Of a stretch of 64,000 bases of DNA, positions 1-64,000 are shown in pieces (within the stretch, counting starts at the first letter, position 1; every line of letters starts with the position of its first letter). A model generated the notes under the pieces. The model had not been told where the DNA came from, made no database searches, and saw only the letters and a list, made by a program, of their open reading frames with translations. A program made the position numbers and the translations under genes. The stretch is from the NCBI GenBank assembly GCA_963760615.1, contig CAVXDX010000007.1:32001-96000 (forward strand). The letters are read 5' to 3'. The stretch is from an uncultured Candidatus Micrarchaeota archaeon. GTDB lineage: Archaea > Micrarchaeota > Micrarchaeia > Burarchaeales > Fermentimicrarchaeaceae.

Positions 1-819
1 GGTAAATGAGGTTATGTTGCTGAACGCAGAACTCATGTGTTTTACATAAAATGGTATATTATAGCTTGACACATCAGAAAACTCTTTTATGGAGAGCTGC
101 GGAACTGCATTGCTTGTTTTATAGTAGTACCAAACAGAGAAAGGCAGGAGGAATGAAAGCAGCATGACGCCTCCACTCCTGAGAACACTGGAATATCTAC
201 TGTCTTTTGAGAGTTTAATCTTGTAGATTAGAGCCAGCACAAGCCCAGGCAGAAATGCAGCTCCAATGGAGCGCGTAAGGAGAAGCAAGAACAGTGAGAA
301 GCCTGAAAGAAAATCAAAAAGCAGGCTTTTTCTGCTTATGGATTCAAGCAGGAACCAGGCGGAGAAGAGGAAGAGAGGGGAGAAGAGGTTCTCACTCAAG
401 ATAAGCGGGAAGTAGACCACTATGGATGGGAGGCAAGAAGCTGCAAGGGAGAAGTACAGCGCCTCTTCCTCATGAATAAATTTCTTAAGTATGAAAAACG
501 CTGGGAATATTATGGATGAACTCAATATGCAGTTAATAATCAGCATTAGATGGTAGACTCTCTCTGCATCTGCAGATACACTTGCTAGGGATAGGAAGAG
601 AGGATAGCCCGAAGGGTATATCTGCGCGTACTGTATGTCACTCGTGAATTTCCCAACGGCTATGTTCTTTGCTATGTCGTTGTAGACTGCCTCATCTGGC
701 AGGACGCTCGGGTTTACAATTTTTAATGCGAAGTAGGATTTTACGAGAACCATCAAAATGAATAGCAGAACAACCACGTATAGAGTTTTTGAGCTGCTTT
801 TGCGGTGGGGCATAGTCAT
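1..819 (-). CDS. GT-C fold (ArnT/PMT-like) membrane glycosyltransferase, 3' end runs off the window
   Basis: Not in ORF track. Manual translation of the minus strand is open from ATG 819/813 to base 1: MPHRKSSSKTLYVVVLLFILMVLVKSYFALKIVNPSVLPDEAVYNDIAKNIA...YPSGYPLFLS...ILSENLF...LLTRSIG. Shows the DE motif after TM1, a YP-GYP motif and multiple TMs. Confidence 0.8.
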   Translation of the reverse strand, partial: MTMPHRKSSSKTLYVVVLLFILMVLVKSYFALKIVNPSVLPDEAVYNDIAKNIAVGKFTSDIQYAQIYPSGYPLFLSLASVSADAERVYHLMLIINCILSSSIIFPAFFILKKFIHEEEALYFSLAASCLPSIVVYFPLILSENLFSPLFLFSAWFLLESISRKSLLFDFLSGFSLFLLLLTRSIGAAFLPGLVLALIYKIKLSKDSRYSSVLRSGGVMLLSFLLPFSVWYYYKTSNAVPQLSIKEFSDVSSYNIPFYVKHMSSAFSNITSFT

Positions 820-874
820 CCATCTATTCTTTGGTAGACATAAGGTTTTAATTTGTGGAGGTGGGTATAATAAC

Positions 875-1819
875 GTGAAACTGGCAATAGTCATACCCGC
901 GTATAATGAAGAGAGGACAATAGGTAAGGTTATCCGCGAGATACCCCGCCAGATAAAAGGGATTGGAAGCATTGGGGTTATTGTTGTAGATGATGGCTCC
1001 GCTGACAGGACTGTTTCTGAGACATTGAAGGCAGGGGCGGATAGGGTTATAAAGCATAAAATGAATCTGGGGTTGGCGGCTTCTTTCAGGGATGGGCTGG
1101 ACGCAGCTTTGGAGGATGGAGCGGATATCATAGTGAATACTGACGCGGACCTTCAGTACAACCAGAAGGAAATTCCAAAATTGATAAAACCGATATTGGA
1201 TGGAGAGGCGGATTTCGTTCTTGGGTACAGGGACGTCTGGAATCTGAAGCATATGCCCATTGGCAAAAAAATAGGTAATACGCTTGCGACTGCATTAATT
1301 AGCTCTCTGGTCGGCTTCAGAATAAAAGATGCACAGAGCGGCTTCAGGGCTTTTTCGAGAGAAGCTGCTTTGCAGGTGAATATTCTTTCTGATTATACCT
1401 ATGTGCAAGAGACAATCATGCAGCTGATATTCAAGAGGAATAAGGTAGCCCAGGTACCCTGCGAGTTTAGGGCAAGAGAAGGGGAAAGCAGGTTGATAAG
1501 CAATATCTGGTCTTATGCAAAGAGAGCCGGGCTGACAATCCTACGCACCTATGTTTATTACAAGCCGCTGAGAACTTTCCTGTCGGTTGGGCTGGTTTTG
1601 ATTCTGCTCGGGCTGATTGCAGGGTTGAGGGTTCTAATCCATTTCTTGACAACGGGCCTTGTAAGTCCGTACATCCCATCCGCAATTCTTAGTGCAGTTT
1701 TGTTGATAGTGGGATTTCAGGTTGCGATGATGGGATTAATTGCAGATTCTATTAATGCAAATAGAAGGACTCTTGAGAGAATGCTTTATCTGGTTAAAAA
1801 GCAAGGCAAGCGAGTTTAG
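875..1819 (+). CDS. GT2 glycosyltransferase (polyprenol-phosphate sugar synthase-like, two C-terminal TMs)
   Basis: IVIPAYNE, VVDDGS, DADLQ, DAQSGFRA motifs. GTG start at 875 after SD GGAGGTG. The track's longer N-terminus overlaps the opposite-strand gene. Confidence 0.9.
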   Translation: MKLAIVIPAYNEERTIGKVIREIPRQIKGIGSIGVIVVDDGSADRTVSETLKAGADRVIKHKMNLGLAASFRDGLDAALEDGADIIVNTDADLQYNQKEIPKLIKPILDGEADFVLGYRDVWNLKHMPIGKKIGNTLATALISSLVGFRIKDAQSGFRAFSREAALQVNILSDYTYVQETIMQLIFKRNKVAQVPCEFRAREGESRLISNIWSYAKRAGLTILRTYVYYKPLRTFLSVGLVLILLGLIAGLRVLIHFLTTGLVSPYIPSAILSAVLLIVGFQVAMMGLIADSINANRRTLERMLYLVKKQGKRV

Positions 1820-1828
1820 GGTTTGCGT

Positions 1829-2911
1829 ATGCTCCAGGTTATAGTCGGCACAAAGGGGCAGCTTATCAAGATGGCGCCAGTAATGAAAGAGATGGATAGG
1901 GCAGGGTTAGAGTATAATTTCATAAATGCTTCGCAGCACGGAAGAATTTTGGAGGATATTGCTTCACTTTTCAAACTCAGAAAGTATGACTATGAGTTCT
2001 ACGGTTTTGGGAGGGACATAACCAAAAGCAGCGAGCTGGTCTATTGGTTGTTTTTGAATACTGTGAAAAATAGTTTCGGCGGAAAGATATTCAAAAAAGG
2101 TGATTGGGTTGTACTACATGGTGACGCACCACCGGCTCTTTTGGGATTGATGATTGCCAAAGTCAGAGGACTTAGAACGATGCATGTGGAAGCTGGGGAG
2201 CGCACATATAGATTAAGAGACCCATTTCCCGAGGAATTTATCCGGAGAGTAGTGGATAGGTATTCAGATTATTTATTTGCGCTTTCAGACAGGACTTATA
2301 TGAATTTGAAGAAGGAGGGGATCAGGGGGAAGGTGTGGAAGATTAGGATGAATACTATTTTGGATTCCGTCAGAATGGCAGTTAAGAAGGGCGGGAATGT
2401 TTCCCCTCCGTCAGAAAAATATGTTCTCTCATCCATTCACCGGTTTGAAACAATATCTGATCGCACCCGGTTGGGGAGGATAGTTGATACGGTTGACAGG
2501 GCGTCTAGAAACTTAAAAGTTGTTTTTCCACTTCACGAATCTACTAGGAGGCAACTTGAAGCGAAGAATTTAATGAGCAGGTTAAAACATAATAAGAATG
2601 TGGTTATTATGCCTCTGCTTGACTACTTTTCTTTTATTGAGCACATAAACAAAGCGCAGTATGTCATAACTGACGGTGGAGGACCACAGCAGGAGACATA
2701 TCTCCTCGGTAAGCCTTGCTTGCTGATGAGGGAGATTACTGAACGCCCGGGATATGCGAATACATACACTGCCGGGTTTGACTTGAAGAAGATTGATCAT
2801 TTTATTAAAAATTATGATGAATACAGAGGCCCCAATATTGTAAAGGAATTTGAAGGTTACAGTCCATCAAAGCATATTGTAAGAATTATGCGCGAAAACA
2901 TAGAGCCCTGA
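1829..2911 (+). CDS. wecB: UDP-N-acetylglucosamine 2-epimerase family protein
   Basis: GTKGQLIKMAP, HGD, HVEAGER, PFPEE, IHRFE and TDGGGPQQE motifs. Confidence 0.85.
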   Translation: MLQVIVGTKGQLIKMAPVMKEMDRAGLEYNFINASQHGRILEDIASLFKLRKYDYEFYGFGRDITKSSELVYWLFLNTVKNSFGGKIFKKGDWVVLHGDAPPALLGLMIAKVRGLRTMHVEAGERTYRLRDPFPEEFIRRVVDRYSDYLFALSDRTYMNLKKEGIRGKVWKIRMNTILDSVRMAVKKGGNVSPPSEKYVLSSIHRFETISDRTRLGRIVDTVDRASRNLKVVFPLHESTRRQLEAKNLMSRLKHNKNVVIMPLLDYFSFIEHINKAQYVITDGGGPQQETYLLGKPCLLMREITERPGYANTYTAGFDLKKIDHFIKNYDEYRGPNIVKEFEGYSPSKHIVRIMRENIEP

Positions 2912-2912
2912 C

Positions 2913-3623
2913 TCAGTCAGTTTTCTCTGCCAGAATTGCAATTCTTCTTCTCATTATGGGCAGAATCAAGAGGGCTCGTTCAAAAGTTCTGAAAATCGGT
3001 ACATGGGACTCGGTGTAATAGCTTTTTTTAATTATGAAGTGCCTCTTGGTCAGCTCGTTTATTAGACGGCTCATTGTTTTGTAATCTACATGGCCTGCAT
3101 TCTTTTTGAGGATTATATTGTTGTTTTTTAGAATCTCGAATATGTGACCTGGGTCAGGTGTCCAGATAATGAGTTTGCCTCCTTTTTTGAGTAGCCTCCT
3201 ACATTCGTCCAAAACTCGCTCAGATTGTTTTGGGTATAGGTGCTCGAATAAATCAGCAGAAACAATAGCGTCATATGCGCCTGACTTCAAACCGGTATGC
3301 TGGGCATCAGCCCATACGAAATTTACATTCTTGTACCCGTAATTCTTTATGAGCCTTTTGCAAAGTGCTATGCTTTTTTTGCTAAAATCTACCCCTGTTA
3401 TTTCCTTGCATAGTGGAGCAAAGGCAATGCAGAACGTCCCCCAGCCGCAGCCCAAGTCCACCATTGTCTCATCCGGTTTGGGAGTGTATATTTGCAACAC
3501 TTTCTGAACGCGATACTTCTGGAAGATACTGTTCATGTTTGTAAAAGGGAGGTACTGCTTCTCATCAGTGTATATCTCATTGTAGTATTCTGCACCAATT
3601 TCTCTTTTACTGGAGTCTTTCAT
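2913..3623 (-). CDS. class I SAM-dependent methyltransferase
   Basis: VDLGCGWG, GVDFS, ADLFEHL, LKKGG motifs; ATG 3623 follows SD GAGGTG. Confidence 0.85.
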   Translation of the reverse strand: MKDSSKREIGAEYYNEIYTDEKQYLPFTNMNSIFQKYRVQKVLQIYTPKPDETMVDLGCGWGTFCIAFAPLCKEITGVDFSKKSIALCKRLIKNYGYKNVNFVWADAQHTGLKSGAYDAIVSADLFEHLYPKQSERVLDECRRLLKKGGKLIIWTPDPGHIFEILKNNNIILKKNAGHVDYKTMSRLINELTKRHFIIKKSYYTESHVPIFRTFERALLILPIMRRRIAILAEKTD

Positions 3624-3708
3624 GCGAAACACCTCATTGAATCTTTCCTGTTTATGGAATTATTTTAATTCTAAATTGTAAAATTAATGATAAAGTTGCC
3701 TTCTAAAA

Positions 3709-4754
3709 TTATCTTAGGCTAAACTTCAGAATGCCCGCTATGCCGGAGAGACCCGTGAGCTGCTTGCCCGCCTCGCTCTCTGAGCTGAATAGAAATATTT
3801 CTGCCTTCATTTTTTCTGCGTCATCCAGAAGTTTCTCAACTGACCTGTCTTTCCTGAGAAGCTCATCCACCACAAGAAGTTTTCCAAGGGCCCTGTAGTC
3901 AATTGCCTTGCGCACCTCCTCAGCCCCATAAACTGCAAGCCCGCTCTCCTTTGATATTTCTGTGAGCAAGCTCTGCAGAAGGGAGAACTCCTCCTCCACC
4001 TTTTGCTCGCTTGCAATTTTTGAGAGCACTCCTCTTTTGAGCAGCTCGTATACACCGCTCTCTTCCGCTGTGCTGCACGACTCGAAGTAAAGCTTCTTGG
4101 ATAGCTCCTCATCCCTCTCCGAGATGAACTTCTTAAGGTTATCCTTTGCGAAGCCGGGACCGGCTATGACGATTCTGTTAACCTTCATGCTCGTGAGCTG
4201 CTTCATTATATCCCCGAAGAACTGGCTCCTCCTCTCCTCAAATTTCTCATCGCCCTTTGATGCGTGGTTCCTCAGTTCAGGGACCAAATTCAACTCCATA
4301 TTCCCTTATTAGTGCAAAGAGAGCCTTGCCCTCATCAATGACGAGCATTCCTATGAGGGGCTTCTTGGAGCTCTCCCTTGCTTTCTTAATTCTCTGCAAC
4401 TGGTATTCCTTCCACTGCTTCGTTATCTCAACAGGCTTCTGTAGCTCAACGTCTATAGTGTGGTGCCTCCCAAGCTGGATGTACTCCTCAGGCCCCTCCG
4501 CCTATTATCTTTCCGGTTACCCTCAGCTTGCTGGCGGACTTGCTGAAGTCTATCTTCTCAGCCTGCAGCTCTATGCGAACCTTCTTCCTCTCACCCTCCT
4601 CGCCTTCCTTCTCGGATGCCTTGAAAACCCGCGTGGAGGATGATGAAACGATATCGCCGGGCTCCAGAACCCTCTCGAGATGCCAGAGGTCTTCCAACAC
4701 CTCCGGTACTAGTTTCATCCTTCCTTCCTTTCTGTCGAAGCCTAAAACTTTCAT
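3709..4754 (-). pseudogene. pelA: pelota (Dom34) ribosome-rescue factor split by two +1 frameshifts (real lesion or assembly error)
   Basis: N-part (LVPEVLEDLWHLERV...KLRVTGKI) 4754-4488; middle part (GPEEYIQLGRHHTIDVEL...LVIDEGKALFALIREYGVEF) in a second frame; C-part (IVIAGPGFAK...GIAGILKF) in a third frame. Breaks at G4 run 4493-4496 and C3 run 4280-4282. Confidence 0.85.
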
Positions 4755-4812
4755 GAGAGAGTTAGGGATAAAGGATTATTAAAAACAATAGCCAAATTAT
4801 AATTGATTCATT

Positions 4813-6579
4813 ATGGGAGTTAGAATTGCAATAGTTGACAGGGAGAAGTGCATTAAGCAAAAATGCGGCTACCTGTGTCAGAAAGTGTGCCCAGGGGTAA
4901 GGATGGGCGACGAGACGGTTACGGTAGACGCTGAAGGTTTTCCCGTCATTTCTGAAACTCTCTGCACAGGCTGCGGCATATGCGTGAGGAAATGCCCTGC
5001 GAATGCCATAAAGATAATCAACCTGCCCCACGAGGCAGGGAAACTCATCTTCCAGTACGGAGTCAACGCATTCAGGTTATACAACCTACCTCTGCCAAAG
5101 AAAGGGGCAGTTGTTGGCTTGATTGGAGCAAACGGGATTGGGAAAAGCACTGCCCTTGAGATACTCAGCGGGAGGATAAAGCCTAATCTTGGCAACTACA
5201 AGAAGAATGCAAAGTGGGAGGACATCATAGGGCAGTTCAAGGGGCAGGAACTGCAGAACTACTTTGAATCCCTGAAAGAGAAGGGTGTGAAGGTGAGTTA
5301 TAAACCGCAGATGATAGACAGGCTGCCTGAAGTTTTCAAAGAAACAGTTTCAAAGTTCCTGAAGAGGAATGATGAGAGGAAGAAGTTTGAGGAGGCTGTT
5401 GATGCTTTTGAGCTGAGGGAGTGCCTGAACAGGAAGATTGAGAACCTCAGCGGCGGGGAGCTGCAGAGAATGGCCATATGCGCAGCATACCTGAAGGATG
5501 CTGATGTGTATTACTTTGATGAGCCCAGCAGCTATCTTGACATAAAGCAGAGGCTGAAGGTTGCGAGGAATCTTGAGAAGCTGGCAAAGGATAAAGCTGT
5601 GATGGTCGTTGAGCATGACCTTGCAGTGCTGGATTACCTCAGTGAGTACGTGCATGTCCTCTACGGGGTGAGCGGCGCCTACGGAGTTGTTTCCAAGCTG
5701 AAGGGAGTGAGGAACGGCATTAACGAATACCTGGCAGGCTACCTGAAGGAGGAGAATGTGAGGTTCAGGGAAACAGAGATAAGCTTCACCACCGGCAGCG
5801 TGGAGAGGGAAGGCGGGGATGTGCTTTTTGAGTATGGAAAGATGGAGAAGGATTACTCGGGCTTCTCCCTGAAATGCTCGCCAGGCGATGTTAGGAGGGG
5901 TGAGGTGGTAGGTGCCATCGGGCCGAATGCAATTGGCAAGTCCACATTCGTGAAATTGCTTGCAGGTGTGGAGGAGCCGGATAAGGGGGTAGTTAAGCAC
6001 AAGCTCAGAATAGCCTACAAGCCGCAGTACATAAAATCCGATTTTAAGGGAACCGTAGGGGAAATGGTAGATGCAACTGGCAACTTGGATAAGGATGTTT
6101 TTGAGAGGGCGGTCAAGGAGAGAATGGGTATACCTGAGCTCATGGAGAAGAATGTGAAGAATCTGAGCGGCGGGGAGCTGCAGAGGGTTGCCATAGCCCT
6201 GTGCATATCCCAGGAGGCAGACCTGTACCTGCTTGATGAGCCTTCTGCGTTTCTTGATGTGGAGCAGAGGTTAATCTTCGCGAATGTACTCGGAAAGGTG
6301 ATGGAAAGCAGTGAGAGGAGCGCCTTTGTGGTTGACCACGACATAATACTCATCGATTCAATTTCTGACAGGCTTGTCGTCTTCCAGGGCAGGAGCGGAG
6401 TTGAGGGAGTTGCGAATGCACCCGAAGGAAAAAGGGATGGGATGAACAGGTTCCTGAAGGACGTGGATGTCACACTCAGGAGGGATAAGGATTCATTAAG
6501 ACCCAGGGTGAACAAGCCCAACTCAGTGATGGATAGGGAGCAGAAGCAGGCAGGGGAGTACTACTATCATAAGCTATAA
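4813..6579 (+). CDS. rli: ABCE1/Rli ribosome recycling ATPase
   Basis: N-terminal Fe-S Cys motifs (CGYLCQKVCP, CTGCGICVRKCP); two ABC domains (GANGIGKS, GPNAIGKS, LSGGELQR twice). Confidence 0.97.
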   Translation: MGVRIAIVDREKCIKQKCGYLCQKVCPGVRMGDETVTVDAEGFPVISETLCTGCGICVRKCPANAIKIINLPHEAGKLIFQYGVNAFRLYNLPLPKKGAVVGLIGANGIGKSTALEILSGRIKPNLGNYKKNAKWEDIIGQFKGQELQNYFESLKEKGVKVSYKPQMIDRLPEVFKETVSKFLKRNDERKKFEEAVDAFELRECLNRKIENLSGGELQRMAICAAYLKDADVYYFDEPSSYLDIKQRLKVARNLEKLAKDKAVMVVEHDLAVLDYLSEYVHVLYGVSGAYGVVSKLKGVRNGINEYLAGYLKEENVRFRETEISFTTGSVEREGGDVLFEYGKMEKDYSGFSLKCSPGDVRRGEVVGAIGPNAIGKSTFVKLLAGVEEPDKGVVKHKLRIAYKPQYIKSDFKGTVGEMVDATGNLDKDVFERAVKERMGIPELMEKNVKNLSGGELQRVAIALCISQEADLYLLDEPSAFLDVEQRLIFANVLGKVMESSERSAFVVDHDIILIDSISDRLVVFQGRSGVEGVANAPEGKRDGMNRFLKDVDVTLRRDKDSLRPRVNKPNSVMDREQKQAGEYYYHKL

Positions 6580-6585
6580 ACTAGT

Positions 6586-7203
6586 TCACTTCTTCTCTGC
6601 AGTAAGAAATCGTTTCCCATCACTTTCAAAGTCTTCCTTAAGTAAGGTGAAGTTCATACTCCTTAGGATTGATTCCAGCTCCTTCATCTCTTTATCAGGG
6701 AAATTGCCAGTTATAAGGGCCAGCCCGCCTGGTTTCAGGATTCTCTCAATTTCTTGCAATGCACTCTTTCTCTTTTCTCCTTTTTGCAGTTCTATGACGA
6801 GAGTGCTTGTCACCGAACTGACAGAAGCATCGGGGGCGTTTATTCTATTAGTATCTGAAAGCACAGTCCGCACATTGACGTTTTCAGCCTTAGCTCTAGC
6901 CTCAAGTATTTGAAGAATTTCCTTGTCAATATCTGTCCCAGTAACCTTTAAGCCCTGCTTGGCGAGGTATATTGCATTCCTTCCATAGCCGCACCCAACA
7001 TCCATTACGTCTTTTATACCTCGCTCCTTTAGTAGAGGGACAAACTTGACGACAGATTCGCTGGGTTCAGTTTTTTCGTGCCCGAATATTCTGGCAAACT
7101 CTGTCCAAGTGACTCTATCCCATTTAGCCTCGGCGCTTTCCTTTTTCTTCCTAGTTTCTTTTGCGGGTTCCCCACCACTGCTGCCCTCGTCAAGTTTCCA
7201 CAT
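6586..7203 (-). CDS. class I SAM-dependent methyltransferase (TehB-like fold)
   Basis: MDVGCGYGRNAIYLAKQG, ILKPGG; likely ATG at 7203. Confidence 0.8.
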   Translation of the reverse strand: MWKLDEGSSGGEPAKETRKKKESAEAKWDRVTWTEFARIFGHEKTEPSESVVKFVPLLKERGIKDVMDVGCGYGRNAIYLAKQGLKVTGTDIDKEILQILEARAKAENVNVRTVLSDTNRINAPDASVSSVTSTLVIELQKGEKRKSALQEIERILKPGGLALITGNFPDKEMKELESILRSMNFTLLKEDFESDGKRFLTAEKK

Positions 7204-7243
7204 GATTAGACTTTTGAATTTTCTCTTATTTATAGTATTCTGT

Positions 7244-7840
7244 TCACTCGACAAACTTCTCAAGCACCTTTCCGCCTGTCTGGTTGAGAATCAGTCTTAT
7301 GGAATAGTTTGCTTTTGGAGATGTCCACGTCACCACCCAGACGGAGGGGTATGTCATATTTGTTTTGTTCTCAAAGTATGAGTCGCTGGGTTTGGCATCA
7401 ACTCTCACATTGTCATAACCGACTTGAGTTATCATGGAGTTTATTTCTGGAACATCATTGAGCGTGTGGGAAGCAATAATCGCCTCCTCCGCCCTGCCTA
7501 TCTTGCAGTTTTCCATTCCCTTGCAGCTGAGCAGCTGGCAGTTGTGGGTTATGTTGTTCTCAGCTCTCGGAACAAAGCCAAACGCAGGGTATTCGTAAAC
7601 CACTATCGACATGTTTGGGCATGGGGTATTCGCACCGTATACTACTTCTGCAGTAATCCTCCAGCTCCCATCCTGTGGTATTACCGCAGTAACATTGGTT
7701 TGCGCGCCTGGATAGTCTGACTGCATATGCTGTTGGACAAAATTCACTGCTTTCTCCTGAGTCATCTGCTCATTCTGCTGGGCACAGCCAGACAGCAATA
7801 GGAATAGGGTGGCTACTATGAACAGATATTCTGGTCGCAT
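7244..7840 (-). CDS. predicted secreted lipoprotein of unknown function
   Basis: Hydrophobic signal ending in lipobox LLSGC; four further Cys. Confidence 0.7.
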   Translation of the reverse strand: MRPEYLFIVATLFLLLSGCAQQNEQMTQEKAVNFVQQHMQSDYPGAQTNVTAVIPQDGSWRITAEVVYGANTPCPNMSIVVYEYPAFGFVPRAENNITHNCQLLSCKGMENCKIGRAEEAIIASHTLNDVPEINSMITQVGYDNVRVDAKPSDSYFENKTNMTYPSVWVVTWTSPKANYSIRLILNQTGGKVLEKFVE

Positions 7841-7891
7841 ACTCCTTCTGAGTAATAATCTGCACGGTAGTATAAAAAGATTACGTCGGTT

Positions 7892-9562
7892 TCAGCTGTT
7901 TGGGTTGCTCACCCTTCCCATGAAGAGTATGTTGCCTGTATCTCTCTGCTGTATGATGAAGATGAAGGAGTGGTCTGCCCTGAATATTTTGGGTTCCCCA
8001 GGCTCAATGCCCGATGTCATAATCACGACAGTTGCTGCGGCTGCCTCTGTTCCAGTTTCATTCACATCAATGAAGGCTTGATGGATAACATTGCTAATGA
8101 AAAGATTTTTCGTTCCATCCATGCCTGAGAAGTCCGCTTCGCTTGGGTCAAATGCCTTTTTCATTCCCATGTCTTCTAGAGTTTGAGACATGAAATATTT
8201 GGTTTCGAATTTGAATTTGGGTAGATAAACCCCTTTGAGTGTTGTCTCTTTGAGCATAGCTTTCCACTCATTTAACTTACTTGCGCTGAGTGATTGCTCA
8301 AGGGTCTGTAGACTGTCTCCTTTTGGAAGCAGTATGAGCATAGAGGTTTCATTACCATTGTAAAGAAGCTCCAGAACCTGAGTTTCGTTTGTTTCCGCAT
8401 AATTGAATGTCAATGGGACAAACTCCCCACTGGAAGTCTGAGCCCTGTCACCATGCAAAGACATCATCTTAACTTTGATTGTGCTGCCCGGGCTTACTCT
8501 GAACTCTTGGTCACTGGTTTCATTTAAAAATGGTATGAACCAGCTTGCTTTGAAATAGACTGCATTTGTGAGAACCAGACGCGTCAGCGGGTCGATGGAA
8601 CCGGGTGGGATTATATCTTTGATTTTGTGGTTTGTCTGCTCCTCGACCCAGTTGTTTATGGTGATGCGAGAGTTTTCAGTATCACTGACAAAATCAAGAT
8701 TGGTTACATTTCCGCCATAATAAGTCTGTATTAAATTGAAGTAACTATCTAGGAACTTGTAATCCTTCTGCGCCCATAATGCATTTGCAGTGCTGAGGTT
8801 GTAACTTTTATTTGCCTCGTTTATCTCATTATAAATTTGCAGGAAGCCATTTCTCCGAGTATCATTATCTGTTGGGAAGTGAAAGACTGACTGCATCTCC
8901 TGCGCAGTCGCCCCTCTCGCACCCTCGTATGTCATTGCCAGCGCTGTTGAGATGCTGTAGGGTGAGAAGAATATGTTTCCATTCTGGGAGCTGTACTGGG
9001 GATACAGGTCAAATGCAAACTGGTTGTTCGCAGCTACAACTCCGACTGCTTCAGAGACATTTGCAGGTATAACTGGGGTTGGAGTCATGCACATCAGCCT
9101 GCTGCTGTCCCAGCACCTGCCCCCTCCGCATTCGCAGGCTACCACATCATGGCTGTTGTCCGGGGAGCAACCACAGGCCCCAATCATGCATGTATTCGGG
9201 AAATCTGAAACTGACTTGCAACATGATTTCGTGGTGATATTCCCGAAAGAATTTACGCATCCTCTGGCCTTTGCCATTTGCTCAGTCGCATTACACATTA
9301 TTGAAGGCATGAGGCATTTCGGGGTGCGGTTATAGCATGCTGGGTTGCACACGTTCCCCTGCTGAACATAGCCCTGAGGGCATGTGCATGTGTTATTTGG
9401 GCATGGGGCAAATTCGCAGTTTGGACCAGTTCTGCCGACATAAGAGCCATCGGGGCATTGCTTAGCTTCCTGGGTGCATCCCTGAGGTGGTTTTACCTGA
9501 GTGCATCCGGCAAGTAAAAACAAAGCAACAAGCAGCAGAATTGTGAGATTTTTTGTTCTCAT
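7892..9562 (-). CDS. lipoprotein serpin with N-terminal Cys-rich modules
   Basis: Lipobox LLAGC. Serpin core NNQFAFDLY, NIFFSPYSISTAL, LVLTNAVYFKASW, LPKFKFE; hinge ETGTEAAAAT; FRADHSF..ILFMGRVSNP. Confidence 0.93.
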   Translation of the reverse strand: MRTKNLTILLLVALFLLAGCTQVKPPQGCTQEAKQCPDGSYVGRTGPNCEFAPCPNNTCTCPQGYVQQGNVCNPACYNRTPKCLMPSIMCNATEQMAKARGCVNSFGNITTKSCCKSVSDFPNTCMIGACGCSPDNSHDVVACECGGGRCWDSSRLMCMTPTPVIPANVSEAVGVVAANNQFAFDLYPQYSSQNGNIFFSPYSISTALAMTYEGARGATAQEMQSVFHFPTDNDTRRNGFLQIYNEINEANKSYNLSTANALWAQKDYKFLDSYFNLIQTYYGGNVTNLDFVSDTENSRITINNWVEEQTNHKIKDIIPPGSIDPLTRLVLTNAVYFKASWFIPFLNETSDQEFRVSPGSTIKVKMMSLHGDRAQTSSGEFVPLTFNYAETNETQVLELLYNGNETSMLILLPKGDSLQTLEQSLSASKLNEWKAMLKETTLKGVYLPKFKFETKYFMSQTLEDMGMKKAFDPSEADFSGMDGTKNLFISNVIHQAFIDVNETGTEAAAATVVIMTSGIEPGEPKIFRADHSFIFIIQQRDTGNILFMGRVSNPNS

Positions 9563-9647
9563 ACTTGTAGTTTTATGAGAAGAGCTATAAAAACATTTGG
9601 AATTTGTTCGGAGGTTTCAAAATTAAATTTGCTCTAGCAGAAGTATG

Positions 9648-10544
9648 CTAAGCAAGCCGGTATTTCCTGAGTCTTGCAACTGCCTCTCCCCATGTTGGTA
9701 TGTTAGTCTGAGCACCGTATTTTTCAACAATAAATGATGACACGGAAGAAGCAATCTTGGCGCACATTTTAAGCTCCTCCCCCTTCAAAAAAGCTACTAG
9801 GAATGCTGCCCGGAAGGAATCGCCTGCTCCGGTGGGGTCAATGAGATTCGCCTTTACTATGGGGACATCAAAGCTACTTTCCCTTGTCATAACTGAACTG
9901 CCCTTAGCACCATAGGTCACTATTATGTATTCAAGAGGGAATGAAAAAAGCTCATCCCTCTTTCTCATTTTTAGAAGTTGTAGTATCCTCTTTATCTCAA
10001 ATTCGTTGCATGTGAGAAACTTTGCATTTTTCAGCACTATCTCAAGCTCTTCCCTTCGGTAGGCGTGTATGTCATAGCCTGGGTCAAAGGAAACTCCGGG
10101 ATATTTTTTGGCAATCCTCGAAGTGAGGTAGGGGTTGCCGTTTGCCAGGTGAACGATATCGTTTTTGCCAATCTTCAACTCAGGCAAATGTGCCTTTGCA
10201 AGTAATTCTGCAACTCCCCAATAGAAGAATGATATCTGTCTGCCTCTTGAGTCGTTGAACATAAATGCCCTTGCAGTCTGGCCTCCCTTCACCAATTTCA
10301 GCTTTATGATGTCAACTCCTATTTCCTTGAGGTGCTTCTCATAGGCAGATCCCCTGAAATCCTCGCCAACAAATGAGACAAGAGAGGATTCATGGCCCAG
10401 TTTTGAGCATACGGCGCAGAAGTTTCCTGCAGCTCCTCCGAAAAGGTCAAAATAGCCAGTTATGTATGCATTCGAATTTGGATTCGGAAATTTTTTGGTG
10501 TCACCGATGTAATCAAAAGCAACGTTACCTACAGCATATATCAT
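9648..10544 (-). CDS. PfkB family carbohydrate/nucleoside kinase
   Basis: GGAAGN, CNEFE, DPTGAGDSFRAAF motifs. Confidence 0.9.
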   Translation of the reverse strand: MIYAVGNVAFDYIGDTKKFPNPNSNAYITGYFDLFGGAAGNFCAVCSKLGHESSLVSFVGEDFRGSAYEKHLKEIGVDIIKLKLVKGGQTARAFMFNDSRGRQISFFYWGVAELLAKAHLPELKIGKNDIVHLANGNPYLTSRIAKKYPGVSFDPGYDIHAYRREELEIVLKNAKFLTCNEFEIKRILQLLKMRKRDELFSFPLEYIIVTYGAKGSSVMTRESSFDVPIVKANLIDPTGAGDSFRAAFLVAFLKGEELKMCAKIASSVSSFIVEKYGAQTNIPTWGEAVARLRKYRLA

Positions 10545-10909
10545 TCAATCACCTCAAACTCCAGCTTACCGCCATTCTGGTCGTACACGCCAATGCTGCT
10601 CTCATCGAATGGGTATGCAACTATTATATGGACACCACCAGTCCTTGAAAATGAGAGCAAATCACCAGCTGAAGGTCTAGAACTTGGGTTTGGATGCGAA
10701 TGCACGCTGCCAGCATATTTTATGGGGTAGGGTACCATGTAGTGGTCAAAGGATGAGAAGCCCTTGCCGTAAGTTGACCTTGGCAACAGCAGCACCTCGT
10801 AGATTTCCTTCCTCTTATTCTCCCTCAGAAGCCCTATGAACTCTCTGGGATAAATGTTCCTTGCCATATTTAGCATGAACTCCAGTGCTGTTTTTTTTAT
10901 CTTTATCAT
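10541..10909 (-). CDS. JAMM/MPN+ metalloprotease (desampylase-like)
   Basis: E(FIGLL)...HSHPNPSSRPSAGD JAMM motif. Confidence 0.9.
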   Translation of the reverse strand: MIKIKKTALEFMLNMARNIYPREFIGLLRENKRKEIYEVLLLPRSTYGKGFSSFDHYMVPYPIKYAGSVHSHPNPSSRPSAGDLLSFSRTGGVHIIVAYPFDESSIGVYDQNGGKLEFEVIE

Positions 10910-10961
10910 ACAACCATTAATAAATATTAAAAGGCGAGATATTTAAAGAAATAGTGATTCC

Positions 10962-12251
10962 ATGGGAATTCTGATAAGGAATGTGGATGTGCTCACGCAG
11001 AACAGCAGAAGGGAGCTGCTTAGAGGAGTGGACATCCTGATTGAGAGGAATAGAATAGAAAAGATCGGGGAGAACATAAAAGAGAAGGCGGAGTTCAGAA
11101 TTGACGGCAGGGGGAAGCTTGCAATTCCGGGCTTGATAAACACGCATACGCATCTCGCAATGACCTTATTCAGGGGGTATGCGGATGATGCCGTCTTCTG
11201 GGAGGCATGGCCAAAGAAGGTATGGCCAAGGGAGGCCAAGCTGAAGGCAGATGATGTTTACTGGGGCTCTCTTGTGGGATGCCTGGAGATGATTAGAAGC
11301 GGTACAACCTCTTTCGCCGATATGTATTTCTTCATGGATGAAACGGCAAGAGCAGTCAAAAAAGCAGGAATCAGAGCTAATCTATCATATGGTATGATTG
11401 ACTCCGGCGATGCAAAAAAAATGGAGAAAGAACTTAGAGTTGGGGAAAAGTTCGTAAGAGAGCACAACAAAACTGCTGACGGTAGAATCCAGTGTTCCTT
11501 TGGGCCTCACGCCCCGTATACCTGTTCTAGAAGTCTGCTGGAAAAGACTGCTGAACTTTCGGAAAAATACAATGTTATGATTCAGATTCATTCATCTGAG
11601 ACAAGGAAGGAGATTTTCGACTCAATCAAGCAATTCGGGAAGAGGCCTGTTGATTATCTTGATTCAATTAACTTCCTGAGCGAAAGGGTAATTGCAGCTC
11701 ACTGCGTCTGGGTCACCAAAAGCGAGGTCAAGATTCTTGGTAAGAGGGAGGTCAAGGTATCCCACAACCCAGTGAGCAATATGAAGCTTGCGGGGGGCGG
11801 AGTCCCACCCATACCTGAAATGATGGAGAGCGGGGTCTGCATAACCTTCGGGACTGACGGCCCGGTTTCAAACAACTCACTGGATATGATTGAAACAATG
11901 AAGGTTGGCGCGCTGCTCCAGAAGATGCATAGGTGGGATGCTAGGGTTTTGAATGCACAGCAGGCTTTTGATTTTGCAACAATTAATGGAGCAAAGGCTC
12001 TTGGGATAGACTCAGGGAGTATCGAGGCTGGGAAGCTTGCGGATATAGTTCTTCTCAAGGTGAAATCGCCAAATCTTGTGCCATCCTACAGTTTAGTTTC
12101 TAATATAGTATATTCCTCCAACCCCAGCAATATTTCTGATGTTATAGTTGATGGGAAGCTGGTCATGAGCGAAGGCAGGATTCAGATGATGGATGAGGAG
12201 AAGGTTTTGGAGAAGGCGGAGAAAGTTGCATCTGACCTTATGGGTAGATAG
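10962..12251 (+). CDS. mtaD: 5'-methylthioadenosine/S-adenosylhomocysteine deaminase-type amidohydrolase
   Basis: NTHTH, PHAPYT, IHSSET, AAHCV, GTDGPVSNN motifs; followed by a phosphorylase. Confidence 0.85.
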   Translation: MGILIRNVDVLTQNSRRELLRGVDILIERNRIEKIGENIKEKAEFRIDGRGKLAIPGLINTHTHLAMTLFRGYADDAVFWEAWPKKVWPREAKLKADDVYWGSLVGCLEMIRSGTTSFADMYFFMDETARAVKKAGIRANLSYGMIDSGDAKKMEKELRVGEKFVREHNKTADGRIQCSFGPHAPYTCSRSLLEKTAELSEKYNVMIQIHSSETRKEIFDSIKQFGKRPVDYLDSINFLSERVIAAHCVWVTKSEVKILGKREVKVSHNPVSNMKLAGGGVPPIPEMMESGVCITFGTDGPVSNNSLDMIETMKVGALLQKMHRWDARVLNAQQAFDFATINGAKALGIDSGSIEAGKLADIVLLKVKSPNLVPSYSLVSNIVYSSNPSNISDVIVDGKLVMSEGRIQMMDEEKVLEKAEKVASDLMGR

Positions 12252-12252
12252 C

Positions 12253-12975
12253 ATGAGGAAATTCGCAGTTGTAGGCGGGAGCGGTTTCTACAGATTCATT
12301 GATGGGAGCAAGAAGGAGGTGGCAACACCCTACGGGAATGTGAGTATAATTCTCAACAGATTCGAGGGTGCGGAAATTGCATTTCTTGCAAGGCATGGAG
12401 AGAAGCATGCAATTCCGCCGCACATGGTGAACCACAAGGCGAACATGTCTGCGCTGCACAGACTGGGTTATAAAAATATTTTTGCTATGAGCGCAAGCGG
12501 GATAATCTACGGCTATAAGCCTGGCGATTTGATACTGGTGAGGGATTTCATCGCTTTTCACCTTGGAGCAGTGACCTTCTTTGATAGCTTCGGCTTCGAG
12601 ATCAAACATGTTGACATGGGCGAGCCATATTCAAATGAGTTGAACTCGATTTTGAAAAAAGCTGCAGAGCTGGAGAGGATTGGAATTAAGGATGGGGGGA
12701 TAGTTGCAGCTACGGCAGGACCTAGGTTTGAGACAAAAAGCGAGATAAGCGCATTCAAGAAACTTGGGGCTAACCTAGTGAGCATGACTAATGCGCAGGA
12801 GTGCATTCTGGCAAATGAGCTTGGAATGAAATACGCGGCAGTTGCTATAGGGACAAATTACGCTGCAGGAATCAGTAAAAAGAAGCTGAGAATAGAGGAA
12901 GTTTTTGGGATGATGAAGAGGAAGAATGATGAGCTGAAAAGACTTTTCAAAAGAGCAGCTCTCACAAAACTTTAG
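12253..12975 (+). CDS. MTAP/PNP family phosphorylase, probably methylthioinosine phosphorylase
   Basis: VGGSG, ARHG..HAIPPH, GPRFET..E, SMT, GTNYAAG (Asn typical of 6-oxopurine specificity); ATG at 12253. Confidence 0.8.
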   Translation: MRKFAVVGGSGFYRFIDGSKKEVATPYGNVSIILNRFEGAEIAFLARHGEKHAIPPHMVNHKANMSALHRLGYKNIFAMSASGIIYGYKPGDLILVRDFIAFHLGAVTFFDSFGFEIKHVDMGEPYSNELNSILKKAAELERIGIKDGGIVAATAGPRFETKSEISAFKKLGANLVSMTNAQECILANELGMKYAAVAIGTNYAAGISKKKLRIEEVFGMMKRKNDELKRLFKRAALTKL

Positions 12976-13636
12976 ACGCAGTTGCATCCTTCACCTCAAG
13001 CGAGCCGGAGGTTCCTTTCCAGCTTATTTCCGAGCTTGCTATTTTTATTCTGTACTTAAAGAAAGGCGCGTTCAGGACCATGGACTCATACTCTCCCCCT
13101 TCCCCGCTTAGGTTTATGCTGAATTTCTTTCCCAGATTTACCAAATCATCTATACATTTACTGTCAATGTTCCTCCCAAGCCAGTTCTTGTCGAAACCCT
13201 CTGCGGATACTGAAGTGAGGATAATTTCAAACCCTGCATCCAGCATCTCTCTGAGAAGCTGCTCCGGGTTTTTATGCCAGAGCGGGGAGAAGCTTCTAAG
13301 GTTGAGCTTCTCACACAGCATGTCTATCTTCTCCTTCTGGTACTCACTTGCAACAGCTCCTGTTATGACTGCATCAATTCTCAAATCTGACAGGACATCC
13401 TCCAGATCATCCAGCTCCACATCTTTTTTGCCGCTTGTTTTCTTCATAATGAGGGGAAGGTCCATGGCATCTGCCTGAAGTGGAGTCCACCTGACATTCG
13501 GATAGTGGAACATATAGGAGGAAGAAGATTCGGGGAGCATTGTCACAAGGGACACCACATCCCAGCCGTAGGAAAGAGCAAGCCATGCTGCGTATGTGCT
13601 ATCTTTTCCACCGCTGAAAAGCACTGCAACTTTCAT
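12962..13636 (-). CDS. dph6: diphthine--ammonia ligase
   Basis: LFSGGKDS, SYMFH, GAVASEYQ, GEGGEYES. Confidence 0.92.
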   Translation of the reverse strand: MKVAVLFSGGKDSTYAAWLALSYGWDVVSLVTMLPESSSSYMFHYPNVRWTPLQADAMDLPLIMKKTSGKKDVELDDLEDVLSDLRIDAVITGAVASEYQKEKIDMLCEKLNLRSFSPLWHKNPEQLLREMLDAGFEIILTSVSAEGFDKNWLGRNIDSKCIDDLVNLGKKFSINLSGEGGEYESMVLNAPFFKYRIKIASSEISWKGTSGSLEVKDATASKVL

Positions 13637-13644
13637 TGGAATAC

Positions 13645-14073
13645 CTACAGCTTAACAAGCTTCATCATTTTCGTAATTAGAACTGAGGATTTGTGCTCTT
13701 GGGGGTTGAAGCTCTTTTTTATTCTGACAACCCTTGCGCTCATCCCCATCTCCTTAAGCTTTTTCTTGAGGAACTTCTCATCCTCTCTCTGGTCGTATCC
13801 CAGGGCAATTACTGAAGGTTTAATTTTCCTTATGATTTCATACCTGCCTCCTGTGCCCCCAAGCACTGCAGAATCTACAAACTTGAGGGATTCCACAAGT
13901 TTTCTTCTAGACTCCTCATCAAGGACAGGCTCCCTTTTCTTCAGCTTTCTTATTGTGGAGTCTCTTGCAACCACAACGATGAGCTTGTCGCCCAGCTTCC
14001 TAGCATGTTTCAGGTAGGTGTAATGACCCATGTGCAGGATGTCGAAACAGCCGAATGCAAGGACTTTTTTCAT
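13645..14073 (-). CDS. ribL: archaeal FAD synthase (cytidylyltransferase family)
   Basis: FGCFDILHMGH, VVVARD, ALGYDQ. Confidence 0.8.
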   Translation of the reverse strand: MKKVLAFGCFDILHMGHYTYLKHARKLGDKLIVVVARDSTIRKLKKREPVLDEESRRKLVESLKFVDSAVLGGTGGRYEIIRKIKPSVIALGYDQREDEKFLKKKLKEMGMSARVVRIKKSFNPQEHKSSVLITKMMKLVKL

Positions 14074-14790
14074 CTAAGTCACCTTCTCATATCTTCCGAC
14101 TAATGTTCCGCTAGCTGTGATAGAGCTCCCGTTTACTAGGTCTGTGTATTCTACATAAAGTTTAAAGCAGTAGGTGGTCCCTAGTGATGTATCAACAGGT
14201 ATTGAACCGTCCTTATCCGTGCAGTATAATTTGTTTTTAGTGCTGAGACCAGTAACATCAGCGAGATAATGAGATTGCAGCATTACGGGTTGCTGTAGTT
14301 GTCCATCAAAGCTTTGTTGACTGCCTGCCTCATCTACTGAATCTATCCTAACGCATTTTATTCTATTTATCTGTATATCGTGTTCTAAACCATTCCCAAG
14401 CCTCAAATCAAGTTCTGAAGTTCCTGAATTTAACCGATACGCAACACACGATAGACCGTTTGTTAAGTAGCACTGTCCTAGGTTAGGGCAATTGACAACA
14501 CCCATAGAGGCATATATAAAAAAGAATATGGAAATGAGCAAAAGAACTGATATTATCATCCTTGTAGTTTTGTCTATATGTGGTTTGATTATTACCGATA
14601 TCCCAATTATCAGTACAAGTAAAGTTAGGATTATTGTTTTTTGGATTGCATGGGAGGGTTTTGCACAGGGTATTGCACAAATTTCGTTAGGTGATCTAGT
14701 TTCTAGATAGTACCACCAGAAAACTACTAATAGTGCTATCAAAAGCACTACTCTCAAAATCCAGAGTAAATTCAATCTATTTTTCTTCAT
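14074..14790 (-). CDS. 3-TM membrane protein with Cys-paired extracellular domain (pilin-like head; paralog of 31073-31771)
   Basis: Three hydrophobic segments, then CYLTNGLSC...LRLGNG...KC...YCTDKDGSIP...C..YVEYTD; AT-rich. Confidence 0.7.
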   Translation of the reverse strand: MKKNRLNLLWILRVVLLIALLVVFWWYYLETRSPNEICAIPCAKPSHAIQKTIILTLLVLIIGISVIIKPHIDKTTRMIISVLLLISIFFFIYASMGVVNCPNLGQCYLTNGLSCVAYRLNSGTSELDLRLGNGLEHDIQINRIKCVRIDSVDEAGSQQSFDGQLQQPVMLQSHYLADVTGLSTKNKLYCTDKDGSIPVDTSLGTTYCFKLYVEYTDLVNGSSITASGTLVGRYEKVT

Positions 14791-14798
14791 TCCCACAC

Positions 14799-16097
14799 CT
14801 ATGGGTATACTCTGTTTATCGTCCTTGGGAATGGAATTGCATCCCTGATGTGATCGAGGTTGAGAACCCATTTCAGCATTCTTTCAATTCCCAGGCCGAA
14901 GCCTGAATGCGGCACTGAGCCGTATTTCCTCAAATCAATGTACCACTGGTAGCTCTTTGTATCCAGCTTCTCTTCCTTTATCCTCTTCATGAGCTCATCG
15001 TACTCCCATATTCTCTCAGAACCGCCCACAAGTTCTCCATGCCCATGAGGAGCCTGCATGTCTGCATTCAAAACAGTTTCAGGGTTCTCAGGGTTGATTT
15101 TCATGTAGAAAGCCCTTCCCTCTTTGGGATAGTTGTAGATGAATATTGGCTTTTCTACATCTGCAGTTAGAATCTCCTCATCCTCTGTTCCGAAGTCATC
15201 TCCCCATTTCTTTTTCACTCCTTTCTTAGCAAGGAAGTCAATTGCATCGTCATAGCTCACTCTTTTGAATGGGGGTGAAACCTTTGCAAGTGTCTCTGGC
15301 TTAACCTTGAAGAATTCCAGCAAGTCTGCATGGTTCTTTGCAAGCTTCTGGCATGCGTAGGAAACAAGCTCCTCCTGCAACTTCATGTTGTCTTCATTAT
15401 AGTAGAATGCCTCCTCCGCCTCAAGATGCCAGTACTCTGCAAGATGCTTGACTGTTCTGCTCTTCTCCGCTCTGAAGGAAGGGGCAAGCACGAATATCTT
15501 CTCAAGCGCTGTTATGAAAACCTCATTGTACAACTGGGCACTCTGAGTAAGATATGCAACATCGTCAAAATATTTGAATTCAAAGAGAGTTGAGCCTCCC
15601 TCGCAGCCTGCTTGGGTTATTATAGGAGGTGCAACCTCCCAGAAGTCATGGGAGTAGAAGTATTCCCTCAAATAACCGATGAGGTGCTGCCTCACCTTCA
15701 TTACATTTGTAAGCTTCTGGGAGCGCAGCCAGAGGTGCCTCAAATCAAGCAATAATTCAGTGCTCTGGTGCTCAGTGATCGGGAAAGGCTCTGAGAAGCT
15801 TATCACTGAGAAATCGTTCACCTGGAGCTCATACCCCTCAGGAGCCCGCTTGTCTTCCTTCACAACTCCTTTTGCTGTGACTGCGGATTCCAGTAGAGCT
15901 TTGTCTGCATTTTCGTATGCTTTCCCAGAAACATTCTCTTTCTTGATTGCAATTTGCATTATCCCGGTTGAATCTCTTAGGACAAGGAACTGCACTCCTC
16001 CACTGGATCTCTTCCTGTGAATCCAGCCTCTGAGATTGACCTCCTTTCCAGTGTATTTTCCTGAGAATACTTTTCCAATCTGAGTGAATTCAGGCAT
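14799..16097 (-). CDS. asnS: asparagine--tRNA ligase
   Basis: OB fold LRGWIHRKRSSGG; YLTQSAQLY, FRAEKSRT..HLAEYWHLEAE, GELVGGSER, PHSGFGLGIER. Confidence 0.93.
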   Translation of the reverse strand: MPEFTQIGKVFSGKYTGKEVNLRGWIHRKRSSGGVQFLVLRDSTGIMQIAIKKENVSGKAYENADKALLESAVTAKGVVKEDKRAPEGYELQVNDFSVISFSEPFPITEHQSTELLLDLRHLWLRSQKLTNVMKVRQHLIGYLREYFYSHDFWEVAPPIITQAGCEGGSTLFEFKYFDDVAYLTQSAQLYNEVFITALEKIFVLAPSFRAEKSRTVKHLAEYWHLEAEEAFYYNEDNMKLQEELVSYACQKLAKNHADLLEFFKVKPETLAKVSPPFKRVSYDDAIDFLAKKGVKKKWGDDFGTEDEEILTADVEKPIFIYNYPKEGRAFYMKINPENPETVLNADMQAPHGHGELVGGSERIWEYDELMKRIKEEKLDTKSYQWYIDLRKYGSVPHSGFGLGIERMLKWVLNLDHIRDAIPFPRTINRVYP

Positions 16098-17292
16098 ACG
16101 GATCACCTATGTTTTCAATTGCAGATTTTATTGCCTCCTCAAGCTTTTCTGTCTTTCCTGCACCGCTCACGAAATACTCCTTCCCTCCCCATTTCCCTTC
16201 CATAATTCCAAATGCTTTTTCTGCAATCGATTTTAAGTCAATACTCATTTCTTGGTTTTTGGCCATGAGGAGGAAACCCTTCTCACCCTTGTTGCCAAAT
16301 ATAACTAATGCATTCTCCTCTTTTATTAATTCTCCTGCCTTTTCCATGAGTTTTTTGCTGTCAGTACCTGAGAAAACTTTTGAGTATATCTTCATCCCTC
16401 CTTTCTGGATGGGTTCGATTCTGCTGAGCAGCTCCTCATTCAGCTCTTTGAGCTGCTCCTGCATCATTATGTTCTCGGCTTTTAGCTTCTCCGCTGTTTT
16501 CTCAAGCAGTTCGGGGTGGGTCTGCAGAATAGAGCAGGTGTTCATAGTTATTTTTTTCATCTCAAGCAGGAAATCTTTTGCTTTTTCGCCAAATTCAAAC
16601 TCCAAAGTATACTCGTTTCCTTCTCTCGTAAGGCGTGTGAGGGTGAGGAAGCCTATCTCATTCGTATTGACAACATGGATTCCGGAACAGGCGGACTTGT
16701 CAAACCCCTCAATCTCAACAACTCTCACCTCATTTCCTTTTATCCTGTCAAGCTTCACCCTGAAATCCCCCTTCCCAGCCTCCTCTTTCTTCACCCAGCG
16801 GACTACAACTCGTCTGCCTTCCTTAATAACCTGGTTTGCAAGCTTCTCGGCCTCGGCAATTCTTGTAAAATCGAGGGGCTCGGGACTTCTTATGAAAAGC
16901 GCATGCCTTCCAACATCAATATTGTCCTTCACAACATAGAGATTTGGGAAAAGCCTTGAGAGGCACTGGAAGAACATATGCTGAGCGGTATGTGCCCTCA
17001 TGAGTTCATATCTTCTCCCCCAGTCAAGCTTGCACTGAACCTCTTCCCCAGGCTCTATTTTCCCTTCAAGCATGCATACATGGATGACCGACCCTTTCTC
17101 CAGCCTCGTTTCAACAACCTTTGCAGTTCCTTTCTTCCCAACAATAATTCCAGTATCAAAACTCTGTCCTCCACCACCTGGGAAGAAGGCTGTCCTCTCA
17201 AGAATAATCAACGCATGGGAGTTGGAGTAGGAAATGGAATTAACTCTAGAAGTGAAGGATTTGAGGTAAGGCTCCTCGTAATACAGCTCCAT
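16090..17292 (-). CDS. alaX: alanyl-tRNA editing protein AlaX with C-terminal DHHA1/C-Ala domain
   Basis: TAFFPGGGGQ..DTG, RAHTAQH, ACSGIHV, C-terminal GKWGG..F..GAG. Confidence 0.88.
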   Translation of the reverse strand: MELYYEEPYLKSFTSRVNSISYSNSHALIILERTAFFPGGGGQSFDTGIIVGKKGTAKVVETRLEKGSVIHVCMLEGKIEPGEEVQCKLDWGRRYELMRAHTAQHMFFQCLSRLFPNLYVVKDNIDVGRHALFIRSPEPLDFTRIAEAEKLANQVIKEGRRVVVRWVKKEEAGKGDFRVKLDRIKGNEVRVVEIEGFDKSACSGIHVVNTNEIGFLTLTRLTREGNEYTLEFEFGEKAKDFLLEMKKITMNTCSILQTHPELLEKTAEKLKAENIMMQEQLKELNEELLSRIEPIQKGGMKIYSKVFSGTDSKKLMEKAGELIKEENALVIFGNKGEKGFLLMAKNQEMSIDLKSIAEKAFGIMEGKWGGKEYFVSGAGKTEKLEEAIKSAIENIGDPYA

Positions 17293-17302
17293 GTTCTCCT
17301 TC

Positions 17303-18670
17303 TCAGATGAGTTTGTCAATGAAGAACTCTTTTGTGGATAGGTAGGAATTCAGGAACTCATCGAAATTCTCATTTAGAATATCCTCATCCACAAGCAGGT
17401 ATGCCCTCTTCATGCTCTTGGATATGTAGGAGGGTATAGCATAGCTGGTTGGCTTTTTGGTTATCTTTTTAACAAGCTCCAGAGCGTCAGTCACTTTTCT
17501 GTGCTCCACGGCAACAACCTTGTCTCCCTCAACGTGGGGTCCTCCAATTGCGTTCCTGTGCTTCCTTATGAAGCTCCCCACGTCTCTCTCGTAGACAATT
17601 GCTGGGCCAATAGCCTTCCTCACTGCTGGAAGCTTGTAGGTGGAAAGCTCAAGCAGTATAACGCATCTTTTATCCTCATCGCTCCAGAAGTCATAGCCGA
17701 AGAGCTTGAATTCCGCAATTTCCAAATGCTTGGCAATGCTGCCAGCTGCCTTCTTGAGCTGCGGCCAGAGTATATCCGGCACGACTTTCGGAGTGGGGAA
17801 CACTATGGCAACAAACTTTGTCCCCCTGCCTCTCATCCTCTTGGCGAGCTCCTTTCTGGAGAACTCCTCCTCATCTGCAAAGAAGAAGCTCTTGCTTGGC
17901 TTTTTGAGGAATGCCCTTGATGCAAGGATGAATTTCGAGAGAGATATGGCGGAAACCGCGGCAGCTACATTCCTGTTCCTGTCAACTGGGTCTATCACAA
18001 TGAGAGGGACTTTGAATTTCTCCCTCATCTCCTTCTCAGTGTGGTATCGCTCTATGTCCACAACAGGGTTCCTCCACTTTGAGGAGTTCTTTAACAACTC
18101 CATGAATGAGCCGTAGTGCAGAATGAGAAGCTCGCAGAGGTACCCCGAGAAGCCCTCAACCTTCAGCTCAGCTCCGTATACTCCAAGCCTCTTCAAGAAC
18201 TGTTTTAACAGCCTCACCTCATCAGCTTTATGTTCATCAAACCTTGAGAGTATGTACCTCTTGTGAAGCGGGGAGCGATCTACAGCTGATGCTCTTTCAT
18301 TTATATTCAGTATCTTGAATGAGGGGACTATCTCTATGGTGCATCCTTCTACATCTGCCTTGAGATAAGGATGTTCGGCATAGCCTATCCGCCAAGGGTG
18401 GGGGGAGACTGCTTTTTTAGCATATCGGAGCCCCTTGCTCACAAGTTCCTTTTTAGTAGTCTCCTTGGGGAACAGCATGAAGAGGTCAACATCCCGGTCA
18501 TTCCTCAAATCTGTATTCTTTGCAATGGAGCCGACTATTTCAAGCTCCACATTCCGAGGAATGAATTTTCTCAGCCTTGATTTCATCCACTCCGCAATGC
18601 TCAGCTCCCATTCTCTCTCCTCAGGAGAAGGCTTTATCCTCTCAAGAACCTCGCTTAGAAGCTTATCCAT
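17303..18670 (-). CDS. cca: archaeal class I CCA-adding enzyme
   Basis: GSIAKNTDL...DVDLF, YAEHPY, AVDRSPLH, VYGAELKVEGFSGYLCELL. Confidence 0.96.
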   Translation of the reverse strand: MDKLLSEVLERIKPSPEEREWELSIAEWMKSRLRKFIPRNVELEIVGSIAKNTDLRNDRDVDLFMLFPKETTKKELVSKGLRYAKKAVSPHPWRIGYAEHPYLKADVEGCTIEIVPSFKILNINERASAVDRSPLHKRYILSRFDEHKADEVRLLKQFLKRLGVYGAELKVEGFSGYLCELLILHYGSFMELLKNSSKWRNPVVDIERYHTEKEMREKFKVPLIVIDPVDRNRNVAAAVSAISLSKFILASRAFLKKPSKSFFFADEEEFSRKELAKRMRGRGTKFVAIVFPTPKVVPDILWPQLKKAAGSIAKHLEIAEFKLFGYDFWSDEDKRCVILLELSTYKLPAVRKAIGPAIVYERDVGSFIRKHRNAIGGPHVEGDKVVAVEHRKVTDALELVKKITKKPTSYAIPSYISKSMKRAYLLVDEDILNENFDEFLNSYLSTKEFFIDKLI

Positions 18671-18751
18671 GGTAGTATTTCGGAGAGCTGTTTAAAAATA
18701 TGTTGTGGAAACTTCAGTGCTTTATTAATACTTTTGCTGAGAAAAAAGTTC

Positions 18752-20287
18752 ATGGGTGGTGAATGGAAGATTGCTTCGCACAAGCGGTTTGAATTGGCTT
18801 TCTACTCAATTGTCATTCTATTCTTCCTGCTACTGGTATTCGCGCCAATTCTTTACATTGCGGTGAAAGGCTGTCCTGATTCCCGTGCGATATGTTTCCC
18901 ATCCATATATCTGACTAATGAGATGAAGGACGCACTCTTTAATTCATTCTCCATTGCATTTCTCGCAGTGGTACTTGACATAATATTCGGAATTCCAATT
19001 GCCTGGGTCATAGCGAGGTATAAAACAAAGCTTAAAGTCTACCTGAACTTCCTTGTTGACATGCCTCTGATAATGCCCACAGCTGCGCTGGGCTTCTCTG
19101 TTGCTTTATTCTGGGGAGGGGAGGGAATTGGGTTGCTGAGCAAGGGCTTCTGGATGATACTTGCCGTGCACACTGCTTTCACCTACCCGTATATTGTGAG
19201 GACTCTTTCCGCGGCAATTGAAGAAGTGGATACAACATATGAGATGGCTTCTAGGACTCTTGGAGCAACTCCGCTTACGGCTTTCAGGACAGTAACACTC
19301 CCGCTTTTCAAGTCCGGCCTGCTCATCGCGGCCCTGCTGGCATTCACTAGAAGCCTCAGCGAGACGGGCGCAACCATGATGGCTGTGGGCACAGGGCAAT
19401 TCTTCGCAGCAACGGCACCTGCCCAGACTCTACTTTACAAAAATAGCGGCGATATGGCATCTGCCATATCACTCAGTATTATACTCATCGCAATATCAAC
19501 CATTCTCCTGGCTTTGGTGAGATACGCATCAAACAGATTCGGCATCCCAACCGGTAAGATTTATCCGTCATTTGAGAGGTCACTAAACAACTTCAAGCTA
19601 GAGAAGAATGTGTTCGCCTTTGCATTCTTCATAGTTATTATACTTCTCCCATCCTTCTACCTGCTCAGATTTGTATACTATTCGCCGGGAGAATTTGGGG
19701 ATACAATGAATTCCATCGGTATATCATTCCTCATAGCATTTGTGGCCACCGTAATCAATCTAATCTTTGGGGTGGGGATGGCTCTGCTCATAGGCAGGAA
19801 CAAATACGGGCTTGGACCAGTTTTCGAGTTCCTTACAGATATGGTAATGGTGATGCCCACAGTTGCCTTGGGGCTTTCCCTAGGGATGTTTTGGAATCTG
19901 TTTAAGCTGAATGAGCTTCTTATTCTTGCGATGGTGCACATAAGCTTCTCCTATCCTTACATAGTGAAGCCTGTTGCGGCTTCCATAAGGGATTTGGATA
20001 AGAATCTGGAGGATGCTGCAAGGGTGCTTGGGGCAACTCCATTCAAAGTCTTCAGGACAATAACACTGCCGCTTATAATGCCCAGCATACTGGCAGGTGC
20101 AGTGATGGCTTTCATGAGGAGCCTGAGCGAGACAGGCGCAACAATGGCAGTCTCAAAAACATTTAAAACAATCCCCGTGCTAATAGTAGGATTTGTAAAT
20201 GCGAACAAATATGGGGATGCGGCATTTGCATCTGCTCTGCTGCTAGGGGTTTCATTCATTGCAGCATACTTTCTGAGGAGGAAGTGA
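18752..20287 (+). CDS. ABC transporter permease with two tandem domains (FbpB/ThiP/CysTW-like)
   Basis: Two EAA-like loops (YEMASRTLGA, LEDAARVLGA), duplicated RSLSETGAT. Confidence 0.88.
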   Translation: MGGEWKIASHKRFELAFYSIVILFFLLLVFAPILYIAVKGCPDSRAICFPSIYLTNEMKDALFNSFSIAFLAVVLDIIFGIPIAWVIARYKTKLKVYLNFLVDMPLIMPTAALGFSVALFWGGEGIGLLSKGFWMILAVHTAFTYPYIVRTLSAAIEEVDTTYEMASRTLGATPLTAFRTVTLPLFKSGLLIAALLAFTRSLSETGATMMAVGTGQFFAATAPAQTLLYKNSGDMASAISLSIILIAISTILLALVRYASNRFGIPTGKIYPSFERSLNNFKLEKNVFAFAFFIVIILLPSFYLLRFVYYSPGEFGDTMNSIGISFLIAFVATVINLIFGVGMALLIGRNKYGLGPVFEFLTDMVMVMPTVALGLSLGMFWNLFKLNELLILAMVHISFSYPYIVKPVAASIRDLDKNLEDAARVLGATPFKVFRTITLPLIMPSILAGAVMAFMRSLSETGATMAVSKTFKTIPVLIVGFVNANKYGDAAFASALLLGVSFIAAYFLRRK

Positions 20288-20291
20288 GTGA

Positions 20292-21353
20292 ATGCCTGAT
20301 GTGAAAGTAGTTAATGTTTCAAAATTCTTCGGCAACATAAAGGCACTTGTGGGTATAAATCTTGAAATAAACGATGGGGAGTATGTAGTGCTGCTCGGAC
20401 CCAGCGGGTGCGGTAAGACAACCCTGCTGAAGATTATCGCCGGCGTGTGGGAGCCAACCACCGGGAAGGTGTACATAGATGGAAATGACATCACAGACCT
20501 TCCTCCTGAGGACAGAAACATCGGCTTCGTCTTCCAGAACTACGCGCTATTCCCCCACCTCAATGTTTTTGATAACACCATCTACGGACCTGTGGTGAGG
20601 GGGAAGGATGCTGAGGAGAGCAGGAGGAGTGCAAGGGAGATGCTGCACCTTGTGAGGCTGGCTGCAAGGCATGATGCCTTCCCTGCTGAACTCTCAGGGG
20701 GAATGCAGCAGAGGCTGGCAGTTGCCAGAGCACTCACCACCGGCTCGAGCCTGCTGTTCCTGGATGAGCCGCTCTCTGCCCTCGATGCCAAGATAGGGGC
20801 CGAGCTGCGGAGCGAGATGAGGAAGATGATTAAGGATTTGAAACTCACTGCTATACATGTCACTCACAACCAAGAGGAGGCAATGGAAGTTGCAGACAAA
20901 ATAGTTGTGATGAGGAGAGGGAGGGTGGAGCAGGTGGGTTCCCCTGAGGAGATTTACAGGAATCCTGCAAACCTTTTCGTAGCGCACTTCCTTGGCGATG
21001 CGAACTTCATAGAGGCAGCAGCTTCCGATTATGGCTCATGCTGCAAATTAAAGATGCTGAGGTGGGAGTTGGAAATACCAAAGGTGAAGCCAGGTGCGTA
21101 TGTTGCCGTTGTGAGACCTGAGAAGGTTGAAGTTGGGGATGGAGGAGCTGAAGGGGTTGTAAAGAACTTTAGGTTTCTTGGGGGCTTGTCCTATGTAGAA
21201 GTTGGCATTGGGAATGAGTCAGTCATATCAAGGTTCCCCAGTGGAAGAGAGTATGAATTGGGCGAGAAGGTCTGCGTGCGCTTCAAGCCCGAGGATGTTA
21301 AATTGTTTAAGTATCCCGACGAGGGACTGAAGGAGGCGTTGAGAGTTGACTAG
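20292..21353 (+). CDS. ABC transporter ATP-binding protein (PotA/CysA/FbpC-like with TOBE tail)
   Basis: GPSGCGKT, LSGGMQQR, LDEPLSALD, HVTH. Confidence 0.92.
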   Translation: MPDVKVVNVSKFFGNIKALVGINLEINDGEYVVLLGPSGCGKTTLLKIIAGVWEPTTGKVYIDGNDITDLPPEDRNIGFVFQNYALFPHLNVFDNTIYGPVVRGKDAEESRRSAREMLHLVRLAARHDAFPAELSGGMQQRLAVARALTTGSSLLFLDEPLSALDAKIGAELRSEMRKMIKDLKLTAIHVTHNQEEAMEVADKIVVMRRGRVEQVGSPEEIYRNPANLFVAHFLGDANFIEAAASDYGSCCKLKMLRWELEIPKVKPGAYVAVVRPEKVEVGDGGAEGVVKNFRFLGGLSYVEVGIGNESVISRFPSGREYELGEKVCVRFKPEDVKLFKYPDEGLKEALRVD

Positions 21354-21978
21354 CATATCTGAATGGTTTGGTGAGAGGAGGGAGGAGAAGGTTCTTGACA
21401 TGTTCAAGAAGGAGTTCGAGCTCGGCACAAAGTCCATAGAAGAGCTTGTGAATATGGTGGAGAAAGGGGGACGGAAGTTCGACAGGATACAGATGTTTGA
21501 GAAGGAGGCTGATGAGGTAAGAAGAGGTATAATGGAGCAGCTTGCAAAGGGTGAGCTTGCAAGTCAGGATAAGGAAGACCTCATGCGCCTTGCAAAAGAG
21601 ACAGATTCTATAAATGACTGGATATACACGGCAAGCAAGAACCTCTCTGCCATAGGGAAGCTGAGGGACTCGGAGAAGAAGCTCCTTGTTGAGATGTGCA
21701 AGAACGATAGGGATGCCATTGAGAAGCTCAATGAGTGCATGGATAAAATAACTTCTGGCGACAAGGAAGGCGCAATGGGGCTGGCGCACAAGGTTGAGAG
21801 AGTGGAAGAAGCAGTGGATGACCAGTACTACGATTCAAAGAAAATTTTGCTGAAGGAGAACAGACCTGGCGCAGAGGCAATTCTTATGTATGCACTCTTC
21901 CAATCAGTGGAGAATATAGCGGATGCGTGCGAGAACACTTCGGACCAGATAAGGCTAATACTTGTGAAGTTCTGGTAG
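21346..21978 (+). CDS. DUF47/PhoU-like putative phosphate transport regulator
   Basis: EKEADEVRR...VERVEEAVD...ENIADACE helical repeat pattern. Confidence 0.8.
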   Translation: MTSISEWFGERREEKVLDMFKKEFELGTKSIEELVNMVEKGGRKFDRIQMFEKEADEVRRGIMEQLAKGELASQDKEDLMRLAKETDSINDWIYTASKNLSAIGKLRDSEKKLLVEMCKNDRDAIEKLNECMDKITSGDKEGAMGLAHKVERVEEAVDDQYYDSKKILLKENRPGAEAILMYALFQSVENIADACENTSDQIRLILVKFW

Positions 21979-21986
21979 GTGAGTAA

Positions 21987-22090
21987 TGCGGGGGGAGGGA
22001 TTTGAACCCACGTAGCACCTAAGTGCACAGGATCTTAAGTTTGGCAGGCATAAGCCACCTGCCCTTTAGACCAAGCTCAGGCACCCCCGC
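21987..22090 (-). tRNA. tRNA-Leu(TAA), intron-containing, CCA not encoded
   Basis: GCGGGGG/CCCCCGC acceptor with discriminator A; after intron removal CAGGA-CT TAA GA-TCCTG anticodon arm; long variable arm GCAC/GTGC; GGGTTCAAATCCC T-arm; 87 nt mature. Confidence 0.95.
22041..22057 (-). other. 17-nt tRNA intron at non-canonical position 30/31
   Basis: TGGCTTATGCCTGCCAA forms a complete bulge-helix-bulge: AAG-GGCA-GG|T-GGC-TTAT-GCC-TGCC-AA|A-CTT. Confidence 0.9.
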
Positions 22091-22115
22091 ACGTATAATG
22101 TTTGTAGAAAGAGTA

Positions 22116-22123
22116 ATTTAAAT
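22116..22123 (-). promoter_or_regulatory. TATA box of the tRNA-Leu gene
   Basis: ATTTAAAT 26-33 nt upstream of the mature tRNA 5' end. Confidence 0.6.
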
Positions 22124-22156
22124 CTAGTGAATTTTTAGCATTATTTCAAAAGCAGA

Positions 22157-22534
22157 CTAGCGCAACTGTCCTCTGCCCATTTTCCTTCGTTTTGATTCGT
22201 TTTCTTCTGTAAGCCCCTTATGTCTCGGCGAGGAGTAAAAGTCGGCTATGTTTCTTATTGCAAATGCCGCTTCCATGAAGCAGAAAAAGGAGAGAATGTA
22301 GAGTAAGAAGAGCGCCCAGTCGGGTATTACCATTTCAGGCGTTACAATTAATTCGACATAAATGAGGATAAGTCTGCTTAAAGAGATAGCCACACCCCAC
22401 ATCATCCAGACGACAACCGCCTTCCAAGGCCCTCCGTAATACTTGCGCCTAGCTTGGTATACTGTGAAAATTGCCACAAGACCGAGGAGCACAGCAACAG
22501 TGCCAGTTACCAAATCTGCATAATTCATATGCAC
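22157..22534 (-). CDS. hypothetical 3-TM membrane protein
   Basis: Three hydrophobic segments; co-oriented downstream of PAC2. Confidence 0.65.
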   Translation of the reverse strand: MHMNYADLVTGTVAVLLGLVAIFTVYQARRKYYGGPWKAVVVWMMWGVAISLSRLILIYVELIVTPEMVIPDWALFLLYILSFFCFMEAAFAIRNIADFYSSPRHKGLTEENESKRRKMGRGQLR

Positions 22535-22559
22535 CCTTTTCTCTCAATATTGAGGCGTA

Positions 22560-23300
22560 TTAACCATACATAGGTCCAATCTCCTCAACCTTCTTGTAGT
22601 CGCTGTGCGCATCCCTTGCTTTTAACATGAGCTCCTTCATCCTTCCTTCTACATCAGCAGATTCCGCTATGAGCTCCTCCGTGCTGATCTTTATATTGAC
22701 GAGCTTCTTCAGCGATTCTATGACCAACGCAGCTGCCTTCGGGTCTAGGAATTCCGGCTTGGAGTCTGCCAGAAGCGAGACAGCAGGAAATTTCCTTGAG
22801 CAACAATCTGCAAGCAGCACACCACTAACCCCAGTTGTTGCACCCTCTTTTATTGTTTTAATTCCAGCAGCCTCAAGTTCCTCCACAAGCTTCGGTGTGC
22901 TTGCTATTCCGAAAACAACATCCTCCTGGTCCTTGACAACTATGCCCCCGAGCGATATTATCTCCCGGACTTCCCTCTCAATGCACCAATCAAGTATCTT
23001 CTCTGACAGCTCATGAATGCTCTGGAGCGGTATGATGAACTCGGAGAAGAGCACGAGCAGGTTGCTCTTCTGCGACTTGTAGATTCTTGCGGGATGGAGC
23101 GGCACCTTATTATGCACTGCCGCTATGGGAGGGAACCTCTCAGAGGTTATGTGCCCCAGCAGATCCATTTTGAGCTTTTCAACAATGTAGCTTGACGCTA
23201 TTGTTCCCACAAGTCCTATACCTGGAAAGCCCTCTACGAGTATAGGTTTCTTCAAGTCGAACTCAGAGGTTTCGATGATTTTAACGGGCATAATGATCAT
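22560..23300 (-). CDS. PAC2-family proteasome assembly chaperone/activator with C-terminal HbYX
   Basis: VEGFPGIGLVGTIAS, EIISLGG, GVSGVLL, DPKAAA; ends in MYG. Confidence 0.9.
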   Translation of the reverse strand: MIIMPVKIIETSEFDLKKPILVEGFPGIGLVGTIASSYIVEKLKMDLLGHITSERFPPIAAVHNKVPLHPARIYKSQKSNLLVLFSEFIIPLQSIHELSEKILDWCIEREVREIISLGGIVVKDQEDVVFGIASTPKLVEELEAAGIKTIKEGATTGVSGVLLADCCSRKFPAVSLLADSKPEFLDPKAAALVIESLKKLVNIKISTEELIAESADVEGRMKELMLKARDAHSDYKKVEEIGPMYG

Positions 23301-23320
23301 TGGTCGTCTTGTGACATGCT

Positions 23321-23342
23321 CCCACCTATGAATAGGTGTGGG
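23321..23342. repeat. subterminal right-end hairpin of the IS (omegaRNA/RE scaffold)
   Basis: cccacctatgaataggtgtggg imperfect palindrome overlapping the tnpB stop codon. Confidence 0.7.
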
Positions 23343-24477
23343 CTTCCTGCTTCACAGACATTGCTACCGCAACATCTCTCTCCATTACGGAATTGCAGGC
23401 GTTACTTCCCCCTTGCCCAGGGGTAGCTCTGATGAGTATATTACATGCAGCATTTATATCCCTGTCTGTTGATAAACCGCATTCAGGACAGGTGTATGTC
23501 CTCTCACAGAGACTCAAATCATTTTTGAGATTTCCGCACCTGCTGCACATCTTCGAAGTATTTTCAGGGTCTACAAACACTACCCTGCATCCAGCTACCT
23601 CCGCCTTGTATGCAAGCATGTTTGCAAACATGTTCCATCCTGCATCGTTGATTTGCTTGCCGTATCTCTGTTCTGCCATTTGCTGTGAGGTAAGTTTCTC
23701 CAATGCAATGAAGGAATAAGCATTCACCAAATTAGTTGTTGTCTTATGTAGGAAGTCTCTCCTGCAGTCTGAAATTTTTTCGTGTAACTTTGCTACCCTT
23801 ACTTTAGCTCTTTTCTTACTGACACTTCCTTTCTTTTTCTTTGAGAACTCTCTCTGTAGGAAGGTAATTCTCTCTTCATATTTCGTGAAATGTCTTGGGT
23901 TGTTTACTGTCATTCCATTTGACAAAGTTGCAAATGTCATCAGCCCCAGGTCAACCCCAACTGCCTCTCCTTTGTTTTCTTTTGGAATTTCTTTAGGTGT
24001 TTCAACACAAAATATTGCAAACCACTTTCCTGAAGATTCTCTCTTCAGAGTGAGGGTTTTTATTTCACCTTTTATCTCCATGTGTTTCTTTATTGCAATC
24101 TCTCCAAAAGGAGTCACCTTGAGCTTCTTATCTAAAGAGAAACCAAACTTATACTGTGGGTAATTCAAACTCTTAATTCTCTCAAAAGACTTGAATCTTG
24201 GAAAACCGCATTTTATCCCCTTCTTTCTCAGCGTGAAGATTCTCATCACTGAATTGTAAACCCGGTGTGCAATCTCCTGCTGTGTCTGGGAGTAGAGTCC
24301 GTAGTCTTTTACCATAAGCTGGAGAGTATTCTTTTTTGGAAAATAAGCGAAGTCTTCGTAGGTCTGTTTGCAATGTTCCAGAAGTTCATTCCAGAGATTC
24401 TTCGCTAACCAGAGATGTTTATTCAGAAGCTTCTCCTGCTTCTTTGAAGGATATATCCTGAATTTGTAGGCTTTCAT
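23326..24477 (-). CDS. tnpB: TnpB RNA-guided endonuclease
   Basis: KAYKFRIYP N-terminus; RuvC-I GVDLG, RuvC-II ALEKL, Zn finger CSRCG/CPECG, RuvC-III DRDINAA. Confidence 0.95.
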   Translation of the reverse strand: MKAYKFRIYPSKKQEKLLNKHLWLAKNLWNELLEHCKQTYEDFAYFPKKNTLQLMVKDYGLYSQTQQEIAHRVYNSVMRIFTLRKKGIKCGFPRFKSFERIKSLNYPQYKFGFSLDKKLKVTPFGEIAIKKHMEIKGEIKTLTLKRESSGKWFAIFCVETPKEIPKENKGEAVGVDLGLMTFATLSNGMTVNNPRHFTKYEERITFLQREFSKKKKGSVSKKRAKVRVAKLHEKISDCRRDFLHKTTTNLVNAYSFIALEKLTSQQMAEQRYGKQINDAGWNMFANMLAYKAEVAGCRVVFVDPENTSKMCSRCGNLKNDLSLCERTYTCPECGLSTDRDINAACNILIRATPGQGGSNACNSVMERDVAVAMSVKQEAHTYS

Positions 24478-24547
24478 AGACGTTATTTACTTCTATTTTT
24501 TCCTTTATAAACCTCGTGGAGGGGTAGCTTTCCAATGAAAGGTGAAT

Positions 24548-24889
24548 TTATATGCAAAGCCTGTTCTTGGGAAGCTTGCTGCCAACCTTTATCCCCCTTC
24601 TTTTAGCCTCTCCCGCTTTCATCTCAATTAAATATTTCGCAGGTTTCTTAGGGGTTATTTTAGATGTGAATGGTTTAACCTCACTCCTTACGTCAACAAC
24701 AACACCTTTTGAGTTTAGGAAGACTGCATCAAAAGGGAAGAATACAAAGAAGGAGTGGATTGCACTCAGTTCCCTAGACTCTGACGGCATTATGAAGAGG
24801 AGGGGTTTCTTAATGTTTCTTCTGAACATGAGGCCCCGTAGTCTCTTCCGCGTCGTATCCGCAAGCTCAAATTCATCTGAGAAGGTCAC
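24548..24889 (-). CDS. DUF192 family protein
   Basis: ADTTRKRLRGLMFR, IHSFFVFFPFDAVFLN, YLIEM. Confidence 0.85.
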   Translation of the reverse strand: MTFSDEFELADTTRKRLRGLMFRRNIKKPLLFIMPSESRELSAIHSFFVFFPFDAVFLNSKGVVVDVRSEVKPFTSKITPKKPAKYLIEMKAGEAKRRGIKVGSKLPKNRLCI

Positions 24890-25581
24890 CTACCGAACCT
24901 CCTTTTTCTTTTTTTGTAATCTTCCAGCGCATCCTTCAAATCCTGCTCCGAGAAATCAGGCCAGAGCTTGGGGCAGAAGTAGAGCTCGCTGTATGCGCTC
25001 TTCCATGGCATGAAGCCTGAGAGCCTCTGCTCGCCAGATGTGCGTATGATTAAATCGGGATCCGGCAGTTCGCCGGTGGAGAGGTATTTGGGGAAGTCTT
25101 CCTCTCTGATGGACTTAAGCTTTCCATTCTTGCATTCTTTGAGAATGGAGTTGCATGCATCCACAATCTCCTGCCTTCCGCCATAGGCGAGGAGTATGTT
25201 CACAAAGTAATTGCTGTATTTCTCAGTCTCCTTCTCAAATTTTTCGATGCTCGCCCTCACTTTCGGAGTGAGCAGCTCCTTCTTCCCAAAAACCCTCACT
25301 CGTATCTTGTTCTCGTGGACCTCCTCGCTGTTTATCTCTCTTATCTTCTGCTCGAAGAGTTTCATAAGAAGCTGGACCTCATCCCTGTCCCTATCAAAAT
25401 TTTCCATGGAGAACCCCCAGAGGGTTACCATGCGTATATTCAGATTTCTGCACCATTCCAAAACTGTCCGGAGCTTGTTTATGCCTATCCTGTGCCCCTC
25501 TATGATGGGCAAGCCATGCTGCCTAGCCCATCTCCTGTTACCATCAGGTATTATTGCGAGATGCTGCGGCAGGTCTTGCAT
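24886..25581 (-). CDS. uppS: cis-prenyltransferase (polyprenyl diphosphate synthase)
   Basis: HLAIIPDGNRRWA, FSMENF.R, AYGGRQEI, DLIIRTSGEQRLSGF; likely ATG at 25581. Confidence 0.93.
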   Translation of the reverse strand: MQDLPQHLAIIPDGNRRWARQHGLPIIEGHRIGINKLRTVLEWCRNLNIRMVTLWGFSMENFDRDRDEVQLLMKLFEQKIREINSEEVHENKIRVRVFGKKELLTPKVRASIEKFEKETEKYSNYFVNILLAYGGRQEIVDACNSILKECKNGKLKSIREEDFPKYLSTGELPDPDLIIRTSGEQRLSGFMPWKSAYSELYFCPKLWPDFSEQDLKDALEDYKKRKRRFGR

Positions 25582-25697
25582 AGAATAATTGTTGGGGTAT
25601 GATGATTTATTATTGTTTACGTTCGGGCGTAGCACTGGGAAGGTGGTTGGTTGCTACAATGCGCATATATTTATTATTCACAGTGCTTTAAGAATTC

Positions 25698-27129
25698 ATG
25701 AATAAGAATACAGCTTTGGTATTACTTCTTTTTATTGTTCTGAACATCCTATCTGCCTTTTACCAACCGTTCTCAAAAAGTTTTTCTGTTGATGAGGGTC
25801 AGTACATACTCATAGCAAAAAAAATGCTGGATGGATGGGTTCCGTATAGGGATATAGTGGACAATAAACCGCTTGGCATGTATCTTTCGCTAATACCCGC
25901 TGTGCTGCTAGGCGGAAAGGATATGGTTAAGCTGAGGCTGTATGGAGCATTGATTGCCAGCCTCACCTCATTTTTAATTTTTTTGATAGGCGAGAAAGTA
26001 AAAAACAAACTTGCCTGGCCTGATAGGCGCTTTAGCATATATCTACATGGTGGCATTTCCCGGGTTGGGCGGCTATTTCTTGATAACCGAGCCCATGGCA
26101 AACTTATTTGTAGTTGCGCTTTTCTACATTTTATTATCCAAGGAAAAAACCTATTCAGATTTTTTTCTGATAGGGGCTCTGGCGGCCATATCCTGCTCCA
26201 TAAGGCAGAACTGCATTTTTGTTTTTGCCCCAATAATTTTTGACGTTTTATGTTGCAAGCAGAAAATGGATAAGAAAAAAATCACTGCAGCCTTCTTGTG
26301 CGGCATAGTGGTGATAGCTGTGCCTATGCTGCTCTACCTAACCCTAAACTCGGCACTCTGGGATGCAGTCTACTGGTGCGGCTATGCGAACATTAGATTC
26401 ATGCGTAACGGCGGGATTGAATGGAAAATAGAACAGCTCGGCAGTTTTTCAACTTTCTTCTATCCTCTCATACTATTTGCGGCAGCAACGCTGGTTGGTA
26501 TGACGCGGGAGAAGAAGCTGATGTGGCTATGGCTGCTCAGCGCCCTAGTCATGGTGCAGGTAGGTTACTCAGTACTCCACAACTATCTTCTTCTAGGCCC
26601 GCCCTTATCAATTCTTGCAGCTACGGGGGCTATGGAGCTTTATAAATGGAGCTCTGGCAAAGGCTGGTTTGCCAATGCCTGCAGAGGAGTATTTATATTC
26701 TTAGCCGCCAGCGCATTTTTGTTGGTTGTTTTTGAGCTTTGGACAATAGCCAAAATGGGAAGAGATGAGGAGAATTATGACAGGCAGTGGGCGGTAAGCG
26801 AGTATATCGCATCACATACTAACAAGGATGATGGGATTTTTGTGTTTATGGCAGACCCCTATATATACTACATAACGGATAGAAAGCCGGTTACTAGGGT
26901 GACATTCTTCTGGATTGAACTGCTGCAGTTTACTAATGATAGCGAGAAGAATGAGTACATATTCGGACCGCTTGAGAAAAGCAAACCGAAATATTTTGTG
27001 ATGAACCCTTTGTATTATGAAAACGACAGCAGTGTTATACCCATAAGAAATTATTTGAATGAGAGGTATACGCCTGTAGGGGATTGGGGGATGTATCATC
27101 TTTATGAGAGAAAACCGGGAAGTTCATGA
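25698..27129 (+). CDS. GT-C (ArnT/PMT-like) glycosyltransferase, frameshifted near 26013-26016
   Basis: N-part VDEGQY...PYRDIVDNKPLG continues as (A)GLIGAL...ITEPMANLF...IRQN if one base is removed from cttgcctggcctg. Confidence 0.8.
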
Positions 27130-27155
27130 TGCTTGCACTCTTCGTTCTCCCAATC

Positions 27156-28307
27156 TCATAGCAGTTTGTTGGATACAATGCTGCCGAATGCTTTGAGTAG
27201 AAAGCCTTTGAGCGGTGATGCGGCGGATGCAGAATTCAGCATGACCGTGGGGCTGTCCATATCGCCATGCTCAGCAAGAAACTTCTCGGCGCCAGTCCTC
27301 TTCGCAAGCTTGAAGTAGCCTTCTATCTGCCTGTCGCTCATGGAGTTGTAGATGCTCCTCATTCTTTCATGCAGTATAAGGTCCTTCCCGAATTTCCTCC
27401 TCCAGCTTATTTCATACTGGCTCGAATCCGCTCCCTTTAGTATGCTGGGCGCCATCCCCCCCGCTATCTTTGCGCAGTTCCCCCCGAAGATGATACCTCC
27501 ACCAGTAGTGGCTTTAACCTGCCCCGCTGCATCCCCAACAAGCAGAACTCCACTTGCGTATGTCTGCTCTCTGGGAGAGAGGGGTATGACGGCACTGAGT
27601 TCGTTTCTCTTCTTCGATTTTTTAAGAATCTTTGAAACAACTGGATGCCTCTTCACAAAATTATTGAAGTAATGCCTCGCCGGGAGGCTGTAGCTTCTCC
27701 GTATATCTCTGAAGACTCCAAGCCCAACCCGCGCTTCGGACTCATTCAATGGAATGCACCAGCCGAAAAAGCCTGGAAAGAGAGTATTTGATAGGAACAT
27801 TTCAACCACTCCCGCATCGGGTATGGGAACATTGATGAAGTCTGCTTGGCAGCAGAATGCGAAGTAGTTTATTTTAGGAAGTCGGTACCAGGCAGCAACC
27901 TGCGAGAGCGCCCCATCTGCGCCTATGATGAGTTTTGATTTCAGGTCTTTTCTCACAGCTCTCCTTCCAAGCAGAAGCTTTGCACCGCAACGCTCAGCCT
28001 CATCTGCGCATGTGGTGTCAAACTCCTTTCTGTCTATGACAAACGCCTTAATGTCTCTGCAGATTATGCTCATTCTATCCAGAGCAGGGGAGTATATTCT
28101 GGCTCCATATATACTGTTAAGAATTGCCTTTTTGTAGTCCACCCCAAGGCTGTCCAAGCCCGTCCTTGAGAGCAGGCCCGAGCATTTCAAGCGCGCTCCA
28201 ACCTCCTCATGCTCCTCAAGAATAGCAACATTGAGGTTTCTTTCTGCAGCCTCTCGCGCTGCTATGCAGCCTGCCGGGCCAGCACCTATAACCTGCATGT
28301 CATACAT
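27156..28307 (-). CDS. geranylgeranyl reductase family flavoprotein
   Basis: IGAGPAG, CSG, DRKEFD, PGFFGWCIP, LVGDAAGQVKATTGGGI. Confidence 0.9.
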   Translation of the reverse strand: MYDMQVIGAGPAGCIAAREAAERNLNVAILEEHEEVGARLKCSGLLSRTGLDSLGVDYKKAILNSIYGARIYSPALDRMSIICRDIKAFVIDRKEFDTTCADEAERCGAKLLLGRRAVRKDLKSKLIIGADGALSQVAAWYRLPKINYFAFCCQADFINVPIPDAGVVEMFLSNTLFPGFFGWCIPLNESEARVGLGVFRDIRRSYSLPARHYFNNFVKRHPVVSKILKKSKKRNELSAVIPLSPREQTYASGVLLVGDAAGQVKATTGGGIIFGGNCAKIAGGMAPSILKGADSSQYEISWRRKFGKDLILHERMRSIYNSMSDRQIEGYFKLAKRTGAEKFLAEHGDMDSPTVMLNSASAASPLKGFLLKAFGSIVSNKLL

Positions 28308-28375
28308 AAAAACACCACATATTTCACGTATTTAAATGTTTATGTTTATATTACTAAAAATTATAAAGTGATTAT

Positions 28376-31018
28376 TTGAGCGGAGAATTTGAGTTCCTAA
28401 CTAGTGCAATTCCAATCTTCCTCTCTATTTTCATACCAGGGTTTCTGGTAGCATTGGCTTTGCTTAGAAAAACCAAGCTGCCGCTTCCAGCCATAGCCGC
28501 ATTCGGCTTCATACTTGGCTTGGTATTCCCACCCTTGCTGCTGTTCATATATTCGTTATTTGGTGTGCTCTACACGCCTCAGCTTGTCGTAATAAACCTC
28601 TTCATTGTAACAGCTGCGGGGTTGCTGCTGTGCATAAGGGAGGGCACCCTGAATTTTGGGCTGTCCTTCGAGTACAAGAGGGATGGAGCCTGGGTGTTGC
28701 TGCTCCTGATAATGCTGTTTGCATTCTGGGTCAGGATACAGAGCCTCAGCCCGATATTCTACGAGTTCGACCCCTATTACTATGACCAGATGACGCAGTT
28801 CATCCTGACAAAAGGTGCGGTCCCTCTAACGGATAGCCTAGCCTGGTATCCCTACCCCGACTCGCACAGAAACCAGCCGCTGGTGCAATACCTCGAAGCT
28901 CAGTGGTATTCAATCCACGGCTACCTCGCAAACAGCCAGCAGTTCGACAATTATCTGCTCGCCACAATTGCAGGGGTATACCCTCCGGTTGTTGCTGCAT
29001 TGCTATGTTTCCTAATTTTCATACTGATTTCGGAGGCGTATGGCAAGAAATACGGGCTCATCAGCGCAGCTTTGATTGCCGTAATGCCAATGATAATAGA
29101 GAAGTTCGCCGCAGGTGAGAGCGAACAGCAGCCGTGGGGCGTTTTCGCTGCCTTTTTCTTCTATGCGGCATTCGCGCTGGCAATTTCAAGGAAGGATAAA
29201 CGATTCGCAATTCTTGCCGGAATAGCCACTTTGACCGCCACGCTGGGGTCAAAGCAGGATGTGCTGGTATACCTGGTTGCGGCTGGTTATATTGGACTGC
29301 AATCGCTGGTGAACTATCTGCAGAAAAAATCAAATCTGGAGTTGATTAAAACAAGCGCCATAGTGCTGGCATTTACGCTTTTCGCTTATGTGCTGTACTC
29401 GTTGTACCTTGGATGGGAGGTACCAAGCGATATACTGAGTTTCAGCTCTGCTCTCATTTTTGCTGGTGGACTGTATTTTATTGACCAGAGAGCTAAGAAC
29501 CAGGATGAGAGGATAAACTACCTTGCGGGATATCTGCTTCTGGGTGCAGCTGCTTTTTTCATAACGTTTATTCCATCCTTCCCAGTCCCTATGGGACCGA
29601 GAATTTGGGGGTACATTACAAATACCGCAGCTGTGGCGCGTCCCAGCAGCGCGCTCATGATGACAGTTGCTGAGGAAAACCCTACAGCGCAGCAGTTTGC
29701 AAGCGCAATCGGGTTCCTGGGCAACAGCTCCGAAGCACTTTATGCAATACTTTTATTATCATTTCTGGCAATCGCGTATTCAGCATACCGCAAGTCTGAG
29801 CTGGGCATTTTGTTTGGCATAATGATATTCCCGATATGCTATGTGGGGCTGAGCAAGAGCAAGTATATGCTTCACGTCTCATTCATGATTGCCATTGCAG
29901 CCACGGTATTTTTCGGTGAGCTGGATAGAGTTCTGAGAGGCCCGCTTAAGAAGGAGTTCGGGGATTCGGCAGCATGGAGCGTTTTTGCAATTGCGCTAAT
30001 TGTGCTGGTTTCTGAGTGCTTCGTAACTCCGGGCAACCCGATAAGCTTCGGCGGACCAGTTATGGATGTTGTCGGCGGGACGCTGGACCCCAAGTATCAG
30101 CTCAATGATGTGAATGCTTCTATAGAACTGGGGAGGGATTGCAACCTCCTTGGGCAGGATGGCAAGTTTTTAGCAGGTTACCTGTTCTGTTCTCGCATAC
30201 CGGAGTACTGGAGAACTCCAATGGACTGGATAAAGGATAATGTGGGTGAGGATGAGAGGGTTATTTCGTGGTGGGATTACGGGCACTGGATAAACTACTG
30301 GGGGCAGAAGGAGTGCATTACCAGGAATGATCACCTACACCCAGATATGGACTTGGAGGTCGCGGACAAATTCGTGTCAAACACCCCAGAAGCACTGAAG
30401 AATTACATGATAGCGCATCATGCGAAATATGTGCTGTTCGACCAGGATTTGATTGGCAAATGGGGCGCTTTGGACTTCCTCTCCTGTGTTTATAACAATG
30501 GGACAAACATGGATTTTGCATTCAAGGAGGGCAAGAGGCTAGGTGGCATGTACCAACTGGGCACATCGACATGCGAGAGGGAGCATGAGTTTGAGAGGAT
30601 TTACATTCCAGAAGATATATCAGTAAATGACATATGCCAGCCGTCAGACCCGTCAAACCCATATGTGAGAGCGTATACCCTCTCGAATTACTCCTACTGC
30701 GTGCTGTTCAATACGCAGGGTGGAACCAGGAGGATAGCTAACATCGTCTACGAGGATAATATGAGCAGAGTTAACAGAGGTTTTCCATCCTTCAGCGGAG
30801 TTCAGTCGTCTGGTGGCAAGCTTTATGATGTTTACACAATGCTGTACACGCATGATATATGGCCTGATGGAAAGAGCGGATGGGATGACAGAAAGGGCAA
30901 GATGTATGACTCAACCTTCTATCAGGGCTTCTTCCTTGGGAATCTGCCAGGGTTTGAGCAGGTCTACCCCGCAAATAATACGGGCGGCTTGGTCAGGATA
31001 TTCAAGATTATTGGGTAG
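28376..31018 (+). CDS. aglB: oligosaccharyltransferase AglB (STT3) with extra N-terminal TM segments
   Basis: EFDPYY, TVAEE (TIXE-like), SWWDYGHW, DK motif (ADKFV). Confidence 0.92.
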   Translation: MSGEFEFLTSAIPIFLSIFIPGFLVALALLRKTKLPLPAIAAFGFILGLVFPPLLLFIYSLFGVLYTPQLVVINLFIVTAAGLLLCIREGTLNFGLSFEYKRDGAWVLLLLIMLFAFWVRIQSLSPIFYEFDPYYYDQMTQFILTKGAVPLTDSLAWYPYPDSHRNQPLVQYLEAQWYSIHGYLANSQQFDNYLLATIAGVYPPVVAALLCFLIFILISEAYGKKYGLISAALIAVMPMIIEKFAAGESEQQPWGVFAAFFFYAAFALAISRKDKRFAILAGIATLTATLGSKQDVLVYLVAAGYIGLQSLVNYLQKKSNLELIKTSAIVLAFTLFAYVLYSLYLGWEVPSDILSFSSALIFAGGLYFIDQRAKNQDERINYLAGYLLLGAAAFFITFIPSFPVPMGPRIWGYITNTAAVARPSSALMMTVAEENPTAQQFASAIGFLGNSSEALYAILLLSFLAIAYSAYRKSELGILFGIMIFPICYVGLSKSKYMLHVSFMIAIAATVFFGELDRVLRGPLKKEFGDSAAWSVFAIALIVLVSECFVTPGNPISFGGPVMDVVGGTLDPKYQLNDVNASIELGRDCNLLGQDGKFLAGYLFCSRIPEYWRTPMDWIKDNVGEDERVISWWDYGHWINYWGQKECITRNDHLHPDMDLEVADKFVSNTPEALKNYMIAHHAKYVLFDQDLIGKWGALDFLSCVYNNGTNMDFAFKEGKRLGGMYQLGTSTCEREHEFERIYIPEDISVNDICQPSDPSNPYVRAYTLSNYSYCVLFNTQGGTRRIANIVYEDNMSRVNRGFPSFSGVQSSGGKLYDVYTMLYTHDIWPDGKSGWDDRKGKMYDSTFYQGFFLGNLPGFEQVYPANNTGGLVRIFKIIG

Positions 31019-31072
31019 AATTTACTACTTAACTCCTCCCTTGCAAGCGGCAATACGGACATGAAATAAAAT

Positions 31073-31771
31073 TCAGGTTTCATACCTTTCCGCAATTTTT
31101 CCATAAGTTATATTTGATTGTCCCGTAACCATATCAGTATAGTTTATATAAACATCTAAGCAAGCCAGAGTACCGATATGGGCATCGGATGGTATTGAAC
31201 CATCCTTGTTTGTACAGTAGACTCTATTATTGGTTCCTTCACCAGAAATCTGAGCGGATTTACCAGTTGGTATTTGTATAGACTCATTTAGAGGTTCTAT
31301 ATAGGTGGGGGCGGATAGGTTAAAAGTTCTTACATTGATGCATTTCATACCAGTTACTCTTATTGCGTTCTTAAGACCACTTCCCAAAGTTAAACGAAAT
31401 TCAGAAGTTTCTGCATGTAGCATAGAACTCACGCAGCTAAGTCCTGGACTAAAATAACAGATACGGGGTGGTGAACAACCTAAATACCCAATAGAAAAGA
31501 AACAGATTAAAAATAGAATCAGTAACGTCGCTAAGAAAACTTCATGAGTATAGAATTTAAATGCCAGTGAGATGGCAATCATAACAACTGAAAAAACTAT
31601 GATTATCCCCACATACTGGTTGAGCTTTTGGGCGGTGGATGGTACTCCACAAGTTCCACATTCTGGACCTGAAAACGCATCATAAAATAGGATTATGGTA
31701 AGAACTATGATGGCTGCAATTGGAAGATATTTCAGAGCCCAGTGTGGATTCGGTTTATTTTCCTTCTTTAT
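31073..31771 (-). CDS. 3-TM membrane protein with Cys-paired pilin-like domain (paralog of 14074-14790); probable ATA start
   Basis: Frame is open 53 codons upstream of the track start (IKKENKPNPHWALKYLPIAAIIVLTIILFYDAFSGPECGTCG...), adding TM1. C-terminal domain CYFSPGLSC...LTLGSG...KC...YCTNKDGSIP...YINYTD. Confidence 0.7.
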   Translation of the reverse strand: MKKENKPNPHWALKYLPIAAIIVLTIILFYDAFSGPECGTCGVPSTAQKLNQYVGIIIVFSVVMIAISLAFKFYTHEVFLATLLILFLICFFSIGYLGCSPPRICYFSPGLSCVSSMLHAETSEFRLTLGSGLKNAIRVTGMKCINVRTFNLSAPTYIEPLNESIQIPTGKSAQISGEGTNNRVYCTNKDGSIPSDAHIGTLACLDVYINYTDMVTGQSNITYGKIAERYET

Positions 31772-31898
31772 TCAACCACCTAATAATAGTTTCCGAGAAG
31801 GAGTATATTAAGCTTGCTTTGGCTTCAGAAGCAGTTCTGAGTTAAGTAGTAAAAATGACTATACCGTTCAAGATAAAGGATTGAGTTTTTAGAAAATT

Positions 31899-32828
31899 CT
31901 ATTCTGCGGTTTTAAGCCATTCAATGTAACGCTTTACCCCTTCCTTCAGGCTGACTTTTTTCTTCCAGCCCATCTTCTCAATCTTCTTTGTGCTGAGCAG
32001 GAATTTCACTACATCGCCTGTCCAGCCCCTCTTCCCACCAGTATATTTGAATTTAGGTTGTACGCCGAGCACGGAGCACATGCTCTTTGCCACTTCATTC
32101 ACAGTGGTCATCTCGGCGCTCCCAACATTGAAGTAGTCATAAACCTTCTTCTGCCTCTTTGAAGCCAGCACCAGCGCATCTATGCAGTCGGAGATGTAGA
32201 GGTAGGATTTGCTCTGTCTGCCGTTTCCAAGAATCTCAAGCTCTTGGGGATCTGCTTGTAGCTTCTTGAAGAAGTCATACATCACTCCATGGTTCGAGGG
32301 AGGCCCGAAAATGTTTGCAAGCCTCAGCACCACTCCTTTAATTCCATAGGTGAAAGCATAGGAGGATATGTAAACCTCGTCTGCAACTTTTGATGCAGCA
32401 TAGTTGCTTATAGGAATTTCCGGGTGGTCCTCCGGAGTGGGCAGCACCTTTGTCTCGCCATAGACTGTGGAGCTGGAGGTGAAGACAATCTTCTTGACGT
32501 CATTCTTCCTGGCTGCCTCAAGGACATTGAATGTCCCATCCACGTTTATTTTGAAGCTGCCCTCTGGGTTTGTTGCGCTGTCCTTGACGCTGGGGTCGGC
32601 CGCCAAGTGGTACACCTCCTCAACGCCTTTCATGGAGGAGCTGATGAACTCCTTGTCACGAACATCCCCTCTTATTAGATTAAAATTCCTTCGGTTGAGA
32701 TTTGAGGTTAGATTCTCGACTTTTCCGGATGAGAGGTTGTCAAAAACAGTCACATCGTAGCCTTTGGAAACGAAATAGTTTGCCAAGTTGCTTCCTATGA
32801 ACCCAGAACCGCCTGTTATGAGAATCAT
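31899..32828 (-). CDS. NAD-dependent epimerase/dehydratase (UDP-glucose 4-epimerase-like)
   Basis: ITGGSGFIG, HLAADP, FTSSSTVYG, YAASK; ATG at 32828. Confidence 0.9.
   Translation of the reverse strand: MILITGGSGFIGSNLANYFVSKGYDVTVFDNLSSGKVENLTSNLNRRNFNLIRGDVRDKEFISSSMKGVEEVYHLAADPSVKDSATNPEGSFKINVDGTFNVLEAARKNDVKKIVFTSSSTVYGETKVLPTPEDHPEIPISNYAASKVADEVYISSYAFTYGIKGVVLRLANIFGPPSNHGVMYDFFKKLQADPQELEILGNGRQSKSYLYISDCIDALVLASKRQKKVYDYFNVGSAEMTTVNEVAKSMCSVLGVQPKFKYTGGKRGWTGDVVKFLLSTKKIEKMGWKKKVSLKEGVKRYIEWLKTAE
32664..32703. repeat. 40-bp internal epimerase segment, copied at 33470-33508
   Basis: atcccctcttattagattaaaattccttcggttgagattt vs atcccatcttattagattaaattccttcggttgagattt (1 substitution, 1 indel). 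Confidence 0.9.
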
Positions 32829-32911
32829 AAGTCTATTTGGGCAGGTAGTATTTAATTTATTTTCCCTCAATAATAGATTCGATGAGAATCTCGATAATAG
32901 GGGCAGGATAC
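32828..32911. repeat. 84-bp direct repeat copy 1 (divergent promoter plus first 10 ugd codons)
   Basis: Identical to 33508-33591 except one synonymous G/A (32902 vs 33582). Confidence 0.95.
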
Positions 32912-32923
32912 AGTCGTAGATAA
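32882..32923 (+). pseudogene. truncated ugd 5' fragment (MRISIIGAGYSRR*)
   Basis: First 10 codons match the protein start of ugd at 33562. Confidence 0.85.
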
Positions 32924-32941
32924 GTGTGGTAAGGCGTTCCC

Positions 32942-33466
32942 ATGAAAATTCTTGACTTGGGATGTGGAAGAGACAAATACAGGGGCGGGAAAGGCGATAT
33001 GGTTATAGGAGTTGATGTGGACAAGCAGTCGGGTGCTGATGTAATCCACGACCTGAACAAATTCCCCTATCCATTCAAAAAAAATGAGTTTGACTTGGTA
33101 AGACTCAAGCACTCAATAGAACATCTTCAGGACGTGTATAAAGTGCTGGACGAGGTATGCAAAATCACAAGGAATGGCGGAACTGTCAGAATCTTATACC
33201 CACACTTCTCATGTGCGAGCGCCTACAACACATACACCCACATCCACTTTTTCGGGATCAATGCGCTTATCGGCATCCACCCGAATCTAAAACTGGTAAG
33301 CAAAGAACTCCACTGGTATCCGAACAGCTCCAATTTTATAATTAATACATCCGATAGGGTGCTCTCCTACCTTGCAAACCTCAATCCAACATTCTGCGAG
33401 AGGCTCTGGTGCCATTGGGTGGGAGGCTTCTTCGAAGTCGAATTAAACCTGCGTGTTGAGAAGTGA
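32942..33466 (+). CDS. short class I SAM-dependent methyltransferase
   Basis: ILDLGCG, GVD, HDLNKFPYPF, HSIEHL, PHF. Confidence 0.85.
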   Translation: MKILDLGCGRDKYRGGKGDMVIGVDVDKQSGADVIHDLNKFPYPFKKNEFDLVRLKHSIEHLQDVYKVLDEVCKITRNGGTVRILYPHFSCASAYNTYTHIHFFGINALIGIHPNLKLVSKELHWYPNSSNFIINTSDRVLSYLANLNPTFCERLWCHWVGGFFEVELNLRVEK

Positions 33467-33469
33467 TCA

Positions 33470-33591
33470 ATCCCATCTTATTAGATTAAATTCCTTCGGT
33501 TGAGATTTAAGTCTATTTGGGCAGGTAGTATTTAATTTATTTTCCCTCAATAATAGATTCGATGAGAATCTCGATAATAGGAGCAGGATAC
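33470..33591. repeat. composite duplicate: epimerase fragment (33470-33508) fused to promoter repeat copy 2 (33508-33591)
   Basis: Matches 32664-32703 then 32828-32911, with the 124 bp between them absent. Confidence 0.9.
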
Positions 33592-34896
33592 GTGGGGCTT
33601 GTTGCAGCAGTGTGTTTTGCCAAAGGCGGTTTCAAGGTGCAGTTATCCACAAACGACCCGAAAAAAATAAAGATGATAAATGAGGGAAAAGCCCCTTTCT
33701 TTGAGCCGCAGCTGGATGGGTTGCTCAGAAAGGCGGTGGAGTCTGGCGCGCTGAGAGCCATAGGCACAAGGGCTGAAGCAATCCTGAGTTCTGATGTGAC
33801 GTTCATATGCGTCGGCACGCCCAGCGCTGCCGATGGGTCTATTGATTTGAGTTTTATCTATGCTGCTGCTGAGGAGATTGGGAGGAGCCTTAGGAAGAAG
33901 AAGGGTTACCACATAGTTGTTGTGAGGAGCACAGTCGTTCCAGGCACCAGCAACAGGGTAAAGGACATCATTGAAAAACTCTCCGGGAAAAAAGCTGGCA
34001 AGGGCTTTGGGATGTGCATGTGTCCTGAGTTCCTGAGGCAGGGGCAGGCAGTCTACGACACGTTCAACCCAGACAGGGTGGTGATTGGCGAGCATGACAA
34101 ACGGGCAGGAAACATCTTGGAGAAGCTTTTCAAGAATTTTTACGGAGGTAAGAAGGTCCCAATTGTGAGGATGAATATGGTTTCTGCAGAAATGGTGAAG
34201 TACGTAAGCAACTCCATCCTCGCAACAAAAGTCTCATTCATAAACGAAATTGCCAATATATGCGAGAAGCTGAACGATATTGACGTCTATAAGGTCGCAA
34301 AGGGAGTTGGGTTGGACAGGAGGGTTGGACCGCTTTTCCTTGAGGCAGGGCCTGGCTTTGGGGGCAGCTGCTTTCCCAAAGATGTCAATGCAATACTGAG
34401 CTTCTCAAGGGAGCTAGGGTATGAGCCGAGGATACTCGCCACTGTCATAGCAGTTAATGAGGAACAAGCTCTCCACGTTGTGGAGTTGGCAAGGAGGAGC
34501 CTTGGTGGGTTGAGGGGGAAGAGAATTGCGGTTCTGGGCCTCTCCTTCAAGCCGAATACAGATGATATGAGGGAGGCACCTTCTGTGAGAATCATAAGAA
34601 AATTGTTGGAGGAGGGAGCAACCGTAGCTGCCTACGACCCGGTTGCAGTTGAGAATGCAAGGAAGATACTTAAGGATAAGATAGAGTACGCAAGCTCCAG
34701 TCTGGAGTGCCTGAAGGGGGCGGATTGCTGCATAGTTGTTACCGAGTGGGATGAGTTTAGGAGGATTAAACCTGAAATGCTGAAAAGGATGAAAGGCAGA
34801 AGCATTGTTGATGCTAGGAGAATCTTTGATGCTGAAAAGCTGAGTGATGCTGGGTTCAGCTACTACGGAATTGGGTTGGGGAGTGAACAGGGGTGA
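33562..34896 (+). CDS. ugd: UDP-glucose/GDP-mannose dehydrogenase family 6-dehydrogenase
   Basis: IGAGYVG, ICVGTP, RSTVVPG, PEFLRQG, KYVSN, GFGGSCFPKD, LSFKPNTDDMREAP. Confidence 0.93.
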   Translation: MRISIIGAGYVGLVAAVCFAKGGFKVQLSTNDPKKIKMINEGKAPFFEPQLDGLLRKAVESGALRAIGTRAEAILSSDVTFICVGTPSAADGSIDLSFIYAAAEEIGRSLRKKKGYHIVVVRSTVVPGTSNRVKDIIEKLSGKKAGKGFGMCMCPEFLRQGQAVYDTFNPDRVVIGEHDKRAGNILEKLFKNFYGGKKVPIVRMNMVSAEMVKYVSNSILATKVSFINEIANICEKLNDIDVYKVAKGVGLDRRVGPLFLEAGPGFGGSCFPKDVNAILSFSRELGYEPRILATVIAVNEEQALHVVELARRSLGGLRGKRIAVLGLSFKPNTDDMREAPSVRIIRKLLEEGATVAAYDPVAVENARKILKDKIEYASSSLECLKGADCCIVVTEWDEFRRIKPEMLKRMKGRSIVDARRIFDAEKLSDAGFSYYGIGLGSEQG

Positions 34897-34900
34897 TGAA

Positions 34901-35620
34901 TTGAAAGCTATGATACTTGCTGCTGGAAAGGGAATGCGGCTTAGACCTCTGACATATGGGATACCGAAACCGCTTCTCCCTGTTGGCGGAAAGCCTGTTA
35001 TCGACTTCGTGATAGATAACCTGCTGACCTGCAAGGAGATTGACACGATATACGTTGGAGTTTCACACATGCAGAACATGATAAGCAGCTACCTGGCTCA
35101 TACTCCAAGAGATGATGTTGTGATGGAGACCGTCAGTACTCTCTGCTGGGAGACCGCAGGAGATATTAAAGTCATGGCTGTCGAGAAAGGTGTGAATGAG
35201 ACGATTGTTGTTGCCTATGGAGACAATGTGACAAAAATGAGTGTGGATAAGCTTGTGAAATTCCACAGGAAAATGGGGAGGAGCGCCACTCTTGCACTTT
35301 TCAGAGTGCCGTGGAATGAGGTTTATAGGTTCGGAGTTGCAAAGGTTGAGAAAGGTTTGGTAACTAATTTTGTTGAGAAGCCTGAGAAGGGCAGGGCAAT
35401 TTCAAATATAGCAAACGTTGGGTATTATGTCCTCGAACCAGAGGTGCTAGATCGCATTCCATACGGCAAGATTAAAATGGAGAGCATGCTGTTTCCAAAG
35501 CTGGCAGAAGAAGGGGAGTTGGCAGGACTTGTTTATAACCTTAGGTACTGGTTGGATATAGGAACAATTGAGGCGTACAGGAAGGCAAACAAAATGATGG
35601 AAGGGATACTGCCGCCGTGA
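34901..35620 (+). CDS. sugar-phosphate nucleotidyltransferase
   Basis: LAAGKGMRLRPLT...PKPLLPV, EKP, WLDIGT; TTG start after SD GGTGA. Confidence 0.9.
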   Translation: MKAMILAAGKGMRLRPLTYGIPKPLLPVGGKPVIDFVIDNLLTCKEIDTIYVGVSHMQNMISSYLAHTPRDDVVMETVSTLCWETAGDIKVMAVEKGVNETIVVAYGDNVTKMSVDKLVKFHRKMGRSATLALFRVPWNEVYRFGVAKVEKGLVTNFVEKPEKGRAISNIANVGYYVLEPEVLDRIPYGKIKMESMLFPKLAEEGELAGLVYNLRYWLDIGTIEAYRKANKMMEGILPP

Positions 35621-35650
35621 TTTTAATAGAATAGAAAAGGAGTTGATGAG

Positions 35651-36631
35651 ATGGTTGAGGGATATTTCCGTGGGAAGAATATTTTAGTAACTGGAGGTAC
35701 TGGAAGCTTTGGGCATCAAATTGTTTCCAGACTGATGCACATGAACCCAAGAAAGATTGTGGTTTTCAGCAGGGATGAGAAGAAGCAGTATGACATGCAG
35801 AATGAGTTTGATGATGAACTGATGGATTTTGTCATAGGGGATGTGAGAGATTACTGCGCGATTTATGGAGCGATGAAGAAAATGAATGTTGTATATCACG
35901 CCGCGGCACTCAAACAGGTTCCAAACTGTGAGTTCCACCCCCTTGAGGCTGTTAAGACGAATGTTCTGGGAGCTGAAAACGTAAGGAGGGCGGCAATAGA
36001 GAATGGAGTGGATGTAGTTGTATCAATAAGTACTGACAAAGCGGTGAAGCCAATAAATGTTATGGGGATGACTAAAGCGATACAAGAGAGAATAATGCTC
36101 AGCCCTAGAGAAAGAGGGAACAATACTAAGTTTGTATGCGTTAGATACGGAAACGTCATTGGAAGCAGGGGTAGCGTAATCCCATTCTTCAAGGAGAGAT
36201 TAGAGAAGGGGAAATTTCTTCCCGTAACCGATTACGAGATGACAAGGTTTCTGCTAACTCTTGATCAGGCTATAGACCTTGTCTTCCAAGCCACTAGAGA
36301 AGGAGAAAGCGGGCAGATTTTTGTCAGGAAGATGCCTGCATGCAAGATAATAGACTTGGCCAGAACCATGGCAAAGAATATCACTGGCAGGAAGGATTAC
36401 CCAATAAGGGAGGTGGGGATACGGCCTGGCGAGAAAATCCATGAAGTTCTGGTTTCGGAGGAGGAGATGCACAGGGTCGTTGAAACTGAGACGCATTACG
36501 TGATCTATCCTCACGGAAGATTGAAGAGACCAAAGCTGTTGAGGAACCTTAGGGAGTACACCTCAAATAATACTGAGATGCTAGATGAGAAGGGAATCGT
36601 TTCCCTGCTCAAGGCAGAAGGATGGGTATAA
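35651..36631 (+). CDS. UDP-GlcNAc 4,6-dehydratase/epimerase, FnlA/WbjB/CapE-like
   Basis: GGTGSFG, HAAALKQVP, STDKAVKPINVMGMTK (Met in place of the PseB catalytic Tyr), RYGNVIGSRGSV, GIRPGEK. Confidence 0.85.
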   Translation: MVEGYFRGKNILVTGGTGSFGHQIVSRLMHMNPRKIVVFSRDEKKQYDMQNEFDDELMDFVIGDVRDYCAIYGAMKKMNVVYHAAALKQVPNCEFHPLEAVKTNVLGAENVRRAAIENGVDVVVSISTDKAVKPINVMGMTKAIQERIMLSPRERGNNTKFVCVRYGNVIGSRGSVIPFFKERLEKGKFLPVTDYEMTRFLLTLDQAIDLVFQATREGESGQIFVRKMPACKIIDLARTMAKNITGRKDYPIREVGIRPGEKIHEVLVSEEEMHRVVETETHYVIYPHGRLKRPKLLRNLREYTSNNTEMLDEKGIVSLLKAEGWV

Positions 36632-37570
36632 ATGAAAATTTTTATAACTGGGGGGGAGGGACTTCTGGGTAGCGCTTTATCATTTGAGCTGGTGGGAGAA
36701 CATAGGGTAATATGCGGCTGCCATTCTGGATGCATTGAAATAAAGAACGACAACTTTTCTCGTGAGGCTTTCGACATCACAAAGGCGGATTCACTGAAAG
36801 TACTGGATAGAATATCACCTGATGTGATAATTCATGCAGCAGCCTTGACGGATTTGGAGCTGTGCGAGAGGAACCCAGTGGCGGCGCATGAGGTTAATGT
36901 GGCCGGCACCGGCAACGTTGTGAAAGCAGCCAAGAAATGCGGGGCCAAACTGGTGTACATATGCACTGATTATATATTCGATGGTAGGAAAGGGAACTAC
37001 TCTGAAATTGACAGGCCTCATCCTCTGTCGGTGTATGCAAGAACCAAACTGGGGGGGGAGAGAGTCATCGGAAGGAATTATGATAACTTTCTGAGCATTA
37101 GGACCGATCTGCACGGCTGGAACCCCAACCCAGCCAAAACAAGCCTGTCATCCTTGGTGGTGAGCTCCTTGAGGCGTGGTAAGGAAGTGAATATAATCAA
37201 GAATCAGGTCAGCTCAATGATGTTCACGAATGACATTGCCGGAGTGATAATGAGGATGCTGGAGCAGGACCTGAAAGGCATTTATAATATTACTAGCTCG
37301 GACTCTATGTCAAGATATGATTTTGCTTTGATAGTTGCAGAAGTGTTCAAACTTAATAAAGAACTTATACTCCCAATATCATTAAATAAGTTGGCAAGAA
37401 AGATTTCACTCAAGGCTAAACGCCCTGAGAACGTTTCATTGGATGTCTCAAAGATAGAAGAGACGCTTGGGGAGAAAATGCCCAGCATCCGGGATGGCAT
37501 TTTTTCAATGAAAAAGAAGGAGGAAGAATTTAAGAGTGGGGTGGTATGGGTTAAGGGAGGGAGGTTTTGA
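36632..37570 (+). CDS. RmlD-like NDP-4-keto-6-deoxyhexose reductase
   Basis: TGGEGLLG, HAAALTD..CE, CTDYIFDG, YARTK. Confidence 0.85.
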   Translation: MKIFITGGEGLLGSALSFELVGEHRVICGCHSGCIEIKNDNFSREAFDITKADSLKVLDRISPDVIIHAAALTDLELCERNPVAAHEVNVAGTGNVVKAAKKCGAKLVYICTDYIFDGRKGNYSEIDRPHPLSVYARTKLGGERVIGRNYDNFLSIRTDLHGWNPNPAKTSLSSLVVSSLRRGKEVNIIKNQVSSMMFTNDIAGVIMRMLEQDLKGIYNITSSDSMSRYDFALIVAEVFKLNKELILPISLNKLARKISLKAKRPENVSLDVSKIEETLGEKMPSIRDGIFSMKKKEEEFKSGVVWVKGGRF

Positions 37571-37571
37571 T

Positions 37572-38261
37572 ATGCAAAAAATAGGTTTCAAGGACGCGCG
37601 GGCGCTTGTTATATCCCCGCACCCAGATGATGAGGTTATAGGATGCGGCGGGACAATATCTAGAATTGTCAATGAAGGAGGGGAAGTATTCGTCCTTTTC
37701 GGTGCAGTTGGAAAGTGCAGGCAACTTGTAACTGGGCAGACGGATGAGAATGTCAGGCTGAAAGAGACGAAAAAAGTTTCGAAGAAGGCAGGATATCGGT
37801 ATAAGTTTATGTTTGTAGGTGACGAATTTATGCATCTTGACTCAATTCCAAGAAAGAGATTGATAGATCCAATAGAGGACTGCGTGGCAGAGCTGAAGCC
37901 AGATATTGTTTTCATCCCATTCAGAAACAGCTATGACCAGGATCATGTGGCGATGTTCAATGCGGCCATAACTGCACTACGCCCAAGGCCTCAGAAGGTA
38001 CGTCATTTTGTCCCAATTGTTCTTGAATACGAGGAGCCCTACTGCTGGGGTTCTGATGACTCTTTTGTCCCGAACTTCTATGTGGATATAAGTAAGTTCC
38101 TTGTAAAAAAAATTGAACTTCTGAAGCTTCATGCTACTCAGTGCCGCAAGGATCCTTTTGCAAGAAGTGCGGAGAACCTAGTACGCCTTGCAGGTCTGCA
38201 CGGTACTGCAGTTGGGGTTGAGGCAGCAGAGGCATTCAGGCTGCTCAGGTGCTACCTATGA
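37572..38261 (+). CDS. PIG-L/LmbE family de-N-acetylase
   Basis: SPHPDDEVIGCGG, DQDH, AEAF. Confidence 0.88.
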   Translation: MQKIGFKDARALVISPHPDDEVIGCGGTISRIVNEGGEVFVLFGAVGKCRQLVTGQTDENVRLKETKKVSKKAGYRYKFMFVGDEFMHLDSIPRKRLIDPIEDCVAELKPDIVFIPFRNSYDQDHVAMFNAAITALRPRPQKVRHFVPIVLEYEEPYCWGSDDSFVPNFYVDISKFLVKKIELLKLHATQCRKDPFARSAENLVRLAGLHGTAVGVEAAEAFRLLRCYL

Positions 38262-38980
38262 GATTGAGAGTAGCATTCTTCGCATACCGCAATTGGGCAT
38301 TTCAGTTAATAAAGAGAATAAAGAAAGCGGGTGGGTGGGAAATCGCAGCAGTTTACTCACCTGTGGAGCATGAGGATGCTGAGGGGCTTCATGTGGAATT
38401 TATGAATCCGAAAAATTTTGCTGCCATCCTTCCCAAACTCAGGAAGAAAGAGATAGAAATTCTGATTTTTATAGGATGGAGCTGGATTGTGCCAAAGGAA
38501 ATTCTGGGAGGCTTCAAGTGCGTCTGCCTCCACCCATCGCCTCTGCCAAAATACAGGGGAGGTTCGCCACTGCAGAACCAGATAATAAGGGGGGAGGAGG
38601 AAAGCGCAGTTACTCTGTTCTTCATGACCGTAGGACTGGATGATGGAGGTATAATAGAACAGAAGCGCTTCTCACTTGATGGAGAGCTGGCAGATATCTT
38701 CAACAGGCTTGCCGAGGTTGGCGCGGAGGCTGTGATGGGTATGCTTGACAGATTTGCAGAAGGTGATTTCAGCAGCATGAAACAGGATGAGTCAAACGCA
38801 ACTGTCTTCAAGAGGAGGAAGCCAGCAGAAAGCGAGATTAGAATATCCGACTTCAAGAAGAAGAGTGCAAAGGAGCTTCACAATTTCGTCCGTGCTTTGC
38901 AGGATCCTTACCCTAACGCATTCATAGTCTGCAAGGATGGAAAAAAACTTTATATACTGAAAACTAAGATGGGGGAGTAG
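38258..38980 (+). CDS. formyltransferase family protein (sugar N-formyltransferase-like)
   Basis: LHPSPLPKYRGGSP, GLDDGGII, VRALQDPYPNAF. Confidence 0.85.
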   Translation: MRLRVAFFAYRNWAFQLIKRIKKAGGWEIAAVYSPVEHEDAEGLHVEFMNPKNFAAILPKLRKKEIEILIFIGWSWIVPKEILGGFKCVCLHPSPLPKYRGGSPLQNQIIRGEEESAVTLFFMTVGLDDGGIIEQKRFSLDGELADIFNRLAEVGAEAVMGMLDRFAEGDFSSMKQDESNATVFKRRKPAESEIRISDFKKKSAKELHNFVRALQDPYPNAFIVCKDGKKLYILKTKMGE

Positions 38981-38987
38981 TGAGTAC

Positions 38988-39371
38988 ATGAAAATAGATG
39001 TAACGGAACTCAAAAAGCATGAGGACCCTCGCGGAGTATTGTTCGAAGTGCTAAGACGAGACGAAACTGACGAGGATATTAAACTTATCCACTTCTCTAC
39101 CTCCAAAAAGGGCGCAGTAAGAGGTGGTCATTATCACAAGAGGAGGGTTGAATGGTTCTGTGTTGTTAAGGGGGAGGGCAAGCTGGTTATTGAGGATAAT
39201 GAGACAGGTGAGAAGAAGGAGCTGATTCTATCGGGAGAAAGTCCAATCTTGGTCAAGATTCCTCCAAACACGAAGCATTCAATCCAAAATATCGGGGAGG
39301 GGGAGATGTATCTCATATCTGTGACGAATGAAGTTTTTAATCCGAAAGATTCGGATACATTTAAGCTTTAG
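38988..39371 (+). CDS. cupin-fold sugar epimerase/isomerase (WxcM-like / FnlB C-terminal-like)
   Basis: HEDPRG, RGGHYH...EWF.V..G, IPPNTKH. Confidence 0.75.
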   Translation: MKIDVTELKKHEDPRGVLFEVLRRDETDEDIKLIHFSTSKKGAVRGGHYHKRRVEWFCVVKGEGKLVIEDNETGEKKELILSGESPILVKIPPNTKHSIQNIGEGEMYLISVTNEVFNPKDSDTFKL

Positions 39372-40125
39372 AGAATATTGCTAGGATACTATCGCCCATT
39401 CCAATCTTTTCAAAAAATAAGGCAAGAGGCATCAAGAGTCTATAGTTTATGCTGAGTAGTCTAACCCTCTCCTCTCTGAAACCAGACTCCTTCATAAGGT
39501 TGATGAGTGTTTTCGGACTGAAGTGCCAGAAATGCTCCTCTGGGCTGTATGGGTACCACCTGGACCCAAGCACGGTTCTCATTGCTCCATCAATATTCGG
39601 GGCTCCGATAACCAGTATGCCATCATCCTCGAGCATTCTCACAGCCCTGGCTAGGAAACTTTTCGGGTTTTTTAAATGTTCGATTACATGATTCATAGTT
39701 ATGACATCAAATTTCCTTTCTGGGTTGAAGTCTTCGAAATTCTCGTTGATGACCTTGTTTGTCACGAATTTATGCGCATACCTCACCCTGCTGGCATCTA
39801 TTTCCACCCCAATGGCATCAAAGCCCTGTTTATTCGCTTCGTCAACAAGAATTCCCTCCGCACAACCTACATCCAAAAGCACTCCTTTCTTTTTGAAAGC
39901 AGTCACCTCATTCAAAATCTGTTTTGCAAATTTTCTCCACAAAATTTCTCTTTGTATATTTCGTTTCAGCTCTTTGGCTGCACCAGCTTTCCTATGAAGT
40001 TCTGGGGCTGGGACGGTTCTGCATAATCCGCATTTAGTGCATCTGACAACTTCGAAGTTCCTGCCGGAGAATAAGCTGGTGCTTTCATAAGAGCCACACA
40101 GGCACCTTCCAAATTTCTTTTCCAT
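39361..40125 (-). CDS. class I SAM methyltransferase with N-terminal Cys cluster
   Basis: CLCG...CTKCGL, LDVGCAEG, NHVIEHL, EHFWHFS. Confidence 0.85.
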   Translation of the reverse strand: MEKKFGRCLCGSYESTSLFSGRNFEVVRCTKCGLCRTVPAPELHRKAGAAKELKRNIQREILWRKFAKQILNEVTAFKKKGVLLDVGCAEGILVDEANKQGFDAIGVEIDASRVRYAHKFVTNKVINENFEDFNPERKFDVITMNHVIEHLKNPKSFLARAVRMLEDDGILVIGAPNIDGAMRTVLGSRWYPYSPEEHFWHFSPKTLINLMKESGFREERVRLLSINYRLLMPLALFFEKIGMGDSILAIFSKA

Positions 40126-40172
40126 AGATTAATCTAGCAAGGATTATTATTTATTTCGTGTAGATTATACTT

Positions 40173-41111
40173 ATGGCTGTTAAAAAAGAAGGAATGAATA
40201 AGCTGGTTTCAGTCATCATCTTAAACTGGAATGGGAAGCGTTTTCTCAAAGACTGTCTCGGCACTCTGCTGAAGCAGGATTATCCAAATTTTGAAGTGAT
40301 ATTTTCGGACAACGGTTCAAGTGACGGCTCTCAGGAATTTGTGAGGGAGAAATTCCCTTCTGTCAGAATAGTTGAGAATGGGGAGAACCTAGGGTTCAGC
40401 GGAGGCAATAATGCTGGGATAAGGGCTGCAAGGGGAGAGTATATCGTGCTGCTGAACAACGATATGGTATTTCACAGGAAGGACTGTTTGAGTGAGCTCG
40501 TGAAGGCTGCAGAAAGCGACAAGAGGATTGGAATTGTTGGAGGTATGTTCCTCTGGGTAAGTCAGCCTAAGAGGATACAGAATATACGGGGGGCTAGTCT
40601 TCCGAAGGTTCTGCCGAGCTTGTCCATTGCCGCATTGACCAACATTGCAGTTAGCACAGCCGATGCTCCTTTTGAGGAGGACATGGGGCAGTATAAAGAG
40701 CTTATAGACATTGACGCAGTCGATGGATTGATAAAGCGGGAGGTTATTGGAAGGATAGGGCTGTATGACGAAAAGTTCTTTTTCACCTATGATGACGCGG
40801 ATTTCTGTTACAGGGCTAAGCAGGCAGGCTATAGGATTGTTACAAATCCCAATGCAAAGATGTGGCATGTGGGGGCTGGCACAATCAGCGCAGTCACTCC
40901 GTTTTACGTATACTACTCCTACAGAGGAAAATTGAGGTTCGGCCTTAAGCATTTCCGAGGTTTGAAGAAGATTGCATTTGCACTGCTGAATTCTATTGCT
41001 CTCCCCTTCTTACTCCTCAAGTTTATACTGACGCTAAGATTTGATTTGATAATTCCGCTGCTAAAGGCATATGCATGGAATATTGCAAGCTTCAGGGATT
41101 ATAGAGTGTGA
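40173..41111 (+). CDS. GT2 glycosyltransferase (rhamnosyltransferase-like)
   Basis: IILNWNG, DNGSSDGS, NLGFSGGNN, LLNND, DDADFCYR. Confidence 0.88.
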   Translation: MAVKKEGMNKLVSVIILNWNGKRFLKDCLGTLLKQDYPNFEVIFSDNGSSDGSQEFVREKFPSVRIVENGENLGFSGGNNAGIRAARGEYIVLLNNDMVFHRKDCLSELVKAAESDKRIGIVGGMFLWVSQPKRIQNIRGASLPKVLPSLSIAALTNIAVSTADAPFEEDMGQYKELIDIDAVDGLIKREVIGRIGLYDEKFFFTYDDADFCYRAKQAGYRIVTNPNAKMWHVGAGTISAVTPFYVYYSYRGKLRFGLKHFRGLKKIAFALLNSIALPFLLLKFILTLRFDLIIPLLKAYAWNIASFRDYRV

Positions 41112-41115
41112 GGAT

Positions 41116-42192
41116 ATGGAAGTGAGCTTTGTTGGAACAGGAGTTTTGTCTATACCCCCTCTCTATGGAGGTGCGACTGAGAGGGTTATATTTGAGCTGG
41201 GGTGCGCTCTAGCAAAGATGAGAGGGGTGAATGTTAGGATATTTGACTACGAGCATCCAATCCCGCGAACTCCTAAAAATTTGGAGTATGTTACGGTGAA
41301 TGGTATTCCCATAAAGAAGCACTCCTTCTTCTCAATTCTTGCTCTGTTGAGGAGCATGGGTTCCAAGAGCGATATTTTCCACTGCAGTTTGGCAATCTCA
41401 TCAATACTGTTTTCAAAAACTTATGGTAGGACAGTGTACACTTCGCACTCCCCATTCTGGTTTGACCCGGGTAGATTCAACAAAACTGAAATACGCGCTA
41501 TTAAGAACGCTGCCTATAATGTGGCAATCTCTAAAGATATCTATGGGAAGATGCGACGTTACAATGAGAATACAGCGTATGTTCCAAACGGGGTGAATAC
41601 AGATAAATTCAGACCACCTAAAAAGAGAGAGACTTCCCCAAATGTTATTTTTGTTGGTAGGATAGACAAACAGAAGGGCCTTGAATACCTCGTTGAAGCA
41701 ATTAGTAAGTTGGTGGTGGATATCCCTGATGTGAGGGTGCGGTGCATCGGCCCGACGTCATTTTATGGGGATGCCGAAAGCGAGTACTCCATAAGTCTGC
41801 AGAAACTGGTCAGCGAGCATGAGCTGAAAGATAATTTTATTTTTACGAGGAAGGTTGATGAGCAGGAGCTTTTGGAATACTACAGACGCTCATCTCTATT
41901 CGTACTTCCTTCAGTTTCTGAGGGAATGCCGCTGGTAATCCTGGAGGCTATGGCATGCGGTCTTCCGGTCATAGCAACCGACGTCAGCGGCGTGAGAGAC
42001 GTATTAGATGACAAGGTTGGCAGGATAATCCCAAAGAGAGACTCTGCGGCACTTGCGACGGAGATGCGGACTATACTCTCTGACAGCTCCCTTGCGGGGA
42101 GGATGTCTAAAAACGCTAGGAGGAGAGCTGAGTCATTCAACTGGAATAGAATAGCAAAAAAAACTCTTGCGGTATACAAGAAGGTGTTGTAA
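41116..42192 (+). CDS. GT4 glycosyltransferase
   Basis: YGGATE, VPNGV, FVGRIDKQKG, SEGMPLVILEAMACG. Confidence 0.9.
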   Translation: MEVSFVGTGVLSIPPLYGGATERVIFELGCALAKMRGVNVRIFDYEHPIPRTPKNLEYVTVNGIPIKKHSFFSILALLRSMGSKSDIFHCSLAISSILFSKTYGRTVYTSHSPFWFDPGRFNKTEIRAIKNAAYNVAISKDIYGKMRRYNENTAYVPNGVNTDKFRPPKKRETSPNVIFVGRIDKQKGLEYLVEAISKLVVDIPDVRVRCIGPTSFYGDAESEYSISLQKLVSEHELKDNFIFTRKVDEQELLEYYRRSSLFVLPSVSEGMPLVILEAMACGLPVIATDVSGVRDVLDDKVGRIIPKRDSAALATEMRTILSDSSLAGRMSKNARRRAESFNWNRIAKKTLAVYKKVL

Positions 42193-42195
42193 TTT

Positions 42196-43107
42196 ATGAA
42201 GGTCTCAGTGATAATACCCGCGCATAACGAGGAGAGCGTTATCGGAAAGTGTCTTGCGAGCTGCTTCAAGCAGGTTGTGCAACCATACGAAGTGATAGTT
42301 GTGAATGACGGTTCGACAGACAGAACAGAAAAGATAGCACTAGAGCATCGCGCAAGTGTAATTCATTATGACAAGGGACATTCCGCTGCATTCGCAAGGA
42401 ACAGGGGTGCGGAAGCAGCAAAAGGCGACGTGGTATTCTTTCTCGATGCAGACCAAGAACTGCCGAGGAATGACTTTCTGAAGATACTGGAGCAGGATAT
42501 AAAAGGAGTTGATGGAGTGATATGCCCATTCCAACCCCCAGAAGCTAAGAACCTGCTGCAACGGATAAGTAACACGGGCTACCATGACTCTTATACGCCC
42601 CATGAGAAGTTCATGGTGGACAGAAACAGCAGATACAAGTATGTCATCCACGCCATGCGAAAAAAAACCTTCAAAGAACTCGGCGGCTATGACGAAAGCA
42701 TATTCTACTTCGAGGATGCTGACTTGGAGGAGCGGTTTTATAACAAAGAGCACAAGGCACTATACGACTGGAGGCTGGTGTATTACAACGAATACCCTGA
42801 AACGTTCTGGGAGTTCATAAGGCAGGCGGAATGGATGGGCAGGGGGGCATATACGATGCTGAAGAAGGGGAAGTTCTACCTTAAGAACGCAGCATTCTGG
42901 TCGGTGTATGTGTTATTTCTTGTACTGTCTTTTGTGAATGTAATATTCCTCGTGGTATTCATAATAATGAACGGCTATATCCTTGCGAAAGCAGTCAGTC
43001 TATATAAGAAATCCCATGACTTTATAGGTTCGCTGGCATTGCAATTCATACTCGGTGTCCGTTCTTTCTTCGTATTAAAGGGATTTATAGCGGAAGCAAT
43101 AAAATGA
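42196..43107 (+). CDS. GT2 glycosyltransferase
   Basis: IIPAHNEE, VNDGSTD, ARNRG, FLDAD, FEDADL. Confidence 0.88.
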   Translation: MKVSVIIPAHNEESVIGKCLASCFKQVVQPYEVIVVNDGSTDRTEKIALEHRASVIHYDKGHSAAFARNRGAEAAKGDVVFFLDADQELPRNDFLKILEQDIKGVDGVICPFQPPEAKNLLQRISNTGYHDSYTPHEKFMVDRNSRYKYVIHAMRKKTFKELGGYDESIFYFEDADLEERFYNKEHKALYDWRLVYYNEYPETFWEFIRQAEWMGRGAYTMLKKGKFYLKNAAFWSVYVLFLVLSFVNVIFLVVFIIMNGYILAKAVSLYKKSHDFIGSLALQFILGVRSFFVLKGFIAEAIK

Positions 43108-43111
43108 TTAT

Positions 43112-44170
43112 ATGAAAATTGCATTCCTAAGCCCATTCAACGAGGAAAGTGCTGGGACGAATAGGTTGCAGAACTTCTCGAACTCACTCAACAGATTAGG
43201 GAATGAGACGAAAGTGTTCTGCTTGGGGAACTATTCGGGTATATTCCACTATAAGGCATATGATTTAATCCACGTCTTGAAACCGCATTATAGAAGCGGA
43301 CTACCGGCGTACCTACTAAGGAAATTTGGATTTTTTAGGAGAGCCATACTTGATTTTGATGATATAGATTGGTTGATTCTAGAGGAGAGAGGGCGGTTCT
43401 GGGATGCTAGAATTAGCAAGTTTCTAGAAAGTCTTCTCACAAACCGATTTGATGGCATAATCGCAGGGAATGACATCCTGGCAGATTACTTATACGAAAA
43501 AGTTGGAACTAGAAAAGAGAAAGTTATGGAGATTATTCCGAATGGGGTGGATACAAGGCTATTCAGCCCACGCAAGAGAGAAACGGGGTTGAGGAAACAT
43601 TACAAAATATTCAATTCAAAATTGATAACCTACGTGGGAACACTTGCATCCGTAGAGCAGATTTCACCCATACTCAAAGGATTCCGGGCAATTTCGAATA
43701 AGTATGACAATGTGAAACTCATGATTGTGGGAGATGGAAACGCAAAGGAGGAACTGGTTGGCTTGGCACACTCTCTGGGCATACACAAAAAGATGGTCTT
43801 CACTGGGAGGGTGGACCACAAGCGGATTCCGAATTATCTCGGTGAATCAGATGTATTGATTCATATTCCTTTCAGCCCCAGAACGGCAAGTTTTGCAAAC
43901 CCAAGTGCCAAAGGACCAGAATACATGGCAATGGAGAAGCCAATCATTGGGGCGAATTGCGGCTATGCTCCAGTAATGCTTGATGGGGGGAAAGCAGCAT
44001 TCCTAATCAATACACCAGAACCACTAGAAGTGCTAAGAGCCTACGAAGAGATAATCAACAACCCGAAGGAAGCGAAAAAAAGAGCAAAGAGAGCTCGGCA
44101 ACTTGCAGTGGAGAGATATGACTGGGACATCCTGGCAAGAAGATTAGAGAAAGCATATGAAAGGGTGTGA
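43112..44170 (+). CDS. GT4 glycosyltransferase
   Basis: IPNGVD, YVGTL, PSAKGPEYMAMEKPI. Confidence 0.85.
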   Translation: MKIAFLSPFNEESAGTNRLQNFSNSLNRLGNETKVFCLGNYSGIFHYKAYDLIHVLKPHYRSGLPAYLLRKFGFFRRAILDFDDIDWLILEERGRFWDARISKFLESLLTNRFDGIIAGNDILADYLYEKVGTRKEKVMEIIPNGVDTRLFSPRKRETGLRKHYKIFNSKLITYVGTLASVEQISPILKGFRAISNKYDNVKLMIVGDGNAKEELVGLAHSLGIHKKMVFTGRVDHKRIPNYLGESDVLIHIPFSPRTASFANPSAKGPEYMAMEKPIIGANCGYAPVMLDGGKAAFLINTPEPLEVLRAYEEIINNPKEAKKRAKRARQLAVERYDWDILARRLEKAYERV

Positions 44171-44181
44171 GGAGTTGCATT

Positions 44182-45252
44182 TTAGCTTAACACTCTGCGG
44201 TATAATTTTATATATCCTTCTGCCATCTTTTCTGCAGTGTAGTTCTCCATAAAACGCCTATAGCTCTCCTGTCCGAGTTTCTTTCTCTGCTTATCATCCT
44301 CTAGAAGCGTTTCAATTGCCTTCGCCAGTGCTTTCGGGTCTTTCGGTTCATAGAGCAATCCTGTATTACCTATAACTTCTGCTAAGGCGGGAAATGCGGT
44401 ATGGACTATTGGCACTTTGTGGGACATCGCTTCTAGAGCTACCAGACCGAATGACTCCCAGAGAGAGGTGAGTGCAAATATATCCGCTTTATTGAACAAC
44501 GACTCCTTGCGGCGCTCTCCTACACTTCCAAGAAGAGTGACTTTGCCTTCCACTCCAAGGTGATGTATAAGCTCCGAAAGGTTTTTTTGCTCTGGGCCTG
44601 TGCCGGCTATCAGAACCCTGAAGTCTTTGTTTTTTATAAGCGGGACGGCGCGGACTAGATGTTCAAAGCCCTTCTGCTTTGCGAGCCTCCCTATTGCAAA
44701 CACGACTTTCTTGCCATCCGATTTCTTTCTTGAAACTTTTGTTGGCGGTATGCCGTTGGGTATCATGGTGATTCTTTCGCCATGGGGCATTCTGTAGTGC
44801 GCAATCATATCGCGCATAACAGCTTCCGAGACTGCAACTGGATGTTTCGCATTGTGGAAAGCAGAATGCTCCATCCTGTTTATAACGTGCCGGTAGTACA
44901 GCCTTCGTATCCACGAGACGTCGTCTCCCATGGCCTCCAGATATCCCAGGCCGACTCCATGGCAGACAGGTATCGCTGGCTTGTCTTTTACGTATCTCAA
45001 CAGCCATGAAGCCCAGGAGTTTGCCTGCACTATGTCAACCTTCTTTTCCAGCTCCCTGAGTTTGGGGTATAGCAGAGTGGAGAGAAGAGCCCGCGGTGAT
45101 TTAGTTGTATACTTGGTTGTGCTTTCTGGCAGGCAGGCAACTTCGGTCTCTATGCCTTTCTTATTCAGCTCTGCAACTAGGTGGCGATTGACTACCTCAA
45201 TTCCACCGTTATACGAAAAAATTGGAAATGGATTGAGGATGCCAATTTTCAT
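44182..45252 (-). CDS. GT4 glycosyltransferase
   Basis: GGIE, IPNGI, GRLAKQKG, ESFGLVALEAM. Confidence 0.9.
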   Translation of the reverse strand: MKIGILNPFPIFSYNGGIEVVNRHLVAELNKKGIETEVACLPESTTKYTTKSPRALLSTLLYPKLRELEKKVDIVQANSWASWLLRYVKDKPAIPVCHGVGLGYLEAMGDDVSWIRRLYYRHVINRMEHSAFHNAKHPVAVSEAVMRDMIAHYRMPHGERITMIPNGIPPTKVSRKKSDGKKVVFAIGRLAKQKGFEHLVRAVPLIKNKDFRVLIAGTGPEQKNLSELIHHLGVEGKVTLLGSVGERRKESLFNKADIFALTSLWESFGLVALEAMSHKVPIVHTAFPALAEVIGNTGLLYEPKDPKALAKAIETLLEDDKQRKKLGQESYRRFMENYTAEKMAEGYIKLYRRVLS

Positions 45253-45470
45253 TTCTTCTCAACTCTGTTTATTCCTTGGGCTTCTGGTTTGATTTCTCAT
45301 AGAAAGCCCTCCTCTATTGGGAATAATATTATGCGCAAGAGTAATAAAGGTAACTTGGCAAATAATAAGATGCGGAGGAATTTTAGAATTCATCAGGTTC
45401 AGAAGGGGTATTTTGTACGGCCACCATGATGACCGGTCGATGCAATTTCATTATTATATGAGGTGTTTGG

Positions 45471-46484
45471 ATGGAGAAGAGGATAGGCATGGCAATCATA
45501 GGCTGCGGGTACTGGGGGCCGAACTATGTAAGAATCTTCAATGAACTAGACGACTCCAACCTACTCTATATCGCAGATATAGATCGCGGAAAATTGACGA
45601 AGCTTATCAAAAACTCTTCAGTAAAAGCCACCAAGGATTATAAGGAAATTTTGAAAGACCCAGGAGTGGACGCAGTGGTTGTATCTACTCCTTCCTCCAC
45701 CCATTATGAGATAGCAAAGAACTGTCTCTTAGGTGGAAAGCATGTCTTAGTTGAGAAGCCAATGACTCTAACTTCTAAAGATGCGGAGGACCTAATAAAA
45801 ATTGCTGATGCTGAAAAGAAAGTCTTGATGGTCGGGCATACCTTCATGTTCAACCCCGCAGTCCAGAAACTCAAAGAATATATCAAAGATGGGACACTTG
45901 GAGACATCTGCTATTTGTCATTTGTTAGGACGGGACTGGGGCCAGTAAGAAGTGATGTAAATGCGATGTGGGATTTGGCCACGCATGACGTCTCGATACT
46001 GAACTTCATACTGGAAAAAAATCCGAATAAAGTCAGCGCAACAGGAGAATGCTACATACAGGCAGGTATTGAGGACGTTGTATTCCTAAACCTCAAATTC
46101 CAGAGTAAGATTATTGCAAATGTTCATGCCAGCTGGCTCAACCCGCACAAGATCAGGCAGGTTACTGTAGTGGGAAACAAAAAGATGGCAGTATTAGATG
46201 ACGTTAGCTCGACTGAGAAGATAAAGTTGTTTGATAAGGGGGTACTGAAAGAACAGAACTACTCAAACTATGGCGAGTTTCAGCTGATATTAAGGAGTGG
46301 TGATATTCTAATTCCTGACGTAAAAATGTCCGAACCGCTGAAAAACCAGTGCATGCATTTCATTGAATGCGTAAAGAAAAATAAAAAACCAATAAGTGAC
46401 GGGAATAACGGGCTCGGAGTGGTGAGGGTTTTGGAGGCGGCGCAGAAGTCGCTTAAAAATGGGGGTTGTGAGGTAGGAGTATGA
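45471..46484 (+). CDS. Gfo/Idh/MocA oxidoreductase (WbpB/WlbA-like)
   Basis: IGCGYWG, HVLVEKP, GHTF, WDLATHD. Confidence 0.88.
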   Translation: MEKRIGMAIIGCGYWGPNYVRIFNELDDSNLLYIADIDRGKLTKLIKNSSVKATKDYKEILKDPGVDAVVVSTPSSTHYEIAKNCLLGGKHVLVEKPMTLTSKDAEDLIKIADAEKKVLMVGHTFMFNPAVQKLKEYIKDGTLGDICYLSFVRTGLGPVRSDVNAMWDLATHDVSILNFILEKNPNKVSATGECYIQAGIEDVVFLNLKFQSKIIANVHASWLNPHKIRQVTVVGNKKMAVLDDVSSTEKIKLFDKGVLKEQNYSNYGEFQLILRSGDILIPDVKMSEPLKNQCMHFIECVKKNKKPISDGNNGLGVVRVLEAAQKSLKNGGCEVGV

Positions 46485-46591
46485 GAAGAACTGTGATGCA
46501 GTCTACCCCGGCAGGTTTTGCAGGAGCTGTTTTATGCAGGGTTAAGGAGCTATGCTCTATCGCATTACTATCCATGGAGGGGGGGATATGA
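46481..46591 (+). CDS. 36-aa ORF coupled by ATGA overlaps at both ends (possible peptide or gene remnant)
   Basis: MRRTVMQSTPAGFAGAVLCRVKELCSIALLSMEGGI*; fills the whole gap between the oxidoreductase and acyltransferase. Confidence 0.4.
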   Translation: MRRTVMQSTPAGFAGAVLCRVKELCSIALLSMEGGI

Positions 46592-47028
46592 TGCTTGATG
46601 TAAAACTGGGTAAAAATGTAATCATCCCACATCCAGAACTGGTTAACGTATATGGCTGCGAAATAGGGGACAATTGCATGATAGGACCATTCGTGGAGAT
46701 ACAAAATGATGTGGTGATAGGCAAGAATACCAGAATTCAATCGCATTCATTCATCTGCTCTAAAACAAGGATAGGCAAGAATGTTTTTATCGGTCATGGC
46801 GCGATATTTATAAATGACAGGTACCCGCCGCGCAGAAATCCAGCAGATTGGGAGCCGATCATAATAGGCGATGGAGCGGTTATAGGCAGCAATGCAACAG
46901 TACTTCCCTGCAGGATAGGCAAGGGTGCAACGATTGGAGCCGGGGCAGTTGTAACAAAAGACGTGCCAGCGCATGCAGTTGTCACAGGTAACCCTGCTCA
47001 GGCGGTTAAAAAGGGTAGAAAGGGATGA
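46588..47028 (+). CDS. hexapeptide-repeat N-acyltransferase (WbpD/WlbB-like)
   Basis: IGDNCMIGPFVEIQ, FIGHGAIFIND, IGAGAVVTKDVP...GNPA. Confidence 0.88.
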   Translation: MMLDVKLGKNVIIPHPELVNVYGCEIGDNCMIGPFVEIQNDVVIGKNTRIQSHSFICSKTRIGKNVFIGHGAIFINDRYPPRRNPADWEPIIIGDGAVIGSNATVLPCRIGKGATIGAGAVVTKDVPAHAVVTGNPAQAVKKGRKG

Positions 47029-47047
47029 AAGTACGGAGGTGGTGTAA

Positions 47048-48157
47048 ATTAAAGTTAATTTCGTTGATTTGAAGAGGCAGTATCTTTCTATTAAAGGTGA
47101 AGTAGATCCGGCTATTTGTGGGGTTATTGACAGCACGCGGTTCATTCTTGGTGAGAATGTTAAGAAATTTGAGGAGGAATTTGCTAGTTACTGCGGAGTA
47201 AAGCATGCTATTGGAGTGGCATCAGGCACTGACGCATTGATGCTCTCCCTCAAGATATTTGGAGTCCAGAGGGGTGACGAGGTAATATCGGTTCCTAACA
47301 CATTTGTTTCAACAATTGATTCCATAGCGCATAACGATGCAACTCCCAAGTTCGTTGAGATAGACCCAAAAACCTTCAACATAGACATCGACAAAATAGA
47401 GGAGAAGATTACCAATAAGACTAAGGCGATAGTGCCTGTTCATCTGTTTGGCCAGACACTTAATATGAAACCAATAATGGAGATTGCCGAGAAATATAAT
47501 CTTAAGGTGCTGGAGGATGCCTGCCAGGCGCACGGTGCAGAATTTGGAGGTAAAAGGACCGGCTCATTCGGCGATGCTGCCTGCTTCAGCTTCTATCCCG
47601 GAAAGAATTTAGGGGCGTACGGTGACGGCGGGATGGTTGTCACAAATGATGGTGAAATAGCAGAGAAAGTTCGGCTGTTCAGGGATTATGGGCAGAAAGC
47701 GAAATATTATCATAGCTTAGTAGGCTACAACAGCAGGCTTGATGAAATTCAGGCAGCTGTGCTGAGAGTTAAGCTGAAGCACCTGGACAAATGGAATAGG
47801 ATGAGAAATGAGAATGCAAAGAAATATGAGAAACTGCTGAAGGACATCCACGAGGTTTCAACGCCCTACAACCCAGGCTATCCTGCGCATGTCTTTCACC
47901 TCTATGTGATAAGGTGCCAGAGAAGAGATGAACTTCAGAAGTGGCTCGGCACAAAAGAGATTTCGGCACTTATGCACTACCCAATTCCTGTTCATCTGCA
48001 GGAATCCTACAAGTATCTTGGGCATAAGGAAGGCGATTTCCCAATATGCGAGAAGTATGCAAAAGAGATTCTCTCGCTTCCAATGTTTCCAGAGCTGAAT
48101 GATGGGGAGATAGCCCATGTCTGCAACAGCATAGGTGAGTTTTACAAGAAACAGTAG
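47048..48157 (+). CDS. DegT/DnrJ/EryC1/StrS aminotransferase (WbpE/WlbC-like); probable ATT start
   Basis: [42 protein letters not shown]-terminus (I)[11 protein letters not shown] extends to 47048. Confidence 0.9.
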
Positions 48158-48301
48158 ATTTTGGGCAAGTCGAATACTCATAACGAAAGGCTCGTCCTCC
48201 TTGTAAGACCCGTACTCGTTCCTCTCGGGATAATTAAGGGGGAGTTCCGAGATGATTTATAAACCTTCGATGCTATATCTTAGGCTTAGGAAGGTGATAA
48301 C

Positions 48302-49318
48302 TTGGCGGAACCGTCTGAATCTTTCTGGGCAGACAGAAGCGTTTTCATAACCGGAATAAGCGGTTTTATGGGCTCCCATCTATCCGAGAAGCTGGTTTCC
48401 ATGGGAGCAAAGGTTTATGGCTTGCTGAGGAGGCATGCCGTTCCGCAGTATCCGAACATAACGCATATGAAAGGCAAGATTAAGCTCATTGAGGGAAATC
48501 TTGTTGACCTGCCTTCAATAATAAGCGCGCTTAAGGAAAGCCAGGCATCGGTCCTGTTCCACCTTGCCGCACAGTCCTATGTTCCTCTCAGCTTCCAGGC
48601 TCCCTACGATACTTACAAGACGAACATCATGGGGACTGCAAACGTTCTTGAGGCGCTGAGACATTATGAAGGGATTGAGAAGATGCATTTTGCTGGGAGT
48701 TCGGAAGAGTACGGGCTCGCCATCGAGAGCGAGCTGCCCATAAAGGAGACAAACCCTCTGAGACCTCTTTCACCCTACGCTGCATCAAAAGTTGCCGGGG
48801 ACTATATGTGCTACACACATTTCAAATGTTACAAGCTGCCGGTGGTGAGGACGAGGGCATTTAACCACACTGGACCTAGGAGAGGGTTGCACTTTGTCAC
48901 AAGCATCATAGCAAGGCAGGTTGCCAGAGGGATAAGATTCAAGGAGAAGAAACTTGTGATAGGCAACCCCGAACCGAGGAGGGATTTCTCGGATGTCAGG
49001 GATATACTGAGAGGTTATATGCTGGCAGTTGAAAAAGGCAAGCCCGGAGAAGTTTACAACCTCGGCAGCGGCAAAAGCAGAGGCATTGGGGACCTTGCAA
49101 AGATGGCAATAGAGATTGGCGGTCTTAAAGGAAAGATGACTGTGGGAATCGACAAGAGTAGATACAGACCTTCGGAAGTCATGATTCTGCAGTGCGATTA
49201 CTCAAAGGCAAAAAAAGAGCTGGGCTGGGAACCTAGGATACCGCTTGAGAAAACCATGAAAGACCTGATAGACTATTTCTTGGAGAACGAGAATCTTCTC
49301 AAAATAGAGGAATACTGA
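48302..49318 (+). CDS. gmd: GDP-mannose 4,6-dehydratase
   Basis: ITGISGFMG, HLAAQSYV, AGSSEEYG, PLSPYAASK, RAFNHTGPRR, RDFSDVRD. Confidence 0.8.
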   Translation: MAEPSESFWADRSVFITGISGFMGSHLSEKLVSMGAKVYGLLRRHAVPQYPNITHMKGKIKLIEGNLVDLPSIISALKESQASVLFHLAAQSYVPLSFQAPYDTYKTNIMGTANVLEALRHYEGIEKMHFAGSSEEYGLAIESELPIKETNPLRPLSPYAASKVAGDYMCYTHFKCYKLPVVRTRAFNHTGPRRGLHFVTSIIARQVARGIRFKEKKLVIGNPEPRRDFSDVRDILRGYMLAVEKGKPGEVYNLGSGKSRGIGDLAKMAIEIGGLKGKMTVGIDKSRYRPSEVMILQCDYSKAKKELGWEPRIPLEKTMKDLIDYFLENENLLKIEEY

Positions 49319-50169
49319 TGGAGTGGAGCGGCAAACGCATCCTCGTGACTGGTGGAGACGGGTTTATAGGCTCGCACCTAGTCCCAAAGCTGGAGGAGTT
49401 GGGAGCCGAAGTTACTGTTGCGAGCAAAAACAAGAGTGGGAGCGGAAAGTTCATCAGCATTGACGTCACAAGCTCGTCCCTGAATCTTAAGAAATACGAT
49501 GCTGTCTTCCATCTTGCGGGAATTGCTGACCCGAGAGCCTGCGAAGAGAATCCCGGGCAGGCCTTTCTTGTGAATTCCTACGGAAGCCTGAATGTCATGG
49601 AGGCGTGCAGGAGGAGCGGTGTTGAGAGAATCCTGCTGAGCTCATCTGCGCATGTATACGGAATACCGCAGTACACGCCAATTGATGAGAAGCATCCTCT
49701 CAAGCCAGTTTCAGCCTATGGACGGAGCAAGGTTGCTGCCGAGCAAATATGCGAAGAATACGGAGCAACCATCCTGAGATTCTTCAATATATACGGAGAG
49801 GAGCAGAGGGGGGACTACCTCATTCCGACGATTATATCGAACCTTGATAAAGAAAGCATAACCCTCAGGAACCTGGATTCCAAGAGGGATTTTATATATG
49901 TTGATGATGTTGTTGATGCAATGCTTCTTGCACTTCATCACCCTAATGAATGCTTCAATATAGGAAGCGGCAGAGGATACGGCTCGCAGGAGATTGCGGA
50001 GCTGCTCTTCAAGATAAGCGGTAAAAAGCCGAGGCTGGCCAGCCTTAACAGACCCGACAGCGTGCCGGTTCTTATTGCGGACATAGGCAAGGCGAAGAAG
50101 GAGCTGGGCTGGGAGCCGAAAGTTAAGCTGGAGGAGGGATTGAGAAGGGTTTACGGTGGTTTTGGATGA
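49318..50169 (+). CDS. NAD-dependent epimerase/reductase (Rmd-like)
   Basis: TGGDGFIG, SSAHVYG, YGRSK, RDFIYVDD; directly after gmd. Confidence 0.75.
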   Translation: MEWSGKRILVTGGDGFIGSHLVPKLEELGAEVTVASKNKSGSGKFISIDVTSSSLNLKKYDAVFHLAGIADPRACEENPGQAFLVNSYGSLNVMEACRRSGVERILLSSSAHVYGIPQYTPIDEKHPLKPVSAYGRSKVAAEQICEEYGATILRFFNIYGEEQRGDYLIPTIISNLDKESITLRNLDSKRDFIYVDDVVDAMLLALHHPNECFNIGSGRGYGSQEIAELLFKISGKKPRLASLNRPDSVPVLIADIGKAKKELGWEPKVKLEEGLRRVYGGFG

Positions 50170-51296
50170 GACTTGCTATTGCACATCCATTCCTCAGGCT
50201 GAGGGGAGGGGCGGAGAGGGTAGTCCTCAAAATTGCAAAGCACTTTGATGCAAAGGTGTATTGCTCAATATACGAGCCCGAGAATACATTCCCGGAGTTC
50301 AAGGATGTTGACGTTGAGGTGATTGGAAGCGGGCTGTGGCCTTTTGCTTCTCTCCTCCCGGCAAGAGTTGGCAGTGCAGCAGTTGCAGGGGAACAGTTCT
50401 ATTTCAAGGAGCTTGACAATTATGATGTGATAAACGCCCAGGGCACACCTTCGGAGTGGATAAGGAACAAGAACAGCCCAGTGGTGTGGTACTGCTTCTC
50501 TCCAAACAGGGAGGCATTTGATTTGTATGAGTGGAGAATGAAGAGAAGAAATCTTTTCCAGAAGGCGCTCTACTGGTCCTTCCTACAGCCATACAGAAAA
50601 ATAGAACTTTCAGTAGTCCCAAAGATAGAGCATATTTTTGCGATAAGTAAGAATGTTCAGATTAGGATAAGGAGGTATCTTGGCAGGGAATCAGAAATTC
50701 TCATGCCCGGCGTGGATTATGAGGAGTTCCGCGGGGGGGAGTACGAGAAGTACTTCTTCTACCCCTCGAGAATTGCCCCTGAGAAGAATTTTGAGATGGC
50801 AATAGAGGCATTCAAGATGTTCAGGAGGAAGCATAAGGAGTGGAAGTTTATAATTGCAGGTTCACTGGACAGGAACAGGCCGGAGCATGTCGAATACTAT
50901 AACAAAATAAAGAATATTCTTGGAAATGAAGGAAGGATAATGCTGAATTTACCAGCAGAGAAAATTGTTGGGTTATACTCAAACTGCTTCTGCGTTTTGT
51001 ATACGCCTATAAATGAGGATTACGGACTTATACCGCTTGAGGCATTCGCCTCCTCCAAGCCGTGCATAGCAATAAACCAAGGCGGGCCGAGGGAGCTTGT
51101 GAAAGAAGGAGTCGGCTACCTCGTTGATGATGTCGCAGGGATGGTCGGAAAGATGGAATACCTAACTGGGCATCCTTCCGAGACCGAGAGGATGGGCAAG
51201 GCTGCAAGGAAGTATGTTGAGAAGCAATTCTCATGGAAGCAATTCCTGAAAAGGTTTGGGGAAGTCTGCCTCAAGCTATCCAAAGAGAGGACCTAG
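50166..51296 (+). CDS. GT4 glycosyltransferase (ALG2-like)
   Basis: GGAERV, SRIAPEKN, EDYGLIPLEAF. Confidence 0.88.
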   Translation: MRLAIAHPFLRLRGGAERVVLKIAKHFDAKVYCSIYEPENTFPEFKDVDVEVIGSGLWPFASLLPARVGSAAVAGEQFYFKELDNYDVINAQGTPSEWIRNKNSPVVWYCFSPNREAFDLYEWRMKRRNLFQKALYWSFLQPYRKIELSVVPKIEHIFAISKNVQIRIRRYLGRESEILMPGVDYEEFRGGEYEKYFFYPSRIAPEKNFEMAIEAFKMFRRKHKEWKFIIAGSLDRNRPEHVEYYNKIKNILGNEGRIMLNLPAEKIVGLYSNCFCVLYTPINEDYGLIPLEAFASSKPCIAINQGGPRELVKEGVGYLVDDVAGMVGKMEYLTGHPSETERMGKAARKYVEKQFSWKQFLKRFGEVCLKLSKERT

Positions 51297-52744
51297 TTTT
51301 ACGAAAGAGAGCAATGCATTTATCAGTCTTTTGTCATCAGCATCCAGAAGCGGCAGGTATACAAGGCAGAAAATTGCCCCAGCTATGAGGAAAAGCACCA
51401 CTGTGCTGCCTATAAGTGGGTTAAGCAGAATTATCACCGCTGCAACTAGGATGGATGCCAGAGTCGGTTTTAGGAAATGCATTTTGTTGAAGCCTATCCT
51501 AAGCATTCTTAATGACGAGCGGATGAGAAGAGCAAACTGGAACACTTGAGATAGGACGAAGGTGAGGGCAGTTCCAACAAGCCCATACTGCGAGATGAGG
51601 TAGAAGCCGGCAAGCCATGTGAACAGGTATGTCAGAAACACTATGATAGTAAGCTCTTTCATTTTTCCCTTGCTCATGAAAAGATTGGCGCAAATCCCAT
51701 TTAGGAACATGAAAGGTATAATCGGACTGAGCACTCTCAAAGACTGCGCTGCCGGCAGGTAGCTCTGGGGCCATAGAAAGAATATTATTCGGTTTGCAGT
51801 CAGGTAAACCAAAAATGAGAGGGGGATGGAGGCAAGCAACCCATACTTTATGCTCCTGTCAAAAACCCTCCTCTGCAGTTCCATCTCCTTCTTCGCCTCC
51901 ATCTTAACAAGGATGGACAGCAAAAACGTTGAGGAAAGCGGAAGGAGGGAGACGAGAAGAAAAACTACGGAACTGCTCACAGTGAATAGCGCAAGTTCAT
52001 CGGCCCGCGGAAGTAGTTTAGCATTATTGAGTCAATGTTACTGGAAAGAAGACTGGCCATGGTAAGTATTGCCGAGAAGAAAAAGAACGAGTTGATTTTT
52101 CTAGTCTTTGTGGGTACGTAGGTCAAATCCACCTTGAACCTGAATATGAAGAGCAGCAGCGCGGCAATAGTGGCCAGCAGAAACGCAAGCAGCACGCCAG
52201 CTGTTATCGTAACCAGATTGGAGCCGAAGAGCAGAACGAGGATGAGCGGGAATACCACCTTGGAGCCATTGAACGCCATGGAAATTAGTGATGAGTATTC
52301 AAAACGCCCTATGGCGACGAAAAGGTAGTTTATGAACATACTGACAGAGTAGAGAATGGTGAGTGCTCCCAAAGTCTGCATGACATAGGTAAACTGTTCA
52401 TCATGGAGAAAGAATTTGGCGAGGGATGCGGGAAAAAGGATGAGCGCCATGCTTATCAGTATAAGGGTGGCAAGCTTCCACCTCAGCAGATAGCGCACGT
52501 AGAAGCCAGCATGCCCATCCCTTGAATGGAAGCTCTCCCCCACAATCTTTATGAGTGTGTTCGAAACTCCCAGGTCGCCTATTCCGGTAAAGAGCAGCGC
52601 GAAAGCAATAAGGGTGCTGAACACGCCGAAATCCGTCTGACTAAGCAGTCTTGTGAAGAGCAGGGATACCACCACCCCAGAAATAAGGACAGTCACAGGG
52701 GTGATAAGCGCATATATGTTCTGCTCTATGAGCTCCTTCATCAT
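51276..52744 (-). CDS. MOP/Wzx-type flippase, frameshifted at about 52004-52006
   Basis: DFGVFS...DLGVSNTLIK; SNIDSIMLNYFRG continues as ADELALFTVSSSVV... if one G is added; 12-14 TM pattern across both parts. Confidence 0.85.
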
Positions 52745-52812
52745 TAGGTATGTATTCTCCTGAGAGGTTTAAAAAATAGATTGAAAAAAGAAAAAGCCGG
52801 TAGGTGCCTGAC

Positions 52813-53160
52813 CTAGAACCTGAAAAGCACCCTTGCCAGAACTACAATGACTAGTATTGCCAGCAAGTAGCCGGGAGCCCTTTCTGAAATCTCTTTCACT
52901 CCCCTGTAATAGAATATATACAGCGTAGAGGATGAGAAGGAGAGAATAAACAGAACAAGTAGGTGCGGTATCTCGCCGTTCCTTATCTCCTCCCATGGAG
53001 AACCTTGGAAAAGATTAATTTCATTCACTATTTCGACAATCATCCAGAGCGATATGGTGATAATGATGGAAAGCAGCACTAAGCCTAGCAGCACAGTCCT
53101 AAGCTTCCTCTTTCTATTCTCTCCTGTGACTCTGTCATAGATTTTCGTTCTTATCCTCAT
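52813..53160 (-). CDS. small 3-TM membrane protein downstream of the VirB4-like gene
   Basis: Basic N-terminus then hydrophobic segments; ATG 53160 is 1 nt after the virB4 stop. Confidence 0.6.
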   Translation of the reverse strand: MRIRTKIYDRVTGENRKRKLRTVLLGLVLLSIIITISLWMIVEIVNEINLFQGSPWEEIRNGEIPHLLVLFILSFSSSTLYIFYYRGVKEISERAPGYLLAILVIVVLARVLFRF

Positions 53161-53161
53161 C

Positions 53162-55813
53162 TCACTCAACTCCCTTATCCTCAGGGTGCGTTGTGAAGAG
53201 CCTGTACTCTTCGCTTGCAACAATGTTTTTGAGAGGTATGAAGGTGTTGTTAACGAAGAAAAGCCCGCTCCCGGGCTCCGCAGTCAGCAGGTAATTCTTT
53301 GTTGTCTCGTTAAGCTTGAATGTTGCAGCAACATCGTCTATTATTGACGGCTTCATTCTCAGCAGGAGCTGCCAGGAGGAGTTTGCCATCACCGCCTTGC
53401 CTGCCTTGTTTGTGAGCAGGTCGTACACATCCTGCGTTATGAGAACAAGTCCCATGTTGTGGTGCCTGCATGTTTTGACTATATTCAGGATATAGCCCTC
53501 CTCGCTTTCAGTCTGTAGAAGCTTCCACGCCTCATCAACTACAAGCATCTTCTTCCTAAGGTCTTTCTTCATCCTGTTGTACACGAACTCCAGTATGATG
53601 AACATGAGTATTCTTCTGACCTCCTTTGGCAGCTGACCTATCTTGAATGTTATGAACCTCCAATCAAGCTTCTTTATGTTGGTCTGCCTGTTTATGAATG
53701 AGTAGGAGCCTTTAACAAACCTCCTGAGGGAGGAGGAGATGGCAGTTGCAGCCTCTGCTCGCTTGGCAAAGCTGCTTTTTCTTTCTTTCTCCACATAGCT
53801 GTACAAATCTGAGAGCGTTGGGGCTTCCTTACCCCATGTTTTCGGGTCATGAGTTATGCCCCTTGCCGCGTATATGCTCTCAAATGCCTCATCCAACAGA
53901 TCCTTCATATCGTCCGTGAGTTCTGAGACAAAGAACCTCATCAAAGCGTGGAGGAAGAACAGTTTTTCCTCATAACTCTGCTCGGTTATTTGGAACGGGT
54001 TTATGAATGCATCCGAGTCCTCGGAGAATTCAATTATCTTTCCTCCAAGGCTTGTGGTTAGAGTCTCGTATTCGCCCTCCTCGCTGGGGTCGAGCACAAT
54101 CACGTCTATGCCCTGCTGCAGGGCTCTGCTGAGTATTGTTTTGACCGCAAATGACTTCCCACTGCCCGACATGCCAAGAGCTAGCCCATTTGCATTCTCA
54201 AATGATTTGGAGAATATATCGCAGATTATGGGCATGCCGTCAAGCTGGTTTTCACCAAAGAGAATGCCTTTGGGTTGTGGCTCCAGGTATGCGCTTACAA
54301 ATGGGAAGGATGCAGCCAGAGAAGAGGAAGTCATGTTCCTGCCAACATTGAGCAACTTGTAGCCAAGGGGAGCGCAGCTCCTGAAGCCGGCATCCATCTT
54401 CTCATAGGCAATCTGCGGCTTGAGCCTAATTTCATTGAGCTTGGAAACAACAGTATCTGTAAGCAAATCAAGCTTCTCAAGGCTGTCTGATTCCACGCAT
54501 ACATACAGGGAGAAGAGGAACGCTCTCTCCGAGCCTGATGTCAGCATCTCTATGAGCTGCTCTGTGCCTTTGCGCTGTATTCTTGCTGAGTAGGGAACGA
54601 GTTTGCCTGCAGCCTCATCTGTGGCTATATCTATGGCCTGCTTCTCCAGCACTTTATTGTAGTATTCGAGCACTGAGGAGAAGTTTGTGGGCTGGAGGTA
54701 CATCGATATATGGAATACTCCCCTAGTTATCATGAGAGGTTCTAGGAAGGCAGGGGCTACCAAATCAGGGTAACCGGCAACAGCTATGGTGCGGTAGAAC
54801 TTGTTGTTTATCTGAATGTGATCTCTGCCGGTGTTTATGTATGATGGAGCAACTAGAGTTGAGAGCATTGAGGTGGGAGTGCTGTAGTCAATCCTGCTCT
54901 TGCTGAAGTTCGAAAGATCCTTTACCTCCTCTCTCAATGATTCCCACTTCCTCCTCCAATCCGCCGTAAGAGTTATGGGAGCCAGGTAGCTAGAATTGAA
55001 CTCTGAAAGCGGCGAGAAGAATGAGGAGTAGAGCAGGATTATTCCGTCGTCATTAACCCTCTTTGGGATCAACCCGACATTTGTCAAGCCGTGCATAACA
55101 ATCTGTACTCTTTGCTCCAGGATGCTCAACCTTTCTCTTTCATCCTTCCCCTCATTCCTGCCTGTGCTGACGACAGCGTTGAAGGTTCTGTACATGCTCC
55201 GCTCCTCGCGCACTCTTGTCCTGAGGAATGATTCAAAGGATTTGGAGAATCTCGTGAGACGCGGGTCCTTCGTCTCATCAGCCATTTTTCTCAGGTTATC
55301 AAAGAACTCATTTAGGTTGAGCTGGTGGGTTTTAACAACTACCTGCAATGGGATTGCATCGGAAGAGGAGGAGCCTGAGAGTGAGTCAAGGAAATTCTTG
55401 TAGGATTCAAAGACCGCATTCTGCTGTTTCTCATCAAGCACGGAAAAGTTCATGGGCTGCACTTGTATGATCGCCTTCAGATCCCCATTCTTCATGCGGG
55501 CAACCCCATCATGTATGTCCGCGACATCGATGAACTCCAGAGCCCTCTCATCGAGAAAGCCAATTCTCTTGGGAGAGCGCAGGTATGAGATTTTTGTTGA
55601 AGCCCATCTCTCAAGGTTGAGGAATGTGAAGGCCATCCCAAGTATTGCAATGAGCAGGATGAGAAGATACCTCAGAGTTCCCAGAAACTCAAGCTCCGAG
55701 TAGACAAGAAACTCTGTGAATAGGGTCAGAAGGACATATATGACCTGCCTTCTCCTAAGCCCGAATACGATTACCTCTTCGTAATCCCCAACCTCCTTGG
55801 GGATTTTCACCAT
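53162..55813 (-). CDS. virB4: PrgI-like + TraC-like + VirB4 family ATPase fusion
   Basis: N-terminal VKIPKEV..YEE...FGL.RRQ with TMs (PrgI-like); DIHDG...MNFSVL.E..Q...FLDSL..PLQV middle domain; FRSCAPLG, RNMTSSSLAASFPF, Walker A GMSGSGKS, DPSEEGEY, Walker B VVDEAW, LITQD. Confidence 0.85.
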   Translation of the reverse strand: MVKIPKEVGDYEEVIVFGLRRRQVIYVLLTLFTEFLVYSELEFLGTLRYLLILLIAILGMAFTFLNLERWASTKISYLRSPKRIGFLDERALEFIDVADIHDGVARMKNGDLKAIIQVQPMNFSVLDEKQQNAVFESYKNFLDSLSGSSSSDAIPLQVVVKTHQLNLNEFFDNLRKMADETKDPRLTRFSKSFESFLRTRVREERSMYRTFNAVVSTGRNEGKDERERLSILEQRVQIVMHGLTNVGLIPKRVNDDGIILLYSSFFSPLSEFNSSYLAPITLTADWRRKWESLREEVKDLSNFSKSRIDYSTPTSMLSTLVAPSYINTGRDHIQINNKFYRTIAVAGYPDLVAPAFLEPLMITRGVFHISMYLQPTNFSSVLEYYNKVLEKQAIDIATDEAAGKLVPYSARIQRKGTEQLIEMLTSGSERAFLFSLYVCVESDSLEKLDLLTDTVVSKLNEIRLKPQIAYEKMDAGFRSCAPLGYKLLNVGRNMTSSSLAASFPFVSAYLEPQPKGILFGENQLDGMPIICDIFSKSFENANGLALGMSGSGKSFAVKTILSRALQQGIDVIVLDPSEEGEYETLTTSLGGKIIEFSEDSDAFINPFQITEQSYEEKLFFLHALMRFFVSELTDDMKDLLDEAFESIYAARGITHDPKTWGKEAPTLSDLYSYVEKERKSSFAKRAEAATAISSSLRRFVKGSYSFINRQTNIKKLDWRFITFKIGQLPKEVRRILMFIILEFVYNRMKKDLRKKMLVVDEAWKLLQTESEEGYILNIVKTCRHHNMGLVLITQDVYDLLTNKAGKAVMANSSWQLLLRMKPSIIDDVAATFKLNETTKNYLLTAEPGSGLFFVNNTFIPLKNIVASEEYRLFTTHPEDKGVE

Positions 55814-55896
55814 CAACTCACCACCCAGTTATTTATCGTAGAGAAGGAATATTAAGGTTGCTCTAGCCAGCACAATGTGTAGCACGTATTAATTAA

Positions 55897-55923
55897 GCAC
55901 TTTCTTGTGCCATAAGAAATGCT
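55897..55923. terminator. possible hairpin downstream of the M15 peptidase gene
   Basis: gcactttctt-gtgcccat-aagaaatgc inverted repeat with one bulge. Confidence 0.3.
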
Positions 55924-55944
55924 CTTGATTCAAAGCTGCATTTA

Positions 55945-56616
55945 TTAGCAGTACCGTAGATTGGAGTTAGTCCCTCCATGACCCCAGTCCATGTGAACGT
56001 AGCTATAGACACGTGTACCTGTGTAGTCATACGGTTCCACCCAAGCTCCGCTTTGATTCGCTGCCCTAGCAAGGTTATTCCAGCCTGCACAAGTCCCATC
56101 AGTGTAAATATCTGCAGCATCGCCGTACACATGCCTGCTATTTGTTGCACCATCAACGGCTGCATTCCTTGCAGGATTTCTATAAGCGCTTGAAACACTC
56201 ATTGAGTGCCCATAATTAGTGCGAGTAGCCTCAAGTCCATTGAGGAGCGATTGTTTAATTATTGCCCAGCTATAATCACCAGTATTAAGTGAAGCAAAAC
56301 TGAAATGGTCGCTATGCGCAGTTTGAGTAAAATCACTGCATGTTGGAATCCAACTTACACCATAAGTTTTATACTCTGCAATAATAGTGTCCCTTACATC
56401 TCCGCAACTTGTTGTATTTCCACCACCTCCGCCTCCGCCACCGCCACCGCCGCCACCGCCTCCGCCGCCGCAGCCAAACAGGACTAGAGGTTTCATAATG
56501 CCATCACCTTTAACAATACTCATCATACAGGGCATACCGCTGACTAAGGTCGTGGCAGCAATCATCAGTAAAGAAGTGAAGAGTAGCATACGGATTGGCG
56601 TATGATATTTTCTCAT
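55945..56616 (-). CDS. secreted peptidase M15 family zinc peptidase (D-Ala-D-Ala carboxypeptidase-like) with poly-Gly linker
   Basis: Hydrophobic signal; SAYRNPARN, SRHVYGDAADI (H, D zinc ligands) and VHMD (third ligand). Confidence 0.85.
   Translation of the reverse strand: MRKYHTPIRMLLFTSLLMIAATTLVSGMPCMMSIVKGDGIMKPLVLFGCGGGGGGGGGGGGGGGGGNTTSCGDVRDTIIAEYKTYGVSWIPTCSDFTQTAHSDHFSFASLNTGDYSWAIIKQSLLNGLEATRTNYGHSMSVSSAYRNPARNAAVDGATNSRHVYGDAADIYTDGTCAGWNNLARAANQSGAWVEPYDYTGTRVYSYVHMDWGHGGTNSNLRYC
56419..56469 (-). repeat. 17 consecutive Gly codons
   Basis: Mixed GGC/GGT/GGA codons, so a protein-level poly-Gly rather than a pure DNA microsatellite. Confidence 0.95.
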
Positions 56617-56721
56617 AAGGACACCTCCAGTAATAGAGTAATTTACTATATATTTAAGCTTTTTGATTCCGTAGTTGGTATACGAATACGCATTAGCTAT
56701 TTTGGCTTGAATATTTCAGTT

Positions 56722-57450
56722 TTAGACGACAGCGCCCACTACCGCGCCTATCGCATAGCCGAGAATTGCCGCAATCATGCCAATGAGCGCAAGCTCAAGT
56801 CCACTCTTCCACCATGTTCCAACCGTGAGTTCCGCCTTCACCGCTCCTGCAGCGAATAGCACAACTGCTGAGATTATTACCGACCAGATGACTGCAGTTG
56901 ATACAGGAAGGAGTAAAAATGGGAGAATCGGAACAAACGAGCCGACTATGGCGGATACCCCGACAATCAAAGCATCCTTCAGCGGGTTCTCCTGCCCGCT
57001 TGGAAACAGCTTCAGCTCATCCTTCATCATAACGTCAATCCACCTCTTCCTGTCGGAAGTTATATTGTCAACCACTTTCTCAAGAATATTTCCCCTCAGC
57101 CCTTTCTCATGGAAGATGTCCCACACCTCCTGCCTCTCCAGCTCGGGCATCTCGTCAACCTCGTACTCCTCATTTTTAAGCTCGCTTTCATAGACTTCAT
57201 TTGCAGCTTTTGATGAGGTGTAGCTCACTGCAAGCATGGAGATTGATTCGGCAAACAGCGCAGCTGCGCCTGCTATGAGGATGATTTTTGGGTCCTTGCT
57301 TGCGCTTGCAACTGCGAGGACTACGCCTAGGGTGTTCACCAAGCCGTCCTGCCCCCCAAGGATGAGCTCGCGCATCTTCATCTTTTCAAGCCGGTGCATC
57401 TCCCTTTCTTTTATCCTTCTTCTCAGCTCATTCCTATCACTTTCTTTCAT
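56722..57450 (-). CDS. VIT1/CCC1 family metal transporter
   Basis: ELILGGQDGLV, AESISM...SYTS, SAIVGSFVPILPF. Confidence 0.9.
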   Translation of the reverse strand: MKESDRNELRRRIKEREMHRLEKMKMRELILGGQDGLVNTLGVVLAVASASKDPKIILIAGAAALFAESISMLAVSYTSSKAANEVYESELKNEEYEVDEMPELERQEVWDIFHEKGLRGNILEKVVDNITSDRKRWIDVMMKDELKLFPSGQENPLKDALIVGVSAIVGSFVPILPFLLLPVSTAVIWSVIISAVVLFAAGAVKAELTVGTWWKSGLELALIGMIAAILGYAIGAVVGAVV

Positions 57451-57474
57451 AAAATCACTCGAAATGGTGCAGCA

Positions 57475-57774
57475 TCATATCTTATATATCTGCACATGGG
57501 GCACTTTTTGTATCTTTATTATGTCAGAATCCTTCACAAGCTTCATCCTCTTTGCAATGCCGGTTGCATTCTTCCCGACAAGGTTCATGGATGTTGCAGT
57601 ACGCAACTCCTTCTCCACAGTTGCATCATCCGTCTCCTCCCCCTGGTAGAAGCTGGCGTATTTTTCAAGATTCAAAACAAGCTCGCCCTCCCTGAGGACT
57701 TTGCCTATCAGCTCTGCATCACATACTGCAACTATCTTCTCCTTTCCCTTTTTGAAGGTGCGCATCAGGAGCAT
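57475..57774 (-). CDS. DUF424 family protein
   Basis: IVAVCDAELIGK, FYQGE, NLVGKNA, VPHVQI. Confidence 0.85.
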   Translation of the reverse strand: MLLMRTFKKGKEKIVAVCDAELIGKVLREGELVLNLEKYASFYQGEETDDATVEKELRTATSMNLVGKNATGIAKRMKLVKDSDIIKIQKVPHVQIYKI

Positions 57775-57804
57775 AATAGTATTCCAACGGAGCTATTTAA
57801 ATTA

Positions 57805-59295
57805 TTACTTGACGTCTGTCCCGTAGGTGAATAGGAAGGAGCAGAAGAACAGCCAGCTGTACCAGAACAGCCAGAAGCCGCTTATCACATCATGTCGCAT
57901 GAATGAGAGCACGGAAAACGAGAGCAGGACTAGGGAGAAAGTTGTCTCAGTTGCAGTTACCCTCAACGCGTCGATTACAGAACGCCTCTGCTCGTTCTGC
58001 CTTGTCATTACGAACTTTGTCTTGAAGCCGAACAGGCCAACAAGCATTGCTTTCGCCCTCACTATAGCGGTGGCGAAGTTCAGGAAGAAGGCGAGCAAGC
58101 CCGATTTAAAGGAGCCGAAGTAAAGCCTGCCTCCAAGCACGACAAGTATTACTACCGACAGCATATAGCTCACCGCAACAAGCTTCATTTGCTCCGGGAT
58201 AAGGACTTGGGAGTTCAGGCTTCTCAGGCTTATGTCGGTCAGCACGAAAATCACTCCGAGCACTGCGTAGAATATGAACAGTATGGAAAGATAGGCGTAG
58301 CCAAAAGTCTGGCTCAGGTAATGGATGCGCTTCTCATTGCTCAGTTTTGAGAAATTCTGAAGGAATTCCCTCAGTGTCCACATGTTTCCAATGGTGTACC
58401 TCCACTGCTGGGAGAGGAACATCTCGAAGCTCTCTATCGGTGCGCCGAAGGCGTATCTCTTCGATATGAATACTCCTCCCCTCCCGGCAAGATCAGCCTT
58501 GAACGCGAATGCCAAATCCTCTGTGGGTGAATTTGGGAACCCTCCGACAAGCTTCACCACCGACTTTCTGACAATGCCGCAGGAACCGCAGAACATAGGA
58601 CTCCTGCAGAGGTTCCTGACAGTCTGCATGAAGCGGTAGAAGAACAGGTAATAAACATTGACTGCGTTTGCAAAGAAGCTCCCGGGAGCGAACTCCTTTA
58701 TAGTTTGAACGAAGCCTGCCTCCTCATCAAGGAACGGCAGTGTTTCTTTTAGGAAGCTTGTGTCGGTGAGGCATTCATCAGCATCGAATATCGCGATGTA
58801 TTCCTCGTCGACCATGTCAAGGAATTTGTTCATCACGTAGCTTTTGAGCTTCACAGGGTTTTCCATGTAAAGGTAATTAACTCCTATTCCCTTGCAGAAC
58901 TTTTCGAGCTGCCAGGATTTTTCAGTTGAATTATCCAGCAGGAATATCCTCAGCTTGTCATTGGGGTAGTCCACCTTCGTTATTGACTCAATATTCCTCT
59001 TGACCATCTCTTCGTCTTCATTCCTTGTCGGCATCACTATGGCAACTGGCGGATACTTCCTTATTTTCTTGGGAGTGAATTTCTCAAGCCCATATGAGCG
59101 CAGGTAGTAGTAGCATCCGAACGTGTTGAATATGGTGTTTATTATAACAAGAGTTAGGAATAAGAATGCAAGGATTGTTTCTGGCAGCGTATTGACTATG
59201 AAAAGCAGCATGTAGACGCCGTAGTTGATTCCGCCAATAGACACGCCCATTATTGCAATTACGAGGGCCCAACGGATAGCCAAATCTCTATCCAT
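57805..59295 (-). CDS. cellulose-synthase-like processive GT2 membrane glycosyltransferase
   Basis: 2 N-terminal TMs, PTRNE, LDNS, K, FDAD, FVQT, FCGS, TED, QQWRY, C-terminal TMs. Confidence 0.85.
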   Translation of the reverse strand: MDRDLAIRWALVIAIMGVSIGGINYGVYMLLFIVNTLPETILAFLFLTLVIINTIFNTFGCYYYLRSYGLEKFTPKKIRKYPPVAIVMPTRNEDEEMVKRNIESITKVDYPNDKLRIFLLDNSTEKSWQLEKFCKGIGVNYLYMENPVKLKSYVMNKFLDMVDEEYIAIFDADECLTDTSFLKETLPFLDEEAGFVQTIKEFAPGSFFANAVNVYYLFFYRFMQTVRNLCRSPMFCGSCGIVRKSVVKLVGGFPNSPTEDLAFAFKADLAGRGGVFISKRYAFGAPIESFEMFLSQQWRYTIGNMWTLREFLQNFSKLSNEKRIHYLSQTFGYAYLSILFIFYAVLGVIFVLTDISLRSLNSQVLIPEQMKLVAVSYMLSVVILVVLGGRLYFGSFKSGLLAFFLNFATAIVRAKAMLVGLFGFKTKFVMTRQNEQRRSVIDALRVTATETTFSLVLLSFSVLSFMRHDVISGFWLFWYSWLFFCSFLFTYGTDVK

Positions 59296-59372
59296 GTTAT
59301 CATTCCCTGATGTCATAAGTGTTTTGCCAGGCACTATTTAAATAATTGCTATTCTGAAGTTGCGGGAATTTT

Positions 59373-60029
59373 TCAGCTGGATGCCAGCAGGAAGCTTATG
59401 GACTGCAGGAGAAGTTGCACATAGCGGAAAATCTTTTTTGCATAGTCTAGGATGCTCATTTCCTTCTGGATTGAATAATCGGCGGTAACTGGCAGCTGGC
59501 ATATCCTTAGGTTCTTTCTCTTTGCCATGAACAGCATTTCCAAATCAATTTTGAATCCCTCACCATCCAAGCCTTTGAATTTGCTTTTCCTCAGCGCTCT
59601 AAGACCGTTAAGAGGGTCGCCGGCTTCAGGTATCTTCAGCGAAACAAATTTCACTATCACGAGGTTTGCAATCAGCCTGTGAAGAGGTATCTTAGAGTTT
59701 TTGAGGAAGCGATTGCCAATAACCAGGTCGCATCTTTTCAGCTCATCCACAAAGGCGGGTATGTATTCTGGGGAGAGCTGGTTATCCCCGTCTATAAGAA
59801 CTACTTCCTCCGTCTTTGCAGCCCTCATGCCAGTCACAACAGCCTGGCTCTTACCCATGTTCCTGCCATGACGTATAACCTCAACCTTGAATTTCTTTGC
59901 AATGGAGTATGTTCTGTCAGTTGAACCGTCATCTACAACTATAATGCGCTCTGCTTTTTTTGTGAGCTTCTCAAGGAGCTTCCCTATGTTTTCCTCCTCG
60001 TTGTATGCCGGGACTATTACGGTGAACAT
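59373..60029 (-). CDS. GT2 glycosyltransferase (dolichol-phosphate sugar synthase-like)
   Basis: IVPAYNEE, VDDGSTD, NMGKS, IDGDNQ, IGNR, DPLNG. Confidence 0.88.
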   Translation of the reverse strand: MFTVIVPAYNEEENIGKLLEKLTKKAERIIVVDDGSTDRTYSIAKKFKVEVIRHGRNMGKSQAVVTGMRAAKTEEVVLIDGDNQLSPEYIPAFVDELKRCDLVIGNRFLKNSKIPLHRLIANLVIVKFVSLKIPEAGDPLNGLRALRKSKFKGLDGEGFKIDLEMLFMAKRKNLRICQLPVTADYSIQKEMSILDYAKKIFRYVQLLLQSISFLLASS

Positions 60030-60030
60030 G

Positions 60031-62274
60031 TCAGCTACCTCGGTATATGTGGATGAACGAATTGTCATAAATTCTGTCTGAATAGGCCAAATCCCTCAGC
60101 CTGCCATTGTCGTCAAGCACCATTAGGCTTATGTTATAGCCCTGCAGGTATCCCGTATCCGAGTTCTGGTAAAAGTTATACTCTGCATAGAACTTGTCGC
60201 TTTGGGCATACTCCACGTATAAATCCGCAAGGACTTTCCTCTGCCCAACATAGGTTTCAATATGCCCGTATTCTGGGTTTATTGCCACAGTGTCACTGGT
60301 TGACGTGAATTTGTCTATGAACTTCATGGGTTTCACGCACATATCGTTGGCGTAAACCCACTCGCACCATGTGGTGGTGCCTGAGAAGAGCACAGGCATG
60401 AAGAGAAGGTTGGCCAGTATGAACAGGAAGAAGACGGACATTACAAAAGAATCCTTCAGCTCCTCCCCGAATGTCAGTGGGAACAGGAAGGAGAGCATGA
60501 TGGTGACAATGAGGTTTATCCTAAAGGCAACCAGTGCATTGGCGAGCACTGCGAGGACTAGGAGCAATGCTGCGAGCTGTAGCGGCTTTTTGACAACCCC
60601 AAATAAAGCGGTAATCAATGCTACTGGTATGAGGAACTGCAGGTCATAGACTATACCAATGAAGCCGTATGACACGAAATAGCCCCACAGGTTTGGCGCA
60701 GTCTCGTAGGGAAGGCCGTTTATCATGAACAAGGGCAGGTAGAAGATGAGCGAGAGGAATGATGCTGATACGAGCATCAGGGCGGCGTTCCTAATCCTCT
60801 TCCAGTCGATTTTGAAGAGCCCCATTGCGTATACGTACAGCGGGAAGAGCAGGATGACGGTTGGGTGAGCAGATAGGGCAAAGGAGAGGAAAACTGCCGA
60901 TAGAATCTTCAGCACACTCTCTTTTCTGTCCATGAGGAGCAGTGACAGGTTCATAAGGAAGTAGGCCAGCACATGCAGCGTCACGGTGGATGAGAATATC
61001 ATGACAAAGGCATGGGTTGCGAATATTGATGCTCCAGCAAGCCTCTCCTGCCACCTCTTGAACTTCCTGAAAAGCAGGTAGAGCGAAACCGAGTAGGCGA
61101 AAACTACCAGCAGATGGAAAGGCAGTCTTACCGATTCATAGCTGTACTGCCCAAGCAGGAGGGCTACCTGACTGGCTATTTGGAAGAAGACAGGCGGGTA
61201 GGTGAAGTTCCTGCCAAGATAGCTCAGCTGGTCGTAGTAGAATGTGCTGCCCTGTTCAAGAGTTGCCTGAACATTTCTGTAGTAGTATGCCCCCCACCAG
61301 TCCACAGGACCGAACCTGAGCATGAGTGCCGCTATGATCGCTGTGAATGCCACTCCAAATATCACCGCTTCCTTTCTAAGCGTTTTAGGAACATTCTGGG
61401 CAAGAGTTTGCCTGCTTTTGGACTTCCAAAGCAGTATCACCCCAAGTGCGAGCAGAAGCGGGACTAGCCATTCGCTGAAGCCAAGGTTGTTATGCAGCTG
61501 CATCTGCAGGGCAATTGCAGAGAGGGATGCACCGAAAAATATTAGGAAAGAGGTGAGCCAGTCAATTGAATGCCCCTTGTACACCAGAAGGGCAATTGCA
61601 AGGGAGAGAAGAATATTCAGTGAATCAACGTAGGGAAACGGCGGGGCTTCGATGGAAACACTTTTTGTGTCTAAGGCCTTGCCGGCATAGCTGAACTCTA
61701 TAGTATGCTGCCCGGGCTCCAGGCTCAGCTCCTCTGTTTTACGGGACTCGCTTACCCCATTCTGGAAGAGGTAGGTGGGGCGCAGCACAGGATTGCCGTC
61801 AACCTTAACCTCAAAATTCTTGTAGGCTGCATCATTCAGTTTTGAAGTGAAGTTTATGTCCAGTTTCACAGTCCTCTTATTTGCGGTTGCACTGAATTTC
61901 GCATCAATACTTTCTTGGGAGAAACTCCTGTTCACCCTATGGGAGTAGAAGCGGAGCTGGGATTCTCCGCAGAGAAGAATTGTTTGCGTATCGCTACCAC
62001 AGCTCTCCATGCCAGCTTCTATGTTATTGTAGCCCTGCGTGAGGGTTTTATCAAAGGTCGCATTGCAGATATAGACTGAGCAGGGGTAGTTTTTGCTTGA
62101 GTATACTTCAAAATGCATTACATCTCCAGAGACATTCTTTGGGTATTCCACAAGGTAGAGCTCCTCGGGGTTTGGGATGTTGAACCAGTTGAAGGTCACC
62201 CAGTTCATCTTTTCTACCTGGTTGATCCAGGCAAGAATGAATACAATGAACAGGATTACTGCGATTCTTCTCAT
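60031..62274 (-). CDS. STT3/AglB-like GT-C membrane protein lacking WWD, with an N-terminal extracellular beta domain
   Basis: About 13 TMs; D.WGAYYY...G...YDQLSY...YPP; C-terminal DTVAINPEYGHIETYVGQR aligns to AglB ERVISWWDYGHWINYWGQK. Confidence 0.65.
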   Translation of the reverse strand: MRRIAVILFIVFILAWINQVEKMNWVTFNWFNIPNPEELYLVEYPKNVSGDVMHFEVYSSKNYPCSVYICNATFDKTLTQGYNNIEAGMESCGSDTQTILLCGESQLRFYSHRVNRSFSQESIDAKFSATANKRTVKLDINFTSKLNDAAYKNFEVKVDGNPVLRPTYLFQNGVSESRKTEELSLEPGQHTIEFSYAGKALDTKSVSIEAPPFPYVDSLNILLSLAIALLVYKGHSIDWLTSFLIFFGASLSAIALQMQLHNNLGFSEWLVPLLLALGVILLWKSKSRQTLAQNVPKTLRKEAVIFGVAFTAIIAALMLRFGPVDWWGAYYYRNVQATLEQGSTFYYDQLSYLGRNFTYPPVFFQIASQVALLLGQYSYESVRLPFHLLVVFAYSVSLYLLFRKFKRWQERLAGASIFATHAFVMIFSSTVTLHVLAYFLMNLSLLLMDRKESVLKILSAVFLSFALSAHPTVILLFPLYVYAMGLFKIDWKRIRNAALMLVSASFLSLIFYLPLFMINGLPYETAPNLWGYFVSYGFIGIVYDLQFLIPVALITALFGVVKKPLQLAALLLVLAVLANALVAFRINLIVTIMLSFLFPLTFGEELKDSFVMSVFFLFILANLLFMPVLFSGTTTWCEWVYANDMCVKPMKFIDKFTSTSDTVAINPEYGHIETYVGQRKVLADLYVEYAQSDKFYAEYNFYQNSDTGYLQGYNISLMVLDDNGRLRDLAYSDRIYDNSFIHIYRGS

Positions 62275-63522
62275 CTATCTGCACCTGTCAATAAATTCCC
62301 TCATTGCAACCGTCGCATAGGCGCCTGCCGGAAGCGAGAAGGTGAACTTTCCCATGCCCTCGGCATACTCAAACCTGAAGTCCTTGAGTTGAATGAACAT
62401 GCACCTTCTGGAACCCTTTGAGCTTATCTCTGGGAATGAATGTATAAGGAAATCCTCTTTTTTTATACCTTCTTCCTCCATGACTGCAGATTCGTATTTC
62501 CCAATGTAGCTGCTCTCGTAGCCTACAATTTCCAGCAAGGGAAAAAGCTCGCCTCTGCGCAGCTTCTCCTCAGCTTCTGCCGCACTTCCAGCTTTTTCAG
62601 TTCTCTCAGTATCTGGAAAGCCAAATGAATCCCTTCCGCAGACCGAATCTTCCGGCATGAGTGAGGCTCCCATCTCCGCGATTCTCCTGCTCAACGCCTT
62701 GTTGAACATGTAGCTCTGGTAAGCATGCACAAACATAAGAGAAAGCCCTCTTGGTAGTTTCCTGAGGGCATTGACATAATCGTTTTGGTAGGAAGAGAGG
62801 TAGTTCAGGAGCGTTCTCTCGTACAGCAGATAGGGTGGAAAGTATTCCAGAGCTCTCTTGAAATCGCCATCAGCTGCGAGCTGTTTCCGAGCTTCCTTTG
62901 CCTCTGCCCTCTCCCCTTCATCCACATAGGTTAGGTAGCACATGACTGCCTCCTTGAAGTTGCCTGAGACTATAGCTTTCCCAACAAGGTGCGTGTTCTT
63001 TCTCATACTGCCGAACCTCTGCTCGCCAAAGTAGTTCGGGAAGAGCCCTTTCAAACTTTTATATATTTCTCTAACCTTCTCCTCGGAATCGGGGGCAAGC
63101 TCCCTGATAGATATTGTAAATCTATTGCCAAGCAAATCGCCAATTCTAAGCTTCTCCTTCGCCTTCCATGCACCATTTATTTTGATATCCTTTATGTGTA
63201 TATTCAAGAGAGCAGGGTCTATCTTGAATGCACTTGCAAGCTGAGTCGTCACCGCATTCCTGTCCTTCACGCCCCCATAGCCGAACCTTTTCAGTCCGCA
63301 GTGAAACTTTCTCCCAATCTCTTTCAGAGCCTGCAGGGTATTCCAGTTCCTTTTCTGCAAAACGAAGTATGTGAAGTCACCCTCTTCTCCATGCTTCTCA
63401 AAAGACTTATCAAGCTCGAGAACTTCACCTTCCCTTGTTATCTCCTCCACTATGAAATCCTCTGGGCGGCTCTTCATAACGCCCCCGATGCCCTGAAGCT
63501 TTGAGAGGTATGTCAAATCCAT
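62275..63522 (-). CDS. truD: tRNA pseudouridine(13) synthase
   Basis: PEDFIVEE, YGGVKDRNAVTTQ, GDLLGNRF, PNYFGEQRFG, FSLPAGAYAT. Confidence 0.95.
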   Translation of the reverse strand: MDLTYLSKLQGIGGVMKSRPEDFIVEEITREGEVLELDKSFEKHGEEGDFTYFVLQKRNWNTLQALKEIGRKFHCGLKRFGYGGVKDRNAVTTQLASAFKIDPALLNIHIKDIKINGAWKAKEKLRIGDLLGNRFTISIRELAPDSEEKVREIYKSLKGLFPNYFGEQRFGSMRKNTHLVGKAIVSGNFKEAVMCYLTYVDEGERAEAKEARKQLAADGDFKRALEYFPPYLLYERTLLNYLSSYQNDYVNALRKLPRGLSLMFVHAYQSYMFNKALSRRIAEMGASLMPEDSVCGRDSFGFPDTERTEKAGSAAEAEEKLRRGELFPLLEIVGYESSYIGKYESAVMEEEGIKKEDFLIHSFPEISSKGSRRCMFIQLKDFRFEYAEGMGKFTFSLPAGAYATVAMREFIDRCR

Positions 63523-63552
63523 ATTTAAGTGTTTCTCAATAAGATATAAAAT

Positions 63553-64000
63553 ATGGGTGAGTTGAGCAAGAAAAAGGGGTTCATATTCGATTTGGATGGA
63601 GTGGTTTACATTGGTGATACTCCAATAGAAGGTGCAGGAGAAACTCTTGCATGCCTCAGAGAAAAGAGGAAGAAAGTGCGCTTTCTTACGAATAATGCCA
63701 GTAAGAGTAGAAGAGATTATGCGAGGAAACTCAATGAGATGAGAATTGAATGTGATGAAGAGGAGGTTATTACGTCATCGTACGGGGCGGCTATTTACCT
63801 CAAAGAGAAATACAAGAAAGGAAAGTGCGTTGTTATAGGTGAGGAAGGTCTCAAAAGTGAACTCGCTGAGCAGGGATTTGAAGTTGTAAGCGGAAGAGAA
63901 GGTGAAGATGCGAATTTTGTGGTGGTTGGCATAGACAGAAATTTTAATTATGTTAAACTCACAACTGCACTTAGGGCGGTTAAGAGCGGGGCAAGGTTCA
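63553..64000 (+). CDS. HAD-IIA (NagD-like) hydrolase, partial
   Basis: FIFDLDGVVY, FLTNNA, ITSSYG; open to the window end (not in ORF track). Confidence 0.88.
   Translation, partial: MGELSKKKGFIFDLDGVVYIGDTPIEGAGETLACLREKRKKVRFLTNNASKSRRDYARKLNEMRIECDEEEVITSSYGAAIYLKEKYKKGKCVVIGEEGLKSELAEQGFEVVSGREGEDANFVVVGIDRNFNYVKLTTALRAVKSGARF

Follow-up and report, generated by a model that had tools for sequence, protein, structure and literature searches.

A PrgI-VirB4 fusion ATPase, probable motor of a dispersed T4SS-like machine in one Micrarchaeota family

We found that a gene on the minus strand (53162..55813) of a 64,000-nt window, the whole stretch of Micrarchaeota DNA analysed here, encodes an 883-aa fusion of PrgI (VirB3), a TrsD-like N-domain and a VirB4 ATPase. 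By its sequence, this fusion is a genuine motor protein of the conjugation type of secretion machine and is well conserved. It probably drives a T4SS-like pilus and contact machine that is dispersed in the genome, is inherited vertically and belongs to one Micrarchaeota family. Five proteins from three loci would assemble into this one machine and move a cargo. An earlier sequence-only reading had pointed to the fusion together with a small three-transmembrane (3-TM) protein and an M15 peptidase, and all three ORFs were present on the minus strand as described.

The reading frame of the fusion was intact, with a likely ATG start at 55813 and an alternative TTG start at 55816 (ORF 53162-55816). 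Residues 4-84, forming a PrgI/VirB3-like membrane anchor with two hydrophobic helices (55565..55807, minus strand), matched Pfam PF12666 with 29.7 bits (cut-off 27), and with 34.5 bits in a six-frame search. Downstream of the anchor lies the VirB4 N-terminal (TrsD-like) domain (54917..55534, minus strand), with DIHDG at 55505-55519 and PLQV at 55340-55351; residues 108-178 aligned with the NCBIfam TrsD/TraD model (1.9e-7), and the NCBIfam models VirB4_plasma and TIGR00929 covered residues 95-858 and 103-846, respectively. The "middle domain" of the earlier reading thus exists, but its identity is that of the VirB4 N-terminal domain, for which Patescibacteria (CPR) loci have a TrsD-like gene of its own. 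The C-terminal ATPase domain (53165..54901, minus strand) matched Pfam P-loop_TraG (1e-29, residues 523-846) as well as DUF87 and AAA_10, and the fusion scored 326.6 bits against the NCBIfam conju_CD1110 VirB4 model, whose cut-off is 325. Walker A (GMSGSGKS, 54152-54175) and Walker B (VVDEAW, 53525-53542), both on the minus strand, were invariant in distant homologues at G551, G553, K554, D761 and E762. Detection of both the PrgI and the VirB4 profiles in one chain bore out the proposed fusion and its intact ATPase.

Full-length orthologues, 80-93% identical, occurred in five related genomes and eight metagenome contigs, which places the fusion far beyond chance. The 3-TM partner protein (115 aa; 52813..53160, minus strand) starts at a conserved ATG at 53160, separated by 1 nt from the TGA of the fusion. 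Its gene followed the fusion in G001, G002, G003, G005 and G006 (48-74% identity), was paired with it in at least six of the eight metagenome loci, and had a 117-aa homologue in G008; family searches with the protein matched no known family. The region 52813-55813 (minus strand) is best read as a two-gene transcription unit in which the 3-TM subunit is translationally coupled to the fusion motor. The upstream signal of the fusion (55818..55856, minus strand), defined by similarity across five genomes, comprises a TATA-like CTTAATATT (55848-55856), ATAAATAA (55829-55836) and a Shine-Dalgarno-like GGGTGGTGA (55818-55826), all on the minus strand. A stretch of about 50 nt was recognisably similar in five of six genomes (G000, G001, G002, G003 and G005), these being the alignable ones, and the DNA upstream of this stretch does not align. 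This conserved stretch probably acts as a promoter.

In the same five relatives and the eight metagenome contigs, the fusion and 3-TM genes lay between GT2/p99 and a flippase gene, with the pair inverted in some of these loci; no integrase, att repeat or tRNA was found near the fusion at its locus. The occurrence of the orthologues at the same chromosomal site agreed with the suggestion that the fusion is chromosomal, and further indicated vertical inheritance. The dN/dS of the fusion against G001 was 0.073 (flanking genes, 0.05-0.10) and that of the 3-TM gene was 0.11-0.26, values to be read with dS saturated for most genome pairs, while the dN of the fusion to G002, G005 and G006 (0.10-0.14) equalled that of purP and glmM. 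The fusion is under purifying selection as strong as that on its housekeeping neighbours.

The module had been proposed to be minimal and to stand alone, a view that is not supported, since candidate partners were found elsewhere in the genome. Contig C3 carries a VirB2/TrbC-type pilin gene (165978-166298; PF18895, 37.9 bits with a cut-off of 26.6; TrbC/VirB2, 32.3 bits with a cut-off of 27.9). On contig C4, a gene for an exported 503-aa protein (86040-87551), modelled with pLDDT 94 as tandem beta-sandwiches (Ig/MG-like) with a C-terminal TM helix as anchor, overlaps one for an 8-TM VirB6-like protein (87539-88414). The top Foldseek hits of the 8-TM model (pLDDT 77) were all R388 TrwI/VirB6, and VIA-align gave Z of 10.4, 9.9 and 9.6 over 219-227 residues, a helical-bundle match at a Z of about 10 of a kind that can be non-specific. 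For the 8-TM protein, Pfam TrbL gave a weak signal (2 of 13 members), and its gene position matches that of TrbL in pBMB67. In G008, a single cluster contains, in this order, a VirB2-like pilin, an Ig-like protein, a VirB6-like 8-TM protein, the fusion and the 3-TM protein; it is the one contiguous example of the fusion's subtype, the ancestral order being otherwise drawn from more distant clusters. The 517-aa, 8-TM and pilin proteins of G008 found their best matches in the window's genome on C4 and C3 (E 2.5e-66, 1.9e-26 and 9e-30, respectively), and these matches were much stronger than those to the copies on two further contigs, C8 and C14. The C4 pair was fixed between purP and glmM in G001, G002, G003 and G006, in G000, G002 and G008 the pilin gene adjoined one and the same Fer4-pilus ATPase operon, and dN/dS was about 0.16 for the 503-aa gene and 0.10-0.31 for the 8-TM gene. 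The C3 and C4 orthologues thus sit at conserved chromosomal sites and are under purifying selection.

By analogy with VirB4 systems, the PrgI hairpin would anchor the fusion in the membrane, where the fusion would dock on the VirB6-like channel and spend ATP on pilin extraction and on assembly of a pilus or conduit. An external stalk or adhesin may be formed by the Ig-like protein, and the machine may, on contact with neighbouring cells, mediate the exchange or uptake of macromolecules. Genome-wide searches, in an assembly that is 91% complete, found no T4CP (two families, PF02534 and PF12696) and no MOBP/Q relaxase (one family, PF03432), in agreement with what had been noted for the stretch itself; because neither was found, classical plasmid conjugation is not the expected function. 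Within family f1, the machine parts co-occurred in G000-G003, G006 and G008, and no part was found in G007 and G009. The fusion, 3-TM and 503-aa genes were absent at intact sites from G004 (96% complete), which keeps the pilin and 8-TM genes; the 503-aa gene was not found in G005, and metagenome contig L127 carried a fusion 59% identical without the 3-TM gene. In G001 and G005, both about 91% complete, neither the pilin nor the marker gene next to it was found. The dispersed machine is best read from this distribution as vertically inherited and confined to one Micrarchaeota family.

It is highly improbable that the fusion, the 3-TM protein and the M15 peptidase form a self-sufficient minimal module in which the peptidase acts as a VirB1-like wall hydrolase, possibly attacking bacteria. 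The three genes are adjacent and co-oriented in this genome, VirB1-like hydrolases do belong to monoderm T4SSs, and a C39 peptidase adjoins the PrgI-VirB4 fusion of Vescimonas. However, the secreted M15_3 peptidase, encoded upstream of the fusion (55945..56616, minus strand; PF08291, 1.7e-13), which has a signal-like N-terminus and a 17-Gly linker, had no homologue at any of the 13 orthologous loci (the islands of five relatives and eight metagenome loci) or among 200 genomes of the class, so that its adjacency to the fusion is not conserved, and no other hydrolase replaced it in the relatives. Its GC3 was 0.379 (neighbours, 0.53-0.63), it has its own TATA-like and SD-like signals, the 128 nt between it and the fusion are unconserved beyond the fusion's own signal, and its nearest relatives were unnamed metagenome proteins of at most 64% identity. 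On this sequence evidence the peptidase is a genome-specific, recently acquired insert, unrelated to the conserved system and no part of it, and with its removal the suggested use against bacterial cells is left without support. The channel candidates, moreover, are located elsewhere in the genome, and we know of no VirB4 that works as a unit without a channel. It is also very unlikely that the fusion serves, in trans, the two further PrgI-VirB4 clusters of the genome (C8 and C14), for example as an intact substitute for their ATPases, which are split into two ORFs on C8 and into three on C14, with one break inside the ATPase domain. Each cluster has its own pilins, Ig-like proteins and 8-TM channel genes, which could be served in this way, but the fusion is only 29-34% identical to their ATPases, has better-matched partners on C3 and C4, and is kept in four genomes in which searches found no element-type VirB4 (G001, G002, G005 and G006).

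Nor is the fusion with its 3-TM partner likely to be a degraded relic of an integrated conjugative element, stripped of its DNA-processing, pilin and channel genes at this locus and left without a machine or with an unrelated ATPase role. The pair does lie in a hypervariable island among glycosylation genes, with other neighbours in each genome and with mosaic GT2 alleles, and related PrgI-VirB4 clusters are patchy in the class (33 of 201 genomes), as is typical of mobile elements; the inversions of the pair, the losses in G004 and L127 and the missing T4CP and relaxase point the same way. Against this stand a fusion reading frame intact in at least 13 loci, a dN/dS of 0.07 with housekeeping-like dN, invariant catalytic motifs, a conserved upstream signal, the lack of integration marks nearby, and partners elsewhere in the genome that share the G008 affinity and are under purifying selection. 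A rather doubtful alternative, though one of some plausibility, is that the same dispersed machine is a Ced/Ted-type DNA importer for repair or nucleotide supply. The parts list (VirB2-like, VirB6-like, VirB4-family ATPase, no relaxase or T4CP) matches that of Ced/Ted as given in PMC12102498, which cites PMC9905601, and the small genome of 1.14 Mb would fit a dependence on scavenged material. However, the fusion is not CedB (55 bits against the cut-off of 700 of model NF041017, compared with 327 bits for the CD1110 VirB4 model), it is most closely related to CPR T4SS ATPases, which have no substrate assigned, and no DNA-binding or -processing component was identified in the part set. The pilus and contact machine is the preferred reading.

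The machine is best read as a descendant of the monoderm MPF-FATA conjugation apparatus, with the chromosomal T4SS of Patescibacteria as its closest relative. The top matches of the fusion outside Micrarchaeota were Patescibacteria VirB4s (27-38% identity, E 1e-95 to 1e-112), whereas Firmicutes plasmid matches reached 1e-45. In a quick LG+G4 tree with long stem branches and few non-CPR outgroups, which left out Ced, Ted and archaeal plasmid VirB4s, a Micrarchaeota VirB4 clade (SH-aLRT 99) was sister to the CPR clade (99) and not inside it, so the label "CPR-like" was apt.

The element-type clusters (C8, C14 and G026) share the gene order of the fusion's system (pilin(s), Ig-like protein of about 540-580 aa, 8-TM, PrgI-VirB4) and fall in the same Micrarchaeota clade. 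In contrast, these clusters have ATPases that are split or carry a C-terminal extension, lack the 3-TM partner and are patchy across the class, whereas the fusion type occupies fixed chromosomal sites in one family. A precedent for dispersal is the rvh (Rickettsiales vir homolog) T4SS, which is functional although its genes lie in several islets of a reduced genome; it differs in being bacterial and diderm, in belonging to the MPF-T type and in having the full VirB/VirD4 set. With MPF-FATA systems, the fusion shares passage of the CD1110-family VirB4 equivalog cut-off, the order TrbL/VirB6, PrgI, VirB4 seen in B. thuringiensis pBMB67, and the fused architecture itself, since Vescimonas pMM35_02 also has a PrgI-VirB4 fusion (942 aa). 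Identity is only 24-25%, however, and the Micrarchaeota system is not on a plasmid or ICE, showed no VirD4-like coupling protein or relaxase of the families searched and no conserved wall hydrolase, and has a VirB2-type pilin, which monoderm T4SSs other than those of Patescibacteria do not have (PMC12857230). The DNA-import systems Ced of Sulfolobales and Ted of Thermoproteales (PMC9905601, as cited in PMC12102498) are likewise archaeal, chromosomal, conjugation-derived and relaxase-less, and they combine an ATPase of the VirB4/HerA class with a VirB6-like membrane protein and a pilin resembling VirB2. Unlike their ATPase, the fusion carries PrgI and VirB4 N-domains, and by descent it belongs with CPR and MPF-FATA, not with the crenarchaeal systems.

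The T4SS of Patescibacteria, as described in PMC12102498, shares with the Micrarchaeota machine VirB4, the TrsD-like N-domain, PrgI/VirB3, a VirB6-like protein and a VirB2-like pilin, and both are chromosomal, found in ultrasmall reduced genomes and without a relaxase (searched here as PF03432). Epibiotic growth depends on the CPR system, which is essential for it (PMC12102498, PMC12857230), and that of Southlakia epibionticum is reviewed in PMC12857230. As the sequence-only reading had stated, CPR loci encode PrgI-like, TrsD-like (about 218 aa) and VirB4 proteins as separate neighbouring genes; the TrsD-like protein is the VirB4 N-terminal part (PMC12102498), and no VirB3-VirB4 fusion in CPR was reported by Quinonero-Coronel et al. 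2025 (PMC12102498). The Micrarchaeota machine differs in having no T4CP homologue found, in its archaeal host, in genes placed at three loci in the window's genus, in being accompanied by an anchored Ig-like protein and by a 3-TM subunit specific to the family, and in joining PrgI, TrsD and VirB4 in one chain.

The open reading frame on the minus strand at 53162-55816 (884 aa) probably begins at the ATG at 55813, giving a product of 883 aa, and was found, as the sequence-only reading had described, co-oriented with two smaller neighbours. Pfam placed a PrgI domain (PF12666) at residues 4-84 with a score of 29.7 bits against a cut-off of 27, and a six-frame search gave 34.5 bits for the same family; two hydrophobic segments lie within residues ~25-66 of this region, for which an orthologue was also inspected. 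Further Pfam matches were a weak one to TraC_F_IV at residues 115-275 and those to P-loop_TraG (1e-29), DUF87, and AAA_10 at residues 523-846. With the NCBIfam models, the VirB4 equivalog conju_CD1110 (NF045971) was passed narrowly (326.6 bits, cut-off 325), the Mycoplasma-type VirB4_plasma model covered residues 95-858 and TIGR00929 residues 103-846, both under their own cut-offs, and a TrsD/TraD model aligned to residues 108-178 (1.9e-7). Since the VirB4_plasma, TIGR00929, and TrsD alignments take in the stretch that had earlier been set apart as a middle domain, this stretch is the N-terminal domain of VirB4, which in some systems has a TrsD-like gene of its own. The Walker A (GMSGSGKS, residues 548-555, 54152-54175, minus strand) and Walker B (VVDEAW, residues 759-764, 53525-53542, minus strand) motifs are both intact, and G551, G553, K554, D761, and E762 were invariant in alignments with distant homologues. 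These features identify the protein as a membrane-anchored T4SS ATPase of the VirB4 family, of the CD1110/MPF-FATA type, with a PrgI/VirB3 part and an intact catalytic site, so that the earlier proposal of a PrgI-VirB4 fusion was borne out. A Ced-type (CedB) ATPase was excluded, as the fusion scored only 55.3 bits with the CedB model NF041017, against a cut-off of 700; the CedD model gave 34.6 bits against 600.

Immediately downstream lies an open frame of 136 aa (52813-53223, minus strand) encoding three hydrophobic helices (the 3-TM gene). Its conserved start, MR.RTKI at the ATG at 53160, is located one base past the TGA of the fusion, suggesting that the 3-TM protein is translationally coupled to the fusion. 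The 3-TM protein had no Pfam match, and in the ESM Atlas it fell into unnamed clusters only, at 0.90 or below. Its identification as a second, long-leader pilin was considered and dropped, the probability being 0.5% in a profile-profile comparison with VirB2-like pilins.

The genome carrying the window (G000; 1.14 Mb, 16 contigs, 91% complete), in which the window spans C7:32001-96000, was compared with relatives. Full-length orthologues of the fusion, with 80-93% identity, were found in G001, G002, G003, and G005 of the same genus and in G006 of a sister genus, and a further orthologue with 61% identity in G008; none was found in G004, G007, or G009. This subtype (at least 57% identity) was confined to the family of these genomes, where six of nine possess it, and its internal branching tracks taxonomy, as expected under vertical descent. 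Relatives with 28-38% identity were patchily distributed, some match being present in 33 of the 201 genomes of the class. In both genera, the fusion occupies one chromosomal site, flanked by a polysaccharide flippase at one end and, at the other, by a GT2 glycosyltransferase together with a 99-aa gene, and the same site was recognized on eight metagenome contigs. In each of the five close relatives, the fusion is succeeded by the 3-TM gene, as it is on at least six, probably seven, of these eight contigs; in G008, a 3-TM homologue of 117 aa holds the same position. Between the flanks, everything besides the fusion and 3-TM pair varies from genome to genome, and the pair itself is inverted relative to the flanks in G002, G005, G006, and most of the metagenome contigs. 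Among the six genomes compared, five had a recognizably similar stretch of about 50 nt 5' of the fusion start (CTTAATAT..., ATAAATAA, and GGGTGGTGA), the region of G006 being left unaligned because the ORF there is called from an earlier start; beyond this signal, the DNA did not align among the compared genomes.

The constraint on the pair was estimated from dN/dS. Synonymous sites were saturated in most genome pairs, so usable ratios came from G000-G001 and a few others. In the least saturated pair, G000-G001 (dS 0.86), the ratio for the fusion was 0.073, and flanking and housekeeping genes gave 0.05-0.10; the dN of the fusion to G002, G005, and G006 (0.10-0.14) equalled that of purP, glmM, and a neighbouring enzyme gene. 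For the 3-TM gene, the ratio was 0.11-0.26. Such values do not fit a remnant in decay. The idea that an intact element is integrated here was rejected, since the window contained no tRNA and no Rfam match, and no integrase was present among the neighbouring genes scanned.

The surroundings of the pair showed further variation. The flippase (Polysacc_synt, 51276-52744, minus strand) consists in G000 of two ORFs of 255 and 234 aa with a 4-nt overlap, while at the same place relatives have one ORF of 489-491 aa; a frameshift, a stop, or an assembly error accounts for the split. The region at 56722-59334, together with the corresponding loci L127-L135, forms a mosaic glycosylation island, in which the GT2 gene is 94%, 82%, 67%, or ~40% identical among contigs, VIT1 occurs in some contigs only, and the fusion and 3-TM pair is found in both orientations. 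On one metagenome contig (Ga0153916_10007571; L127:3510-6179), a fusion of 59% identity occupies the same site beside a GT2 gene of 82% identity and lacks the 3-TM gene, which may reflect allelic replacement via recombination or fast divergence.

The third co-oriented ORF (55945-56616, minus strand, 223 aa) had been taken for a VirB1-like wall hydrolase of the module. Its product matched Peptidase_M15_3 (PF08291) with 51.1 bits against a cut-off of 23.2, and the H-x6-D ... H zinc motif can be read in the translation as SRHVYGDAAD and VHMD, which places it in the Peptidase M15 family as a predicted peptidase; it also has a signal-like N-terminus, a run of 17 glycines, and a weak match to the D-Ala-D-Ala carboxypeptidase 1LBU. 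However, neither the 13 orthologous loci nor other parts of the relatives' genomes nor 200 genomes of the class yielded a homologue, and the position is taken in relatives by AbrB/MazE-domain proteins, a methyltransferase, or proteins of unknown function. No hydrolase that might stand in for it was found beside the fusion in the relatives, and no VirB1-like hydrolase of the MPF-FATA kind is a conserved component, the M15 gene being unique to G000. As the peptidase is absent where the pair is retained, the conserved unit is the fusion plus the 3-TM gene, and the role assigned to the peptidase had to be given up; the sequence-only reading had itself listed such an outcome as refuting. The GC3 of the M15 gene (0.379, against 0.53-0.63 in its neighbours) and its own TATA-like and Shine-Dalgarno-like signals suggest a recent, unrelated arrival at the locus. 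Its closest relatives were unnamed metagenome proteins of at most 64% identity; no relative was found among viral contigs, and the matches to microvirus and other phage peptidases were weak (28-41% identity, partial alignments). The gene appears to encode a peptidoglycan-type enzyme that an archaeon recently gained by horizontal transfer. In G003, two paralogues of 350 and 359 aa with AbrB/MazE (SpoVT-AbrB) domains lie in its place (L027:975-3233), one of which has a homologue in the island of G006.

The sequence-only reading had also described the module as minimal and stand-alone. In G008, the fusion belongs to a co-oriented cluster comprising, in order, a 109-aa pilin, a 517-aa protein, a 314-aa protein with 8-9 TM segments, the fusion, the 117-aa 3-TM protein, and a 1076-aa P-loop protein, and the contigs of G000 were searched with the proteins of this cluster. 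The counterpart of the 517-aa protein is a 503-aa gene on contig C4 (C4:86040-87551; E 2.5e-66), which overlaps a gene for a 291-aa protein with 8 TM segments (C4:87539-88414; E 1.9e-26 against the G008 protein), and a 106-aa pilin with 51% identity to that of G008 (E 9e-30) is encoded on contig C3 (C3:165978-166298). Each of these partners is much closer to its G008 counterpart than to the genes of the other PrgI-VirB4 clusters of the genome, on contigs C8 and C14, and they thus share the evolutionary affinity of the fusion. With these orthologues located on C3 and C4, the description as stand-alone did not hold.

The partners are fixed in position as well. The C4 pair lies between purP and a glmM-like gene in G001, G002, G003, and G006, and the pilin adjoins the same operon for a ferredoxin-fused pilus ATPase in G000, G002, and G008, which in G008 is the site of the whole cluster. 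On one contig of G002, the C4-type pair is 85 kb from the fusion, and the pilin lies ~830 kb from them. All five parts are present in G000, G002, G003, G006, and G008. G001 has all but the pilin, and in this genome (91% complete) the neighbouring gene of the pilin was likewise not found. G005 lacks the 503-aa gene at an intact site, and its pilin was not found; G004 has the pilin and the 8-TM gene only, with clean sites for the remaining genes, and G007 and G009 have none of the five. With a dN/dS of about 0.16 (503-aa gene) and 0.10-0.31 (8-TM gene), the partner genes are faster-evolving yet constrained. A contiguous order is seen in G008, in element-type clusters such as those of C8 and C14, and in bacterial systems, which argues that the dispersal took place in the common ancestor of the two genera, with the pilin staying where the cluster had been. 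It is unusual for a cluster to be dispersed and still remain under constraint; the scattered rvh T4SS genes of Rickettsiales offer a precedent.

Two further observations concern these neighbourhoods. The T4SS-type pilin and the ferredoxin-fused type IV pilus ATPase operon are divergent in G000 and G008 (C3:163220-165244 and L024:15170-17350), placing two different pilus systems in one neighbourhood. The 1076-aa P-loop NTPase 3' of the 3-TM gene in G008 (L024:5920-9150) gave weak NACHT/AAA signals and has a relative of 33% identity on contig C3 of G000 (C3:46051-48120).

The C3 protein passed both T4SS_pilin (PF18895, 37.9 bits against 26.6) and TrbC/VirB2 (PF04956, 32.3 against 27.9), with hydrophobic segments at residues 1, 26, and 69, and so belongs to the VirB2/TrbC T4SS pilins. 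The 8-TM protein was modelled with AlphaFold (pLDDT 77), and in a Foldseek search of 350,542 chains the best seven matches were all TrwI/VirB6 of plasmid R388 (E ~0.03, probability ~0.9). VIA-align gave Z scores of 10.4, 9.9, and 9.6 over 219-227 residues against TrwI/VirB6, the best covering 227 of 261 residues; these values lie under the caution level of ~13 for helical proteins, for which such scores can be non-specific. TrbL (PF04610) was not detected in the scan of the G000 genome, and the Pfam TrbL match was weak, appearing in two of 13 members of the 8-TM family at 0.003, so that the VirB6 call relies on fold and position. The position supports it, as the 8-TM gene lies immediately 5' of the fusion in G008, in the same place as TrbL before PrgI-VirB4 in pBMB67 of B. 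thuringiensis. We therefore regard the C4 8-TM protein as VirB6-like with moderate confidence. The 503-aa protein has 155 representative relatives. In its model (pLDDT 94), a small helical domain and tandem beta-sandwiches of Ig- or macroglobulin-like type lie between an N-terminal signal or anchor and a C-terminal TM helix, and its structural matches were adhesins and the MG domains of alpha-2-macroglobulin and complement.

The element-type clusters of G000 lie at C8:59688-66056 and C14:62268-68502 and share one order of pilin(s), Ig-like protein, 8-TM protein, and PrgI-VirB4. Their ATPases are 29-34% identical to the fusion. The VirB4 of C14 (C14:65384-68502) is spread over three ORFs (268, 313, and 485 aa), one break falling between Walker A and Walker B, and that of C8 (C8:59688-62958) over two, one with PrgI and the N-domain and one an 805-aa ATPase with a C-terminal extension. 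Contig C6 encodes a HerA/VirB4-like ATPase of ~517 aa, common across the class. Neither of the two coupling protein families searched, PF02534 and PF12696, was found in the 91%-complete genome, while control genomes gave matches. The relaxase family PF03432 (MOBP/Q), the one such family searched, was not found in it either.

Species-representative genomes were scanned for relatives, which yielded 80 loci; those from outside Micrarchaeota were nearly all from Patescibacteria (CPR), including Roizman-, Gottesman-, Woese-, and Levybacteria, WWE3, Saccharibacteria, and others. Their VirB4 proteins matched residues 94-880 with 27-38% identity (E 1e-95 to 1e-112), and the best plasmid matches, from Firmicutes, had 24-25% identity (E ~1e-45). 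In the CPR loci, a PrgI-like 2-TM gene, a TrsD-like gene of ~218 aa, and a VirB4 gene of ~590 aa are separate neighbours, which confirms the layout given in the sequence-only reading. For the ATPase domain, a tree was computed from 62 rows and 585 columns with IQ-TREE under LG+G4 in quick-search mode and rooted on Firmicutes-type sequences. In it, the fusion subtype (SH-aLRT 100), the element-type subclade (100), and G019 formed a Micrarchaeota clade (99) that branched beside the CPR clade (99) as its sister rather than inside it, as resolved with long stem branches (about 1.0-1.2), few outgroups, and a sample that excludes Ced, Ted, and archaeal plasmid VirB4s. The label CPR-like was thus appropriate in the sense of a nearest relative. 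Several VirB4s from records labelled uncultured Gammaproteobacteria or Pseudomonadales (L051, L053, L059, L101, L117, and others) nested inside Patescibacteria clades, so these labels are probably wrong.

Taken together, these data indicate that the fusion does not form a minimal module with a wall peptidase but serves as the motor in a T4SS-like system that is dispersed, restricted to one family, and related to that of CPR, and whose three pieces are linked here for the first time through the G008 cluster. The parts seen are the fusion, its coupled 3-TM protein, a co-inherited pilin, and VirB6-like and Ig-like surface proteins. By analogy with VirB4 systems, the ATPase would dock onto the VirB6-like channel, extract pilin, and power the building of a pilus or conduit, an external stalk or adhesin would be supplied by the Ig-like protein, and the machine may mediate contact-dependent exchange with, or uptake from, neighbouring cells rather than plasmid conjugation. 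One option for its cargo would be DNA, imported as in Ced/Ted. A bolder reading, which we put forward tentatively and at somewhat less than even chances, is that this DPANN family keeps a working counterpart of the T4SS required by Patescibacteria for epibiotic life, the archaeal version in the window's genus staying functional with its operon divided into three separately transcribed pieces and VirB3, TrsD, and VirB4 joined in one chain, and the two being sister, conjugation-derived contact machines across domains. If true, such machines in two ultrasmall, host-dependent lineages of different domains would imply an old inter-domain transfer.

How DPANN archaea attach to and exchange with other cells is a largely obscure field, to which the motor and its partners add an archaeal sister lineage of the CPR machine and a defined short list of five proteins as concrete test genes for pilus formation, contact, and cargo. 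The contiguous form of G008 and the dispersed form of the window's genus provide a natural contrast, a tempting but mistaken connection of the ATPase with a peptidoglycan peptidase is removed, and a T4SS gene that looks orphaned in a reduced genome is best read against the whole genome and its relatives.

In the literature on Micrarchaeota or DPANN and VirB4, no description of the present clade was found, the nearest report being of VirB4-like domains in giant nanohaloarchaeal proteins (PMC10266531). The study of Patescibacteria by Quinonero-Coronel et al. (2025) included 12 archaeal VirB4s only (Ced, Ted, and plasmid-borne), none of them from DPANN, and it reports no VirB3-VirB4 fusion in its data (PMC12102498). 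A PrgI-VirB4 fusion per se is already known in bacteria, as Vescimonas pMM35_02 encodes a 'PrgI family protein' of 942 aa that has a C39 peptidase and a VirD4-like gene as neighbours. In Southlakia epibionticum, the T4SS is essential to epibiotic growth and may build a pilus, according to a 2025 review (PMC12857230). The Patescibacteria T4SS comprises VirB4, TrsD, PrgI/VirB3, VirB6, and VirB2-like pilins, and is chromosomal, relaxase-less, and of MPF-FATA descent (PMC12102498). The same component set is present here, VirB6 tentatively, and the Micrarchaeota system is likewise chromosomal, at fixed sites, with no relaxase of the PF03432 family found; it differs in that its VirB4 stands outside the Patescibacteria clade, as its sister.
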